DNA of 64,000 nt from Bdellovibrionales bacterium (GTDB lineage: Bacteria > Bdellovibrionota > Bdellovibrionia > Bdellovibrionales > JAUICD01): contig OZ253553.1 of assembly GCA_965262715.1 (NCBI GenBank), positions 352,001 to 416,000 on the forward strand, in the 5' to 3' direction. Position 1 is the stretch's first letter. Each line of letters starts with the position of its first letter. A program made the position numbers and the translations under genes. Positions 1 to 64,000 of the stretch are shown piece by piece. Under the pieces are notes generated by a model. The model saw only the letters and a program-made list of their open reading frames with translations. It searched no databases and had not been told where the DNA came from.

Positions 1-297
1 GATACTGTTTTCACTGATGATGTGAAAAAAGTATTAATAGATTTTAAACCAGATATATCTGTAGTTCCAGCAGGTAGTGCTCAGATGGACATTGGACAAC
101 CTATATTGATGAAAATGGATGAACTGATTGAATTTGCTAAACTCACCTCAGGAAAAGTTATCTTCAATCACCTTGAGGCACTAAATATGTGCCCCACATC
201 AAGAGAAGACTTGAAAAATTGCCTTATAAATAAGAGACTTTATTCTAAATGCTTCATTCCTAATGATGGAGAATCCATGGATATTCTGCCATGTTAA
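1..297 (+). CDS. MBL-fold metallo-hydrolase, C-terminal part (5' end outside window)
   Basis: Frame is open from base 1 (DTVFTDDVKK...KPDISVVPAGSA...ILM...NHLEALNMC), resembling the C-terminal GDT...H.EA.N motifs of MBL-fold hydrolases. Confidence 0.6.
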   Translation, partial: DTVFTDDVKKVLIDFKPDISVVPAGSAQMDIGQPILMKMDELIEFAKLTSGKVIFNHLEALNMCPTSREDLKNCLINKRLYSKCFIPNDGESMDILPC

Positions 298-351
298 AGA
301 TGAGATTCAAATTGCTTAGCTTTTAAAGTGTCATGAACTTTAGATGAAATG

Positions 352-1437
352 CTAGAAAAGTTGAGAGAAGGGTGAACATAAAAGTCCATGAAGAGCAAGG
401 TTGTCAACATGTCCTGGAACAACATAATCTTTAGGAAAATAAGGTGCTGGACTCCTATTATGTCCATCATACATTAAACTATTGGGATCATCATTGTGGC
501 CTACTCCTAAAGCATGTCCAAATTCATGAAGTATACTCTTGCTTAATATAATAGGACTATCTTTGGATGTACTTGTAATATCTAAAGAGTATTTTTCAAT
601 CGCTAAATTTCTAAGGTCTTCAAGGGATTCCAGAGTTTGAGCATCCTTCATTTTTTTATTTGTTTCTTCAAGGATCCATCTTTGAATATCTTCAGGTTTG
701 TCACTTGGGAGTGCAATCTCTTTCCTCTCTATAGACTTAATCATCATATTGTAAAAATCATCACTGCTCATTTCCGATAGCCGTTCCACAAATAGGCGTT
801 GAAGGCCTATAGCGTCCATATCCTCAGGAGGTTCAATACCTATATTTTCTAAATGTGAAGTAAGCATCCATTCAACTAAATTCATAAAGTTACTTGATTC
901 TGCGTATATAACAATATGGGTGTTTATAATAAATACATAAGGTATTGGCAGAGGCTCCCTTACTTGAAAAAGTGTTTTTCCTCTTGATCTTAAGGTGCCA
1001 TTTTTTGAAGTAATATCATCTACATTATATTGATCTTCAGTTAACCAATAGATGACGTTTCTAGGGTTTTGTTTTGCTGTATCCCAATGGCTATCATCAA
1101 TCTCATCACTTATGGTGACTAAGCTAATTTCAGATCCAGGTTCAGGTTCCACCTTCCATTCCTTGGCGGCTTCACGGATAATGTCTCTATGTTGTTCTGG
1201 GATACTATGGTTTAGGTGAAATTCAACTGGTATGTCTGTGCGAGATAGAGGAAAATCAGATACCTCAGGATATCTATCTGGATATGCATCTCTACCATGC
1301 ATCATCAAATCGCATGGATCAATTCTTTCGAGGTTGATTTGGTTTCCTAAAACATAATTGAAATGAAAAGCAAATATTAAAAAAGTTACGAATAATTGAC
1401 AATATCTACACATGATAGACTTCTTGAACTCTAACAC
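352..1437 (-). CDS. Secreted matrixin-like (metzincin) zinc metalloprotease
   Basis: HEFGHALGVGH zinc motif followed by Met-turn SLMY; N-terminal hydrophobic signal. Confidence 0.8.
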   Translation of the reverse strand: MLEFKKSIMCRYCQLFVTFLIFAFHFNYVLGNQINLERIDPCDLMMHGRDAYPDRYPEVSDFPLSRTDIPVEFHLNHSIPEQHRDIIREAAKEWKVEPEPGSEISLVTISDEIDDSHWDTAKQNPRNVIYWLTEDQYNVDDITSKNGTLRSRGKTLFQVREPLPIPYVFIINTHIVIYAESSNFMNLVEWMLTSHLENIGIEPPEDMDAIGLQRLFVERLSEMSSDDFYNMMIKSIERKEIALPSDKPEDIQRWILEETNKKMKDAQTLESLEDLRNLAIEKYSLDITSTSKDSPIILSKSILHEFGHALGVGHNDDPNSLMYDGHNRSPAPYFPKDYVVPGHVDNLALHGLLCSPFSQLF

Positions 1438-1616
1438 TGTATTCAGTAAAGCTTTTAGTATATGAGCAAACTTTTTAGCAGTTTATGACAAGGCATATTA
1501 GAATATACTTTATTTAAGAAAATTTGTTTATTTTTTTCATGTTCTTACATAAAAATCACCATTTCTTTAAAAGTTAAGTTCATCTCCAATACATTAAAAA
1601 AGATGTCTTTATCTAT

Positions 1617-2945
1617 CTATGAGATACTACTCTCGTTATTTTCATCATTTTCAGACATAAGCATTCTAGCATCTTCTATAGGGAGCTCTTCTACTTTTAT
1701 GAGTCTTTTTTCAATGGTTTTGGATTTTTTAGATGCTTTTTCCATGACATCGGAGGCATCATTTAATTTCTTTTGAACATTATCTAACAAACCTGAAAAT
1801 GTCCCAAATTGGGTTTTAATAGCTCCTAAAAGTTTCCAAACATCGGATGACCTCTTTTGAATGGCTAAGGTTCTAAATCCAACAGAAAGACTATTAAGTA
1901 ATGCTGCAAGATTCGTAGGACCTGCAACCATCACACGGTATTCTCTTTGCAAGTCATCAGCTAATCCTGGTTGTCTTAATATCTCAGCATAAAGTCCTTC
2001 TGTTGGGAGGAACATAATTGCAAAATCAGTTGTTTTTGGTGGTGATATATATTTATCTCTTATTGTACGTGCTTCTTTTTTGACAGTAGCCTTTAAAGAA
2101 GAGGTCAGCTTTGATATCTCTGATTCTGAAATATTTTGAGTTGTTATTAATTTCTGATAATCTTCTTGTGGAAATTTGGAATCTACTGGAAGGTATACAA
2201 ATTCATCTTTGTTTTGACCAGGAAGTTTTATGGCAAATTCAACTATTTCTTTACTTCCTTTTTTAATCGAAACATTTTTTTCATATTGTTGTGGGCTCAA
2301 AAACTGCTCGAGAATGTTGCCTAGTTGGAACTCTCCCCATGTCCCTCTTGCTTTGACATTTGTAAGCATTTTTTTAAGATCTCCTACTCCATGGGCTAAG
2401 TTCTTCATCTCTCCTAATCCTTCATAAACCTGTTTAAGTTTGTCACTAACTTGACCAAATGACTCTGACAACCTTCTTTCTAAAGTTCCTTGTAGTTTTT
2501 CATCAACAGTAGCTCTCATTTTCTCCAGTTGGCTTTTATTGTCTTCTTGAACGTTTTTTAATCCTAATTCAACAACTTGTCTTAACTCTTTCTGTGATTT
2601 CAAATGATCATTGGACATTCTAACAAATCGTTCTTCAAAAGATCTGAAATTTTCTTGTTGAATTCTCGAAAGATCTTGAAATGAAGTGGTTATTGAAGAG
2701 CTATATCTTTCTACATTATTTGCTATTTCTTGTCTTAATAATTGAGCTTGATTTAATTGTTCTTTTCGATTAAGAGAGAACTCTGATTTTATTAAACTCT
2801 CATTTCTATTTTGATTTTCCTTTAATAATTTTAAGATGTTTTTAATATCTTCTTTTGATATTTCACTTTCTCTTACATATCTCAATATGATAATATTAAA
2901 AACAATTAAAATGATGTAACAAGTTGCAAATAGAATATAAATCAT
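1617..2945 (-). CDS. rmuC: DNA recombination protein RmuC
   Basis: N-terminal TM, coiled coil, KARGTWGEFQL, VDSKFP, DFAIMFLPTEGLYAE motifs; ATG at 2945 preferred over TTG at 3059. Confidence 0.92.
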   Translation of the reverse strand: MIYILFATCYIILIVFNIIILRYVRESEISKEDIKNILKLLKENQNRNESLIKSEFSLNRKEQLNQAQLLRQEIANNVERYSSSITTSFQDLSRIQQENFRSFEERFVRMSNDHLKSQKELRQVVELGLKNVQEDNKSQLEKMRATVDEKLQGTLERRLSESFGQVSDKLKQVYEGLGEMKNLAHGVGDLKKMLTNVKARGTWGEFQLGNILEQFLSPQQYEKNVSIKKGSKEIVEFAIKLPGQNKDEFVYLPVDSKFPQEDYQKLITTQNISESEISKLTSSLKATVKKEARTIRDKYISPPKTTDFAIMFLPTEGLYAEILRQPGLADDLQREYRVMVAGPTNLAALLNSLSVGFRTLAIQKRSSDVWKLLGAIKTQFGTFSGLLDNVQKKLNDASDVMEKASKKSKTIEKRLIKVEELPIEDARMLMSENDENNESSIS

Positions 2946-3332
2946 GAAATAACCCTGTGTTTTTATTTCGATATGTTTCAACAAAATAATTGTTTTTATA
3001 ATAAATTTTGTCAGAAAATTTTTAATAACTCTTATAACTTTTCTCTTAAAAAAACACAAGTCTTCATTTAATCTTAACTTTTTATTTGGTTTAAAGGTGA
3101 TTTGTTTGTTCTTAAGTCAAGAGAAGTTATTTTAGAAACTCTTTATGGCTATGCTACAAAGTAGCAATTGACAAGTGTTTCCATTTTTTTAGGGCTTCTG
3201 GACTTGATCTTCTGATCTGATAGGAAGTAACTATATAAGTGATTTTCAATAGCTGAATGGGTTTTTCTGTTTTTTTTAAGGTCTGTAATTGCTTAATTGA
3301 TGTAAATTTATAGCCCTTTAACTGGTTATAAA

Positions 3333-4457
3333 TCATCTTGCATAAGTTGGGTAGGATATGTTGTTTTCTCGACGTTCTAAGTCATAAGAACATGAAAGTC
3401 CGTGGGTAGCCAGATCGTCAATATCCCATGAAGTAATAAGGTCTCTAGGGAATTGAAGTATTGGAGGCGTATAAATTTCACTGTACATTAAACTGCCTGG
3501 TTCATTATTGTCGAGTAATCCTAAAGCACGACCAAATTCATGAAGAAGAGTGTTTTTGAACAAAACAGATTTATCGAGAATACTTATATTTGTAAGATCC
3601 ATGGAGTATTCTTTCAACATTAAATCTCTAAGGTCTTCAAAAGATTCAAGAGGTTGAGTGATTTCTTCGCTTATTCTTTCGATGATTTCTCTTTGAATAT
3701 CTTCAGGCTGACCAGTTGGTAGTGTTATCTGTCTATCTCTCATTAAATCAATGATCATGTTATAGAAATCATCATTGTTCATGTTTAATAACCTTTCCAA
3801 AAATAAAATCTGTAGTTCTATTGTGTCCATATCTTCGAGATACTCAACATTTATCCTGTTCAAGTGTTGGATCAATATTTGGCGAGTGGCTTCCATAAAA
3901 GTATTTTTTTCTGCATGTACAAAAATATCAGTGTCATCAATGAGTACAAGAGGTATTGCAACATTGAGGTCATGAGCAAACTCTGTTATTGCTCTTTTTG
4001 ACATTATTCTTTCTTCACGTCTTGAAGTGAAACTTTCATACTCCTCATTATTAAGCCAATAAATTACGTTTTTAAAAGCTTGACTTTGTTCTTCTGCACT
4101 TCGGTCATTATAGTCACTATCATCAATTTCGTCGCGGATAGTGATCAAATCAAAATCATTAGCTTTGCGATTCCATTCCCGAGCAACTGCATAAGCGGCA
4201 AACCGATACATTCCAGGGATGCTACGATTTAAATAAAACCTAACTGGTAGTCGTTTATGGTAAAAAGGAAATTCTAGAAGAGCTAAAAGAGGATACCTAT
4301 CTCTAGGCACATCTCTACCATGTATCATTAAATCGCATGGGTCGATTTCAACACTTGGTTGACCTGCTAAATTATAATGGAAATAGAAAATCACCATTAA
4401 AAATATAAGAAGTGGTTGGCAAGCCTTACACATCATGGGATCCTTAAAGTTGATCAA
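3333..4457 (-). CDS. Matrixin-like paralog with degenerate zinc motif (probably inactive)
   Basis: Shares IDPCDLM.HGRD, DDFYNM, PEDIQR, LEDLR and SLMY with 352-1437, but the motif reads HEFGRALGLLD. Confidence 0.75.
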   Translation of the reverse strand: MINFKDPMMCKACQPLLIFLMVIFYFHYNLAGQPSVEIDPCDLMIHGRDVPRDRYPLLALLEFPFYHKRLPVRFYLNRSIPGMYRFAAYAVAREWNRKANDFDLITIRDEIDDSDYNDRSAEEQSQAFKNVIYWLNNEEYESFTSRREERIMSKRAITEFAHDLNVAIPLVLIDDTDIFVHAEKNTFMEATRQILIQHLNRINVEYLEDMDTIELQILFLERLLNMNNDDFYNMIIDLMRDRQITLPTGQPEDIQREIIERISEEITQPLESFEDLRDLMLKEYSMDLTNISILDKSVLFKNTLLHEFGRALGLLDNNEPGSLMYSEIYTPPILQFPRDLITSWDIDDLATHGLSCSYDLERRENNISYPTYAR

Positions 4458-4653
4458 GCTTAACGCTATATATCATTAAAACTTCCGTTGTGTAAGATGG
4501 CAAACTTTTTGAGAAAAAACTGTAAAAACCACCATTAAAACAGTACAGTTACTAAATCTGTACATACTAACTGCTTGCTTGTTGTAAGCCTTCTGTCGTG
4601 AATAAATTAAAGGTGAGCTAACAAACTGCCAGTGACAATTCTTAGTCTAATGC

Positions 4654-6001
4654 GGCCTTGTTGCACAAAGATTTAAATAGTTTTTATTTTATTTATTTTT
4701 TAAGTAAGATTGTCATTTAATATTTTTTTATCAAGCTGAAAGAGAAGAAGGCACAATCATCTGATTAAGGATTTTACATTTAATAAACACTTCATTTGCT
4801 TGACGATGAAATTCTCTAGAAGATAATTTATCACCTAATAAAGTTTTAAATCTATACATAGCTGTTTCTGATATAGACCTCCTGTGATATTTATGTTTTT
4901 TTTTCCACTTCTTTCTACCCATCTTCTTGATTTCTCTAATATAAGTATCTCTAAGAAGCGGCGATCCCCGACAATTTCCATGCCTCTTAATCACAGCATT
5001 CTTTCTAGGTGGAGCAACCAATTTTATACTTCTATCACTTGTAAACTGATAACAATTCTTACAGTCATAAGCCCCATCAACTGAAACTTGGCCTATCTCA
5101 TCTTCATATCCTGTCAATAACTCTTCAAAAACCTCATTATCCTTTACAGAATTATCACTTAAAACAGATGCCTTAATCTGGGAATTTGACTCATCTACCG
5201 CTAAATGTAGCTTCTTCCAGGTCCTTCTCTTAGAATACCCATGCTGACGGACTTTCCACTCTCCCTCCCCATAAACTTTAAGACCTGTGGAATCAATGAC
5301 AATATGAGGATTCTTGTGAGAAGATAGCTTTCTTTCTAGTTTTACTGATAACTTCTGTAATCTTCTGCAAAGAGTTGTATAATTAGGTATTTCTATATCA
5401 AGACACATAAGTTCAACTAGGGATTTAGCAAAACCTTCTGTAGATCGCAATTTTAAACCAAATATGAATCTTAATATATTAAGAGTTTCAATAGCTTTAT
5501 CAGAGTAAACTTGTTGACCCCCTTGCTTTGAAGAACATTTTGCATACCAAGATTTGACGATATCTGCTGAAAACCAAAAAGTGATTTGACCTCTATTGAC
5601 TAGAGACTTATTATAAAGACTCCAGTTTATTTTTTTATTTTTACCCATCTCTAGCTCCTTCTGATTTAGTGATTGTGAAAGTTGGGGATGGGTAAATTTT
5701 ATAATCACTAAAAACAAAAAATCAAAGTAATAGATATCAAACTCAGAAAAAATAGAGCTTAGGCAAAAAACTTCATATATGGTGCATAATAAACATCTGT
5801 AGGAGAATTATGGCAGGCTTCTGAAATAGGACTAGGCCAGTGCCTTAGGAGAAAAATATCTATAAAGCATTCGATACTATAATAAAATCTTAAAATAATA
5901 GCAATAAAAGGTACAGAGGCCCTCTAAGGCCTATGGAAGATGCCTGACTTAATTCTCTAACTTGTATACACATATTCCATAAATCTTTGTGCAACAAGAC
6001 C
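4654..6001 (-). mobile_element. IS5 family (IS903 group) insertion sequence, complete, 1348 bp
   Basis: 22-bp TIRs ggccttgttgcacaaagattta / taaatctttgtgcaacaagacc (1 mismatch); 9-bp TSD gtctaatgc at 4645-4653 and 6002-6010. Confidence 0.95.
4731..5648 (-). CDS. IS5 family (IS903 group) DDE transposase
   Basis: NWSLYNKSLVNRGQITFW, IDSTGLKVYGEGEW, DGAYD, YHRRSISETAMYRFK; RBS aaggag upstream of ATG 5648. Confidence 0.95.
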   Translation of the reverse strand: MGKNKKINWSLYNKSLVNRGQITFWFSADIVKSWYAKCSSKQGGQQVYSDKAIETLNILRFIFGLKLRSTEGFAKSLVELMCLDIEIPNYTTLCRRLQKLSVKLERKLSSHKNPHIVIDSTGLKVYGEGEWKVRQHGYSKRRTWKKLHLAVDESNSQIKASVLSDNSVKDNEVFEELLTGYEDEIGQVSVDGAYDCKNCYQFTSDRSIKLVAPPRKNAVIKRHGNCRGSPLLRDTYIREIKKMGRKKWKKKHKYHRRSISETAMYRFKTLLGDKLSSREFHRQANEVFIKCKILNQMIVPSSLSA

Positions 6002-6258
6002 GTCTAATGCTAAAAATAGTCAGATACAAGTTTTATTCTGAATGAAATAAATGATATCATTGAACGTTATTAAGCCATGAAAGATAAGTGTTAGAATAAA
6101 TAAAACCTTAGAGGTAGAAGGCTTATAGAAGATTGAGGAAGATTGTAAAATGACAGTTGAGAGACTTATTCAAATAAAGTATAAGTAAAAAACATCTTCA
6201 ATTAATAAAAATTAACTACTTAAGATATTATGAACTTAGATTATTGCTAACTGAATAA

Positions 6259-6543
6259 ATGAAGAGTTTAAAAATGATTTTTCAAGGTAAAAAATATTTT
6301 ATTAAGAAGTTATTTTTTATTTTAACATTTTTGTTATTTTTGAGCAGTTTTGTTTATGCTCAAAATTTTGAAATATTTACTGCGATCTATAAAGGTGATC
6401 TTAATTATGTGAAAGAATTTTTAGCTAATGGAGGAGATGTTGATACATCAGCTTTTGGAGGAATAACCCTTCTTCGTGATGCGATTAGCTTTAAGCAAAC
6501 TCGAACCAAGTCTTTTGCCTTTAACCTTGAAATTATTACATGA
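6259..6543 (+). CDS. Short secreted ankyrin-repeat protein (probably truncated)
   Basis: Signal peptide then AIYKGDLNYVKEFLANGGDVD...GITLL, about one ankyrin repeat. Confidence 0.5.
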   Translation: MKSLKMIFQGKKYFIKKLFFILTFLLFLSSFVYAQNFEIFTAIYKGDLNYVKEFLANGGDVDTSAFGGITLLRDAISFKQTRTKSFAFNLEIIT

Positions 6544-6636
6544 TGTAAAACTAAATTTTCAGAAATTAAGAAATATTTTTGCAAAAGTTATATTGTGGTG
6601 ATATAAGTTACGATATCTTAAACAAGGAGATTTATT

Positions 6637-7099
6637 ATGGATATATTAAAGTTACGTATTTTGATGTGCTTTCTTTGTACTTCTATGCTTTGTTTGATAG
6701 GGTGTGCCACTGAAGTTATTGATAAAAATAATAAATCAGCTCAAAAAAATAATGAGTCAACCCAGATCGATAGTGCTAAATCAGAAAGGAACAAGGAATT
6801 CTTAGATGCTGTAGCAAATGGGAGTGTAGAGCATGTAAAAAGCATTATCAATGCAGGAAAAGTAAATATTAATAGCACTGATACTCAGAGTGGTATGACA
6901 GCTTTGATGATAGCTGTTAGTGATGGTTATACATCTATTGTAGAAGCATTAATAAAAGCAGGAGCTAAGCCTGATGTCAAAGAAGGTAGAGGTTATACAG
7001 CTTTAGATTTAGCAAAAGACAAAGCTTAAAAAAGATCATCCCATCATTAAAATATTAGAAAAAGCAATGGCAAATTCTGCTCAAGGACTTAAACCTTAA
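6637..7099 (+). CDS. Ankyrin-repeat lipoprotein; frameshift near 7022
   Basis: Lipobox LIGC; GMTALMIAVSDGYTSIVEALIKAGA; stop at 7029, but the shifted frame continues LKKDHPIIKILEKAM to 7099. Confidence 0.7.
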
Positions 7100-7344
7100 A
7101 TCCTTTATAAAAGATGAGCTTTTTTGATAAAACTGCAACTTATTGTGTTCTCATTGCTTTATACCAAAACTGAAAACTTTACACATTGTATTATGATATT
7201 GAAAATCTGAAAAATTTGCATGATTTTGTATTATTGACAAGGCTTCTTTTTTGTAATATCTACTTACCTTTTAGATATGATCAATGACAGATTTTTTTTA
7301 AGAGACATTTAGGAGAAATATTAATATTGTGTTTATTTAACACC

Positions 7345-7454
7345 TAGAAGCAGTCTGCCAACTGTTTCCGGGAGTTGTTGCCTGTTTGTCAGATTGTGCT
7401 GGTTACCTAAGAAGTACTTATTTATAACTTTAAGATTTTGTCAGATGGTTTCTA
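7345..7454. repeat. Family B MITE-like palindromic repeat (short copy)
   Basis: tagaagcagtctg...cagatggtttcta ends; octamer core similar to 14040-14235. Confidence 0.6.
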
Positions 7455-8181
7455 ATAATAAAGAATGTGTATAATGAAGCAATTATTTTATTTATCTTTA
7501 TTGACAATTTTATTTTTGGCTTATGATGTATCTGCATTTCAAAGCTTGGATGAACAATCTAAAAATTGTACTTTTAGTCATTATTCAGATATTACTGGTA
7601 TCGAAGTAGTGGATCTTGGTGATAGACAAATATATACTTTATCTACAGAGCATCTTGTTAATGAAAGGGAGATCATTTTTGCAGCTTTCTCAAATCCTAC
7701 TTCCTCAATGCATTTTTCAATGATGCTCGATGAGATCATTAAAAATAATCAGGCAGTGATTGAATCTGAACAATCCGATGTTCAAAAAATAGTAGAATTG
7801 TTTAGATCAGAGCAAATAGATTGGATAGGTTTAGAGACTTCTCCAGAGCAGTTAGAGGTTAATCCTATCGATGTTCGGATTAGAGGTTATTTTGAAAACA
7901 AAGATTTTTTAAACACAAACTTGAATCGCACAGATGGGTGGAACTCAAATAAAACAGAAAAAATACTTTCCCTTATTTATAACCCTTATATTATAGCCCT
8001 TGCAGGTAATCTTAATCTTTTTAATGGAGTTGAAATAATTCCTTTGGATAGTTATGACTTAAGAGGAGCTGAAGCGCAATATTATAATGATATAGATCAT
8101 GATATGAACCTTCTAAGAACTTATCATGTCCGTGTAGGCATCAATCAATCGGTGGTCACAAGTTTTTCACATTTCATAAAA

Positions 8182-9508
8182 GGTGGATTCAAGTCGTAAG
8201 TGCAACACTCCTTGCCTAGTTGTTTAAAGGTGGTTAGAGGAATACTCTAATCAATACCTTTACATAACGAGAGGAGTATTCCATGAGTAAATACACTCAT
8301 CTAACCCAAAGTGACAGATACCAGATTTTAGCACTTTTGCAAAGTGGAAAATCAATAAGTTCAATTGCTACGCAGCTAGGTCGAGATAAAAGCACGATAT
8401 ATAGGGAGCTGAGTCGTAACAAAGGTTTGCGAGGTTATCGTGCTCAACAAGCCCATGAAAAAGCAGTCGATCGTCTTCAAGACTCTCATAGACATATAAA
8501 GATAACACAAAAAGTCATTAATAAGCTTGAGAGGTTTCTTTGTGAACGTTGGAGTCCGGAACAAATATCCGGTTTTCTTAAAACAAAAGGTTTTTCTATA
8601 AGTCATGAGAGTATTTATCAACATATTCTGCGAGATAAGAAATCAGGAGGTGATCTCTACAAATTTTTAAGATGTCAGAAGAAACGCAAGAAGCGATATG
8701 GTACAAGTAGGTTTGATAAAAGGGGTCAGATACAGAATAGAGTGAGTATTGATAAAAGACCTAAGATAGTAGATAAGAGGATTCGCATAGGAGACTGGGA
8801 AGGTGATTTAATGATAGGTAGACATCATAAAGGAGCTTTAGTCACACTGGTAGATAGATGTTCTAAGAAGACGAGGATTGTCAAAATAGAATCTAAGAGT
8901 TCTGAGGCAGTATTTCATGCTATTTCTAAAACTCTTAAAAGAGAGGTTGTTCATACAATGACTTTGGATAATGGTAAAGAGTTTTCGTGTCATGAGAAGA
9001 TCAGTGAATATACCGGATGTAAAGTTTATTTTGCACATCCTTACAGTTCATATCAGAGGGGTTTAAATGAGAACACGAATGGTTTAATCCGTCAGTATTT
9101 TCCAAAGAAGACAGACTTTAGAGAAATCACCTCTAAGGATGTAAAAAAGGTTGAGTTTCTTTTAAATCACCGCCCTCGAAAGAGTTTAGGTTTTCTAACT
9201 CCCAATGAGTTTCATAGACAGAAGATGATTTGTTGAAATCATTATCAATTCAAAATTACTTATCCTATATAACAGCTTTTTGTAAGTAAAAATTGATGTT
9301 TATAGTAAAGGCAAGTTTTTCCGCAGAGCTTTAGCTCGAGGACTACTTGCCTTTACTATAAACATCAAAGTATATCTCTTCAAATAAAATAATTTACTGT
9401 AATCTTTCACTATAATTAAAACTTTGTTGGAATATTAATCTTAAAATGATATAACTTTTAAAAATATCTATAACCGCAAAAGTGTTGCACTTGCGATTTG
9501 AAGTTACA
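8182..9508 (+). mobile_element. IS30 family insertion sequence, complete (divergent variant), 1327 bp
   Basis: IRL ggtggattcaagtcgtaagtgcaac, IRR gttgcacttgcgatttgaagttaca; 3-bp TSD AAA. Confidence 0.93.
8283..9236 (+). CDS. IS30 family transposase
   Basis: N-terminal HTH (GRDKSTIYRELSRN), WSPEQI, GDWEGD, DNGKEF, RGLNENTNGLIRQYFPK. Confidence 0.97.
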   Translation: MSKYTHLTQSDRYQILALLQSGKSISSIATQLGRDKSTIYRELSRNKGLRGYRAQQAHEKAVDRLQDSHRHIKITQKVINKLERFLCERWSPEQISGFLKTKGFSISHESIYQHILRDKKSGGDLYKFLRCQKKRKKRYGTSRFDKRGQIQNRVSIDKRPKIVDKRIRIGDWEGDLMIGRHHKGALVTLVDRCSKKTRIVKIESKSSEAVFHAISKTLKREVVHTMTLDNGKEFSCHEKISEYTGCKVYFAHPYSSYQRGLNENTNGLIRQYFPKKTDFREITSKDVKKVEFLLNHRPRKSLGFLTPNEFHRQKMIC

Positions 9509-10011
9509 AAATCTAAAACGAATAGATTTGAATTTCTCACAATTTCATCTAACGAACTTGAAGAGTTTTTAGATAAGCTTAGAGTTGAAGATAATACTCG
9601 AATTTATATGAGAATGATCGTAGAGAAAACCAATGAGGCAACAAATATATCTCGAGAGCGAGATCAAAATGTTGTTGCATCTATTCTAAATCAACATGGA
9701 AATGGCTTAGTGCTCTTTGGAGCAGCTCATGGACCAGGTATTAAGCAAGGCTTAACAGCAGCTTGTCAGAATAATTTATGAAAAGTTAAGAGTTCATGCT
9801 GTCAAATTTTTAGACGGTTAATTGTCAACTTTATAACCATTATCTTTTTTAAAGGACCTTTAAACTGTTTATCTTTAAGAGCTACTGTCATAATTTGAGG
9901 TGTTTTTTTAATTTATTTGTATAAGTATGAGCCATTTACAACTCTTTTTTTGATAAAATGTTTTAGTTCTAGGCAAACTCTACCGAAGTTTTATAAGGGA
10001 GAGGCGTCTAT

Positions 10012-10980
10012 ATGACTAAAGAACCAAATAACCATAAAGAACCTCATTTAAAAAAACAAGCTTCCCCTAGGAATCAAAGGCTTAGTTACATAGTATTTCC
10101 TAAGTTGATTATCGTATTTTTTGGATTAGTCTTAGTTTTTCAAAACTGTAGTAAAAGTATCAATGGGCCTTTTCCATCACAAAAAGTTATAAGTGACTAT
10201 AATGAAGATTCTATTACTTCTAAAATGCCCTCTTCAACAATGATGTCTTCTACTCAAGCAAGTAAAGCTATTTTCAATATTAGTGAGGAACAGGGAAATA
10301 CAATTTCCAATATTTTATGGCAGGTAAGAAATCAACCCTGTCATGGAGAAAGTGAAGTCATTGCTACAGGCACAGATGTGAGTTTAGAGATAGATAGAAA
10401 GTCTGCTATAAATATTTCTGTAGAGGCCCTTATTCAATTTGAAGGACAGGAATGTATCACTTATGAACAACGTGAATTCCAAGATACAGATATTATATGC
10501 ACTGCAGTCTATACATTTGAAGATTTTAAAAGAGATCATAACCCTTGGGAGATTTTAGCTGCACCTTCTGATGATGAAATGAATGTAGGTCATGATTTCT
10601 CTGTCGGGTCTGTTGTGGGCTTAGAATTTGTAGGAGAAGAGCATGAGTGGGAAGGAGAATTAAACCCTCTTAACTTTTTAGATTTTGCTTCTTTTAAATG
10701 GAGTATTAAAGACGCTAGAGATCAAATAGAACTAGCTGATCAAACAAATACAACAAAAAATCTTACTTATGCTTTTTCACAAATAGGTGTTTACAATGTT
10801 TCTGTAAAAGCGAACTTGGCAGATGATGATATGGAAGATGAACAATTTTCAGAGGACCCCCATGAACAAGAACTCTACAATGAGATCGTAGCAGATGGTG
10901 AAATGACTAGAGACAGCAGGCTGGTTATTGGTAAATGTGAGGAAGAAGATGTTGTTGATATAGAAGTTTCTTTTGAATGA
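10012..10980 (+). CDS. FQNC-type lipoprotein with PKD/Ig-like domain, hypothetical
   Basis: Hydrophobic stretch ending FQNC; FKWSI...YAFSQIGVYNVSV PKD-like motif; paralog of 11120. Confidence 0.6.
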   Translation: MTKEPNNHKEPHLKKQASPRNQRLSYIVFPKLIIVFFGLVLVFQNCSKSINGPFPSQKVISDYNEDSITSKMPSSTMMSSTQASKAIFNISEEQGNTISNILWQVRNQPCHGESEVIATGTDVSLEIDRKSAINISVEALIQFEGQECITYEQREFQDTDIICTAVYTFEDFKRDHNPWEILAAPSDDEMNVGHDFSVGSVVGLEFVGEEHEWEGELNPLNFLDFASFKWSIKDARDQIELADQTNTTKNLTYAFSQIGVYNVSVKANLADDDMEDEQFSEDPHEQELYNEIVADGEMTRDSRLVIGKCEEEDVVDIEVSFE

Positions 10981-11119
10981 ATAAGGTTTTTAAGTATTCT
11001 ATATCTAAATTTTACTCATAAGTATAAGTATGAAGCTATTTAAAATATGACTCTTTAAAGAGATACTCTAACTCCAAATGTTTCTATTGGAATCTTTATA
11101 GTAAAGAAGAGGATTTATA

Positions 11120-12709
11120 ATGTTTGGAAAAATTCAAGGAAGTAGCAATACTCAATTCAACAAAACTCATCCGCTATGGTTAATCTTTTCTAAAAACAAA
11201 AGATTGAATTATATAATGTTTCCTGCATTGATCATCATGTTTGTTTTTATTTTTGCCTTTCAAAACTGTCAAAAAAGAAAGAATCCATCAGAGGGAGTAG
11301 TGATTAAAGAGTCTAATACGTCTAATCCATCTCCCTCAACAACCACATCTACTCTTGTTTCTCATATAGGAGATAAAGCTATTTTTGAGATTAGTGAAAA
11401 ATATACAGGAGAAAAGGCAATCCCTAATATTCGATGGCAAGTTATGGAAACAGGCTTATGTGATGGAAATAATATAATAATTGCTGAAGGAACAGAATCA
11501 AATATAGAAGTGGACTGGAATAGCTTCTTAGATAAATCTGTTTCTGTAGAAGCTTTTATTCAATTTGAAGGGGATGATTGTATCACTTATAGACAGCAAA
11601 ACATTAGAGTGAACCAATTAAGTGGTAGTATATGTGATACTGATAGGTACACATTTGATATTCTATCTACACTTTCTTCTGATGATTTAACAAGGTTTAG
11701 GAGGTATTTTTCTGTTGGGTCTTCTGTAGATTTAGAATTTAGGGCTTTTGGGCCAGATGAGCTAGATTTTGACTCTTTTACATGGAGTCTTCAAAAAATC
11801 TTTGTAAAAGATGAGGAAGAACGAGCTGATCAAACCAATAACACTGTGAATCTCACATATCACTTTTCAGAAATAGGGCTTTACAATGTCGTTGTAGAAG
11901 CATCTAGGACTGACTTATCTGCGACAACAACTACTACAAGCTCAAATACAAATACTGAGCCAGCCTCAGTAAGTAGACAACTGCTTATTGGTAAGTGTGA
12001 AGGGGAGAATCTTGATGATATAGAAATTGTTCTTAGTGATGATAGCTTTGGATATGAGACACCAAAAAATGTTTTATATCCTATTTGGAATTATGTCAGA
12101 CCTGTTGATACAGACTATGAAGCAGCGAATGTCGTGACAGTCAATGATACAGAGGGTTATCCATCTGGCCGACATATCTATCGGTACCCAAGAGGAAGTA
12201 AAGCTAAATTTATTGATATTGATATTCAAAATGCAGATGAATGTTTCTTGGATCAAGATCCTGTACCTATTGGGGAAACATGTTCAGGGTGTTCTGAAAA
12301 TAGTGAAGGTTGTACTAGTTCTTGTCATACTGAATATGGAATACGAGAGGGTTTATCTCCATTACCTTCTTGTAGAGGTAATGCGCTGGATATGTCAACA
12401 CTGGATTTAGATATCACTATATGTACAGATGATATTTTTGTAGTAGCAGCTTCTAAAAAAATAGATATTAGCTTGCTCCCAACAGCAGAACTACCAGTTA
12501 TGATTCCTAGTTCAGAAGGAAGTGGTTCTTCTACTCAAACGCTAGGGACTCAAGCTGTTGTTAATTCAATTACAGATAATGAAAACAAAAACAAAAAAAC
12601 TTTGCAAACAGAACATGTTTTCTACAAACATTGTCCAGCAGATAGTGACTATTGTTATTTTGGACCAGAAACCTATCGGCCAGAAGAACATCATTGCTCT
12701 GATGAATAA
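11120..12709 (+). CDS. FQNC-type Cys-rich lipoprotein with PKD/Ig-like domain, hypothetical
   Basis: FAFQNC; SVEAFIQFEG.C; FSEIGLYNVVV; C-terminal CPADSDYCYFGP shared with the 62373+ ORF. Confidence 0.65.
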   Translation: MFGKIQGSSNTQFNKTHPLWLIFSKNKRLNYIMFPALIIMFVFIFAFQNCQKRKNPSEGVVIKESNTSNPSPSTTTSTLVSHIGDKAIFEISEKYTGEKAIPNIRWQVMETGLCDGNNIIIAEGTESNIEVDWNSFLDKSVSVEAFIQFEGDDCITYRQQNIRVNQLSGSICDTDRYTFDILSTLSSDDLTRFRRYFSVGSSVDLEFRAFGPDELDFDSFTWSLQKIFVKDEEERADQTNNTVNLTYHFSEIGLYNVVVEASRTDLSATTTTTSSNTNTEPASVSRQLLIGKCEGENLDDIEIVLSDDSFGYETPKNVLYPIWNYVRPVDTDYEAANVVTVNDTEGYPSGRHIYRYPRGSKAKFIDIDIQNADECFLDQDPVPIGETCSGCSENSEGCTSSCHTEYGIREGLSPLPSCRGNALDMSTLDLDITICTDDIFVVAASKKIDISLLPTAELPVMIPSSEGSGSSTQTLGTQAVVNSITDNENKNKKTLQTEHVFYKHCPADSDYCYFGPETYRPEEHHCSDE

Positions 12710-12746
12710 ATCATTCTGTGAAATTCAAGTTGTTTTTGAAAAATAT

Positions 12747-12946
12747 TAGAAGCCATCTTATAAATATAGTTTTGTATTTTGCACAATTCGAGTTAAAAGT
12801 TAAAATAGAAAATCATCGCCGGAATATAGCAGCCTGAGATTCCGGGAGTTTATTCTCAGTTTGTCAGCTTATCTGATTGCCTGAAGAAATACTTGGTAAT
12901 ACAGTGATTTTTATAACAAACTCAGGGTTTTTAAGATGAATTTTAG
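12747..12946. repeat. Family B MITE-like repeat
   Basis: tagaagccatct end, ttttgtattttgc...gagttaaaagt, degenerate octamer core. Confidence 0.55.
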
Positions 12947-13021
12947 ATAATCTTTATAAAAACTCTATAATAAATAAAAGATGTTTTTTTGGTGATGAGA
13001 TATGTTTATTCATCTATAAAG

Positions 13022-13456
13022 TTAATTTGATAGACAAGAGTCCCATTGAGCTTCTAAGTCTTCCAGTTCTTCTCTCATATTGTTAATGTCTTCTAGTGTT
13101 GTGTTCTGTTTTTTCTCTTCCATCCATGCTGAGAATTCTGTTAAGTTTTGGTTTGATGTTATCGATTTATTTTGTATATATTCTCCTGGATAAAGGTTCA
13201 TTAAAAATCTTTCTAGGTCCATCTCTAAAAGAACATCGAAAAACTCAGACATAAGTTGTCCTAGTGGTGTGTCTTGGAGTAAGTTATATGTAGCTTCTTG
13301 ACAATCAAGATTGTCATTTATAATGACCCTAGAGGATACGAAATGAGTTATATCTCGAAGAAGTTCACTTAAGGGGTCTTCTCTTTGAAAAGAAGCATTT
13401 GTAGTAGCTGCTATTATAGATAGCAATAAAAAGATTGATAGGTATAATGAGTTCAT
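13022..13456 (-). CDS. Secreted hypothetical protein (tandem paralog 1)
   Basis: Signal peptide; ATYNLL.DT.LGQ.MSEFF and MREELEDLEAQWDSCL shared with 13476-13925. Confidence 0.7.
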   Translation of the reverse strand: MNSLYLSIFLLLSIIAATTNASFQREDPLSELLRDITHFVSSRVIINDNLDCQEATYNLLQDTPLGQLMSEFFDVLLEMDLERFLMNLYPGEYIQNKSITSNQNLTEFSAWMEEKKQNTTLEDINNMREELEDLEAQWDSCLSN

Positions 13457-13475
13457 GTTTTTTTCTCTTTCTGGG

Positions 13476-13925
13476 TTAAGGGAATGTGGTTTGTAGGCAA
13501 GAGTCCCATTGAGCTTCTAAGTCTTCCAGTTCTTCTCTCATAGTGTTAATATCTTCTGGTGTTGTGCTTTGTCTTTTCTGTTCCATCCATAGAAGAGTAC
13601 CTAATAAGTTTTGTCTTGACTGTCTTGTTTTATCTATTTCATGTTCTTCTGAATACTGATTTAGTAGGTAAGCTCTGAGATTCATTTCTAAATGAATCTC
13701 AAAAAATTCAGACATGATCTGGCCTAGTTGTGTATCTTCAAGTAGGTTATATGTAGCTCTTTGGCAATTAGGATTGTTATTTATTATAACTTCAAAGTAT
13801 ATAAAACGGGTGATATCTTGGAAAAGCTGGTTTAGTGGGTCTCCTTCTTGAGAGAAGCTAGTTGTAGGACTTGTTATTATGCATAATAATAACAAAATTG
13901 ATAGGTAATAGCTTAATAGTTTCAT
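13476..13925 (-). CDS. Secreted hypothetical protein (tandem paralog 2)
   Basis: Signal peptide; clear paralog of 13022-13456. Confidence 0.7.
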   Translation of the reverse strand: MKLLSYYLSILLLLCIITSPTTSFSQEGDPLNQLFQDITRFIYFEVIINNNPNCQRATYNLLEDTQLGQIMSEFFEIHLEMNLRAYLLNQYSEEHEIDKTRQSRQNLLGTLLWMEQKRQSTTPEDINTMREELEDLEAQWDSCLQTTFP

Positions 13926-14039
13926 GCTTTTCTTCTCACTAAACTAACTGTTCTTTAAATTAAACATGTGCATTTATACCAAAAAATAAAAACATGTCAA
14001 GTAGAAAACCTATATTTGTAAATTTTACAAACAATAAAG

Positions 14040-14235
14040 TAGAACTGGTCTCAAAAATAAGTTTTTGTATCATACAATACAAATTAAGAGTTAAAAGAGT
14101 AAACATTCGTTGTTTCAGTATCCGGCAATCCAGCAGTCTGGCAACTGTTTCAGGAACTGTTGCCTGTTTACCGGATTGCCAGATTGCCTGAAAAGTGCTT
14201 ATTTATAATTTTAAGATTTTGTCAGATGGCTTCTA
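14040..14235. repeat. Family B MITE-like repeat with octamer-repeat hairpin (clearest copy)
   Basis: Ends tagaactggtctcaaaa / ttttgtcagatggcttcta; core tccggcaa tccagcag tctggcaa ... ttgcctgt ttaccgga ttgccaga ttgcctga. Confidence 0.7.
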
Positions 14236-14241
14236 AAGAAT

Positions 14242-15567
14242 CTATTGCGAGAGCATGTCATTAAAATAGGTAAAAACTTCTTTTTCAATAACTTGCTTTA
14301 AACTTTGATCACTAATTTTCATGAGCAAGGCTTGTAAAAAGCTGGTTGATAGAGATTGTATTGCCTCCTTATAAGATAATCCTCGGCTTTGTAAATAAAA
14401 AATATCATCTTCATCTAGTTGCCCTACAGTTGCCCCATGAGTTGCCTTTACATCATCTGCAAAAACATCTAGCTCTGGTTTGACATCAGCCTCGGCTAAA
14501 GGATTTAAAATAAGGCTCTTACTGATTTGGTTTGAATCAGATTTTTGGGCTTCTTTGTTGATACAGATCCATCCGTTGAACACATATCTTGAAATATCTG
14601 ATAAAATACTTCTTACATTTAAACGGCTCAAGGTCTCTGGTTTTAAATGTTGAATGTAAAAGTGGGAATCAAAATGACTTTGGTTTTTAAGAAGAGATAA
14701 TGCATGAATATATGACTGTGAGTTAATCCCCTTTAAATCAATAACTTTGTTATTGCGCAAATGACCTTTCCCTAATTGAATATCAAAAGATTGTAGATGA
14801 GAGTCTTTACCTACTAGATCAAAATAACTTTCCATTAAAAATGTAGATTTTGAGTGAATATATTGCTTGCAATAAATGTCTAGATGAGACTTTTCTTCTA
14901 ACTTTGCTCTTAATGATAACATTGATAGGTCTTCTGTGATTTTTTGCCTTTCTAAATTCTCAAACTCTCCTATATGAATAAAAACTTTTAATTGACTGCC
15001 TTTTTGTAAGTGAAAAAATAAACGAGATGCTATCATATTACAAGCTTGTTGTTGAAAGTGACAATATAAAAGTAAATTCGCAGATGTATCAGCATCTACT
15101 GTGATCACATAAATATCTTTACAGAGGAGTATGTTTAAGTGCTCTAAAACATCTTCTTGTTTTGCAAATGGTTGAAAAAGCTCATTTTGCATAATTTGGG
15201 AAATATGACTTGAGGATGAGCTTGAGTGAGGGTTTTGAGAGAAACACCAATCTGTAAAACTTTTTATAGAAATTCCTTTTGGCAGTATACTTTCAGCAGT
15301 TTTTATATTACAAACTCCATCTTTAAAAAGAATATTATTTCCTTTTTTTTCTTTAAAAGAAGGAGATAAACTTTGATTTACAGAAAGTTTTTGAGAATAT
15401 AATAAGTCGTTAAGATGACGAAATGAAGTATATTTCCATTCTTCACTTCGAGGTGGAAATTTCTTTAAAGCTTTTAGCGCATTAGCACTTTGCACTTTTT
15501 TCTCTTTAAGAATATCTGGAATTTTGTGAGATATTGTATCTTCTAAGGCGGTATCAATAAACTTCAT
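14242..15567 (-). CDS. sufD: Fe-S cluster assembly protein SufD
   Basis: EEWKYT, FNGWI, KPELDVFADDVKATHGATVGQLDEDDIFYLQSRGL. Confidence 0.92.
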   Translation of the reverse strand: MKFIDTALEDTISHKIPDILKEKKVQSANALKALKKFPPRSEEWKYTSFRHLNDLLYSQKLSVNQSLSPSFKEKKGNNILFKDGVCNIKTAESILPKGISIKSFTDWCFSQNPHSSSSSSHISQIMQNELFQPFAKQEDVLEHLNILLCKDIYVITVDADTSANLLLYCHFQQQACNMIASRLFFHLQKGSQLKVFIHIGEFENLERQKITEDLSMLSLRAKLEEKSHLDIYCKQYIHSKSTFLMESYFDLVGKDSHLQSFDIQLGKGHLRNNKVIDLKGINSQSYIHALSLLKNQSHFDSHFYIQHLKPETLSRLNVRSILSDISRYVFNGWICINKEAQKSDSNQISKSLILNPLAEADVKPELDVFADDVKATHGATVGQLDEDDIFYLQSRGLSYKEAIQSLSTSFLQALLMKISDQSLKQVIEKEVFTYFNDMLSQ

Positions 15568-15579
15568 TATTTGACCTTA

Positions 15580-16359
15580 TCAATTAGGGTTATGATAAAT
15601 TGTAGAGTTTTTAGCAATATCATCATAACCTTTATCTTCTATTTGATGAATAAGTTGCCAGTCACCTGTTTTGATAATTTGTCCTTGATAAAGAATATGT
15701 ATATAATCAGGTTTAATGTGTTCTAGCATCCTTTGATAGTGAGTGATCAATATGAGAGCTTTTTGAGGAGAATGAAATTTTTTTATAGCACTTGCGACCA
15801 TTTTTAAAGCATCCATATCTAATCCTGAGTCAATTTCATCTAAGATGGTTAATTTAGGATCAAAAATCATCATTTGTAAGATTTCATTTTTTTTCTTTTC
15901 TCCACCAGAAAATCCTTCATTTAAAAATCGGTCTAAAAATTTTGAGTCAAACTCAAGTATCTTTGATTTTTCTAATGCCCATGTGCGGAACTCATCTTTT
16001 GGAAAGTAACTGACTCCCTTATGTACACATAAGGATTTAAAGCAAGCATATAAAAAATCAAAATTACTTAATCCTGGGATTTCTAAAGGATTTTGAAAAG
16101 AGAAAAAAATTCCTTCCTTAGATCGGATGTCAGGATCCATATCTTGAAGAGGTTGCATTTTACCATTAATTTCAAAATGCATACTTCCACTAACTGTTTT
16201 TAGATGAGGGTATCCTGCAATGATCTTAGCTAAAGTGCTTTTGCCTGAACCATTAGGTCCCATAATGGCGTGTATTTCACCTTTTTGAACATGGAGATTT
16301 AGCTTTTTTAAGAGCTGCTTTTGATGAACTTGTACATCTAAGTTTTGTATATTTAGCAT
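15580..16359 (-). CDS. sufC: Fe-S cluster assembly ATPase SufC
   Basis: GPNGSGKST, LNEGFSGGEKKKNEILQM, LDEIDSGLDMDA, ITHYQR. Confidence 0.95.
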   Translation of the reverse strand: MLNIQNLDVQVHQKQLLKKLNLHVQKGEIHAIMGPNGSGKSTLAKIIAGYPHLKTVSGSMHFEINGKMQPLQDMDPDIRSKEGIFFSFQNPLEIPGLSNFDFLYACFKSLCVHKGVSYFPKDEFRTWALEKSKILEFDSKFLDRFLNEGFSGGEKKKNEILQMMIFDPKLTILDEIDSGLDMDALKMVASAIKKFHSPQKALILITHYQRMLEHIKPDYIHILYQGQIIKTGDWQLIHQIEDKGYDDIAKNSTIYHNPN

Positions 16360-16379
16360 AGTTTGTTCCTGTTTTTATT

Positions 16380-16456
16380 TGGTGACCATGGCAGGATTTG
16401 AACCTACGACACCAAGTTTAGGAAACTTGTGCTCTATCCAACTGAGCTACATGGCC
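16380..16456 (-). tRNA. tRNA-Arg (anticodon CCT)
   Basis: GGCCATG TA GCTCAGTTGGATAGAGC, anticodon arm caagt-TTCCTAA-acttg, GGTTCAAATCC, 3' CATGGTC-A-CCA; 77 nt. Confidence 0.96.
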
Positions 16457-16523
16457 ACTTGCCTCAACCAAACAACAATAAAGGAACTTCCATAAAAGTC
16501 AATCCCTTTCACTAAAGAGGCTT

Positions 16524-17395
16524 CTGTTTCCCTAAAAATAGACCTGCCTCTGGCAGTTTTTGGGCAGTCAGCCTGAAGACTTACGTCTTCAAGAAAATGC
16601 TAACTGCCTCAAAAATTTGTCTATTTTTAGGAGGGAGACTACCCTCGTTCTTTAACACGATGTTAAGGAAAACTTTTTATTCACTAAAAATAAACCAGCG
16701 TCTGTTTCACTAAAAATGAACCAGCCTCTCGAGGCGAGCCTCTGGCAGTTTTTGGGCAGTTAGCCTGAAGACTTACGTCTTCAAGAAAATGCTAACTGCC
16801 TCAAAAATTTGTCTATTTTTAGGAGGGAGACTACCCTCGTTCTTTAACACGATGTTAAGGAAATCGCTGACTACTTTATCCCTAGTTCCTCTTACTATCT
16901 CTTCCTCTCCTTACAAATCACACCAAATCTTTAGCAAGATAAGAGTGGATATTTATGGCAAAAAGACAAGTTCTTCCGCAGATGGGATCGCTAAAAAGAG
17001 ATCCCATCGAGGACTACTTGGCTTTGCCATAAATATCCAGTCATTGCCCCAAAGATTTTTTCCTTGTTTTTCTAAAAAACAATCCATCTCCTAACTCTGG
17101 CGACTTTCTGGCATTGCCCTCAAACTGGCTCACGCCGTTTGGCAAATAGGGCAATGCCTAGAAAGCATGAGGCATTGTAGTAAACCAGATATCTCTCGTT
17201 ATTTAACATAATGTTAAGGAAATCATTCTCTTGCTATCTTCTCTTCTTACAAAGCCTAGAGAGGATAATACATTTTAGTAGGGAGATACTTTTTATCTAT
17301 TAACATAATGTTAAGGAAACTGTCTTACTTACTTCTTTCATTAAAATGCATCTGACCTCTAGAGGCTCGCCTCGAGAGGCTAGTTTATTTTTAAG
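16524..17395 (+). repeat. Family A modular palindrome cluster (two ~126-bp modules at 192-bp spacing plus fragments) with nested family C hairpin
   Basis: gcctctggcagtttttgggcag...ttaacacgatgttaaggaaa at 16546 and 16738; further modules 17093-17395. Confidence 0.85.
16946..17039 (+). repeat. Family C hairpin, free-standing copy
   Basis: tggatatttatggcaaa...ttccgca-gatgggatc..gatcccatc-gaggactacttg...tttgccataaatatcca, homologous to the IS30 3' hairpin. Confidence 0.8.
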
Positions 17396-17497
17396 AGAGA
17401 AAATAAACATTTATTTGTAAGGCATCTGTAAGTATATTTTTAGTATAGGGGATAAGAGTTGTTATTTGTTGAGTATGGTTGGTTAACTTTGTAGGGG

Positions 17498-18538
17498 ATG
17501 TTGATGATAAGAGGTTTTGTAAGATTGTGCATGTTGCTTTGTTGTTGGATTCCTCAAGTTGTTTTAGCCAATCGAGCTCTTGTTGATGCTGTTTTAAGAG
17601 AGGATATATTAGAGGTGCAGGTATTACTTGAGAGTGGTATAGATACTAATTCTTTAAGTGATGATGGTCACCTTGCATTAGTAGTAGCAGCCGGCCTTGG
17701 TGATATAAAAGGAGTGAGATTATTATTAGATTATGATGCTGACCCTGATAAGACAAATCGTTATGGGGATTCGGCCTTAATGGTAGCAACAGATGGTGCT
17801 CACACAGAAGTCATGAGATTGTTATTGAGTATGAATGTCGATATCGATTACAAGAAAGAAAATGGGCATACAGCTTTAATATCAGCGGTTATCCATAATC
17901 AAATAGAGGCTGTAGACGTTTTGTTAGATGCAGGCGCAGATCATAGTGAGAGAGATCTTCTTGGCATTACCTCTTTGATGTTGGCGGCTTCTTCTAGATT
18001 TGTACCAATGATGGAGTTATTGTTAAAATATGGAAGTGATCCTAATTCTCAAAGTAAGTTTGGCCATACAGGTCTTCTGTTTGCTGTTTATAGAGGCGAT
18101 GTAAAAGCTATGTTTTTATTATTAGCACATGGAGCTAATCCTTCTATTGCAAATGCCCATGGTGAAACACCTCTATTTTTAGCTGTTAGAGGAGGTCGGA
18201 TAGAAGCAGTCAAATTATTGTTGAGTTTTGGAACTGAGGTTAAATCTGTAAATAAGGATGATCAAACACCTTTGATATTGGCTGCTGAAAGAGGTTATTT
18301 TGATATAGCAGAAGATCTATTAGAAGCAGGAGCCGATCTTGAGGCTATAGATCGGTATGAATACAATGCCTTAATGTCGGCAGCCATTAATGGTGATATA
18401 AAAATGGTCAGATTGTTATTAGATCATGGTGCTAATCCCAGTTATGCTAACTCACGTGGTTATACAGCTTGGAGAGTTGCCAACTCCAACGGTCATAAGA
18501 AGGTAGCTGATTTAATTCAAGAGAGGATAGATCAATAA
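17498..18538 (+). CDS. Secreted ankyrin-repeat protein (about 9-10 repeats)
   Basis: Signal peptide; repeated G.T(A/P)L..A...G....V.LLL..GA. Confidence 0.92.
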   Translation: MLMIRGFVRLCMLLCCWIPQVVLANRALVDAVLREDILEVQVLLESGIDTNSLSDDGHLALVVAAGLGDIKGVRLLLDYDADPDKTNRYGDSALMVATDGAHTEVMRLLLSMNVDIDYKKENGHTALISAVIHNQIEAVDVLLDAGADHSERDLLGITSLMLAASSRFVPMMELLLKYGSDPNSQSKFGHTGLLFAVYRGDVKAMFLLLAHGANPSIANAHGETPLFLAVRGGRIEAVKLLLSFGTEVKSVNKDDQTPLILAAERGYFDIAEDLLEAGADLEAIDRYEYNALMSAAINGDIKMVRLLLDHGANPSYANSRGYTAWRVANSNGHKKVADLIQERIDQ

Positions 18539-18584
18539 GATTCTTTATTGACTTTGAGTGTGTGGAGATGATTTATGATTGTAG

Positions 18585-19250
18585 GTGAATAGAACAACTC
18601 ATAAATCATTTAATTCTATGCTGCAAAAACAAATCATTGATTGCTTAAAAGCGAAAGATACAGATAGGGATCAGGCTTGGCAAGAACAATTTTTAAAGCT
18701 TTTTCCATCTAGTCATGTTACAATTTTATCTTCTGAACCTCAGCAAGGGCCTGATGGTATGCCTTATTTTTTAGTACAAGTAGAGGAAAGCTCCAAAGAA
18801 CCTCTTAATAAGTTGCTGCATTGGCTTTCTCAAAAAGGTATTGGATTGGTGGTACATCCTGAAAAGGAATATCCTGATTACATATTTACCTATGGCATGA
18901 TTTGGTATTTTAAAGAAACTCGTTTCTTTTTAAATCCTCATAAAAAGAATCTTCAAACTTCTCAAAGCGCAAAAGTTGTTGTTGGTCAGCCCAACAAGGA
19001 GTTTTTGCCTTTATATGTCCGATTGATATTAAAGCAATTTTTTTTGGATCAAGGTATTTACAAGCCTCAATTGGCTATGATTGGTATTGATAAGTACAAC
19101 ATGGACATTTGTTTTTGTCTGGAATCATTAGGCAGTCCTCCTGTTTCTGAGCATGAGGATCTATTAAAAGCTATTTCTTGGTTTTTACCTCAACATTATT
19201 CTATTGCTATCTCTCAAAAAGATATAAAACTGCCATTTCAACCACTTTAA
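18585..19250 (+). CDS. Hypothetical protein
   Basis: 221-aa ORF with natural-looking motifs (PQQGPDGMPYF, PDYIFTYGMIW, AISWFLPQHY). Confidence 0.6.
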   Translation: MNRTTHKSFNSMLQKQIIDCLKAKDTDRDQAWQEQFLKLFPSSHVTILSSEPQQGPDGMPYFLVQVEESSKEPLNKLLHWLSQKGIGLVVHPEKEYPDYIFTYGMIWYFKETRFFLNPHKKNLQTSQSAKVVVGQPNKEFLPLYVRLILKQFFLDQGIYKPQLAMIGIDKYNMDICFCLESLGSPPVSEHEDLLKAISWFLPQHYSIAISQKDIKLPFQPL

Positions 19251-19504
19251 GTCTTTTTTTATTTATTGGTTCATTATAAGTGGCTTTCTTTATAAGCATT
19301 TAAAAATACTATGGATTTATCTGATTTCTTTTCTTGTTGCATTTATAAAGATATATTTTTTTAAATTTATGGATATCTTTTCTTGTTCTTTTGGAGTTTT
19401 TATAGCAAAAGGGTATGCAAACTTAAAAAATATGGGATTAAAACTCAAAGAAATTATATTTACTTATTTTGTTATTGAGACATAAAGTAAATGGGAAGTC
19501 ATCA

Positions 19505-20359
19505 ATGACTTTTATGACAAGAGAGCAAAAGCAATACTTATTTAAGCTACTCTGCATATTTTCAACTGTGATGGTGATATTCATCTTATTTGTATTGCTT
19601 TTTAATATTTTTTTAGATGGTAAAGATTGGCTTAGCTTAAAGTTTTTAACAAGTTTCCCTTCGAGAAAGGTACATCTTGCAGGAATCAAGTCTGCACTTT
19701 ATGGCAGTTTTTGGATTATCGGTCTTACAAGCATTATTTCTGTTGTTCTCGGAGTATCTACGGCCTTGTTTTTAGAGGAGTATGCGCCTAAGAACTCGAA
19801 GCTTGTATATCTTTTACAAGTCAATATTGCTAATTTATCAGGCATGCCTTCTATTATCTATGGTCTTTTAGGTTTGGCCATTTTTGTAAGATTTTTAGGA
19901 TTAGGTCAAAGTGTTTTATCTGGGGCTCTCACTTTAAGTTTACTGGTGATGCCTATTATTATTATTTCTTCTCAGGGGGCTATTCGTTCTGTTCCTCAAT
20001 CTATTAGAGATGCAGCTTTTGCTTTAGGGACTCATAAGTGGCAAGTCGTGTGTTTTCAAGTCTTGCCTGCGGCTCTTCCTGGCATTCTTACGGGTATTAT
20101 TTTATCAACCTCTCGTGGGATAGGGGAATCAGCTCCTCTTATTATGATAGGAGCTCTTAGTTTTGTGGCTTTTACTCCTGAAGGTATTATGGATTCCTTT
20201 ACTGTGCTGCCTGTACAAATTTTTAATTGGGCATCTAGACCTCAGGAGGATTTTCATTCTCTTGCAGCAGCAGGGATTATTGTGTTATTAAGCTTGCTAT
20301 TGTCTTTAAACTTGTTAGCTATTTTGATTAGAAACTATAGTCGTAGAAGGTATAAATGA
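19505..20359 (+). CDS. pstA: Phosphate ABC transporter permease PstA
   Basis: [50 protein letters not shown]. Confidence 0.92.
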
Positions 20360-21141
20360 TGGATCAATTAAAGATGAATGGGCTTAATGGACAAGATGTT
20401 GTTATTAAGACAACAGATCTGACTATTTCTTATGGAGAAAATACTGCTATAAAGAATGTCTCTTTGGATATTATTAAATCGAAGGTATCTGCTATTATTG
20501 GGCCTTCTGGTTGTGGCAAGAGTACAATTTTAAGGTCATTTAATAAAATGAATGATTTTATTGAAACCCTTATTCAATCAGGATCTATTTTTATTGGATC
20601 AAAAAATATCTTAAGTGAAAAAGTGAATGTGGTAGAATTGAGAAGAAAAGTGGGTATGGTTTTTCAAAGCCCTAATCCTTTTCCTAAATCTATTATGAAA
20701 AACGTACTTTGGGCTCCAAAAGTCAATGGGTTAGAATTTGATGGAGATGAATTACTTGAAAGTTCATTAAGAAAAGCTGCTTTGTGGGATGAGGTGAAGG
20801 ACCGTCTTAACAGCTCTGCTCTCACACTATCTGGAGGTCAACAGCAAAGGCTGTGTATTGCTAGAACTATTGCTATGAACCCTGAAATTATCTTGATGGA
20901 TGAACCTTGTTCTAGTTTAGATCCTAGGTCCACTTCTAAGATTGAGGAACTTATTTTAGAGCTTTCAAAAGTTTATACGATTGTGATTGTTACACATAAT
21001 ATGCAGCAAGCTTCTCGCATTTCTGATTTCACACATTTTTTCTATGAAGGTCGTTTGATTGAATCCGGAAAGACAGCCCGAATTTTTACAAACCCTAAAG
21101 AGAAGAGAACAGAAGATTACATTACTGGTAAATTTGGCTAG
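20356..21141 (+). CDS. pstB: Phosphate ABC transporter ATP-binding protein PstB
   Basis: [44 protein letters not shown]. Confidence 0.96.
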
Positions 21142-21523
21142 AGGTTGTTGCTATTTCGAGGCAAGGTATTGCAATTCCAAGCTATATCTTATTAACTTTA
21201 TTTTAATCTGGTAGTCAGGCAATTAAAAAAACAGGCAAGTTGTATCTGTTATCAGTAACTTTAAACTTTCGCACCTATAAGATTTTCTTTAAATGGAATA
21301 AATGGATGCTTATTGTATGATTCAATAAGGTTCTTCTTTTAGTGCTTTTTATTACTTTTTGACAGCTAAAGCTTGTTTTTAGCACTTGCATAATAAGATC
21401 ATCTTCTATTTATTGGCACTTCACATAATAATGTCGTTTTTAACTTTATTTTATGATATATGAGGGTTGGTTTTGCAAAGGATATCTTGTTTTCAGTTGA
21501 TATGACATGGGTTTGATAAAGAT

Positions 21524-22042
21524 ATGAAATATCAAAAGAGCTTAAATCAGATTTTAGAAATTATATTTGTTCTTTTAATGGTCATTATAACTTTTATGGC
21601 TGAAGTTTCTATTGCAAAGTATAATCTAGTAGAAGCAATGTTAGATGGTGACTTAGAAGCTGTTCGTGCTTTTATCGGAAATGAAGAAACAGATGTTAAT
21701 ATGCCAATAAGTTCTTATGGTATAACTATACTTATGGAAACTGCTTATCGTGAGCATACAGAAGCTGTTAAGTTTCTTATAAGGAGAGCTGATATAGGTA
21801 TAGATTTGCAAGATGAGATGGGTATAACAGCCTTAATGAGAGCCGTTTTTAAAGATAATAAAGAGATAGTAAGAATTCTTGTCGATGCAGGAGCAGATGT
21901 GCACATACCAGATCGAAATAATTTTTCAGCTTTAGATTATGCAGCTGTGAGAGGCAACACAGAAATTATGGAAATTCTTTTAAGTAAAACAAAAGGCAAG
22001 GGTTACTGTTTAGATGCGCTTTTATCAAAAAAAATACATTAA
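21524..22042 (+). CDS. Secreted ankyrin-repeat protein
   Basis: GITALMRAVFKDNKEIVRILVDAGAD, SALDYAAVRGNTEIMEILL. Confidence 0.88.
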   Translation: MKYQKSLNQILEIIFVLLMVIITFMAEVSIAKYNLVEAMLDGDLEAVRAFIGNEETDVNMPISSYGITILMETAYREHTEAVKFLIRRADIGIDLQDEMGITALMRAVFKDNKEIVRILVDAGADVHIPDRNNFSALDYAAVRGNTEIMEILLSKTKGKGYCLDALLSKKIH

Positions 22043-22084
22043 AGCTGGCTATACAATCTTTTATTTTGCTTTCTTCAAATCACT

Positions 22085-22720
22085 TTATAAAATAGAAACA
22101 AAACTATTATTTTTAATATAAAACCTAAGAGGCCAAAAAGCTGCCTCTCCAGAGTTTTGAATGCCTATACGATTCGTCTTGCAAACTTGCTGAGGTGAAA
22201 TAGGCTTGGCATCTAAAACATAAATAGAAGGGTAAGGTCTTTTTTGTGTGAGGTCCCATTTATTATGATTTAAATTAAAACCAAAAGCTTGACAAAGTTT
22301 TCCTGGTCCTGAAGTTAGATAAGAGATGTCTTGATTTTTAAAAACTCTTTTGGAAGGACGATTTTTCTTCATATAGGATAATCCTTCTAAAGGTTCAACA
22401 GCTCTTATCAAAACAGCCTCAGGTGTTTTGATACCCTCTGTTATAAAGTTCATACAGTGATACATACCATAAATAAAATAAACATAAGTGTGGCCAGCAT
22501 CTTGATAGAGATTTAAATTTCTAGGAGTTTTTTTGCCTCCAAAAGAATGACATGCTGGATCATTTAAGCCTAAATAGGCCTCTGTCTCTACAATAATGCC
22601 AGACAAATAATGTCCTGACTCATTTTGGTAAACTAAGGTCTTACCTAAAAGTTTAAGAGCTACAACCTTAGCAGATCTTTGATAAAAGCTTTTTGTTAAG
22701 ATTTTATTTGATGAACTCAT
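22085..22720 (-). CDS. mpg: DNA-3-methyladenine glycosylase (MPG/AAG family)
   Basis: GIIVETEAYLG..DPACHS, YVYFIYGMYHC, AVLIRAVEP, GPGKLCQA, RIGI. Confidence 0.93.
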   Translation of the reverse strand: MSSSNKILTKSFYQRSAKVVALKLLGKTLVYQNESGHYLSGIIVETEAYLGLNDPACHSFGGKKTPRNLNLYQDAGHTYVYFIYGMYHCMNFITEGIKTPEAVLIRAVEPLEGLSYMKKNRPSKRVFKNQDISYLTSGPGKLCQAFGFNLNHNKWDLTQKRPYPSIYVLDAKPISPQQVCKTNRIGIQNSGEAAFWPLRFYIKNNSFVSIL

Positions 22721-22876
22721 AAAATATATAAATATTTCAAAACAGGGGCCTTGACAATATAAAATATGCACACACCTTTAAAATAGAAGTAATGATTTAA
22801 TAAGATAGCTGGTTTTAAGGCTCATATTTGCAAGATAAATGATTAACAAGACAGGTAAAATTAAGGAGGTGTTATT

Positions 22877-23320
22877 ATGTTATCCAAAGATCTTTCAAAA
22901 CGTAATTATTTTTTAAAGGAAGGGGTTTCACCTTTATCATTGATTGACTCTTTTTTTAAGGAGGCTAGTAAAGATTATTTTTCACCTTTAAATAATGAAG
23001 GATTTTTTCCAAAAGTTAATGTTGTAGAAGTAGACAAGGATTATCAGATACAAGCTGAGCTACCTGGTATGACTGAAAAAGATTTTGAAGTTTCTATAGA
23101 AGATGGTATTTTAGAGCTTTCAGGAGAAAAAAAGGAAGCTCATCAAGATGAGGGTTCTTGTTATAGTATTCAAGAGGTATATACTGGAAAGTTCCAAAGA
23201 CAATTTCATCTTCCAAAAGGTGTTAATAGCAAAGGCATTAAGGCTCAATTTGAAAATGGTCTGCTCTCACTTAGAATTCCAAAAGCTTTAAGTGCTAAAA
23301 CAAAAGTTCAGATCAATTAA
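22877..23320 (+). CDS. Hsp20/alpha-crystallin small heat-shock protein
   Basis: PKVNVVE, AELPG, GKFQRQFHLP, AQFENGLLSLRIPK; RBS aaggagg. Confidence 0.93.
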   Translation: MLSKDLSKRNYFLKEGVSPLSLIDSFFKEASKDYFSPLNNEGFFPKVNVVEVDKDYQIQAELPGMTEKDFEVSIEDGILELSGEKKEAHQDEGSCYSIQEVYTGKFQRQFHLPKGVNSKGIKAQFENGLLSLRIPKALSAKTKVQIN

Positions 23321-23335
23321 AGTTTATTCCCTCTT

Positions 23336-23372
23336 AACACCTATACTCTTTAAAATGTATAGGTGTTTATTT
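23336..23372 (+). terminator. Hairpin terminator after hsp20
   Basis: aacacctatac...gtataggtgtt stem followed by a T-rich tract. Confidence 0.55.
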
Positions 23373-23474
23373 TTAGAGATTGTTGTTTGGATTAGAATAT
23401 CTTATTTTAGATTGTCAAAGTGTCTAACTTTCTGATTTCTAAGATTTTAAAAATTGTGTTTAGAGGTGACAGGA

Positions 23475-25673
23475 ATGAATTACAATAATGTACAAGATCA
23501 AAATATATCTCAGCCAAATATCACAAAATATGGAAGGGATTTAGTTGAGATTGCAAAAAGTGGTCACCTTGACCCTGTGATTGGAAGGAACTTTGAAATA
23601 AGAAGAGTGATTCGTATTTTATCTCGTAAGACAAAAAACAATCCTGTTCTTATAGGGGAAGCCGGAGTTGGCAAGACAGCTATTGCAGAGGGACTTGCTC
23701 AAAGAATAGTTAAAGGAGATGTTCCAGATGCCCTTAAAAACAAAACCATTTTTGCATTAGATATAGCCTCTTTAGTGGCAGGCGCTAAATTTTTAGGTGA
23801 GTTTGAAGAGCGTTTAAAGTCAGTGTTATCTGAGGTTAAAAAATCTGACGGGCGCATTTTACTTTTTATTGATGAACTTCACACCATTGTAGGGGCAGGT
23901 AAAACAGAAGGGGCTATGGATGCAGGGCAAATTTTAAAGCCACTGCTTGCAAGGGGTGAGCTTCACTGTATTGGAGCAACCACTTTAGATGAATACAGGC
24001 AATATATAGAGAAAGACATGGCTTTAGAAAGACGTTTTCAACCTGTTTTTGTAAATCCCCCTTCTGTGGATGATACTATTTCTATTTTAAGAGGTTTAAG
24101 GGAACGTTTCGAGGTTTATCATGGGGTGCGTATACATGATGCTGCTTTAGTGTCAGCAGCTGTTTTATCAGACAGATATATCAATGATCGTTTCTTGCCA
24201 GATAAGGCTATTGATCTTGTGGATGAGGCTTGTGCTACAATTCGTACAGAATTAGATTCTATGCCTGCAGAATTAGATCAAGTCACTCGCAGGGTTTTGC
24301 AATTAGAGATTGAAGAGACTGCATTAAAAAAGGAGACCGATGCTTCAAGTCAAGAGAGGTTAAAATTAGTTAAACAGGAGCTTGAAAAATTAAAAAAATC
24401 TTCAAATGAGATGAAAAAACAATGGGAAAAAGAGAAAGCTTCTGTTCAGAGTGTCAGAAAGCTGAGAAAAGAGATTGAATCTGTAAGACGTGATATTGAA
24501 AGATATGAAAGGCAGTACAATCTTGAAAAAGTTGCAGAATTAAAACTTGGAAAATTACCAGAGTTAGAAAAAACATTAAAAAAAGAAGAAGCGCAAATAG
24601 AAAAAAATGCAGAATCAAATAAGCTTTTGTCTGAAGCTGTCACTGAAAAAGAAATACACGATATTATTTCTAATTGGACAGGCATTCCACTTTCTAAGCT
24701 TTTAAAAGGAGAAAAGGAAAAACTATTGCATCTTACTGATGAACTTCACAAGCGTGTGATTGGGCAGAATGAAGCTGTTAAGTATGTCTGTGATAGTATA
24801 ATGCGAGCAAGAGCGGGTATTAAAGATCCTCAGAGGCCTATTGGCTCTTTTTTGTTTTTGGGACCAACAGGAGTTGGCAAAACAGAACTAGCCAAGGCTT
24901 TAGCAGAAGCTCTTTTTGATACAGAAAATAATATCATTAGAATAGATATGAGTGAATATATGGAAAAGCATGCTGTCAGTCGTTTGATAGGAGCCCCTCC
25001 TGGATATGTTGGGTTTGAAGATGGTGGTTACCTTACAGAAGCTGTAAGGCGTAGGCCCTACTCTGTGATTCTATTAGATGAAGTAGAAAAGGCACATCCT
25101 GAAGTCTCTCATATTTTACTGCAAATTTTAGATGATGGTCGTTTGACAGACTCAAAAGGACGTACAGTTGATTTTAAAAATACAGTTTTGATTATGACAT
25201 CTAATGCAGGTGCTTCACATATTCTGGAATCTTTAGAGGATAAAAAATTATCAAAAAATAAAAATTCTCCTTTTGTTACTCTTGAAGTAAAAAAGCTTGT
25301 ATTGAAAGAATTGCATCTTTTATTTCGTCCGGAGTTTTTAAATAGGGTTGATGAAATTGTGATGTTCTCTCCTCTTGATTCATCACAGCTTCTGCAAATA
25401 GTGGATATACAAGTTAAAAGGATCTGTGACCGCCTTAAATCGCGTAAGATTTCTATTACACTGACAGATAAGGCTAAAAAGTTCATTGTGGAGCAATCGT
25501 ATGATCCTATGTATGGGGCAAGGCCTGTTAAGAGGTTCTTACAAAGAAATCTTGAGACTTATTTAGCTCAAGCTGTCTTAGAAGGTCAGATTGTAGATGA
25601 GCAAGATGTTACTATTGATGTCAATTCAAAAGGTCAAATGTATCTAAAAATGGTCTCAAAAATACTAGATTGA
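23475..25673 (+). CDS. clpB: ClpB-type AAA+ disaggregase lacking the N-terminal domain
   Basis: Two Walker A motifs ([16 protein letters not shown]), M-domain coiled coil, [11 protein letters not shown]; begins about 15 aa before KYGRDL. Confidence 0.9.
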
Positions 25674-25693
25674 ACTTACCTTAATGTAATGAT

Positions 25694-25890
25694 CTAGAGT
25701 TATGGCAGGCTTCTTTCATAAGCAAGTAGGCAACCCCCATGCCTTGTATTGCTGTTACTTTGTGATTTTCTTATGGAATAAAACATTTTATAAAAGTTTT
25801 GTCTCCTAAGGCATTGGCCTAGTCCTATTCCAGAAGCCTGCCATAAATCTCTAGCACACAAACTAAAGTTGATCTTTATGCAACAAGCCC
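25694..25890. mobile_element. Relic IS903-like end: family D IR-bounded segment plus TIR
   Basis: IR ctagagttatggcaggcttct / agaagcctgccataaatctctag; interior matches reverse complement of 5803-5957; TIR-like atctttatgcaacaagccc at 25872-25890. Confidence 0.7.
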
Positions 25891-26049
25891 TCTCAATATT
25901 GCAAAATGCAAAGCTTATTTTTGAGACCACTTCTAAGTAAAATGACCTGTTTCTGTCTTTGATATGAAATGGCATGCTATATTTAAGTTTGATGATATAT
26001 CAGGGGTTATGATTTTTTGAAAATAAAATATTAAAAAGCCCTAGGTTTG

Positions 26050-26502
26050 TTATTTCCTTCTCTCAAAAGCTTGTTTTGCTTCTTCACTGGCTTTTACAAG
26101 AGAAAGATCAGAGAATATTATTACTAATTCTTTTCCATCGAGAAATTCTATATAAAATTCTACTATGCCATCAGGTTGAAGATTAGTGGTTATAATTTTG
26201 GCATAAATTATATCACCTTCTCTTGATGGAAAAGAAATGTACTCTGCAAAATAAGGGGTATCAGGATGTGCGTCTACAGCTTGTTCAGTATTAGTAGATG
26301 GTGTTGAGGAGTCATCTCTAGGGAAACTTAAAATGGACCCAAATACATCAACTATAACTCCGTTCGTAAGGTTTTCCTCTAAAGTCATAAGTTCAACTAC
26401 ACAATTAATCGCAGGATCTATTGACCAGCTATAAGATGAGGAAGATAGGGTCAGGAACATAAAGAGACTTAAAGTCATGGTATTTTTTATTCTTTTTTTC
26501 AT
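26050..26502 (-). CDS. Secreted hypothetical protein
   Basis: 150-aa ORF, signal peptide, RBS aggag. Confidence 0.6.
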   Translation of the reverse strand: MKKRIKNTMTLSLFMFLTLSSSSYSWSIDPAINCVVELMTLEENLTNGVIVDVFGSILSFPRDDSSTPSTNTEQAVDAHPDTPYFAEYISFPSREGDIIYAKIITTNLQPDGIVEFYIEFLDGKELVIIFSDLSLVKASEEAKQAFERRK

Positions 26503-26599
26503 ATATCACTCCTAGTTTCAAATCAAAATAAGTATTTACCTACTTTTTTCAACTTTACTTCTTTAATTTTAAATAGACAAAGGGCCTTCTTTATTATTG

Positions 26600-26913
26600 G
26601 GTGGATTCAAGTTGCAAGTGCAACTCCTTGCATAGTTATTTAAAGCGGGTTAGAGGAATACTCTAATCAATCTCTTTAAATAATGAAAGGAGTATTCCAT
26701 GAGCAATTACACTCATCTAACCCAACATGAGAGATACCAGATTTTAGCTTTTTTGCAAAGTGGAAAATCAATAAGTTCAATTGCTACTCAGGTAGGTCGA
26801 GATAAAAGCACCATATATAGGGAATTGAATCGTAACAAAGGCTTGCGAGGTTATCGTCCTCAACAAGCCCATGAAAAAGCGGTTTATCGTCTTCAAAACT
26901 CTCATAGACATAT
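26600..26913 (+). mobile_element. IS30 5' fragment, truncated by a second copy
   Basis: IRL plus first ~71 transposase codons, ending at catat where the next IRL starts. Confidence 0.88.
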
Positions 26914-28248
26914 GGTGGATTCAAGTCGTAAGTGCAACTCCTTGCATAGTTGTTTAAAGCGGGTTAGAGGAATACTCTAGTCCATACGCTTTAAACACAG
27001 AAAGGAGTATTCCATGAGCTACACTCATCTAACCCAACATGAGAGATACCAGATTTTAGCTTTTTGCAAAGTGGAAAATCAATAAGTTCAATTGCTACTC
27101 AGGTAGGTCGAGATAAAAGCACCATATATAGGGAATTGAATCGCAACAAAGGTTTGCGAGGTTATCGTCCTCAACAAGCCCATGAAAAAGCAGTCGATCG
27201 TCTTCAAAACTCTCATAGACATATAAAGATAACACAAAAAGTCATTAATAAGCTTGAGAGGTTTCTTCGTGATCGTTTGAGTCCGGAACAGATATCCGGT
27301 TTTCTTAAACGAAAAGGTTTGTCTATAAGTCATGAGAGTATTTATCAGCATATTCTTGGAGATAAGCAATCAGGAGGAGATCTCTACAAATTTTTAAGAT
27401 GTCAGAGGCAACGGAAGAAGCGATATGGTACAAGTAGATTTGATAAAAGGGGTCAGATAAAGAATAGAGTGAGCATTGATAAAAGGCCTAAGATAGTAGA
27501 TAAGAAGAGTCGGATAGGAGACTGGGAAGGTGATCTAATGATAGGTAGACATCATAAAGGAGCTTTAGTCACGCTGGTAGATAGATGTTCTAAGAAGACG
27601 AGGATTGTCAAAATAGAATCTAAGAGATATGAGGCAGTTTTTCATGCTATTTCTAAAGCTCTTAAAGGAGAGGTTGTTCATACAATGACTTTGGATAATG
27701 GTAAAGAGTTTTCGTGTCATGAGAAGATCAGTGAATATACTGGATGTAAAGTTTATTTTGCACATCCTTACAGTTCATATCAGAGAGGTTTAAATGAGAA
27801 CACGAATGGTTTAATCCGTCAGTATTTTCCAAAGAAGACAGATTTTAGAGAAATCGCCTCTAAGGATGTAAAAAAGGTTGAGTTTTTTTTAAACCATCGC
27901 CCTCGAAAGAGTTTAGGTTTTCTAACTCCTAATGAGTTTCATAGACAAAAGATGGTTTGCTGAAGTTATTCATAGTTTATCCATTTAATTTTACTTATAT
28001 ATAATAACTTCTGAAAATGCTTATTTGACAGCTTGATGTTTATGGCAAAGGATCGTTCTTCCGCAGAGCTTTAGCTCGAAGACTACGAGACTTTGCCATA
28101 AACATCAAAATACATTCATTCAAATTAAATAATTTACAATAATCTTTCATGATAATTAAAACTTTGTTGAAATATTAATCTTAAAATGATACAACTTTTA
28201 AAAATATCTATAAACATAAAAGAGTTGCACTTGTGATTTGAAGTTACG
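26914..28248 (+). mobile_element. IS30 full-length copy with frameshifted transposase
   Basis: Both IRs present; ATG 27014 is out of frame with 27064-27963 because of a T5 instead of T6 run at 27061. Confidence 0.9.
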
Positions 28249-28347
28249 AAATAATAAATAGAAGTTATCTCAAAAATAAGTTTTGTATTTTGCTTTTGCG
28301 AGTTAAAATAGTGATCTGGAAATCCGGCAAGTAAGTTGTCATGAACC

Positions 28348-28593
28348 ATCCTATATAACAGTTTTTAGTAAGTAAATCTTGATACTTATGGCAAAGGATC
28401 GTTCTTCCGCAGAGCTTTAGCTCGAGGACTACGAGACTTTGCCATAAATATCAAAATACACCATTCAAATAAAATAATTTACAATAATCTTTCATGATAA
28501 TTAAAACTTTGTTGGAATATTAATTCTAAAATGATACAACTTGTAAAAATATCTATAAACACAAAAGTGTTGCACTTGCGATTTGAAGTTACG
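28348..28593 (+). mobile_element. IS30 3' fragment (hairpin plus IRR)
   Basis: Matches 9262-9508 and 28033-28248; ends gttgcacttgcgatttgaagttacg. Confidence 0.85.
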
Positions 28594-28603
28594 CAATAAT
28601 AGT

Positions 28604-29215
28604 TTAAGGGGTTTTGTTTAATTGTTGCAGGCGTGTACGGGCTTTTCGAGCCTCTAGTGTTTTTGGCTGTTTATTAACAAGCTCTGTGTAAAAAGATTTA
28701 GCCTCTTGCTGAAGGTTGAGCTTCTCAAAAGAAAGCCCAATTTTAAAAGTAGCATCAGGCCAATGTTGACCATCTGGGTTTTTTGAACGGTACTTTTCAT
28801 AAGTTAAAATAGCATTTTGCCATTGCTCTTTACGAAAAAGATTTTCTGCTTCTAAATAATGTAAAGCTTTTGGAGATGTTTTTGTAGTGATAAAGATATT
28901 GTTTTCTAAAGTCTTGACTTTTTCAGACAATTTATTGATTTGAGTTTTTAATGAACGCACCTCTGTCAAAACCTCATCAGATGGAGATGTAGGCTCTTTT
29001 TGTTGTAACTGCTGCATTTGATGTTCAAGAGATTCCAGTCGCCCGTTAAAGTGTCTCATGCTGGTTTCTAGCTCAGTGATTTGCTCCTGAGCACTGCGTT
29101 TTTGAGATGGATTGGAGACTTCGTCACCAATTTGCTTTCTTGTTTTTAAGCCTGTACAACCAGACAAGACCAATGCAACAAAACTCAAAAAAATAAAATA
29201 AATAAAAGCCTTCAT
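28604..29215 (-). CDS. CpoB/YbgF-like Tol-Pal TPR lipoprotein
   Basis: Lipobox LSGC, coiled coil, C-terminal TPRs (DATFKIGLSF...AKSFYTELV); downstream of pal. Confidence 0.8.
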   Translation of the reverse strand: MKAFIYFIFLSFVALVLSGCTGLKTRKQIGDEVSNPSQKRSAQEQITELETSMRHFNGRLESLEHQMQQLQQKEPTSPSDEVLTEVRSLKTQINKLSEKVKTLENNIFITTKTSPKALHYLEAENLFRKEQWQNAILTYEKYRSKNPDGQHWPDATFKIGLSFEKLNLQQEAKSFYTELVNKQPKTLEARKARTRLQQLNKTP

Positions 29216-29295
29216 ATTCTCTCCATGGTTGTCTCTTCCAATTGCATCTTTATTTATTTACTTATGTATATACCACAGTCATATCAAAAAGAATA

Positions 29296-29610
29296 TCAAA
29301 AAGGAGGATCACCTGACTGTGCTTTCTTGCTCCTTGCCATATTTTCTGCTTTTTCTGCATATAATCTGGTTTGTTTGAAAGCTTCAGATGAAAGACGATA
29401 CTGCTTTTCTTTATAGTACATTTGTCCCTTTTGATAAAACTGTTGTGCCCTGTTCCAATACCCAGGAGCCAAGTGCACTGCATTGGCATTTTCTGCTGCC
29501 TTAATTGCTGTAAGTGCTATTGTATATTCTAAAACAGGCGTGCTATCTGTTTGACACCCTGTGATAAAGAACAAAAAAATAAGTAAGCTTTTTTTCATTT
29601 GTTTCCTCAT
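29296..29610 (-). CDS. DUF4398-like lipoprotein
   Basis: ITGC lipobox; A..AI.AA...A...AP.....A pattern and YAEKAE. Confidence 0.6.
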   Translation of the reverse strand: MRKQMKKSLLIFLFFITGCQTDSTPVLEYTIALTAIKAAENANAVHLAPGYWNRAQQFYQKGQMYYKEKQYRLSSEAFKQTRLYAEKAENMARSKKAQSGDPPF

Positions 29611-29736
29611 AGAAATGACGATCTTTTCAAAGCGATTTCCTTGCAGAACTTATTTAATGAGCATTTACAAGGAGTTAAGGCACTTTGAGGAGGAATAAGC
29701 ATCGTATAACTTTATTATGTGCCCTATTCTTGATTT

Positions 29737-30300
29737 TCATCTAAGAGGCATAAAATTCACCCTTCTGTTTTTTAGATGATCTGCTCTTAAGTCACCTTCA
29801 GAAAGTAGCTTTTCCTCACCAAAACTGATGACATTCAACCTTTGAGGAGAAGCTCCAAGCTCTATTAAATAGGATTTAACAGTTTGCGCTCTTCTCTCTC
29901 CAAGAGCTAAATTGTACTCTAAAGACCCCCTTTTATCACAATGTCCTTCAAGTTGTAGAGAGACATCATTGTGCTTACGTATCCATTCCATATTTTGGTT
30001 CAACTTTTGTTTTGCGTCATCTGTTAATGTGAACTTATCATAATCAAAATGAATTGTATAAAGTCCTTCAATTTCCCCGCTGTCACTACCTGATGGATTA
30101 AAATCAATTGGAGCTGACTGAGGTAACCCTTCTTCTATATCTGACTCTGTAGGCTCCTCTACAGAAGGTGTTGAAGAGCAAGCTGCAATAAACAAACACA
30201 TCACTAAAAAAAGCAGTATTCGTTTTGCTTGGAAACTTTTTTTATAGAATATGCAGTTTTGTATTAACTGTTGTGTATGAAGAAATAGCTTTTGTATCAT
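29737..30300 (-). CDS. pal: Peptidoglycan-associated lipoprotein Pal (OmpA family)
   Basis: AAC lipobox, IHFDYD, LEGHCDKRGSLEYNLALGERRA, ISFGEE, KNRRVNF. Confidence 0.92.
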   Translation of the reverse strand: MIQKLFLHTQQLIQNCIFYKKSFQAKRILLFLVMCLFIAACSSTPSVEEPTESDIEEGLPQSAPIDFNPSGSDSGEIEGLYTIHFDYDKFTLTDDAKQKLNQNMEWIRKHNDVSLQLEGHCDKRGSLEYNLALGERRAQTVKSYLIELGASPQRLNVISFGEEKLLSEGDLRADHLKNRRVNFMPLR

Positions 30301-30516
30301 TGTTTCTTACCCTCCTTAACGTTTTAGGATAGGTTTCATTCTTACTAACTACTACAAGGCTCAATATGACTAGTATAAAACATTTATAACTACTCTACAA
30401 TAGTTCAAATGATTGTCAATAATTAAGTGATTCATAATTTGACAAAAACTGTAAGGAACATTAAAAGTTTTCTTACCTATATAAATTGTTAGAGATTAAA
30501 ACTTATAAGGATAACT

Positions 30517-33500
30517 GTGACTATTTTATCTTCATCCTTTCGCTCTTTAGGATGGATTTTTTTCTTTTTTCTTTTTTTAAGTATGTTCCTAAATGTAACA
30601 GTTTTTGCTAAGCTATCTCATTTGCAATGGCAAAAATTAACAACCCCACATTTTGAAATTTTATTTGATAAAGAGCAAAAAGGCATTGCTTTAGAATATG
30701 CTATAGAAGCTGAAGTTGTTCATGAAATACTATCTTCTTATTTTTCAGAATTCCCTCTGTCTAAAACCCTTCTCCATATTGACAGTGAGACAGATGTAGA
30801 AAATGCATGGGCAACAATGGTTCCAGATTACTTTATGTCAGTAACCCCTAGGTGGCCTTCATCTTTGACTTTTCATTATGACTCTTGGAAATATTCTATA
30901 TTGATGCATGAATATACCCATGTTTTGCAAATGAGTCCTAAAGGCTCCTGGCTTTGGAGATCTCTTAGGTTATTGCTTGGTAATATGTCTTATCCAAATA
31001 TCTATTTGCCAGGTTGGTATCATGAAGGCATGGCTGTTGAAATTGAATCTTACTTTTCTAAGCTTGGCAGACTCAACTCTCCGTTTTTTTATGGTAATAT
31101 CCGCGCCATGGTTGATGAAGGGGCTTGGGGTAAAGAAAATATTTCAAGTATCAATGAAAAATCTATACCAACTTGGCCTTTTGGGAATCGTCGCTATTTT
31201 TATGGTTCTATCCTTATGAATGAGATTGCCAATGAAGAAATAGGCAGTATAGATAAATTAAATATAGAACAAGCTTCTCATGGTTCTCGCTTAGCTCTTA
31301 ATAAAGCTCCTAAGAGGCTTTTTGGAAAAACCTATGAAACAATGCTTCAGACAGCTTATGACCGCTGGCAACTCCAATCAGAAAAAGATTTAAAGATCTT
31401 AGAAAACTCTCCCATCAAAGAAAGTCAAACCCTCCCCCTTTTCAACACTTCAGAAAACATCATAGAACGTCATAGCCCTCAGATAAGCCCTGATGGTTAT
31501 CGCCTGATTTTTATTCAGGTATCTCTAGAACAAGGACCTCAAATTATCTTACTGACTAGACAAAATCTTAATGAGTCCTTTTTACCTTCTAAAGGGAAAA
31601 TTGTTGCTTTTGGAGAGAGGATACAATCACTTAATTGGGTAAATGATGAGGAATTTGTTTTTGATAGACTAAAAAATACAAAAAGAGGTAGTGTAAATCG
31701 CAGTTATAATGACTTATATAGAGGGCATATTTCGGGACGTAGGCCTCAAAGGATAACAACTGCAGAAAGGCTGCAATTTCCATCACTTAGTTGGGATCAA
31801 ACACATATTTTAGCTATACAAAGCAGAGGTGATCAAAACTTTTTAGTTCAGGTTCACCCTAAAACAAAAAACATTACTGTTCTATACACACCGGCTGATC
31901 CATCTCGCCTTTCCTATCCTTTAGCTTTTACAGAAGATGAAATTGCTTTTATAAAACAAGATGCTTATGGTAAGAGGAGGTTAACTCTTTGGAATAAGAA
32001 AACTAAACAGATCAAATCTTTGCAACTAGACCAAGAAGACATCTTAGTTCTCTCTAAGGTTAAAGGAGGGTTGCTTTATAACTCAGCAGCATCAGGTGTC
32101 CCAAATCTTTATTTCTGGGATGAGAGAAATCAAAACTCTTATCCTATCACACATTCCAAAACAGCTATTCGAAGTGGCACTTTTGACCATTTTCATCAAG
32201 AATTATGGATTTCACAGTTTCATGCTGATGGATACCGTATAGAGGTTCAAAAAAGCTCTCTAGAGTCTACAAATCTCCCTTATATAAATCTCCCTCATTC
32301 ATCTAAGAAAAAGCCTCTTAAATCTGTCTCAGAAGCTTTAGAGCCTTCTTTATGTTCTTCTTACGATCTGTTCGCATTTGACAGTGAACCCTTGATGTGT
32401 TTGCCCATATCTGAAGAATCTTTACTATCGGCTAGTACAAAAAGTCGTGATATAGAATATGTGGAGCAATTACGTAAGAAATGGCAAGCGCATTTTCAAA
32501 ACTCACCTCCTGCTATAACAAAATATAGAGGAATATCTTATTTAACTCCTTATTTTTTGTTTCCATATTATTATTATTGGACTAGAGGTTCTGTTTTTGG
32601 TTTTCTTACGAGAGGCACTGACGTTCTAGAGCACCACAAATATTCACTGCACTTAAACTATAAGTATCGCTTAAAAGCTCTTAACGGTAGTTTTCGTTAT
32701 GATCATTATAAATTGTGGAGTTTTGAGATTGAAGATGACGCAAGGTATATAGAGCCTTTTAGAGGTACTGATAAGGAAAATAAAGACTTCCAACGAGACA
32801 CTAGTGTTTCTCTTCAAAAAGGATTTTTTCTTAATGATTATTGGACAACCTTTTTAGGATGGAGACTTTCTAGGACTTTTTATTCCACAGATCCAAAGGC
32901 TTCATATCAATATGGACCTGAATTAACCCTTGAATATTCAGGCCATCAATCTGACTCTCTTTTTGCAACATCAGAAGACTTTTACATCAGGAGATTTTTT
33001 GATATAAATCAACCTTCATCTAGTCAAACTTCTCTGGGCATTCATTTAATATGGTCCTTTGCAAGTCCTTTTAAATTTTTAACTCGAAATAAACAACCTA
33101 GATTTCAAAACTCTTCTTTTAAATACCATGAGCTGTCTTTAAAAACAGACCATATATTTAGTTCATACTCTTTTCAGATATCTAATCCTTCTTTATTTAC
33201 ATTTGGGGAACAGCCTCCGCCTTATATAAGAGGCTATCCTGAAAGCGCATTTGGTGGTCGGCAGGTTCACTCATTGAACTTAGAGTACACCTTCCCACTT
33301 TTTGAGATACAAAAGGGACTGGGTAAAGGCCTTTTATTTTTTAAAAGAGTGGATATAACGCTGCTCTCTGATCATTTGATTTTAAAGGGAAATTATTTTG
33401 ACACCCAAAATAACCTGCAACCCACTAATATGGATCGTTTATTTAGTTCTATTGGTATAGAGACCAAACTCAATATGGCATTAGGTTACTCTAATGTACA

Positions 33501-33597
33501 CTTCGTTCTTGGAGGCGGGTTGTATTATGGGCTTGACCGCAATGTGTCAGAAGGCCTGCAATTTGCTTTCAGTATAGGTTCTCAATTTGATTTTTAA
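30517..33597 (+). CDS. Outer-membrane protein: HExxH peptidase-like domain + TolB-like propeller + BamA/TamA-like barrel
   Basis: HEYTH..P.WYHEGMAV, PQISPDG, IRGYP, LEYTFPL, C-terminal Phe. Confidence 0.65.
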   Translation: MTILSSSFRSLGWIFFFFLFLSMFLNVTVFAKLSHLQWQKLTTPHFEILFDKEQKGIALEYAIEAEVVHEILSSYFSEFPLSKTLLHIDSETDVENAWATMVPDYFMSVTPRWPSSLTFHYDSWKYSILMHEYTHVLQMSPKGSWLWRSLRLLLGNMSYPNIYLPGWYHEGMAVEIESYFSKLGRLNSPFFYGNIRAMVDEGAWGKENISSINEKSIPTWPFGNRRYFYGSILMNEIANEEIGSIDKLNIEQASHGSRLALNKAPKRLFGKTYETMLQTAYDRWQLQSEKDLKILENSPIKESQTLPLFNTSENIIERHSPQISPDGYRLIFIQVSLEQGPQIILLTRQNLNESFLPSKGKIVAFGERIQSLNWVNDEEFVFDRLKNTKRGSVNRSYNDLYRGHISGRRPQRITTAERLQFPSLSWDQTHILAIQSRGDQNFLVQVHPKTKNITVLYTPADPSRLSYPLAFTEDEIAFIKQDAYGKRRLTLWNKKTKQIKSLQLDQEDILVLSKVKGGLLYNSAASGVPNLYFWDERNQNSYPITHSKTAIRSGTFDHFHQELWISQFHADGYRIEVQKSSLESTNLPYINLPHSSKKKPLKSVSEALEPSLCSSYDLFAFDSEPLMCLPISEESLLSASTKSRDIEYVEQLRKKWQAHFQNSPPAITKYRGISYLTPYFLFPYYYYWTRGSVFGFLTRGTDVLEHHKYSLHLNYKYRLKALNGSFRYDHYKLWSFEIEDDARYIEPFRGTDKENKDFQRDTSVSLQKGFFLNDYWTTFLGWRLSRTFYSTDPKASYQYGPELTLEYSGHQSDSLFATSEDFYIRRFFDINQPSSSQTSLGIHLIWSFASPFKFLTRNKQPRFQNSSFKYHELSLKTDHIFSSYSFQISNPSLFTFGEQPPPYIRGYPESAFGGRQVHSLNLEYTFPLFEIQKGLGKGLLFFKRVDITLLSDHLILKGNYFDTQNNLQPTNMDRLFSSIGIETKLNMALGYSNVHFVLGGGLYYGLDRNVSEGLQFAFSIGSQFDF

Positions 33598-33778
33598 AAA
33601 AATATTGGGACAATTTTTGTCAGCTATTTATTAAAAACAACACTTTTTGTCGTTCCTTATAAGCGGTAAATCCCCTTAAGAGCCTTTAATCACAGTCATT
33701 ATAAAGTTGGCATTATTTGTGAAGTATCAAGTATTATAACGAATTTTTAAATTAGAAAATGAGAAAGGAAATCAAAAA

Positions 33779-34339
33779 ATGAAAAAGTTATCTTTAACAG
33801 TAATAGCAGCTATATCTTGTATCACTTTATTTGTGGGTTGTGGTCAAAATAGAAATCAAAATAGAAACCCCTACGGACCTCAAGTTGGAGGAAATTGCTC
33901 TCCTTATGGTAATAGCGGTTATGATAGATATGGATATGGAAGTGATAGATATGGTAGTGCTGGTTATGGGCATGATAGATATGGTAGTGCTGGTTATGGA
34001 CATGATCCTCGTAGCAGTTACTATGATCCAACTTGTACTGGCGGAGTACAGCCCTATCCTACTGGTCGTGGTGATTGTGGTATGTATGGCCAAGGCTATC
34101 GCCGTGCACAACACTACACACATAGTGGAAGTTATTGTACTGATGCTTATACTCCTTATGCTCAAGGTGGTGCTAGTTTTTGTGTTGGCACTAGAGGTTT
34201 TTGTCCATACTTTAGAGGAATTGAAGAGTCAGGTGAAGCTGTCCTTTTATGTAACTTAAATGAAGTGCCTGGTGCAGCTTGTCCTCAAGGACTGAGTTGT
34301 CAAGAAATAGGCAAAGGTGATACTGGTATCTGTTCATAA
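33779..34339 (+). CDS. Gly/Tyr/Cys-rich lipoprotein, hypothetical
   Basis: FVGC lipobox, RBS aaagga, 30-nt repeat gatagatatggtagtgctggttatgg, followed by a terminator. Confidence 0.7.
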   Translation: MKKLSLTVIAAISCITLFVGCGQNRNQNRNPYGPQVGGNCSPYGNSGYDRYGYGSDRYGSAGYGHDRYGSAGYGHDPRSSYYDPTCTGGVQPYPTGRGDCGMYGQGYRRAQHYTHSGSYCTDAYTPYAQGGASFCVGTRGFCPYFRGIEESGEAVLLCNLNEVPGAACPQGLSCQEIGKGDTGICS

Positions 34340-34370
34340 TTTATAAGAACATATCACATCAAAAATAATC

Positions 34371-34399
34371 TTTAGAGCAGGTCAGTGATCTGCTCTAAA
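34371..34399 (+). terminator. Hairpin (likely terminator)
   Basis: tttagagcaggtca-g-tgatctgctctaaa. Confidence 0.6.
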
Positions 34400-34411
34400 A
34401 CGTACGGAGGG

Positions 34412-35699
34412 CTGTATCCCTAAAAATAGTCTCGCCTCTATATCACTAAAAATGCCTCTCGCCTCTGGCGACTTTCTGGCATTGCCCCCAAACTGGCTCA
34501 CGCCGTTTGGCAAATAGGGCAATACCTAGAAAGCCTGAGGCATTTTTACTAGAAGGATATCCTCGTTTTTTAACACGATGTTAGGGAAACCGTTGTTATT
34601 TATCAGTTAGTCTAAAGACCCCAAGTCTTCAAGAAAATGCTGACTGCCTAGAAAACCTGTTCATTTTTAGTAGGAAGAATCTTCTCATTTCTTTACACCA
34701 TGTTAAGGAAAATCTTCATTTATTTATGAGTTCTAAAGCAATCTGCACAGCATTAAGTGCAGCCCCTTCCTGGCATTGCCCCCAAACTGGCTCACGCCGT
34801 TTGGCAAATAGGGCAATACCTAGAAAGCCTGAGGCATTTTTACTAGAAGGATATCCTCGTTTTTTAACACGATGTTAGGGAAACCGTTGTTATTTATCAG
34901 TTAGTCTGAAGACCCCAAGTCTTCAAGAAAATGCTGACTGCCTAGAAAACCTGTTCATTTTTAGTAGGAAGAATCTTCTCATTTCTTTACACCATGTTAA
35001 GGAAAATCTTCATTTATTTATGAGTTCTAAAGCAATCTGCACAGCATTAAGTGCAGCCCCTTCCTGGCATTGCCCCCAAACTGGCTCACGCCGTTTGGCA
35101 AATAGGGCAATACCTAGAAAGCCTGAGGCATTTTTACTAGAAGGATATCCTCGTTTTTTAACACGATGTTAGGGAAACCGTTGTTATTTATCAGTTAGTC
35201 TGAAGACCCCAAGTCTTCAAGAAAATGCTGACTGCCTAGAAAACCTGACTATTTTTAGGAGGGAGACTCTCCTCATTTTTTTACACCATGTTAAGGGAAC
35301 TGTATCCCTCAAAATAAGCCCTATGGCTTACTTTCAGGAGTTGTCATCCTCTTTATTTTGAAATAACTCTTTGCAGGTTATTTCAAAATAATAATGATTA
35401 CTGAAAGTAAGTAAAGCTTATTTTGAGGAAAAAGACAGTACATTACCTATCTGTCTTTCCCTCTGGAGATTTTTATATGAAAACAGCATTATTTAAGTAA
35501 GGAGACTTTCCTCGCTCTTTAACAAAAGGAATTGTTTCTATTCTCTGGCAGTCTGGGAATCGGTTCCCGGCAACAGCTTGCCGGATTAACGGGTTGCCTG
35601 TTTCCCGGAAAAAAAAGAAAGTGCTAACTACCTCAAAAATCTGTTCATTTTTAGTAAGCAGATTCCCTTCGTCTCTTTACATCATGTTAAGGAAAATCT
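34412..35699 (+). repeat. Family A tandem array, 294-bp period, containing displaced asd 3'-end copies
   Basis: ctggcattgcccccaaac at 34476, 34770, 35064; asd-like 51 nt at 34716 and 35010. Confidence 0.92.
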
Positions 35700-36716
35700 T
35701 CATTTATTTATGATTTTCAAAGCAATCTGTACAGCATTGAGGGCGGCTCCTTTTCTTACATTGTCTGCTACGACCCATAGTAGCCATGTTCTATCATCGT
35801 CTGGGTCTTGGTGGATACGGCCTACAAAAACATCATCTTTATCTGAAGCCTGCCTTGCTAAAGGATATTGATTTTGCTCAACATCATCTATCACGTGAAC
35901 ACCTGATGCCGTGTTTAAACAAGAAAGAATATCAGATTTTGTGATCTTTTGTTTAAGACGAACCCAAATCACTTCACTGTGAGCATTAAAAGTAGGAGTC
36001 CTTACACAAAAAGCAGTGATCTTCATAGAAGGGTCATCAAAAATTTTACGCATCTCCTCTCTCATTTTTACCTCCTCTGTGCTAAACCCTTTAGAGCCAA
36101 AGGATCCAATATGAGGTAAGTTATTAAAAGCAATGTCATGTGGGTACACCTGACTTTCAGTAGCTCTGCCTTCAAAATGAGCTAATGTATTATTTTTTAA
36201 TTCTGAAATAGCTGCCTTTCCAGACCCACTTACAGATTGATAAGTGGCAACATTTATTTTCTCAATTCCAAAGTTTTTGTAAAGAGGATAAAGAGCCACA
36301 GCCATCTGTATAGTCGAACAATTAGGATTAGTAATAAGTAGTTGCTTTTTAGATGCTTGCAGCAGATGACCGTTGACTTCAGGTACAACTAAAGGCACCC
36401 CAGGATCCATGCGAAAAGTTGCAGCATTGTCTATGACAATAGCGCCTGCCTTCAAAGCTATTGGAACCCACTTAGCACTGATGTGATCTTCTGTTACAAA
36501 AAAAATAAGCCCTAAATCTTGCAACTTTTCTTCCCTCAAAACATCAAGCAGAATTTCCTTTTTATCAAATAAAACGCTTTGTCCTTTAGAAGATGAGCTT
36601 GCAAATAAGCGCAGTTTAGAAATAGGAAACTTATATTGCTCTAATATTTGAAGCAAGGCAGAACCTACTAGCCCCGTCGCTCCTACGATACCAACATGTG
36701 AAAGTTCTTGACCCAT
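35700..36716 (-). CDS. asd: Aspartate-semialdehyde dehydrogenase
   Basis: GATGLVG, VPLVVPEVN, NPNCSTIQ, TYQSVSGSG, DNVRKGAALNAVQIA. Confidence 0.97.
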   Translation of the reverse strand: MGQELSHVGIVGATGLVGSALLQILEQYKFPISKLRLFASSSSKGQSVLFDKKEILLDVLREEKLQDLGLIFFVTEDHISAKWVPIALKAGAIVIDNAATFRMDPGVPLVVPEVNGHLLQASKKQLLITNPNCSTIQMAVALYPLYKNFGIEKINVATYQSVSGSGKAAISELKNNTLAHFEGRATESQVYPHDIAFNNLPHIGSFGSKGFSTEEVKMREEMRKIFDDPSMKITAFCVRTPTFNAHSEVIWVRLKQKITKSDILSCLNTASGVHVIDDVEQNQYPLARQASDKDDVFVGRIHQDPDDDRTWLLWVVADNVRKGAALNAVQIALKIINK

Positions 36717-36974
36717 AAAATCCCATAATCCTCTTGAGAAGTTGAAAAATAAAGACTTAACTTACAAATTAAATAAAAGCAACTTATAAGCTTTAGAGAG
36801 ACAATATATCATCTTTTCAATAAGGTCTTCTCATTTTGACTTAATAACTAATTAATGGTTAAGGGCTTTTGAAATTGAGCCTAAGTAAAGAAAACAGTGC
36901 CCCTCTACACTAAATCATTTAAACCTTTGGTGTCTCTTCAAATAATATACAATATGCATAGGTCTTTGTGGGTT

Positions 36975-37567
36975 TTAATCTTCCATCACAGAAGCATTTG
37001 GAACAGAAAGGTCTGGAATGTCGGTCCATGGAGCAAAAAGTTCTCTATCTCTTGCTTTGAACATAATTGCTAGGGCTCTGCCGTCACGCTTTGGACCTTT
37101 ATACATAATCTCTGTTAATGGTGTGGATGATCCAGATGGTAAGGTAGGGTCTGCCCCTGCTTCCAATAAAGTGATAATAACCCTTAATTCAAAATCAGAA
37201 CCTAAATAGCCTATAACAGCTGTCATAAGTGGCGTATTACCAAACCCGTCTGGTTTATTAGGGTCTGCCCCTGCTTCTAATAAATCTTCAATAATCTTGA
37301 ACCACTCATCAGTTCTTGTAATACCAAGATAAAGCGCCGTTGCATGCCTGGTTGCCACTACAAGTGATATGCGACTTTTATTGGGATTAAACCTGTCTCT
37401 TCTAGTCTGGAAGTGATGTAGTCCATTTGTCTGTCTGCTCTTTCCAGTTTTCGTCGCTCCTCATCTGTTAAGGATATGTCTATTGCATTTTGTGCCATAG
37501 AAGTTGTACTGGTCATTGTCATTAAAGTAGAGAGTAATCCTATTGATAGAATCTTAAAGTTTAACAT
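36975..37567 (-). pseudogene. Secreted ankyrin-repeat protein split by a frameshift near 37390
   Basis: Signal-peptide ORF 37358-37567 and ankyrin ORF 36975-37358 join if one T is added in ggtttaat (giving GFNPNKS...). Confidence 0.65.
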
Positions 37568-37950
37568 TTATTGTCTCCTTATTTTCAAAGAGTTATACAT
37601 AATTGCTTTTCATAATTTAATTTTGTTTCTTATATATTTAGATGTTCAGATCAAAACTTAAGACACTAAATAATACAAGCATACTACCTTATATACTACA
37701 AAAAGATCAAGGTCAACCAAATTATCTATTAGTGAAATAATTACATATATTTGAAATTATTACATACTTAATATTGATAACTTACAAACTCTCACTATCA
37801 TGCCGATAGTTTATTTAAATGCTCAGAAAGTGAATCTTTAAAAATTCTAAAAGGAAATTGTACAACATAAGAGTTTATTTAGAACTCATCTCAAAATTAT
37901 TTCCTGTGCTCACGTTTTCAAAAAACTTTCAGTTCAGTGTGTTAAGAAAG

Positions 37951-38153
37951 CGTAAGTTTAAGTCACAAGTGCGATTTTTAAAGATTATGCTGAGTTTTTT
38001 AGAGTTGTATCATTTTAAGATTAAAGTTTCAATAGGAAGGCTTAATTGTCATATAAGCTTATTATAAAGGCAATATTTAAAAAAACTTAGAGTATTCTTC
38101 TAATCCTCTTTAAATAATTATTTAAAGAGTTGCATTTCCTACTTGAGTTCACT
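37951..38153 (-). mobile_element. IS30-derived MITE-like remnant (both ends, no transposase)
   Basis: cgtaagtttaagtcacaagtgc...agttgtatcattttaagattaa matches the IRR region; ttagagtattcttctaa...gagttgca...ttgagttcact matches the IRL region. Confidence 0.7.
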
Positions 38154-38290
38154 CATAATTAAAAGCAACCAATGTAAGCTTGTAGTGAAACCAGCTTTCA
38201 CAATTGGAATATTTATGTAGCAAGAATTTGTTAAAAATAATTTAGTAGTGTATGATGTAATTATATCTGATTTATTTTTTGTAGGTAAAT

Positions 38291-38791
38291 ATGAAACTTT
38301 ACACACGCTTATTTTTATTGATATTACTGACTGTTTATTTAGCAGGTTGTACCAGTCATCACTCTCAGAGAGTGTATGATGCGGAAAAAGCTTCTTTTTT
38401 ACAAAGAGCCATTAAAGGGAAATATGAGCAGGTATTTCATGCAGCTCAATTGTCTCTTGCTAACTATCCAATAGCTGTAAGTGATATGGAAGCAGGTATT
38501 TTGAGAACAGGTATTATTAAAAATGAGCAGATGTGGCTTCCTCCTTTCTTAAATAAGCAAGCACTCTTTGGGCATCGTTATACAGTTAGTATTCAGCTTT
38601 TAAAAATTAAAGGTAAAGAAGCTGTTCAAGTTACAATTGTTAAGGATATGGAACACAAAAGAAGCTTCTTTGAAGAATACCAGAAGGTTAAAACAGATGG
38701 CCTTGAAGAGATAGCTTTATTTTACAGGATGCGAAGGGAGCTTTTACTCCAAAAGAAAATCAATGGATCACAAGAAAATCCACAATCGTAA
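38291..38791 (+). CDS. Lipoprotein, hypothetical
   Basis: LAGC lipobox; 166 aa. Confidence 0.65.
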   Translation: MKLYTRLFLLILLTVYLAGCTSHHSQRVYDAEKASFLQRAIKGKYEQVFHAAQLSLANYPIAVSDMEAGILRTGIIKNEQMWLPPFLNKQALFGHRYTVSIQLLKIKGKEAVQVTIVKDMEHKRSFFEEYQKVKTDGLEEIALFYRMRRELLLQKKINGSQENPQS

Positions 38792-38848
38792 GTACCTTAT
38801 TTTTATAATACAAAAAGGTCATGTTGCTCAAATATTTATAGGTGTTAG

Positions 38849-39367
38849 TAGAAGCCATCTCAAAAATAAATATTTGCATTTTACAACATCTCTATTCCGG
38901 GATCTGGCAGTCGGGTAATCAGGTATCAGGCATTATCATTCGCGTTCAACCGTTGTATTTGAAAGCACTTTATGCTGAATGCCAAATAATACAAGAATTG
39001 TAAAAGCCAATGATAAGAATGAGAAGAGGCTTGCCTCGAGAGGCTTGCCTTGAGAGGCTCACCTTGAGAGGCCAGTTCATCTTTAGGGAAACAGTTCCCT
39101 AACATGATGTAAAGAACAAGCAGTATCTCCATCCTAAAAATAAACGGATTTTTGAGGCAGTGAACAGTTTGTAAGGGCGTTAGCCGTCATGTTTATTGCC
39201 CAAAAACAACCAGAGGCTTGCCTCGAGAGGTTGGTTTATTTTTAGGGAAATGAAATAAATGCAAAAATTCAAATTACAGGTGCCGGATATTTTGATTCTG
39301 GGTACTGTATGCCAGAGTGCCGGTTTGCCAGATCCCGGAAAAAAAGGATGCTTAAGTAGTTATGAAC
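38849..39367. repeat. Composite family B / inverted family A repeat
   Basis: tagaagccatctcaaaaataa end, octamers, reverse-oriented A modules 39025-39250, ~130-bp tail shared with 57078-57207. Confidence 0.75.
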
Positions 39368-39439
39368 CTTAACTTTTATATACATACTCCTTAAATCAAT
39401 ATTTAAGCAACAAGTCCTAAATAGATTATATTCTATAAG

Positions 39440-40282
39440 TTATTTAAAATTACTTTTGATAAAAGAGAAGTTTTGTTTTTGTCTTAAAAGTTTATTATAA
39501 TCTCTCCAAAACCAAAAAAGTAAAGGGTCGAGATCTATAGATTCAACAACACAGATATTGTCTCTTAGGGTATTGTTTGTTGTAATTTCATAGAGTAGCC
39601 AATCTTTCTTTATTTGTTTTTCCATGCTTTCTACATCGTGAGCTTGTAAGATATTGTGCTGAGATGATGAGTGGTGTGATATATCTGGTCCAATCACAAT
39701 AATTTGAGAAATGTGATATTTTTCTATATATTCTGAAAAGTTTTTAGAATGCGAAATGCTTGATGTGAGACAATCATATTTTTTACTTTCTTCATTATGT
39801 TTGAAAAAACTAAGACTGTTATTATTGTTCTTTTTCCTTTTTTTCTTAGAATTAGTAGATCGATATGTTTTATTTTCTTTGGATAGTTCTTTGAGCATAT
39901 CTGCTATTGTCCATAGTCCTCCGGTAACTTTAGCAGCCCAGTCAGAAGAAGATGGAGCAATAAGACCTAAAGGACGCATTTGTGATTTTAAATAACGATC
40001 ATAAAGTCCAATTTGTATAATAGTTATTACTATATGCCAAAAATCTATATTAAAAGATTTTAATTTATTAGAAGATTGTTCAAAAAAATCTTCATCCATA
40101 CTTAAAAGATGAAATAAATCTTTAATTTTTTTTAATTTTTTCATCTTGTTTAAGTCTAATTGATTTAATGCGTCTAAGGTTTGTTTTAGTCTTAAAAAAA
40201 CCTCTGGAATACGTAAGGCATTTTGGCAGACTGTAAAATCATGCAGACTTTTTGTATTTTTGAAGTAAATTATGCGATACAT
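39440..40282 (-). CDS. Hypothetical protein
   Basis: 280-aa ORF with RBS aagga; no clear catalytic motif. Confidence 0.55.
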   Translation of the reverse strand: MYRIIYFKNTKSLHDFTVCQNALRIPEVFLRLKQTLDALNQLDLNKMKKLKKIKDLFHLLSMDEDFFEQSSNKLKSFNIDFWHIVITIIQIGLYDRYLKSQMRPLGLIAPSSSDWAAKVTGGLWTIADMLKELSKENKTYRSTNSKKKRKKNNNNSLSFFKHNEESKKYDCLTSSISHSKNFSEYIEKYHISQIIVIGPDISHHSSSQHNILQAHDVESMEKQIKKDWLLYEITTNNTLRDNICVVESIDLDPLLFWFWRDYNKLLRQKQNFSFIKSNFK

Positions 40283-40371
40283 TATAATATTCCTTTTAGT
40301 TTTTTAATTTGTTATGGCTTTTATATAAAGTTACGTTATTTATTAAAAATTCTTTCTATTACTATTCTATA

Positions 40372-40388
40372 GGCAAAATTTGTACCAA
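40372..40388 (-). promoter_or_regulatory. Candidate sigma-54 promoter
   Basis: Minus strand TTGGTACAAATTTTGCC (GG-N10-GC), about 90 bp upstream of 40282. Confidence 0.4.
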
Positions 40389-40920
40389 ATTAAAGTGAAA
40401 TAAAAGACGGTTTAAGGTAAATATCTATGTGTTTTTTTTATAAAAATGTAAAATATACATAGTTATTTACAGGCACAAGGTAAGGAGCATGGGGTAATTA
40501 TTGGTCTAGAAGGTCAGTCAAAAGTAGGAAAATAAGAATATATAAAGACTATTTTTTATGCTGTTGATAGAATTATATAAGTAAAAATATCTTAAATTTA
40601 AGTTATTTTTAATTATTTGACAATAAGAATATAAAGTGCTAATTCATTATGTATCTAAAGAAATAAAAGGCTTTTTTATTTGAAATTTCATTAATAACTT
40701 TTGTTGAATATAAATGATAAAATTTTATTCATTTTTTCATTTATCACGTAGACAAAGAATGAAAAGAATATTAAATGCAAAAGCTATTTTAAAATCTTTC
40801 ATGTGAAAAACACATATCCATAATATTACAATCACAACTCATTAATTTAAGAATACTTAATGTAAGAATGTATAGATACATTTAAAAGATAGATAAGATA
40901 AAGAATTTAGAGGGGCTGCA

Positions 40921-42237
40921 ATGACCAAAAATATAATTATTATAAATTATATTTTATTTTTTGGATTTACTTTTGTAAAGGCAGATGTAATCAATGATGA
41001 TTCATCTATGAACCTTTCATCTGACAAAGAATATTTAGCAAGAGAAACTTTTAGTTCAAGTCAGAAAGTTTTACCAAAAGGTGTATGGCATCCACGGTTT
41101 ATATTTGGAAATGTTTCTGAAGTAGCACATCTTTTCGATCATAACTCTAAGCTCACTTCTATTAGTCGTTTTAATGTAGATTTTGAGAGTGACTTCTTAA
41201 GACAAATAGATCCGAGGTTTGATGAACTCATAGATGCTTTAAATAAATTGTATGATGGAGCAGGAGATAAATTGCATTTAGGTTCTCTAAAATTTTATGG
41301 AGGGCCTGAGATTTCTTACTTTGCACCAGTGCTTGCTTATGGGCTGACCGATAAATGGACAATAGGAGTTGGATTGCCTATTGTTAGCATGTATGGAAGT
41401 GTTACGACAGAAACTAAAGGTATCAATACAGCAAGGGATATTCTTAATGATGTTACTCCTTTTACAGGTGGACGTGAAAGCTTTAAATATAAGAAATTAA
41501 TTAAAAATTTAAGAGATATTACTGATCTCAAAAAGAAATTTAATGAAGTTTTGAAAGAGAGAGGATATAAATCTTTTGATGATTCACGTTTTAATGGCAT
41601 TGGTGATCTTCAAGTTTTTAGTTTTTATAATTATTTTAATAGGCCTCCATGGAACTTGACTTTAATGACAACTATTAACCTTCCTACAGGACCCAAAGAT
41701 GACCCGGACAATCTTATTGATTTTCCTAACTTTGCCCAAACGGGTATAGAGTTAAAGACACACCATCAATTTCGAATTTCTAATCGGTTCATACTAGGAA
41801 ATGCCTTAAGTTATTACTATATAATGCCGGATCGATTAGTGAAAAGAGTGCCTGAGCATGAAGATGATCTTTTACCAGATAAGGACAGAAAAGAATTTTT
41901 ATATAGAAACTTAGGAGATAAAATATCAGTTGAAACTTTTGGAACTTTTAATGCAATGGACTTTTTAGATTTTGATGTATCTCTTGCCTTATTTTTAAAA
42001 GGTTCTGATTACTATTTAGGTGATAGATTAGGATATGATTATTCTTTATTAGGCGATAATACAAAAGGGCACTGGGTTGAAGGGAAAGTAGGGATAAGTT
42101 TCTCATCAATACCCTGGTTTAAAAGGGGTAAGTTTCCACTTCCTTTAATATTTAGTTATAGTTATTCAGATATTTTATATGGACATAATACACATAGAGA
42201 AGTGAAGCATGAGGCTAACTTGCTTTTGTTTTTTTGA
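40921..42237 (+). CDS. Putative outer-membrane beta-barrel protein, hypothetical
   Basis: Signal peptide, GIGDL...LPTG motif, amphipathic strands, C-terminal Phe. Confidence 0.55.
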   Translation: MTKNIIIINYILFFGFTFVKADVINDDSSMNLSSDKEYLARETFSSSQKVLPKGVWHPRFIFGNVSEVAHLFDHNSKLTSISRFNVDFESDFLRQIDPRFDELIDALNKLYDGAGDKLHLGSLKFYGGPEISYFAPVLAYGLTDKWTIGVGLPIVSMYGSVTTETKGINTARDILNDVTPFTGGRESFKYKKLIKNLRDITDLKKKFNEVLKERGYKSFDDSRFNGIGDLQVFSFYNYFNRPPWNLTLMTTINLPTGPKDDPDNLIDFPNFAQTGIELKTHHQFRISNRFILGNALSYYYIMPDRLVKRVPEHEDDLLPDKDRKEFLYRNLGDKISVETFGTFNAMDFLDFDVSLALFLKGSDYYLGDRLGYDYSLLGDNTKGHWVEGKVGISFSSIPWFKRGKFPLPLIFSYSYSDILYGHNTHREVKHEANLLLFF

Positions 42238-42410
42238 TAAAAAGTTATATTTTATTGTATTATTTGTTAATTTAGGTTATAAGGCAAGCTGTAAAGTCGG
42301 GTATTTAGTTTAGGATACCAAACCTTACATTTAAAGATTGGATGGATGATTTTTTGAAAGATTTAAAGTTCTATATAATATTTTAATAATACAGAGACAG
42401 AAGGGCTTGT

Positions 42411-45266
42411 ATGTTTAGATGTGATATAATGACAACTATAATATCAAGGCATATTACAAATCTTATTTTTGTAAAAAAGATTTTTATTTTTTTATTTGTA
42501 AAAGTCTTAGTTGTTTTGAATTTATCTTGTCAGAAATCTATTGTAGAAAAGCCAGTTAATGTTGTTGGTGCTATTGATTCTATTTCTGTTACGTTCAACA
42601 TACCTGAGGGTATTCATATATCTGCTGATACATCTTCTAATGTTTTACTTGACCATACAGCAGACATTTTTCTTTTTGCTGAAAGTTTAATAGAGCTTGG
42701 ACGTTTATCTGATAGAGAGTTTTTTACAGAATTAGGTCATAGAATCATGGTTAACTTTTATGCAGATGAGAAGCATTATACATCTTATTCTTTTTGTGAT
42801 AACTCTTCTAAGAATGGTGAGATATCTCCTTGTGATGAAAGCGAATTTTATAACAATGATATACCTTATATAGGAGTGGCCTTAGGTGTAAAAGATATAG
42901 TTAAACATGATTCAAATTATCTAGTAGAAGAACATAAATTACCATCTTACAATGAACATGGTCATCCAGATTGTGATCCAAAAATATCAGAAGACTGTGA
43001 TCCAGCCAAACATGTAACGAGTGAGACAATAGCTGGTTTATATTCTTCATCGATGAAAGGCATAAAAGATTATATTGAAGATAGTCAGATTCTTGAGAGT
43101 GGAAATTTAGAATCAATAGAAACAACTGATCTAAGTTTGAGAACATATTTTGATGTAGTTCTGAACTTTTTAGAAGAAGTTAAGTCTTCTATTTTGGAAG
43201 ATACTTCTGAAGTTCCATTAGAGATAAAAAGAGGAGCTGCTGGTGCAGTAGAAACAGTCAAAGAAGGGATTACTGGTTTGCAAACAGATTTAAATAAAGC
43301 TATTGTATTAAGAGACAGAATAGGAATTATTGATGCTTTTAAAAAATTTCTTAATATCGAAGAAGATATTGAGGCTATTTCATGTCCTGATGAAGATACC
43401 CAACCTTTACCTGAAAGCATCATCAATCCTTTATGTAATAGTGATTTAAGAGAGATCATTATTGGATTACAAGCATTAACAGGTACTATACCTTGGATCG
43501 TTAGTTGGCATGAGGTTCCGTTTTGGGTATTTGCACGGCTCATATTAAAAGAGCTTGCCGATAGTATTAATGGTCTTTTACCACAAATACCAATAATAAT
43601 TAAAGATATGATCATATCAGAGATTGAAAAAACTATTGATCCGGATAATATTTACAATACCATTTACTCTGAAGCAAGGCAGCAAGCGAGACAAAAGATT
43701 TTTAACAATAGAGCAACACTTCCTGGTGTTGAATTATCTGATGTCAAAATGATAAGAGAAGGAGATGTTGTTTCATTTTCTGTGGATGAAAACTCCTTAT
43801 TAACAACTAATGGTTTGACATTAGGTACTGCTATGTCGGCTTTGATAGAACGATTGGAGCAAATAGAAACCTATGAAAGGGATATTTATAGTAGATACTA
43901 TCAGCCTTTATTTTCTCTTTTTAATAAATCATTAAGCATGCTTGGGCACTATCAGTTTGTAAATAAAAACAATGATGGAATGTATGAAGAAGTTATTCCT
44001 ACCAGTTTTTTTAGACCTCTTCACATTAAGGCAAATCAAACAAGAAGAGATTCTATTAATCCTTATAATTATTATGGTGATGAAAATGATGGAAAAACTC
44101 AGGCCGGTTATTTTGCTATTCCTGAGAAACTTGTTTTAGAAAGTGAAAGTGCATTTACTGTTGACTTAAATGCAACACAGGATGGGAATATGCTTTCAAC
44201 AGTTGCATCTCAAGCTGAGATGATTAGAGGCGCCTCAAAAGTTTTAAGTTACTTGAGACCTGATAGGTTGAGCAGTTATGATGAGACTATGGGGGCACTC
44301 AATCTTTCTTCGAACACTGATCAGAATGGAGATATATCTTCAGATGGGATCGATCAAGCTCTCTTTCCAAAATCATCTTTTTTCAATTTACATCTTGGAA
44401 TAGCAGGTGCAGTTTTAACCAACTTAATTAGGAAGGGGATTCTCATTCACACTCTTGAGGGAGAGTCTATTCCTGGTAATGAGTTTGAAAATGACCAAGA
44501 AGGAGTCACACCTCTTTTAGTTTCTGTATATGATGTGAGAGAAGGAAATCAGGATATAGATAGCGAAGTTAAAACGATAGATATAGCTAAGTTAATGATA
44601 GCTGTTGAAGAGTTTATGTTAGCTGTTGAGGATATAGATCAAATGAATACACCTGATCTATCTGATTTTAGTAGAAAATCTTATGAAACAGTAAGTGCTG
44701 GTATAGATAAATTAAAAGAGGTGAATTTAGGGTTTCACTTTTCTATGATGATAGAATTACAAAGAGAAGATGGATGTTTTGTGAACACTCACAATATTGT
44801 TGAAAGTCATAATGCAAGATCTAATGAAACTCAATATAATGATAAAGATGATAGTAATATACTTCTAGATACTCAAATACAATCCCTACTTGCTTTAACA
44901 AGATTTTATAAAAGGTCTATGGAAGAAGCAGAACCTGATGGTCCACAAGGGGGCAGGCTTAAAAGATCTATCCTTAGAGGTTTTAATTGTGTTACAGAAA
45001 AACTTGTTGATAGTCAAAATAACTTTTATGTGGCTGAAGAAGGGACGGATCAAAAGCCATCTTTACGTCTTACAACAGATTTTTTACGATTGCTTTATAA
45101 TTTAGATTTCGTTATCTCAGGTCATGATGACTGGATGCAAAAATTAAATGACCTTCGTACACGCTGGACAGAAGGTTACATTGAGCAGTTAGAATTCTTA
45201 AAAGAGGCTTTACCTATACCTGAAACAGCAGGAAGGTTTCTTACTGATGACTGGATGCACCATTAA
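42411..45266 (+). CDS. Large acidic lipoprotein, hypothetical
   Basis: 951-aa ORF with NLSC lipobox-like motif. Confidence 0.65.
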   Translation: MFRCDIMTTIISRHITNLIFVKKIFIFLFVKVLVVLNLSCQKSIVEKPVNVVGAIDSISVTFNIPEGIHISADTSSNVLLDHTADIFLFAESLIELGRLSDREFFTELGHRIMVNFYADEKHYTSYSFCDNSSKNGEISPCDESEFYNNDIPYIGVALGVKDIVKHDSNYLVEEHKLPSYNEHGHPDCDPKISEDCDPAKHVTSETIAGLYSSSMKGIKDYIEDSQILESGNLESIETTDLSLRTYFDVVLNFLEEVKSSILEDTSEVPLEIKRGAAGAVETVKEGITGLQTDLNKAIVLRDRIGIIDAFKKFLNIEEDIEAISCPDEDTQPLPESIINPLCNSDLREIIIGLQALTGTIPWIVSWHEVPFWVFARLILKELADSINGLLPQIPIIIKDMIISEIEKTIDPDNIYNTIYSEARQQARQKIFNNRATLPGVELSDVKMIREGDVVSFSVDENSLLTTNGLTLGTAMSALIERLEQIETYERDIYSRYYQPLFSLFNKSLSMLGHYQFVNKNNDGMYEEVIPTSFFRPLHIKANQTRRDSINPYNYYGDENDGKTQAGYFAIPEKLVLESESAFTVDLNATQDGNMLSTVASQAEMIRGASKVLSYLRPDRLSSYDETMGALNLSSNTDQNGDISSDGIDQALFPKSSFFNLHLGIAGAVLTNLIRKGILIHTLEGESIPGNEFENDQEGVTPLLVSVYDVREGNQDIDSEVKTIDIAKLMIAVEEFMLAVEDIDQMNTPDLSDFSRKSYETVSAGIDKLKEVNLGFHFSMMIELQREDGCFVNTHNIVESHNARSNETQYNDKDDSNILLDTQIQSLLALTRFYKRSMEEAEPDGPQGGRLKRSILRGFNCVTEKLVDSQNNFYVAEEGTDQKPSLRLTTDFLRLLYNLDFVISGHDDWMQKLNDLRTRWTEGYIEQLEFLKEALPIPETAGRFLTDDWMHH

Positions 45267-45348
45267 TGGTGAAATCAAAAAAAGTCAAAATATTACAGAC
45301 TGATTATCGAAGAATAGCCAGAGAAAATATCTTTGAAAAAGCCTTGAT

Positions 45349-45440
45349 TTGATGTTTTAAGCCAAATCTTGAAGTTTTCGAGCAAACCGCTTGAGGGCGG
45401 TTTACTCTGCGGAACATCTCGTTTTTGGCTTAAAAATCAA
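45349..45440 (-). repeat. Family C hairpin, free-standing divergent copy
   Basis: Minus strand ttttaagccaaa...ttccgca-gagtaaaccgc..gcggtttgctc-gaaaact...tttggcttaaaa. Confidence 0.65.
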
Positions 45441-45539
45441 ATTTTAACTGGCTATAAAGATTCAGGTAATTTGTTAAAGAGAGAGATAGTAAGAGGAAAT
45501 TTTCCTTAACATGAGTGCGATATCGGTTTATTCTAATAG

Positions 45540-46547
45540 ATGATGAATCGTCTTTTGCAAAAACTAAAAAGTCAAGGCCCATTACGATCTGAGAAGGTTG
45601 ATCTTTCTCAAGCGCTTTATTCTTATTTAGAGCAAGCTTCATCTCAGCAAACTAATGTAAATAAAGCCACAGACCAAAAATTGCTTTTAGATTTTGTATT
45701 TTTATGTCTATCTCTTGTTTATTGGAGAGAAAGGCAAAAAGAATTTTTTTCTCAAATAAAAATACTTTTAGAGCCTCTAAAAGAATCAATTGGGTTAAAT
45801 ATGGAGTTTTTTCAAAAGCTCTATAATGTACAAGTTTGTCCTATTTATTCCCAAGATACTCTTTATGAAATAATTGAAAGCCAAGCAAAGAGGGTGCTTG
45901 GCTCAGGTGATAAACTGCGTATTTTACCTGATGGAAAAAAGTGTATTATCAGTCTGATATTATCCTCTGACGGCATATTATCTGTGAGGTCTTATTTGCC
46001 ATATGGAGTGATTTATAATGGGCAAATATTGCCGCTTTCTGATGGCACATACTTAAAATATTCACCAGAAATGGACTTATTAGCTGATCATTTCCATATT
46101 TTCAAGAAAAATCAGAATGATTTTTACTTTATAAGAAAAATAAAAAATATTTTTTCTATCACAAGTGTATCTGGTGTGACATTTGTCCCAAATAGTTTTG
46201 ATCAAGTAGAAAAGCTTGAAAATCACATTCAAATGTATTATCATCTCAAACATTTAGAGCAGTTTTTTATAGATCGATCAACAGATCCTTATTATAGGGA
46301 TCTTGTTCATCTACTGGAGACTCAAATTCAAGATTTATCTAGAAACTCGAATTGTGTTTCAGAGAGTATAAAAGTTTATGAAAAGGTATGGAATATTTTA
46401 GATAGAATATTTCAAGATGATAAACTTCTATCTCTTTTATTAAAACAGCTTGGTGATAAGATAGATCAGATAAGGAGTTCAAATGACATCAAATATGCAA
46501 AGAAAAATACGATTAAATCGTGCCTTGGTCCAGAGTGGGGTATGTAG
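45540..46547 (+). CDS. Hypothetical protein
   Basis: 335-aa ORF overlapping the start of the pseudouridine synthase gene. Confidence 0.6.
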   Translation: MMNRLLQKLKSQGPLRSEKVDLSQALYSYLEQASSQQTNVNKATDQKLLLDFVFLCLSLVYWRERQKEFFSQIKILLEPLKESIGLNMEFFQKLYNVQVCPIYSQDTLYEIIESQAKRVLGSGDKLRILPDGKKCIISLILSSDGILSVRSYLPYGVIYNGQILPLSDGTYLKYSPEMDLLADHFHIFKKNQNDFYFIRKIKNIFSITSVSGVTFVPNSFDQVEKLENHIQMYYHLKHLEQFFIDRSTDPYYRDLVHLLETQIQDLSRNSNCVSESIKVYEKVWNILDRIFQDDKLLSLLLKQLGDKIDQIRSSNDIKYAKKNTIKSCLGPEWGM

Positions 46548-47274
46548 CCGGAGAAAAGCTGATAAACTGCTATCTGAGGGTCGCATTCAAGTAAATAATA
46601 AATCTATTCTCCAATTAGGCTTTAAAGCAGATGTTCTTAAAGATAAAGTTAAAGTAGATGGACAGATGGTCTCTTTAACACAAAATTTTATTTATTATCT
46701 TTTTCATAAACCTAAGAATGTATTGACTACATTAGATGATCCAAAAGGACGTGTTCATATTTCAGATTTTCTAAGAGGGGTTAAGCAGAGAGTGTTTCCA
46801 GTGGGGCGGCTGGATTGGAATTGTGAAGGTTTATTGATTCTGACAAACGATGGCGATTTTGCTCATCATGTTTTGCACCCTCGGTTTGCTGTTACAAAAA
46901 CCTATATGGTAAAGATTAATGGTCGTATAAAGGTAGAAGATATTTATAAGTTGAAACGAGGAGTGAATATTCTTGGGAAAAGTGTAAAGGCAAAAGAAGT
47001 GATACGTTTAAAGAAAAAAAAAGGAAAATATGATTGGGTGAAGATTACTATTTCAGAAGGAAAAAACCAACAAATCAAGAGGATGTTTCAAAAAGTAGGA
47101 TTTGATGTGATCAAACTCAAGCGAGTGCTCATAGGTCATTTAGGATTAGGACATTTGAAAAAAGGACAGATGCGTTTGTTACGTAAGGAGGATTTTTTTA
47201 AAATTTTCTCTGATTATAAAACAAATAAGCTGCAAGTTAAAAATTTAGAATATTTAAAAAACTTAGGTTTATAA
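46483..47274 (+). CDS. rRNA pseudouridine synthase (RsuA/RluB/E/F family)
   Basis: S4 domain (GVCSRRKAD), HKPK, PVGRLDWNCEGLLILTNDG, EGKNQQIKRM. Confidence 0.93.
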   Translation: MTSNMQRKIRLNRALVQSGVCSRRKADKLLSEGRIQVNNKSILQLGFKADVLKDKVKVDGQMVSLTQNFIYYLFHKPKNVLTTLDDPKGRVHISDFLRGVKQRVFPVGRLDWNCEGLLILTNDGDFAHHVLHPRFAVTKTYMVKINGRIKVEDIYKLKRGVNILGKSVKAKEVIRLKKKKGKYDWVKITISEGKNQQIKRMFQKVGFDVIKLKRVLIGHLGLGHLKKGQMRLLRKEDFFKIFSDYKTNKLQVKNLEYLKNLGL

Positions 47275-47302
47275 TTGTGCTGTAAAACAAAGAGGAGATA
47301 AA

Positions 47303-47611
47303 GTGTCATCACCAGCCACAGAACCTGTAGATATGGAAGTGCAAATTGAAGATGAAAGCAGCAGTTTGACAGTAGAACCAGGGGAGACTCTTTTAGAGGC
47401 TGCCTTGCAAGCTGGCTTGAATGCCCCTTACTCCTGCATGGCTGGAGCCTGCACATCTTGTAAGGCTCAACTTATATCAGGAAATGTGATGATGGAAAGC
47501 AGTGATGCTTTAACGGATGAGGAAATTGCATCTGGAGAAATATTGACTTGTCAGGCAAAGCCGGTTTCTTGTGAGAAACTCAAAATTAAATATCTATCAG
47601 ATTTCATTTAG
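47303..47611 (+). CDS. 2Fe-2S ferredoxin
   Basis: PYSCMAGACTSC...ILTCQA. Confidence 0.92.
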   Translation: MSSPATEPVDMEVQIEDESSSLTVEPGETLLEAALQAGLNAPYSCMAGACTSCKAQLISGNVMMESSDALTDEEIASGEILTCQAKPVSCEKLKIKYLSDFI

Positions 47612-47682
47612 CAGCGATCTCAAAGTTTGAATCTATTATGAAACTCTTTAATGAGAAATAAGAAATTTTCCTTAACATTGTA

Positions 47683-49020
47683 CGTAACTTCAAATCGCAA
47701 GTGCAACTCTTTTGTGTTTGTAGATATTTTTAAAAGTTGTATCACTTTAGGATTAATATTCCAACAAAGTTTTAATTATCATGAAAGATTATTGTAAATT
47801 ATTTAATTTGAATGAATGTATTTTGATGTTTATGGCAAAGTCTCGTAGTCCTCGAGCTAAAGCTCTGCGGAAGAACGATCCTTTGCCATAAACATCAAGC
47901 TGTCAAATAAGCATCTTCAGAAGTTATTATATATAAGTAAAATTAAATGGATAAACTATGAATAACTTCAGCAAACCATCTTTTGTCTATGAAACTCATT
48001 AGGAGTTAGAAAACCTAAACTCTTTCGAGGGCGATGGTTTAAAAGAGACTCAACCTTTTTTACATCCTTAGAGGCGATTTCTCTAAAATCTGTCTTCTTT
48101 GGAAAATACTGACGGATTAAACCATTCGTGTTCTCATTTAAACCTCTCTGATATGAACTGTAAGGATGTGCAAAATAAACTTTACATCCAGTATATTCAC
48201 TGATCTTCTCATGACACGAAAACTCTTTACCATTATCCAAAGTCATTGTATGAACAACCTCTCCTTTAAGAGCTTTAGAAATAGCATGAAAAACTGCCTC
48301 ATATCTCTTAGATTCTATTTTGACAATCCTCGTCTTCTTAGAACATCTATCTACCAGCGTGACTAAAGCTCCTTTATGATGTCTACCTATCATTAGATCA
48401 CCTTCCCAGTCTCCTATCCGACTCTTCTTATCTACTATCTTAGGCCTTTTATCAATGCTCACTCTATTCTTTATCTGACCCCTTTTATCAAATCTACTTG
48501 TACCATATCGCTTCTTCCGTTGCCTCTGACATCTTAAAAATTTGTAGAGATCTCCTCCTGATTGCTTATCTCCAAGAATATGCTGATAAATACTCTCATG
48601 ACTTATAGACAAACCTTTTCGTTTAAGAAAACCGGATATCTGTTCCGGACTCAAACGATCACGAAGAAACCTCTCAAGCTTATTAATGACTTTTTGTGTT
48701 ATCTTTATATGTCTATGAGAGTTTTGAAGACGATCGACTGCTTTTTCATGGGCTTGTTGAGGACGATAACCTCGCAAACCTTTGTTGCGATTCAATTCCC
48801 TATATATGGTGCTTTTATCTCGACCTACCTGAGTAGCAATTGAACTTATTGATTTTCCACTTTGCAAAAAAGCTAAAATCTGGTATCTCTCATGTTGGGT
48901 TAGATGAGTGTAATTGCTCATGGAATACTCCTTTCATTATTTAAAGAGATTGATTAGAGTATTCCTCTAACCCGCTTTAAATAACTATGCAAGGAGTTGC
49001 ACTTGCAACTTGAATCCACC
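47683..49020 (-). mobile_element. IS30 family insertion sequence, complete, 1338 bp
   Basis: Both IRs; 3-bp TSD GTA (47680-47682, 49021-49023). Confidence 0.95.
47968..48921 (-). CDS. IS30 family transposase
   Basis: 317 aa, same motifs as 8283-9236. Confidence 0.97.
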   Translation of the reverse strand: MSNYTHLTQHERYQILAFLQSGKSISSIATQVGRDKSTIYRELNRNKGLRGYRPQQAHEKAVDRLQNSHRHIKITQKVINKLERFLRDRLSPEQISGFLKRKGLSISHESIYQHILGDKQSGGDLYKFLRCQRQRKKRYGTSRFDKRGQIKNRVSIDKRPKIVDKKSRIGDWEGDLMIGRHHKGALVTLVDRCSKKTRIVKIESKRYEAVFHAISKALKGEVVHTMTLDNGKEFSCHEKISEYTGCKVYFAHPYSSYQRGLNENTNGLIRQYFPKKTDFREIASKDVKKVESLLNHRPRKSLGFLTPNEFHRQKMVC

Positions 49021-49072
49021 GTATCAAATAACAAGAGGTATCTGCCTTACTAAAAATAAACAGATTCCAGGA

Positions 49073-49654
49073 TTCCCGGACTACAGAGATAGCAATTAAG
49101 CAAGGTTTAACTTAGGCAAATTAGTAAACAACAATAGGCTTTCTAGTTATAAAGGTTGCGTAAGACATAATAACTGATCTTACGCAAAGATACCTCAAGA
49201 GGTTGAGACTAGTTTTTGAGTATTTTTACACAATTTATATAGAAAAGCCCCAAGTTTATCAGCTTCTCTGATTAATTTTTGATGGTTAACAAGAGTTAAT
49301 ATTGTTTGTGCTTCCCTCAGAGAACCTAAACTAATCTCATAGAACTTCCTACGCTCTTTATGACTAGACTTAGCAGAGCCTTCGGCTAGATTGAGTACAA
49401 TGCTAAGCATAGCCCTTTGAAACTGGTTCTTCATAGGTCCTCTTAAACTTAAGCTATTAGATTTATGATAGAATTGAATTGCTAGTTGATAAGTTTTGAA
49501 TTTTTTCATAATTTTTTTCTCCTTTACCTTTTGGTGGGAGAAAAAAATTAGGGAAAAGTTCAAGACAAACAGATTGCCAGTTTCCCGGGATTCCCGGTTT
49601 CCCGGACTACAGAGATAGCAATTAAGCAAGGTTTAACTTAGGCAAATTAGTAAA
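49073..49654. repeat. 56-bp identical direct repeats flanking the four-helix-bundle gene
   Basis: ttcccggactacagagatagcaattaagcaaggtttaacttaggcaaattagtaaa at 49073-49128 and 49599-49654. Confidence 0.9.
49195..49509 (-). CDS. Four helix bundle protein (23S rRNA intervening-sequence protein / Avd-like family)
   Basis: QFQRAMLSIVLNLAEGSAK...RRKFYEISLGSLREAQTIL; ATG 49509 with RBS aaggag; 104 aa. Confidence 0.88.
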   Translation of the reverse strand: MKKFKTYQLAIQFYHKSNSLSLRGPMKNQFQRAMLSIVLNLAEGSAKSSHKERRKFYEISLGSLREAQTILTLVNHQKLIREADKLGAFLYKLCKNTQKLVSTS

Positions 49655-49790
49655 TAACAAACATATCTCTTAAATTTATAAAAGCTGCGTAAGATGAGTT
49701 AATAAGGTATATTTTGCAGTTTTAATGTGTTGTCTTGAAGTAACAACAACTCCTAGAGTGTAGATATAAAGAAATAGGAAGGCCTAATAA

Positions 49791-51749
49791 TTATCCTGCT
49801 TTTTTCTTAAAGAAAGGAATCGCCTTTATAATATCCTTTAGATCGCTTTTTAAAATATTTATAGATTTTTTATGATAGCTAAGGGCGCGCATTTCTTGCT
49901 TAGCCTTTATGAAATTAGGATCAAGATGGTATGCATATTTAAGATGACTTATGGCCATTTCTTTATTATCTAATATCTTATAAAATAAGCCTTTTACAAA
50001 GTAAAAAAGTGCTGTGTTTCTATATTCTGGAGGTATTTTATCAAAACATGAGTTGATCTCTTTTACTTGTTGAGATGAATTCTGACTGGAGAGATTGGTA
50101 ATTTGAGACCAAATGAAATATAAGAGAACGTGAGGGGCCGGGGATGTATCGATCTTCATAAGTTTTCTAAATAATTCTAAGGCTGTTTTTTTATTATTAA
50201 CATCTAAAGCTTTTTTTGCTTCTAAAAAGAGTTGTTTTGATTCTAAAACAACCGTTAAGTTTTCATATTCTAAAGACAGTTCATAGTCCTTTCTTTTCTT
50301 TGCACTTGATAACACATCATAAGCTGTTTTTATTTTATGGAATATATTTGTAAGAAGGTTTTTAACTTCGTTGGATTCTAGAGAATTGACGGTATTTGGA
50401 TAGAAAATAACAGATAACTCTTTATAGGCTTGCCTGATTTCAGAAATATTTGCTTGCTGTGAAATATTTAACACTTCAAAGTGGCTTTGAAGTGTTAAAT
50501 TGTTTAATATTTTTTTCAACCTTAAAATTTTTACTTGAGCTGTCTCTCCATCTTTTGTAATTTGTAAATATCCTTGTCTGTTTAATAAAAGCAAATGCAC
50601 CATAAAATAAACCTCATTGATGTGATTAGGATATTTATTGAGCAGAGAAAGTAAAGAATGGTTCTCATCTCTGATAGAAATTAAAATCTCCATTGTCTTT
50701 TCAAATGTTGAAGTGGAAAAATCAGAAAGTGTAAGGGTTGATTTAGCATGTATTTGATCATTCAATCTATTCAAATAGATATTTTTAATATATGTTATAG
50801 GAATTTTTACTTTAAGATACTTAGTATAAATTTTCATTAATTCCTTTTGATTAATTTGTGTAGACTTTTTATCAGATGAGATGTGAGCAGTTTCTTGGAA
50901 GTTTATATTATAATAAGTGTTTTGTATAAGATGCATAAAGCGTATACCAGCTTGTTCTCTTGTTAGTATTTGTATAATATGAGGACTTATTAAATTAGCA
51001 GCTACGAGTCTTTCTCCAATTTTTTTTCCATCTTCTTCTACATCAAAAAATGGTTGAAGTTCCTCAAAAGATAAAATGTTTTTCTTGATAAGAAGGTCTC
51101 CAAAAAAATCTTTCATCTGTTTTTGATTTAATTCTATAGACGTTATTTTACCTTCTGAAAGGTAAATATATTGGTTATTGTTATCAGTAGATAGATTTAA
51201 AACTCCAGATATTTTACCAAAATCAAGTAATCTTATAACTTGAGGCAATGTAAAACCATGTATTTGTTTGATATTAGAAAGTATAGAAAGCCTTTCTTTA
51301 ACAGAAAGTTCTTTTTGAGTAAAAAGCAGATCAACAAGGCTTGTTTTTGTTTTTCTATGTTTTGCAAAGCATTGATCTATTTGAGATATTAAAGTGTCTG
51401 GAGAAAAAGGTTTTGAAAAAAAAGTTTGAGTATTTATTTTTTGTTTTATTTCATCAAAAACATCTGTTTTCTGAAAGACGCCGCTCATAAAAAAGAAGTG
51501 TTTTTTATGAGAATCAGATTCTTCTTTTTCTTCAAGCTTTAGAGCTAATTCTAATCCTTGCATTTGAGGAAGTAGGCAGTCGATAACAAAACAATGGATA
51601 AAATGTATTTTATTGTAGTACATGGCTTCATTAGGTGTCAGAGCAAGAAAGGTATTTGTATAACCTGTTTGTACAAGGGCTTCTTTTATACTCTCGCCAA
51701 AGATAGTGTTATCTTCAACAATAAGTATTTTAATCTCTTCTTGTTTCAT
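49791..51749 (-). CDS. Receiver domain + DUF4388-like + degenerate J-domain + TPR protein
   Basis: ILIVEDN, VIDCLLPQMQGLEL, SKPFS; HFEVLNI...EIRQAYKELSVIFYPN...IKTAYDVLS; C-terminal TPR. Confidence 0.8.
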   Translation of the reverse strand: MKQEEIKILIVEDNTIFGESIKEALVQTGYTNTFLALTPNEAMYYNKIHFIHCFVIDCLLPQMQGLELALKLEEKEESDSHKKHFFFMSGVFQKTDVFDEIKQKINTQTFFSKPFSPDTLISQIDQCFAKHRKTKTSLVDLLFTQKELSVKERLSILSNIKQIHGFTLPQVIRLLDFGKISGVLNLSTDNNNQYIYLSEGKITSIELNQKQMKDFFGDLLIKKNILSFEELQPFFDVEEDGKKIGERLVAANLISPHIIQILTREQAGIRFMHLIQNTYYNINFQETAHISSDKKSTQINQKELMKIYTKYLKVKIPITYIKNIYLNRLNDQIHAKSTLTLSDFSTSTFEKTMEILISIRDENHSLLSLLNKYPNHINEVYFMVHLLLLNRQGYLQITKDGETAQVKILRLKKILNNLTLQSHFEVLNISQQANISEIRQAYKELSVIFYPNTVNSLESNEVKNLLTNIFHKIKTAYDVLSSAKKRKDYELSLEYENLTVVLESKQLFLEAKKALDVNNKKTALELFRKLMKIDTSPAPHVLLYFIWSQITNLSSQNSSQQVKEINSCFDKIPPEYRNTALFYFVKGLFYKILDNKEMAISHLKYAYHLDPNFIKAKQEMRALSYHKKSINILKSDLKDIIKAIPFFKKKAG

Positions 51750-52154
51750 TAGGTTCTATTCCATTGATATTATTAACTTATGCTGCTCATTATGAGTTTT
51801 TTTAGCTATACTTTAGACTATTTGCTTAGTTATTTATTTTATCGGTTTTTTTTCTGGACTTTTGAGCAAAAAATACATATTTTGTAGTTATTTTATTAAC
51901 GGTCTTACGTAAAATATTTTTTTGATACAACATATATATTTTTGTTGTGGTAGACTTCGTTATTTGATTTAGGTAAGTAGCTGATGAGACAAAGACTTTT
52001 TATTCCACAATAAGATTATAAAGTCATGATACTACTGGCACAAGGGTTGTCTATTGTCAGTAAAGAAGGCTGCTATAACAACATAGGTTGTAACTATTTT
52101 TGTAGGATCAGTTATTTAGTGTTTTTGTAGAAATAAAAAGATAAGGGGTTAAAA

Positions 52155-52487
52155 ATGTCAGTTGATGAGCAAGCTGAAGCAACAGGTAGGAGTTTTCAAT
52201 TAAGTGTCCTTGAGTCTCAAAAACTCGTTTTGGTGGATTTTTGGGCACCATGGTGCGTGCCGTGTAAGGCTGTAGCTCCAAAGCTGGAAGCGGTTTTGAA
52301 AGATTTAAATGGTAAATTTGATCTTGTCAAAGTAAATATTGAAGAGAACAATGAAGTTCCAAAAAATTATGATGTACGTAGCATTCCTACATTGGTTTTA
52401 TTTAAAGATGGTCAACCAATTGATCGTATGGTAGGTAATCATTCTCAAGAAGACATTAAATCTTTTGTTGAAAAATATATATCATAA
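52155..52487 (+). CDS. trxA: Thioredoxin
   Basis: VLVDFWAPWCVPCK, VRSIPTLVLFKDG. Confidence 0.9.
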   Translation: MSVDEQAEATGRSFQLSVLESQKLVLVDFWAPWCVPCKAVAPKLEAVLKDLNGKFDLVKVNIEENNEVPKNYDVRSIPTLVLFKDGQPIDRMVGNHSQEDIKSFVEKYIS

Positions 52488-52746
52488 TGGGATGTTTCAT
52501 TTTGAGCAGATAAAATATTTAGAACTGGTCTCAAAAATAAATATTTTGCATTTTGCTTTTGCGAATTAAAAGTTAAAATAGCAAGTCTGTGCTACAAGGG
52601 ACTTCGGTAACACTTTCTTCAAGACAAAAGGTAATAGAATAGATAAGTTAAATTCATATAGATGCGTGTAGGTCCTCTGCCGCTATTGAGAATGCCTACC
52701 ATAACTCTCTTATACATGTTTGTGCAACAAGCAAGGCTCTTGTAAA

Positions 52747-53691
52747 TTATATTTTTGTAGATAAGCTTTTTGTTTCTGTTATTTTTTGATACATTAAGCC
52801 TCCAACAAGACCTGAAGCAAAACCTCCAAGATGTGCCGTATGGGCAATATAAACAAATCCTGGTAAGGTGCTAAGATATCCTGAGATATCTGTCAGTAAC
52901 CACACTCCTATAAATAACCATGTTGGAAGAAAAATCCATCTCCACCATCCTTGTATGGGTAAAATGCCTAGTAATAACCTTACAGGCTGTCGAAAGCACA
53001 GCACAGCAAATATTCCAATAAGAGCATTGATGGAAGCGCTTGCTCCGATCAAGGGAGAAAAAGACAAACTTGATATTTTAGCAAATGTTATAGCTCCTAC
53101 ACATCCTCCTAATAAGTAATTGAATAAGAAAAAAAGATGACCAATGAGTGGCTCTAAAAATCCTCCAAAAATTAGTAAAAACCAGCAATTAAATAACAAA
53201 TGCAAGATGTTTCCATGAATGAATTGATAGCTTAAAAAATGGTACCATTCTTGATTTTTAACAGAAAGTCCAAAATAGAAGCTAGGAGCTTTTTCTTTTT
53301 GCTTAAGATATATATCTAATTTTTGATTCCAATAATCATTTTCTACTTCATCTTTAGATGAAAATAAATCTCTTGCTTTCAAAAATGACCAATCTTGAAA
53401 AGCTAATTTTCCTAGTAGCGATGTCTGCTCTAATTGACCTGACAATGAGGCTGAAGCCATATCAAGTAAAAAGTTATCATACTCTTCTTCATTGTTGATT
53501 AAATGCTGTGTGTATGCTCTCCCTTGAGCTCTTATAAACGATTTATCGCTTAATAAAGATTTTTGAAAACTTTGTACCTTCGTCTCTTCTATTTTAAAAC
53601 ATGTAAAACAAGTTACATACAATAATACAAGTATCCATGTTATAGGGGCTTTCTTGAAAGAAGGTGGTCCAGATAAAAAAGGTAGGATCAT
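52747..53691 (-). CDS. Rhomboid family intramembrane serine protease
   Basis: FIHGNILHLLFN, IGASA, AHTAHLGGF. Confidence 0.9.
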   Translation of the reverse strand: MILPFLSGPPSFKKAPITWILVLLYVTCFTCFKIEETKVQSFQKSLLSDKSFIRAQGRAYTQHLINNEEEYDNFLLDMASASLSGQLEQTSLLGKLAFQDWSFLKARDLFSSKDEVENDYWNQKLDIYLKQKEKAPSFYFGLSVKNQEWYHFLSYQFIHGNILHLLFNCWFLLIFGGFLEPLIGHLFFLFNYLLGGCVGAITFAKISSLSFSPLIGASASINALIGIFAVLCFRQPVRLLLGILPIQGWWRWIFLPTWLFIGVWLLTDISGYLSTLPGFVYIAHTAHLGGFASGLVGGLMYQKITETKSLSTKI

Positions 53692-55670
53692 TGCTGTCCA
53701 AACTTAGAGATTAAGGTTTCTTGAATATCTTGGAATTCTTCTTTTGAAGAGACATTAGCGATACTTCTTGTTGGAGATTTTGAATAAACTGGATAACTTT
53801 GATAAGAAAACTTTTGTTGATCATTGTTTTGATCATTGACTGTTCTTAGAATATCCCATGCCTCTTTTTCTTGACCTATTTTATAAGAAGCAATGATGAG
53901 GTTTTGTGTTAGTTTTTGATTATAGGGATCCATTTCAAAGAGCTGATTTCCAATACGGGTTGCTAATATGAGATTGTTCATTTCAAAGGATTTATTGAAA
54001 AGCATAAGTCCCAATGTTCTAGCGTTCCAAGTTGAAACATCAGCTTTAAACCAGTCTTCTGCTAAATCATTGATATCTAAAGGACTGTCTGTAATAAATG
54101 CTAAAAGTTCTTTAGCTTCTTCAAAATAAGGTGAATTGTGTTGAATATAGTTTCCTTCAGAAGCATTTTTTTGTTCTTGAATTAAGCCTTTAAGTATAGC
54201 TTTTGACTCTTTAACTTTTCTTTCTTTTATCAGTCTCATTGCGCGTACTAATTGAAGAGCAGGCATTTCTATCATTTCATCTTCTAGCGCTATATAGTCT
54301 AATTTATCTCTTTGACTACAAATATTAATTTTAATATAGGCCAGAGAGTAAAGGTTATTTTCTAAAAGTAAAGGATCATTTTTCACTGTGCTAGCAAAAT
54401 CTTGGCAATTAGATATAACTTCATTTGTACAGGTTTCCTTAAGTTGTTGCAAACAGTACCAGCTTGATAACTTTAATATATCTTGTGTAGATAAAACTTG
54501 AATAGCAGATTGAAAGGCCACATGTGCTTCTTTTTTTCTTCTTAAGCCCCAAAGTGCTGCTACTCTGTGAGACATAAGATACTCTTTCAGTGGTTTAATA
54601 TGCCAAAGCTGTTGAATAATTTCTTCTTCTGCTTCAAACTCTTTAACTCTTTCAAAGTGCTTTATAGCCCATACTTTCATAAAGCTTTTTGTTTTTTGAT
54701 AATCTAAAGTGCGAAATTTCTGACTTGCTTCTTCCCATTTTTTTTGAGACCATAAATTGACAATTTGACCTAATTGACAGGCTTGACCATCTGAAGATAC
54801 TTCACAGGCTTTTTTTAAGTACTTATCAGATAGTAAAGGCTGATCATCAGAAGTAATAAAAGCATTAGCTAAGTAAGCCATATCTAGGTTTTCGTTGTTA
54901 TAAAAGGCATGCTGAGTTTCTAAATCTAGACATTGATGGTCTATCAAGTAGGCACTATGAAGTGTGAGTGCTATTTCTAGGCGTGATGTTGGATCTTCAT
55001 CATAATTGTAAGGCCATGTACTTTCTAGATCAGTGACCTTATCACAGTAAACTTTATTAGATTCTAAAAGTTTTGATATGCTTGCTTTTTCTTCACTCTT
55101 TTTTATGATTTGATAAGGATAGAAAGTTAACAGAAAAATAATGGAGCATGTAAAGGTGAGAACAATAAATTGCCCAAAAATACTTACTAGTAAAGGTGGA
55201 GCTGGAGTAAATCGGCCTCGTGTAGAGATCACAATAGATTCAGCAATGCGATCGTAAATAGGTCTTCTTTGGTGGTGAAAAAAAATGGCGAGATGAGGTA
55301 TATAGAGTAAAAAAGTACATAGGAGCCAGAAAAACTCTCTTATAATAACATTAAAAGTACTTAGAGGTTGGCCAGACCAAACATTTACCACTTGCAGTCC
55401 GGTAAGTAATTTTCCAGGGGTGCCTCCTTTTATTATTGTGAAAATGGTTCTATATAAAAATGCTAAAACAATTGAAAGTAAAATAGCTAAAAAGATTGTG
55501 ATGAGTAATGAATGGCCCTGTTGAGTAAACTTGAATATTAAAATATATTTTCTTATGGGGGATAAAAATAGACCAAAGATAGTCGCTAAAAAAATAAAGT
55601 CTATTATAAAAGCAATATAACGATCTTTGATACATGCCGGCTTATTGGTTAATAAATTTGGATTGTCCAT
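53688..55670 (-). CDS. RDD family membrane protein with large helical C-terminal domain
   Basis: RYIAFIID, GGTPGKLLTGLQV, RRPIYDRIAES. Confidence 0.8.
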   Translation of the reverse strand: MDNPNLLTNKPACIKDRYIAFIIDFIFLATIFGLFLSPIRKYILIFKFTQQGHSLLITIFLAILLSIVLAFLYRTIFTIIKGGTPGKLLTGLQVVNVWSGQPLSTFNVIIREFFWLLCTFLLYIPHLAIFFHHQRRPIYDRIAESIVISTRGRFTPAPPLLVSIFGQFIVLTFTCSIIFLLTFYPYQIIKKSEEKASISKLLESNKVYCDKVTDLESTWPYNYDEDPTSRLEIALTLHSAYLIDHQCLDLETQHAFYNNENLDMAYLANAFITSDDQPLLSDKYLKKACEVSSDGQACQLGQIVNLWSQKKWEEASQKFRTLDYQKTKSFMKVWAIKHFERVKEFEAEEEIIQQLWHIKPLKEYLMSHRVAALWGLRRKKEAHVAFQSAIQVLSTQDILKLSSWYCLQQLKETCTNEVISNCQDFASTVKNDPLLLENNLYSLAYIKINICSQRDKLDYIALEDEMIEMPALQLVRAMRLIKERKVKESKAILKGLIQEQKNASEGNYIQHNSPYFEEAKELLAFITDSPLDINDLAEDWFKADVSTWNARTLGLMLFNKSFEMNNLILATRIGNQLFEMDPYNQKLTQNLIIASYKIGQEKEAWDILRTVNDQNNDQQKFSYQSYPVYSKSPTRSIANVSSKEEFQDIQETLISKFGQQ

Positions 55671-55701
55671 GATATATTATTTCGGTTGATTTTAAATTGA
55701 A

Positions 55702-57090
55702 CTGTATCCCTAAAAATAGTCTCGCCTCTGGCGACTTTCTGGCATTGCCCTCAGACGTGCTTACGCCGTCTGGCAAATAGGGCAATGCCTAGAAAGCCTG
55801 ACTATTTTTAGGGGGGAGACTCTCTTCGTTTCTTTACATCATGTTAAGGAAATCGTACTGTATATTCCCTAAAATGAACTGGCCTCTGTTCCACTAAAAT
55901 GCATCTCGCCTCTGGCTACTTTCTGGTGATAACCCTGATGGCTCCATCAGAAAATGGTTATCACCTAGAAAGCTTGATGCATTTTAGTAGAGAGGATATC
56001 TTCACTCTCTTACAACATGTTAGGGAAATTATTATTGTTTGTTAGTTAGCCTGAAGACTTGCGTCTTCAGAAAATGGCTTACTGCCTAGAAAGCCTGACT
56101 ATTTTTAGGGGGGAGACTCTCTTCGTTTCTTTACATCATGTTAAGGAAATCGTACTGTATATTCCCTAAAATGAACTGGCCTCTGTTCCACTAAAATGCA
56201 TCTCGCCTCTGGCTACTTTCTGGTGATAACCCTGATGGCTCCATCAGAAAATGGTTATCACCTAGAAAGCTTGATGCATTTTAGTAGAGAGGATATCTTC
56301 ACTCTCTTACAACATGTTAGGGAAATTATTATTGTTTGTTAGTTAGCCTGAAGACTTGCGTCTTCAGAAAATGGCTTACTGCCTAGAAAGCCTGACTATT
56401 TTTAAGGGGGAGACTCTCTTCGTTTCTTTACATCATGTTAAGGAAATCGTACTGTATATTCCCTAAAATGAACTGGCCTCTGTTCCACTAAAATGCATCT
56501 CGCCTCTGTTCCACTAAAATGCATCTCGCCTCTGGCTACTTTCTGGTGATAACCCTGATGGCTCCATCAGAAAATGGTTATCACCTAGAAAGCTTGATGC
56601 ATTTTAGTAGAGAGGATATCTTCACTCTCTTACAACATGTTAGGGAAATTATTATTGTTTGTTAGTTAGCCTGAAGACTTGCGTCTTCAGCAAATGGCTT
56701 ACTGCCTAGAAAGCCTGATGCATTTTAGTAGAAAGGATCTCTTCACTCTCTTACAACATGTTAGGGAAATTATTGTTGTTTGTTAGTTAGCCTGAAGGCT
56801 TACGCTATGGAATATATTCCCTTCAAGAAAATGCTGATTGCCTCAAAAACCTGTTCATTTTTAGGAGGGAGACTCTCTTCGTTTCTTTACATCATGTTAA
56901 GGAAATCGTACTGTATATTCCCTAAAAATAAACCTGCCTCTGTTTCACTAAAATGCATCTGACCTTTCGAGGCGAGCCTCTGGTCACTTTCTGGCAGTAA
57001 GCCTGAAGACTCACGCTACGGGATATATCCCCTTCAAGAAAATGCTGACTATCCAAAAACTGCTAGAAGCAGGTTCATTTTTAGGGAAAT
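55702..57090 (+). repeat. Family A tandem array, 297-bp period (3 units plus variant modules)
   Basis: tgcctagaaagcctga at 55786, 56083, 56380, 56703 (third unit has a 26-bp internal duplication); array ends in an inverted arm 57055-57090. Confidence 0.93.
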
Positions 57091-57241
57091 GAAATAGATG
57101 CAAAAATTCAAGTTACAGATGCCCAGATATTTTGATTCCGGGTACAGTATGCCAGAGTGCCGGGTTGCCAGATTCCGGAAAAAAAGGATGCTTAAGTAGT
57201 TATGAACTATAATAAATTCATAGTTTTTGAGATAGTTCGGG

Positions 57242-58393
57242 TTACTCTATTATAAAGTCAGCTGTACCATTAAGTTGTGATCGTTTTCTGAGATACTGCC
57301 TGTGAACCATATCAAAGATATTATTGTTTGAAAGACCAATAAGATCATCTCCATATTGCTTTGATAACATTTTCAACTCATTATTTGAATCTGATGAACC
57401 TGAGCTTAAGCCTCTTATGTTTTGTAGTTTTTGTTGATTATTTAAGATATCTTGGAAACTTGGAGGCCGCCAATCTGAACTAAAAGATGAAGTGGTATAA
57501 CCATTACCATTGATGCCTTGGTTTTTTTGGATGTTAGTAATTCCATTTTCTTTTATACCTTTAACTTTTTGGTTTGCTATATTGTAGGGTGAGTTCTTAT
57601 CAGATTGAGCTTTTGCAGCTAGTCGTTTTGCTTTATTTTTTGCTGATTTGATAATTCCAGCTATTTTAGCATTTCCTTGACGTATAGCTTGTCGTTCAAT
57701 CTTTTTTTCTTGTTTTTTAAACTCTTTAAACTTTTCAGGTGGAAGACCTAAAGCTTTGAACCCTTTTTTTGTAAAAATATCTTTTGCAGGTATGCTTTTG
57801 CCTCCAGGGAGGGTTACACGATTACTTTTTGGATCAAATGTATAACCTTTGCCTTTATAATATTCAGCATCTTTTTGAGTCTGTTGGTATATTTTCTCAA
57901 CATAATCATCAAGCTCTTGATCGATAAGAGATCTTTGTAGATCTTGCAAATTAATTGTTGCAAAATAACGTCTATCATCCCAGTCTCGTTGATTAAATTC
58001 ACCTGTGGATATAGAGGGGTCATAAGGTCTTGTATCTGTAAGTTGGTCTGCAGTTGCTATGGATACTTTTTCAGAAGCCCTATGGGATGAAGTTTGCGCA
58101 GTAAGTATAGGAGCTGCAGCTGCAGCTGCTGTTGGGCTCAGTCTTTTTAGTACTTCCCAATGTGCATAATTAATAGCTATGGCTTCGGTTATAGTTTTTA
58201 TTTGCTTGCTTGCACTGGTTTTGAAAGAGTCATCTTTTGACGTTTTATAAGGAGCTATTTTATTTAGCCAACGTGCATCGGGTGGTGGTGATTGACTAAT
58301 GGCAAAATTAGGAAGAAAACTTATAATTGTAATAGCAACTAAATGCGAGATATAAAAAAAGTAATGGCTTTTTAAAAAATGATGGTTGTTCAT
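57242..58393 (-). CDS. Secreted basic hypothetical protein
   Basis: Signal peptide; C-terminal IGLSNNNIFDMVHRQY; ATG 58393 preferred. Confidence 0.65.
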   Translation of the reverse strand: MNNHHFLKSHYFFYISHLVAITIISFLPNFAISQSPPPDARWLNKIAPYKTSKDDSFKTSASKQIKTITEAIAINYAHWEVLKRLSPTAAAAAAPILTAQTSSHRASEKVSIATADQLTDTRPYDPSISTGEFNQRDWDDRRYFATINLQDLQRSLIDQELDDYVEKIYQQTQKDAEYYKGKGYTFDPKSNRVTLPGGKSIPAKDIFTKKGFKALGLPPEKFKEFKKQEKKIERQAIRQGNAKIAGIIKSAKNKAKRLAAKAQSDKNSPYNIANQKVKGIKENGITNIQKNQGINGNGYTTSSFSSDWRPPSFQDILNNQQKLQNIRGLSSGSSDSNNELKMLSKQYGDDLIGLSNNNIFDMVHRQYLRKRSQLNGTADFIIE

Positions 58394-58474
58394 GTTATCC
58401 CTTCTTTGATAATTATTTTCCTTAAAATAAGGCCTTTGTGTTTTTCTTTTATACAAAAAAGTCAAAATGGATGT

Positions 58475-59998
58475 TTATTTAAACACGTTTTGACGCCTGT
58501 CATTCATAGCTCTTGAAACTTTTTGAAAGTTTGAAAGTCCATTAGCTGAAGTAATTTCATCAGCACCCCCAACTCCTGCTATGTTACGCCCTGTTTTATT
58601 TGCTTTTTTATCAAAAAGGTTTTTAGGTAGTGCAAAACTGTTAAGGTTTTTTCTAAGTCCAGTTCCTTTGTTTTTACCTTGATAGCCACTGCCACCAAAA
58701 CCGGAAGAAGCTCCACGAGAACTGCCTACATCTCCTAAAATAGCTGTGTCTATTCCAGGATCTACATTTTCTTCATAAGGACCTTCATCACCACCTTCTT
58801 CTTCTTCTCCACCGGCACCACCAAAGCCGCCGCCACCGCCTCCAAAACCGCCGCCACCGCCTCCTCCAGGAGTAGACGCCAGTGATGGTGAGCTTGGATT
58901 ACCACTATCACCATTTCCTGTGTACCCTGGTGGTGTAAGAAGCAGATCTTCTTCATCTTCGTGATCACTTGGATCAAAGGTGGGATTTGAAAGGCTTGCT
59001 GTTGAAAGTGCTTTATTTCTTCTGGGGTTGAAGTCAGGTGAGCCTGGGAGCTCTTGCCCAGGTGGAAAATTTGTAGGCTCTACTCCTAAACATTCCATAA
59101 GACGATCGCCAGCAAGTCCTGTACAAGGAGCCTCTGGTTGTTGTGCGCCTGTTATACATTCTGTAAGTTCTCTATTTACTTGCGCGCAAGAAGATCCACT
59201 TGCTCCTGAATTTGCTACACAGTCTTGACGTCTTTGACTGATTTCACCACAAGTACCTCCTCCTGCATTCTGATCAGGGCAATCTGCTGAATTTATCACT
59301 TGTACTAAATTAGTAATCACTGATGGTCCTCCTATCACAAGAGTCCAATTTCTTTTTGAGGCGCACTCATCAGCTAGATATTGTGCGTTTGGATCAAATG
59401 GAGCAGCAGCACTGCAAGCACTTGTACATTTTTTGAGAGCAACAAGGCAGAGACCAAGAGTTGTGGTATTGATTCCGAGTGCCCACTTGTTTAACTCCTT
59501 ATTTCTTTGACAGATAGCTTGTATATCACCAGTTGCCTCAGAACTTTTGAAGGCTTGAAGTGCGGCTATAATTGCTGGTGAAAATTGAGAGGCATTGCAG
59601 GTGGATTGCCATGCAGAGCTGTGAGCTGATTGACAAGCATTAATTTTCTCTTGTTGTTCTTTTATAGTAGCTTGTATAGTAGCTTGTTGTTCTGCAATTT
59701 CCTCATTAAGCCTTTGATTAAATATTTGGCAGTTAGAATCAGGAGGGCCTACAACATCAGGGTCCTGACTACTACAGTCAGGGTAAGCAGTATTTTGAGC
59801 TTGTACTGCTTCTTGTTGTTCTGTTGGTAGGGTACTTATTCTTGTACAAGCTTTGCTGTTTGATGGTAAGGAGTCATAATCTATAGGTTTGATAAAACCA
59901 GTGGGACAGGCTGCTAATACATTATTGATATTAAGGAAAAATGAAAAAAAGATCAAAACAGATAACAAATATATTTTTTGCTTACTTAATGTTTTCAT
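58475..59998 (-). CDS. Secreted Cys-rich / Gly-rich hypothetical protein
   Basis: Signal peptide, many Cys, poly-Gly and acidic tracts. Confidence 0.7.
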   Translation of the reverse strand: MKTLSKQKIYLLSVLIFFSFFLNINNVLAACPTGFIKPIDYDSLPSNSKACTRISTLPTEQQEAVQAQNTAYPDCSSQDPDVVGPPDSNCQIFNQRLNEEIAEQQATIQATIKEQQEKINACQSAHSSAWQSTCNASQFSPAIIAALQAFKSSEATGDIQAICQRNKELNKWALGINTTTLGLCLVALKKCTSACSAAAPFDPNAQYLADECASKRNWTLVIGGPSVITNLVQVINSADCPDQNAGGGTCGEISQRRQDCVANSGASGSSCAQVNRELTECITGAQQPEAPCTGLAGDRLMECLGVEPTNFPPGQELPGSPDFNPRRNKALSTASLSNPTFDPSDHEDEEDLLLTPPGYTGNGDSGNPSSPSLASTPGGGGGGGFGGGGGGFGGAGGEEEEGGDEGPYEENVDPGIDTAILGDVGSSRGASSGFGGSGYQGKNKGTGLRKNLNSFALPKNLFDKKANKTGRNIAGVGGADEITSANGLSNFQKVSRAMNDRRQNVFK

Positions 59999-60054
59999 TA
60001 ATAAGAACCCCTTCTTTCTAAGATAAAATCAAATCATTCCCTATTTAAAAATAA

Positions 60055-60070
60055 TGCAAAGATTATGCCT
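60055..60070 (-). promoter_or_regulatory. Candidate sigma-54 promoter
   Basis: Minus strand AGGCATAATCTTTGCA (GG-N10-GC), 57 bp upstream of ATG 59998. Confidence 0.4.
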
Positions 60071-60147
60071 TTTGCTTTAAATGCAAAGGAAGTGCTTTTA
60101 TGTGTTAGAAAACTGGATAGGTGTAAAAAGAGTTGACAGTTTATTTA

Positions 60148-60330
60148 TCAGGCAATCGGGCATTCCGGCAGTCAGTTCCCGGGAGCAGTTGCCAGAATGC
60201 CGGATTGCCAGAATCCCGGCAAACTGGCAATTTGTATCTAGTATCATAATGTCAAAATACAAAATGTTACTTAATGTCTCAATGTATAACGGACTCTGCT
60301 GCCGGTAAACTAATTGCCGGGCTGCCGGAT
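60148..60330. repeat. Family B octamer-repeat hairpins
   Basis: tcaggcaa tcgggcat tccggcag ... ttgccaga atgccgga ttgccaga. Confidence 0.65.
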
Positions 60331-60458
60331 GTTAAATATAAGATATAGAATCCATTCTGAACACATTAGGTTATATTTTTGACTCAAAAAAAATCATAAT
60401 TTGTCTCATGTTATTTAAAACTTTAGCCGAAGTTTATTTATACAATCTTTAATTAATA

Positions 60459-61796
60459 CGTAACTTCAAATCGCAAGTGCAACTCTTTTGTGTTTATAGA
60501 TATTTTTAAAAGTTGTATCATTTTAAGATTAATATTTCAACAAAGTTTTAATTATCATGAAAGATTATAGTAAATTATTTAATTTGAATGAATGTATTTT
60601 GATGTTTATGGCAAAGTCTCGTAGTCCTCGAGCTAAAGCTCTGCGGAAGAACGATCCTTTGCCATAAACATCAAGCTGTCAAATAAGCATCTTCAGAAGT
60701 TATTATATATAAGTAAAATTAAATGGATAAACTATGAATAACTTCAGCAAACCATCTTTTGTCTATGAAACTCATTAGGGGTTAGAAAGCCTAAACTTTT
60801 TCGAGGGCGATGGTTTAAAAGAGACTCAACCTTTTTTACATCCTTAGAGGTGACTTCTCTAAAATCTGTCTTCTTTGGAAAATACTGACGGATTAAACCA
60901 TTCGTGTTCTCATTTAAACCTCTCTCATATGAACTGTAAGGATGTGCAAAATAAACTTTACATCCAGTATATTCACTGATCTTCTCATGACACGAAAACT
61001 CTTTACCATTATCCAAAGTCATTGTATGAACAACCTCTCCTTTAAGAGCTTTAGAAATAGCATGAAAAACTGCCTCAGATCTCTTAGATGCTATTTTGAC
61101 AATCCTCGTCTTCTTAGAACATCTATCTACCAGCGTGACTAAAGCTCCTTTATGATGTCTACCTATCATTAGATCACCTTCCCAGTCTCCTATCCGAAGC
61201 TTCTTATCTACTATCTTAGGCTTTTTATCAATGCTCACTCTATTCTTTATCTGACCCCTTTTATCAAATCTACTTGTACCATATCGCTTCTTCCGTTGCC
61301 TCTGACATCTTAAAAATTTGTAGAGATCTCCTCCTGATTGCTTATCTCCAAGAATATGCTGATAAATACTCTCATGACTTATAGACAAACCTTTTGGTTT
61401 AAGAAAACCGGATATCTGTTCCGGACTCAAACGATCACGAAGAAACCTCTCAAGCTTATTAATGACTTTTTGTGTTATCTTTATATGTCTATGAGAGTTT
61501 TGAAGACGATCGACTGCTTTTTCATGGGCTTGTTGAGGACGATAACCTCGCAAGCCTTTGTTACGATTCAATTCCCTATATATGGTGCTTTTATCTCGAC
61601 CTACCTGAGTAGCAATTGAACTTATTGATTTTCCACTTTGCAAAAAAGCTAAAATCTGGTATCTCTCATGTTGGGTTAGATGAGTGTAATTGCTCATGGA
61701 ATACTCCTTTCATTATTTAAAGAGATTGATTAGAGTATTCCTCTAACCCGCTTTAAATAACTATGCAAGGAGTTGCACTTACAACTTGAATCCACC
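60459..61796 (-). mobile_element. IS30 family insertion sequence, complete, 1338 bp
   Basis: Both IRs; 3-bp TSD ATA. Confidence 0.95.
60744..61697 (-). CDS. IS30 family transposase
   Basis: 317 aa, near-identical to 47968-48921. Confidence 0.97.
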   Translation of the reverse strand: MSNYTHLTQHERYQILAFLQSGKSISSIATQVGRDKSTIYRELNRNKGLRGYRPQQAHEKAVDRLQNSHRHIKITQKVINKLERFLRDRLSPEQISGFLKPKGLSISHESIYQHILGDKQSGGDLYKFLRCQRQRKKRYGTSRFDKRGQIKNRVSIDKKPKIVDKKLRIGDWEGDLMIGRHHKGALVTLVDRCSKKTRIVKIASKRSEAVFHAISKALKGEVVHTMTLDNGKEFSCHEKISEYTGCKVYFAHPYSSYERGLNENTNGLIRQYFPKKTDFREVTSKDVKKVESLLNHRPRKSLGFLTPNEFHRQKMVC

Positions 61797-61824
61797 ATAT
61801 CAAAAAAGTACAGGTCGTTATTTT

Positions 61825-64000
61825 ATGATGAGATATAAAGTTTTAAATAGCTTACAAACTCAGTTTAATAATAAAATTCGAGGCTCTGTTGTCTTTTTTA
61901 AAAACTTAAGAGGTAAGTCTTCGAATTTGATGTATCTCTTTATGATTTTTGTGGTCCCTATTTTTTTGATAGCCTTTCAAAACTGTAAAACCACTGGTTT
62001 GGACACGTCACTTTTAGATAGCGGTGAAGGGGTGAGTAATTATGATCGGGGCCATATTGTTCGAATAGATACTGAAACTGATGATTTTATAGAAGAGGGA
62101 CTTCTTCCTATCGATACAGATATAAAAATGAAGTTTATAAATGCTCATGAAGATGCTGATACTTATAGATGGACGATCAATAGAGGTTTTGATCCTATTG
62201 TGTCAGATGCTTCAACAAATGAAGAGACCTATACAACACAATTCTCTCAAGTTGGAGCTTATGATGTCTTTGCAGACTCGTATGAATCTGGAACGTTTCT
62301 GCGCTCAGCTAGTAAACGTTTTGTGGCTGGCCAGTCTTGCTCACTCACTGATATTTTAGAAATAGATCTGTATCAGGTTCTTTAAAAGTTGGTGAGTCTG
62401 CTACCTTTGGTTTAAGGTATAGTGGTGAGTTTTCTTCTACGAAATGGAAGGCAACGCTTCCTTCTGGAGAAGTAGAAGAAAAAACAGATGACGACAGTAC
62501 AGATGATGAAAATGAAGACTATAATACTTTAGAACTTTCATTTGAAAATGAAAGTTCAGGAGGTTTGGTGATTGAGGTTTCTGCCTCACATATTGATAGG
62601 AGTGAGTGTCTCACTTATAGAAAACAAAGCCTTAATGTTACTTCTACACTAAGACCTCACTTTAATCCTATAACCATTACAGATGGCACTGATGAAATAG
62701 CTGTGATGTTGGAAAACAATGACATTTATAAATATCCAAGACCAAGTGGTAACCAATATTTAGAGGTGGAAGTTCTCCATGGCCATACTTGTAATTATAA
62801 AGTTAATGAAGATGATAAAACTGAGTTTACTTGTAGTTCTGGATCGATAAATATCAGTTTAGATTCAGGTACAGCTTGCGATGAGTCCACTATAGAGCTT
62901 TGGGCATCTGGTGGTGAAGATGAAGAAGAATCAGAACAAGAAAAACGAACCTATTACAATTTCTGTCCAGAGGGTAGTGATTATTGCTATTTAGGACCTG
63001 GTGATGAAAGACAGAGCTATCATCTATGTTCTCGTGATATTGCTAGTGAAAGCTCAGAAGGTAATGTTGCAAGAACAAGCTTTGAGGTTGATCCAGCAAA
63101 TGGGAGATGTGGAGAAGCAGAAAATGCTTGTCAAATAGGTAACTTAACAGACCTTGCAGATACAGATACTCATTACAAATGGCAATGTGTAGGTATTGGT
63201 AGTGGCGCAACGGCAGATTGTGAAAAATTTATACCCATCAGTGGAGTTTGTGATAACTCTGTGAGAAATGGCTGTGGCGCAGGTGAGGCTAATGATGAGG
63301 CTATAGCAGATACAACCACTCATTACACATGGGCTTGTGAGGGACTGCATGATGGCAGTACAGCAAATGATTGTCAGATAAGAAAACCAATAAATGGAGT
63401 CTGTGATAACAGTCAAAGAAATGCTTGTTCTACTGGTGATTCTGATGATGCAGCTATAGTAGATACACCTACTCATTACAGATGGCATTGTAAAGGTTTA
63501 TATGAAGGTACGACAGCAACAGATTGTCAAAGAGAACTGCCTCCGCAACCTGTCAATGGAGTTTGTAATAATTCTAAAAGAAATGGTTGTTCTACTGGTG
63601 ATTCTAACGATGCAGTTATAGCAGATACAAATACCTATTACACATGGCACTGTGTAGGTCAGCACGGTGGCAGTACAGCAACAGGTTGTCAGATACGGAA
63701 ACCAATCAATGGAGTCTGTAACAATAACCAAAAATATAGTTGTTCTACAGGAACTTCCAATGCTTCAGCTATAGCAGATACATCTACTCTTTATAAATGG
63801 CATTGCGTAGGTAAACACGGTGGCAATACAGCAAGAAATTGTCAAAAAGCCATACCTGTCAATGGTGCTTGTGATAATTCTAAAAGAAATGGTTGTTCTA
63901 CTGGTGATTCTAACGATGCAGCTATAGTAGATACAAATACCTATTACAGATGGCACTGTGTAGGTCAGCACGGTGGCAGTACAGCAACAGGTTGTCAGAT
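61825..64000 (+). CDS. Large FQNC-type surface lipoprotein with PKD-like domain and ~51-aa Cys repeats; frameshift near 62371; runs off window
   Basis: IAFQNC; after 62372 the frame starting at 62373 appears open to 64000 and contains YYNFCPEGSDYCYLGP and six NG.C..N.C..G...D...Y.W.C.G..(G)G.TA..C repeats. Confidence 0.75.

Follow-up and report, generated by a model that had tools for sequence, protein, structure and literature searches.

The window analysed here, a 64,000-nucleotide stretch of a Bdellovibrionales genome (G000), carries copies of a 147-bp element that is a real, genus-restricted, selfish non-coding repeat with an unusual insertion footprint. The element is dispersed through the genome, folds into a branched Watson–Crick rod and enters new sites through replacement junctions without target duplication. 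It has inserted repeatedly into its own copies, at the loop of a side hairpin (P3) and at the loop of the terminal hairpin, has been amplified in tandem and exchanges its rod between copies. It works like a REPIN or like bcr1, yet it fails the defining tests of both. The initial annotation of this DNA had treated tandem arrays of hairpin modules as the system. The primary unit is instead the dispersed 147-bp element, and the arrays are nested self-insertions followed by tandem amplification; the broader idea of a structured element that spreads, amplifies and is under selection for its fold was supported.

A profile built from 64 solo copies gave 465 hits in G000, 309 of them near full length. 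They form 230 clusters and occupy 62 kb (2.1%) of the 2.94-Mb genome; 130 clusters hold a single copy, and the family is mainly dispersed. G001, a Bdellovibrionales MAG of a congener with a median protein identity of 68% to G000, has 1205 hits in the 2.4 Mb scanned, 680 of them near full length, making up 5.8% of that DNA (the gene-family searches described below cover the whole G001 genome). Among 151 genomes of the order, hits of the covariance model were confined to G000, G001 and G004, and among 151 genomes of the phylum, a sample without G001, they were confined to G000. G004 was rejected as a third host because the contigs that bear the element were misbinned and come from a close relative of G000. 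Two of these contigs, C1 and C11, are 92–94% identical to G000 and duplicate genes found on C14/C15, the duplicated genes in the bin being recG and ribosomal protein genes, and a third, C4, aligns to G000 at 85–91%. Since the G004 hits sit on these three contigs, the element is known from one genus only. In viral contigs, nine pattern hits were obtained, none of which matched the element model. G000 and G001 are heavily rearranged relative to each other, with 244 syntenic gaps among 829 single-copy orthologues. None of these gaps carries the element in both species, and 9 + 9 carry it privately, which indicates that it is mobile. Rfam recognised only a tRNA in the window, and nine element loci gave no gathering-score match (E up to 1). 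This agrees with the earlier impression that the family was not a recognised one. A search of the openly accessible literature gave no published description of the element.

Bases 8–108 of the element form the rod, which has a three-way junction and consists of an outer stem P2, the side hairpin P3, a stem P4 in which one base is always bulged out, an A-rich internal loop and an apical stem P5. The segment gcctctggc, previously read as a bulge, is P3 itself, a 5-bp side hairpin with an invariant TCT loop, and all five of its pairs covary. Folds of single copies have z scores of −7.1 to −9.5 on either strand (8 folds). The covariation expected from the initial annotation was borne out: among 58 distinct copies, 94.5% of cells pair, 33 of 47 pairs vary on both sides, and double-sided changes occupy 454 cells compared with 149 ± 11 in shuffles, a control that leaves relatedness among copies in place, and at most 49 with slid partners. 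The 3' part (109–148) shows almost no compensation and comprises a purine/pyrimidine linker and a near-invariant 12-base motif. Covariation was not supported for the terminal hairpin, which has three double changes over its six pairs; an invariant motif describes it better. Rare stem variants were mostly uncompensated (41 uncompensated and 2 compensated; 40 and 2 in a second set). Conversion within hairpins alone therefore does not explain the stems, arm-to-arm conversion was rejected as the source of compensation, and selection on the fold is favoured over arm-to-arm repair. We infer that selection on donors is a simpler reading of the pairing than routine arm-to-arm repair. The helices are 88–98% Watson–Crick with G–T pairs at no more than 3.7% (562 and 209 copies). 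A–C is somewhat commoner than G–T on the plus strand of the rod, a weak hint that the minus strand or DNA is the folded form.

Comparisons of nested module pairs mostly yield all four combinations. In the 92–94% identical relative, two orthologous loci have the same junctions and tails as in G000 but different inner modules, and 370 distant-copy pairs with identical rods in G001 differ at 6.2 of 28 linker bases, compared with 8.1 for random pairs. Same junctions with other rods, and identical rods with near-random linkers, indicate that rods are exchanged in place. DGR-like hypermutation was rejected for the 3' linker, because rare alleles there are not raised (3–6 per 1000 nt); the variation is due to reshuffling of alleles already present.

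On one side of the flagged stretch is the start of an RDD-family gene (53688-55670, minus strand), and on the other the end of an unknown gene (57242). Its parts, and the other copies in the window, are as follows.

55703..55852, plus strand: full element A1 (150 bp), sharply bounded at its 5' end; its rod (outer stem P2, side hairpin P3, P4, A-rich internal loop, apical P5) is followed by the purine/pyrimidine linker and the invariant 3' motif.
55853..55866, plus strand: 14-nt tail after the 3' motif of A1.
55867..55886, plus strand: 5' stub of a host copy that breaks off in the P3 loop.
55887..56028, plus strand: full element A2, 142 bp, within the P3 loop of the host copy.
56029..56149, plus strand: 13-nt tail and the 3' remainder of the host copy (model positions ~41-148).
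56150..56446, plus strand: second 297-bp unit (tail, stub, A2, tail, remainder), with one difference from the first.
56447..56769, plus strand: third unit, with a second 26-bp stub (56481-56506), A2 (56507-56648), a tail and a recombinant remainder.
56770..56905, plus strand: tail and last remainder, with an expanded apical loop; it holds the return arm that matches the stubs.
56906..57089, no single strand: tail, stub and a head-to-head chimera with overlapping plus and minus model hits.
57090..57190, minus strand: remnant of a four-helix-bundle cassette without a gene, compared by eye with intact cassettes.
34414..35299, plus strand: second array, with a stub, a full copy (34440-34589), a tail and a remainder, then 294-bp units.
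16525..17319, plus strand: cluster of three copies plus a fragment, beginning 69 bp upstream of a divergent tRNA-Arg and accompanied by the sibling rod B described below.
35616..35695, plus strand: 3' fragment, after hexamer repeats.
39095..39250, minus strand: solo copy whose side hairpin has 14-bp expansions.

The outer arm of the stub at 55867..55886 pairs with the return arm at 56853 and not with the next copy. In the chimera, the 5' halves of a plus and a minus copy are connected through the inner stem, and the cassette remnant consists of the first arm of a leader palindrome and a hexamer-repeat arm. Tandem expansions of 14 bp, with up to ~19 copies, grow out of the side-hairpin or apical loop elsewhere as well (window 39025-39072; G000:C1:1892762-1893034 and 2566565).

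All eight outer-stem arms named in the initial annotation are present (55710/55800, 55894/55976, 16532/16619 and 34447/34537), and the terminal motif, put at about 20 copies, occurs 19 times on the plus strand and twice on the minus strand (21 in the window). TRF confirmed the array periods of 294 (34472-35296) and 297 (55786-56508), and in each array neighbouring units differ at a single base (of 294 and 297, respectively). Both near-equal periods were thus measured correctly, but they are not a constant of the family, as perfect arrays span 158–431 bp. In short-read runs X1 and X3, possibly from the source sample of this genome, unitigs of the array unit have a depth of ~26–39x compared with 10–12x on unique flanks, and run X5, from a different study, holds a 174-base piece over an internal array junction with zero differences. 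Because the array unit has about three times the depth of its flanks and the junction-spanning piece is unchanged in another study, the array is judged to be real and not an assembly artefact.

The 297-bp unit consists of a tail, a stub, an inserted copy, a tail and a remainder, repeated in tandem. The 294/297-bp period matches one copy inside the side-hairpin loop of another, with later tandem amplification. The 294-bp unit is made up of a truncated copy, a remainder and a 51-bp spacer; as the spacer replaces the stub, its likeness to the 297-bp period is partly chance. In other perfect arrays the repeated unit is one copy together with its own downstream flank, with periods of 158–431. Self-insertion is a general feature of the family. 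Full copies often have a stub of 20–26 bases upstream that ends in the P3 loop and are followed by a short tail and a copy without its first 35–45 bases; stub and remainder are both present at 9 of 235 copies (Fisher p = 0.0008). Distinct 5' junctions that follow a P3-loop stub number 24 of 221 in G000 and 63 of 524 in G001, and G001 contains 41 distinct composites of stub, copy, tail and remainder, most of them 280–300 bp long. In the 37 informative G001 composites, the remainder arm resembles the stub more closely in 25 and the inner copy in 8, with 4 ties. The mean mismatch between stub and remainder is 2.0 compared with 3.2 after shuffling, and none of 2000 shuffles was as good. In G000 the remainder arm is closer to the stub in five of six composites, with a borderline shuffle p of 0.056. 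A second hot spot, the terminal-hairpin loop, receives insertions in antisense at 51 of 524 G001 junctions; none was seen among the G000 junctions.

Filled and empty paralogous sites were found for 9 of 129 solo copies tested in G000 and 22 of 151 in G001; some of the empty sites are repeats themselves, and the beginning of another repeat family is present in some of the tails. In 29 of these 31 pairs, 0–91 target bases were lost on the 3' side and the 5' joint lay within ~9 bases of the element start; two pairs had local duplications of 18–21 bases. Tails of 0–41 non-target nt follow the 3' motif. They are pyrimidine-rich and common to unrelated loci, and one of them holds the start of the next copy. 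The 5' boundary is sharp, with C or T at −1 in 93% of 147 junctions. Such junctions make it very improbable that the element is a DDE-transposon MITE whose ends have decayed. The ends do form an imperfect 12–13 bp inverted repeat starting TGTTTC, the length is MITE-like and the genome has many IS families, but there is no target duplication, the 3' boundary varies, the end positions do not covary with each other and none of six IS families inspected has the ends of the element. The MITE reading is therefore largely refuted.

Targets include MITE copies, Rpn genes, CRISPR repeat ends and tRNA ends, and in both species a site at codons 66–68 of four-helix-bundle genes. Copies lie within 200 bp of 13 of 38 tRNAs, and five begin 0–4 bases past the tRNA 3' end. 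At three related CRISPR arrays (G000:C1:476742, 482119 and 490459), the element replaces a spacer at one end, and at G000:C1:2607210 it abuts a CRISPR array with a different repeat. Four possible preferences were rejected: the tail as a guide complementary to the 5' flank showed no excess over shuffled pairs (219 copies), unique targets showed no upstream excess of hairpins (p = 0.55 and 0.37), synteny breakpoints were not enriched in six size-matched tests, and no replichore bias was found (96 of 199 and 119 of 244), GC skew being weak here. Both genomes have a weak, irregular GC skew, with 55% of genes on the apparent leading strand.

The distribution around genes might suggest an element that is useful to its host, as a terminator, a nucleoid or protein-binding site or a small RNA, and that is spread by ordinary recombination only, its pairing being maintained by that function. 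The element is almost wholly intergenic (1 of 198 single-orientation clusters lies inside a long ORF), its plus strand is terminator-like, and its 3' end avoids gene starts: the two genomes have 8 and 12 such cases, compared with 39 and 88 in which the 5' end faces a gene start (p = 0.002 and 0.0004). This orientation bias is also expected if 3'-side deletions remove promoters. Moreover, no position is common to both species, and the element breaks Rpn, four-helix-bundle, CRISPR and MITE sequences as well as its own copies, so we consider host usefulness improbable.

The initial annotation had suggested a RAYT/TnpA or reverse transcriptase as partner, and this expectation was not supported: neither host has a RAYT, and G001 has neither a Y1 transposase nor a reverse transcriptase. 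The RAYT model NF047646 gave no match in G000 or G001 and three weak matches in the element-free G002. PF01797 had no match in G001, and in G000 matched only IS200, which has its own ends. Reverse transcriptases (PF00078) were absent from G001 and gave three matches in G000, which include a group II intron ORF and a 590-aa retron-like enzyme (C1:1928475-1929872 and 2650522-2652294, respectively); the latter adjoins a tRNA-Asp duplication that carries one element copy. Neither host has an IS110 recombinase (PF02371), the best integron integrase match (TIGR02249) in both was 44.5 bits against a cut-off of 265, and no AEP primase-polymerase was found in five genomes. The Y2 transposase search (PF04986) gave 0 of 5 genomes, and its positive control also gave no match. 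Tyrosine recombinases were rejected as candidates (two per host, none near copies in G000, and present in the element-free G002), as was loss of mismatch repair, since MutS is present in all five genomes. Only 18 ORFs have an element copy on both sides, in mixed orientation, and no gene of unknown function in G000 is flanked by the element in the manner of a RAYT. Since the searches gave no transposase of a usual kind and no reverse transcriptase common to the two hosts, an undescribed copy-in route is likely.

Two enzyme-based accounts can be weighed against these searches. In the first, a divergent or recently lost HUH enzyme of the REPIN or IS91 kind would nick at the 5' end, transfer the strand and stop leakily past the 3' motif. 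One end is precise and the other variable, loops and bulges are invariant, and C|T ranks first among the G000 junctions (95 of 186), which resembles the cut of TnpA-REP at CT described in PMC8266576; REPINs too form tandem repeats with their flanks and insert into each other, according to PMC3116915. Against this, C|T makes up only 66 of 296 junctions in G001, where T|T leads with 156, and the GTAG/CGTC tag expected before a short palindrome is not invariant (positions 107–110 are G 88, T 68, A 98 and G 49 percent). Together with the failure to find a RAYT, a Y1 other than IS200 or a RAYT-like flanked gene, this makes an HUH enzyme unlikely. In the second, a SINE-like RNA, transcribed from the plus strand, fixed at its 5' end and ragged and U-rich at its 3' end, would insert by target-primed reverse transcription with a lost reverse transcriptase or a host polymerase. 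Target deletion combined with a variable tail and carried-along flank is a retroposon-like footprint, and the element shows target deletions, pyrimidine-rich variable tails and carried-along flank. A terminator-like hairpin with a T-run is found on the plus strand in 11 of 13 hits (13 compared with 1.1 in shuffles), and G000 does have the group II intron and retron-like reverse transcriptases. We nevertheless regard this route as rather unlikely: G001, with ~2.6 times more hits, has no PF00078 match, no internal promoter-like site was found in the element above chance, the many 5'-truncated copies are explained as split hosts, and the near absence of G–U pairs in the rod makes us lean to DNA over RNA.

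The element may quite possibly spread instead as folded single-stranded DNA that is copied in by polymerase template switching at a break, the reading we tentatively prefer. Copying would start at the fixed 5' boundary Y|TGTTTCAC with 0–3 bases of microhomology, pass the invariant 3' motif into 5–25 bases of donor flank, and then rejoin the target further on. Only well-paired rods would act as donors, so that compensatory alleles would be kept, and gene conversion between copies would later shuffle the nested modules. The breaks might come from the multicopy Rpn nucleases, from the machinery that moves hexamer-flanked four-helix-bundle cassettes, or from both; RpnA-made ends can prime template switching, as described in PMC5350276. 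Against template switching, the searches gave no enzyme, and no intermediate was seen. Single-stranded DNA transposons such as IS200 and IS91 usually show a leading/lagging strand bias, and none is present here. SbcD was found in G000 only (C1:1722305-1723099); G001 gave no match, and palindromes there are more numerous and cleaner.

The four-helix-bundle genes were raised as a lead by the initial annotation. The physical link is real, but the genes also occur without the element and are not a sufficient cause. The two hosts have 19 (G000) and 14 (G001) gene matches; all 14 G001 loci have a copy in the 3.2 kb examined, compared with none of six loci in G004 proper, which has 19 matches and no element. 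For ORFs in general, about 30% have a copy nearby. In G001, 17 of 19 intact Rpn ORFs have a copy within 450 bp, compared with 107 of 361 ORFs of like size, and 136 hexamer runs, which are arms of four-helix-bundle cassettes, end in the 3' motif of the element. In G000 such runs were counted at 0, and the link to Rpn is weak, with 4 of 12 loci of one Rpn subfamily near the element. The misbinned G004 contigs were rejected as support for either link. Rpn genes (PF12784) occur in 8 of 151 genomes of the order, and the element-free G003 has 16 matches. Only the two hosts among five genomes of the family have both gene families in many copies; as these are two species of one genus, and so not independent, this co-occurrence carries no statistical weight. 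The element often interrupts Rpn and four-helix-bundle genes, which may be only tolerant targets. The four-helix-bundle (PF05635) cassettes resemble the element in being multicopy, without a transposase and provided with a strictly paired leader palindrome; in G001 they share its 3' terminal motif and are in constant physical contact with it. They differ in their wide occurrence, in 58 of 151 genomes of the order, including G004 proper. At the G001 loci (L014-L027) the leader palindrome covers the start codon and has a compensated change that tracks a Gln/Lys difference at the protein start. No paper on TIGR02436 was found in a search of the openly accessible literature. It is conceivable, although doubtful, that these observations reflect a class of transposase-free mobile DNA, in which template switching would paste a donor, folded and single-stranded, into nicked hairpin loops through a pathway common to the four-helix-bundle (Avd-like) cassettes and Rpn nucleases, with the 3' motif as the common signal. 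If so, the element would be a gene-less parasite of this pathway and its best assay substrate.

Among known repeats, REPINs and BIMEs with their RAYT resemble the element, as far as described in PMC3116915 and PMC8266576: they too are present in a single lineage as hundreds of intergenic palindromic copies, form tandem repeats together with flank, insert into existing copies or next to them and conserve bulges and loops, and their CT-like junction recalls the one that leads in G000. The element differs in being one asymmetric 147-bp branched rod and not two inverted short REPs, in having hosts without a RAYT and in replacing target bases and adding a tail. The bcr1 repeat of the Bacillus cereus group is likewise ~150 bp and branched with compensatory changes, occupies positions that are not conserved between strains and has no established mobiliser, according to PMC3184786. 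The same source describes 5-bp direct repeats and transcription of bcr1, whereas the element makes no target duplication and targets itself; the comparison is by description, the host here being a Bdellovibrionales relative and not a member of that group. The pithovirus repeats M1 and M2 are ~140-bp palindromes in clusters without a clear transposase, and their two alternating families in expanding and contracting arrays recall the element and the sibling rod B described below; their terminal inverted repeats are reported to be long and accompanied by a putative TA duplication (PMC10664404), unlike the element, which is asymmetric with bulged, modular stems. Integron attC sites, as far as the sources consulted describe them, also combine sequence-variable stems with fixed unpaired bases and are read as folded single-stranded DNA. 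The element has no integron integrase or cassette arrays and is dispersed at random in both orientations, and its spacers are tails, flank or other repeats and not gene cassettes. It thus fails the defining tests for REP/REPIN, MITE and attC. Many small bacterial repeats lack a known mobiliser, and this one gives unusually clean footprints, with ~1000 near-full copies in two closed genomes and dozens of independent self-insertions at defined loops. Its replacement-type junction is unlike MITE duplications, and its rods recombine freely yet stay paired. Owing to the clean footprints, the copy-in mechanism and the role of the four-helix-bundle and Rpn proteins are directly testable. If the fold and not the sequence is recognised, the element would be a second structure-specific single-stranded DNA recombination site besides attC.

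Other repeats and features were noted in the same genomes. The sibling rod B, at ~16900-17064 of the window, has variable, perfectly compensated stems and a conserved internal loop (CTTCCGCA / GAGGACT); 69 cores were found in G000 and 45 in 2.4 Mb of G001, alone or alternating with the element, and the loci that hold it gave no Rfam match. A separate MITE family of G000 with terminal inverted repeats of ~17–19 bp (e.g. C1:11848-12179 and 1784621-1784951) often carries the element at several offsets, and no transposase with those ends was seen. The window contains four IS30 transposase genes and one of IS5 (8283-9236, 27064-27963, 47968-48921, 60744-61697 and 4731-5717), with ends that do not match the element. 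A ClpB ORF (23454-25673) matches its model from position 148 only, with the N-terminal domain missing, and an Hsp20 gene lies just upstream of it.
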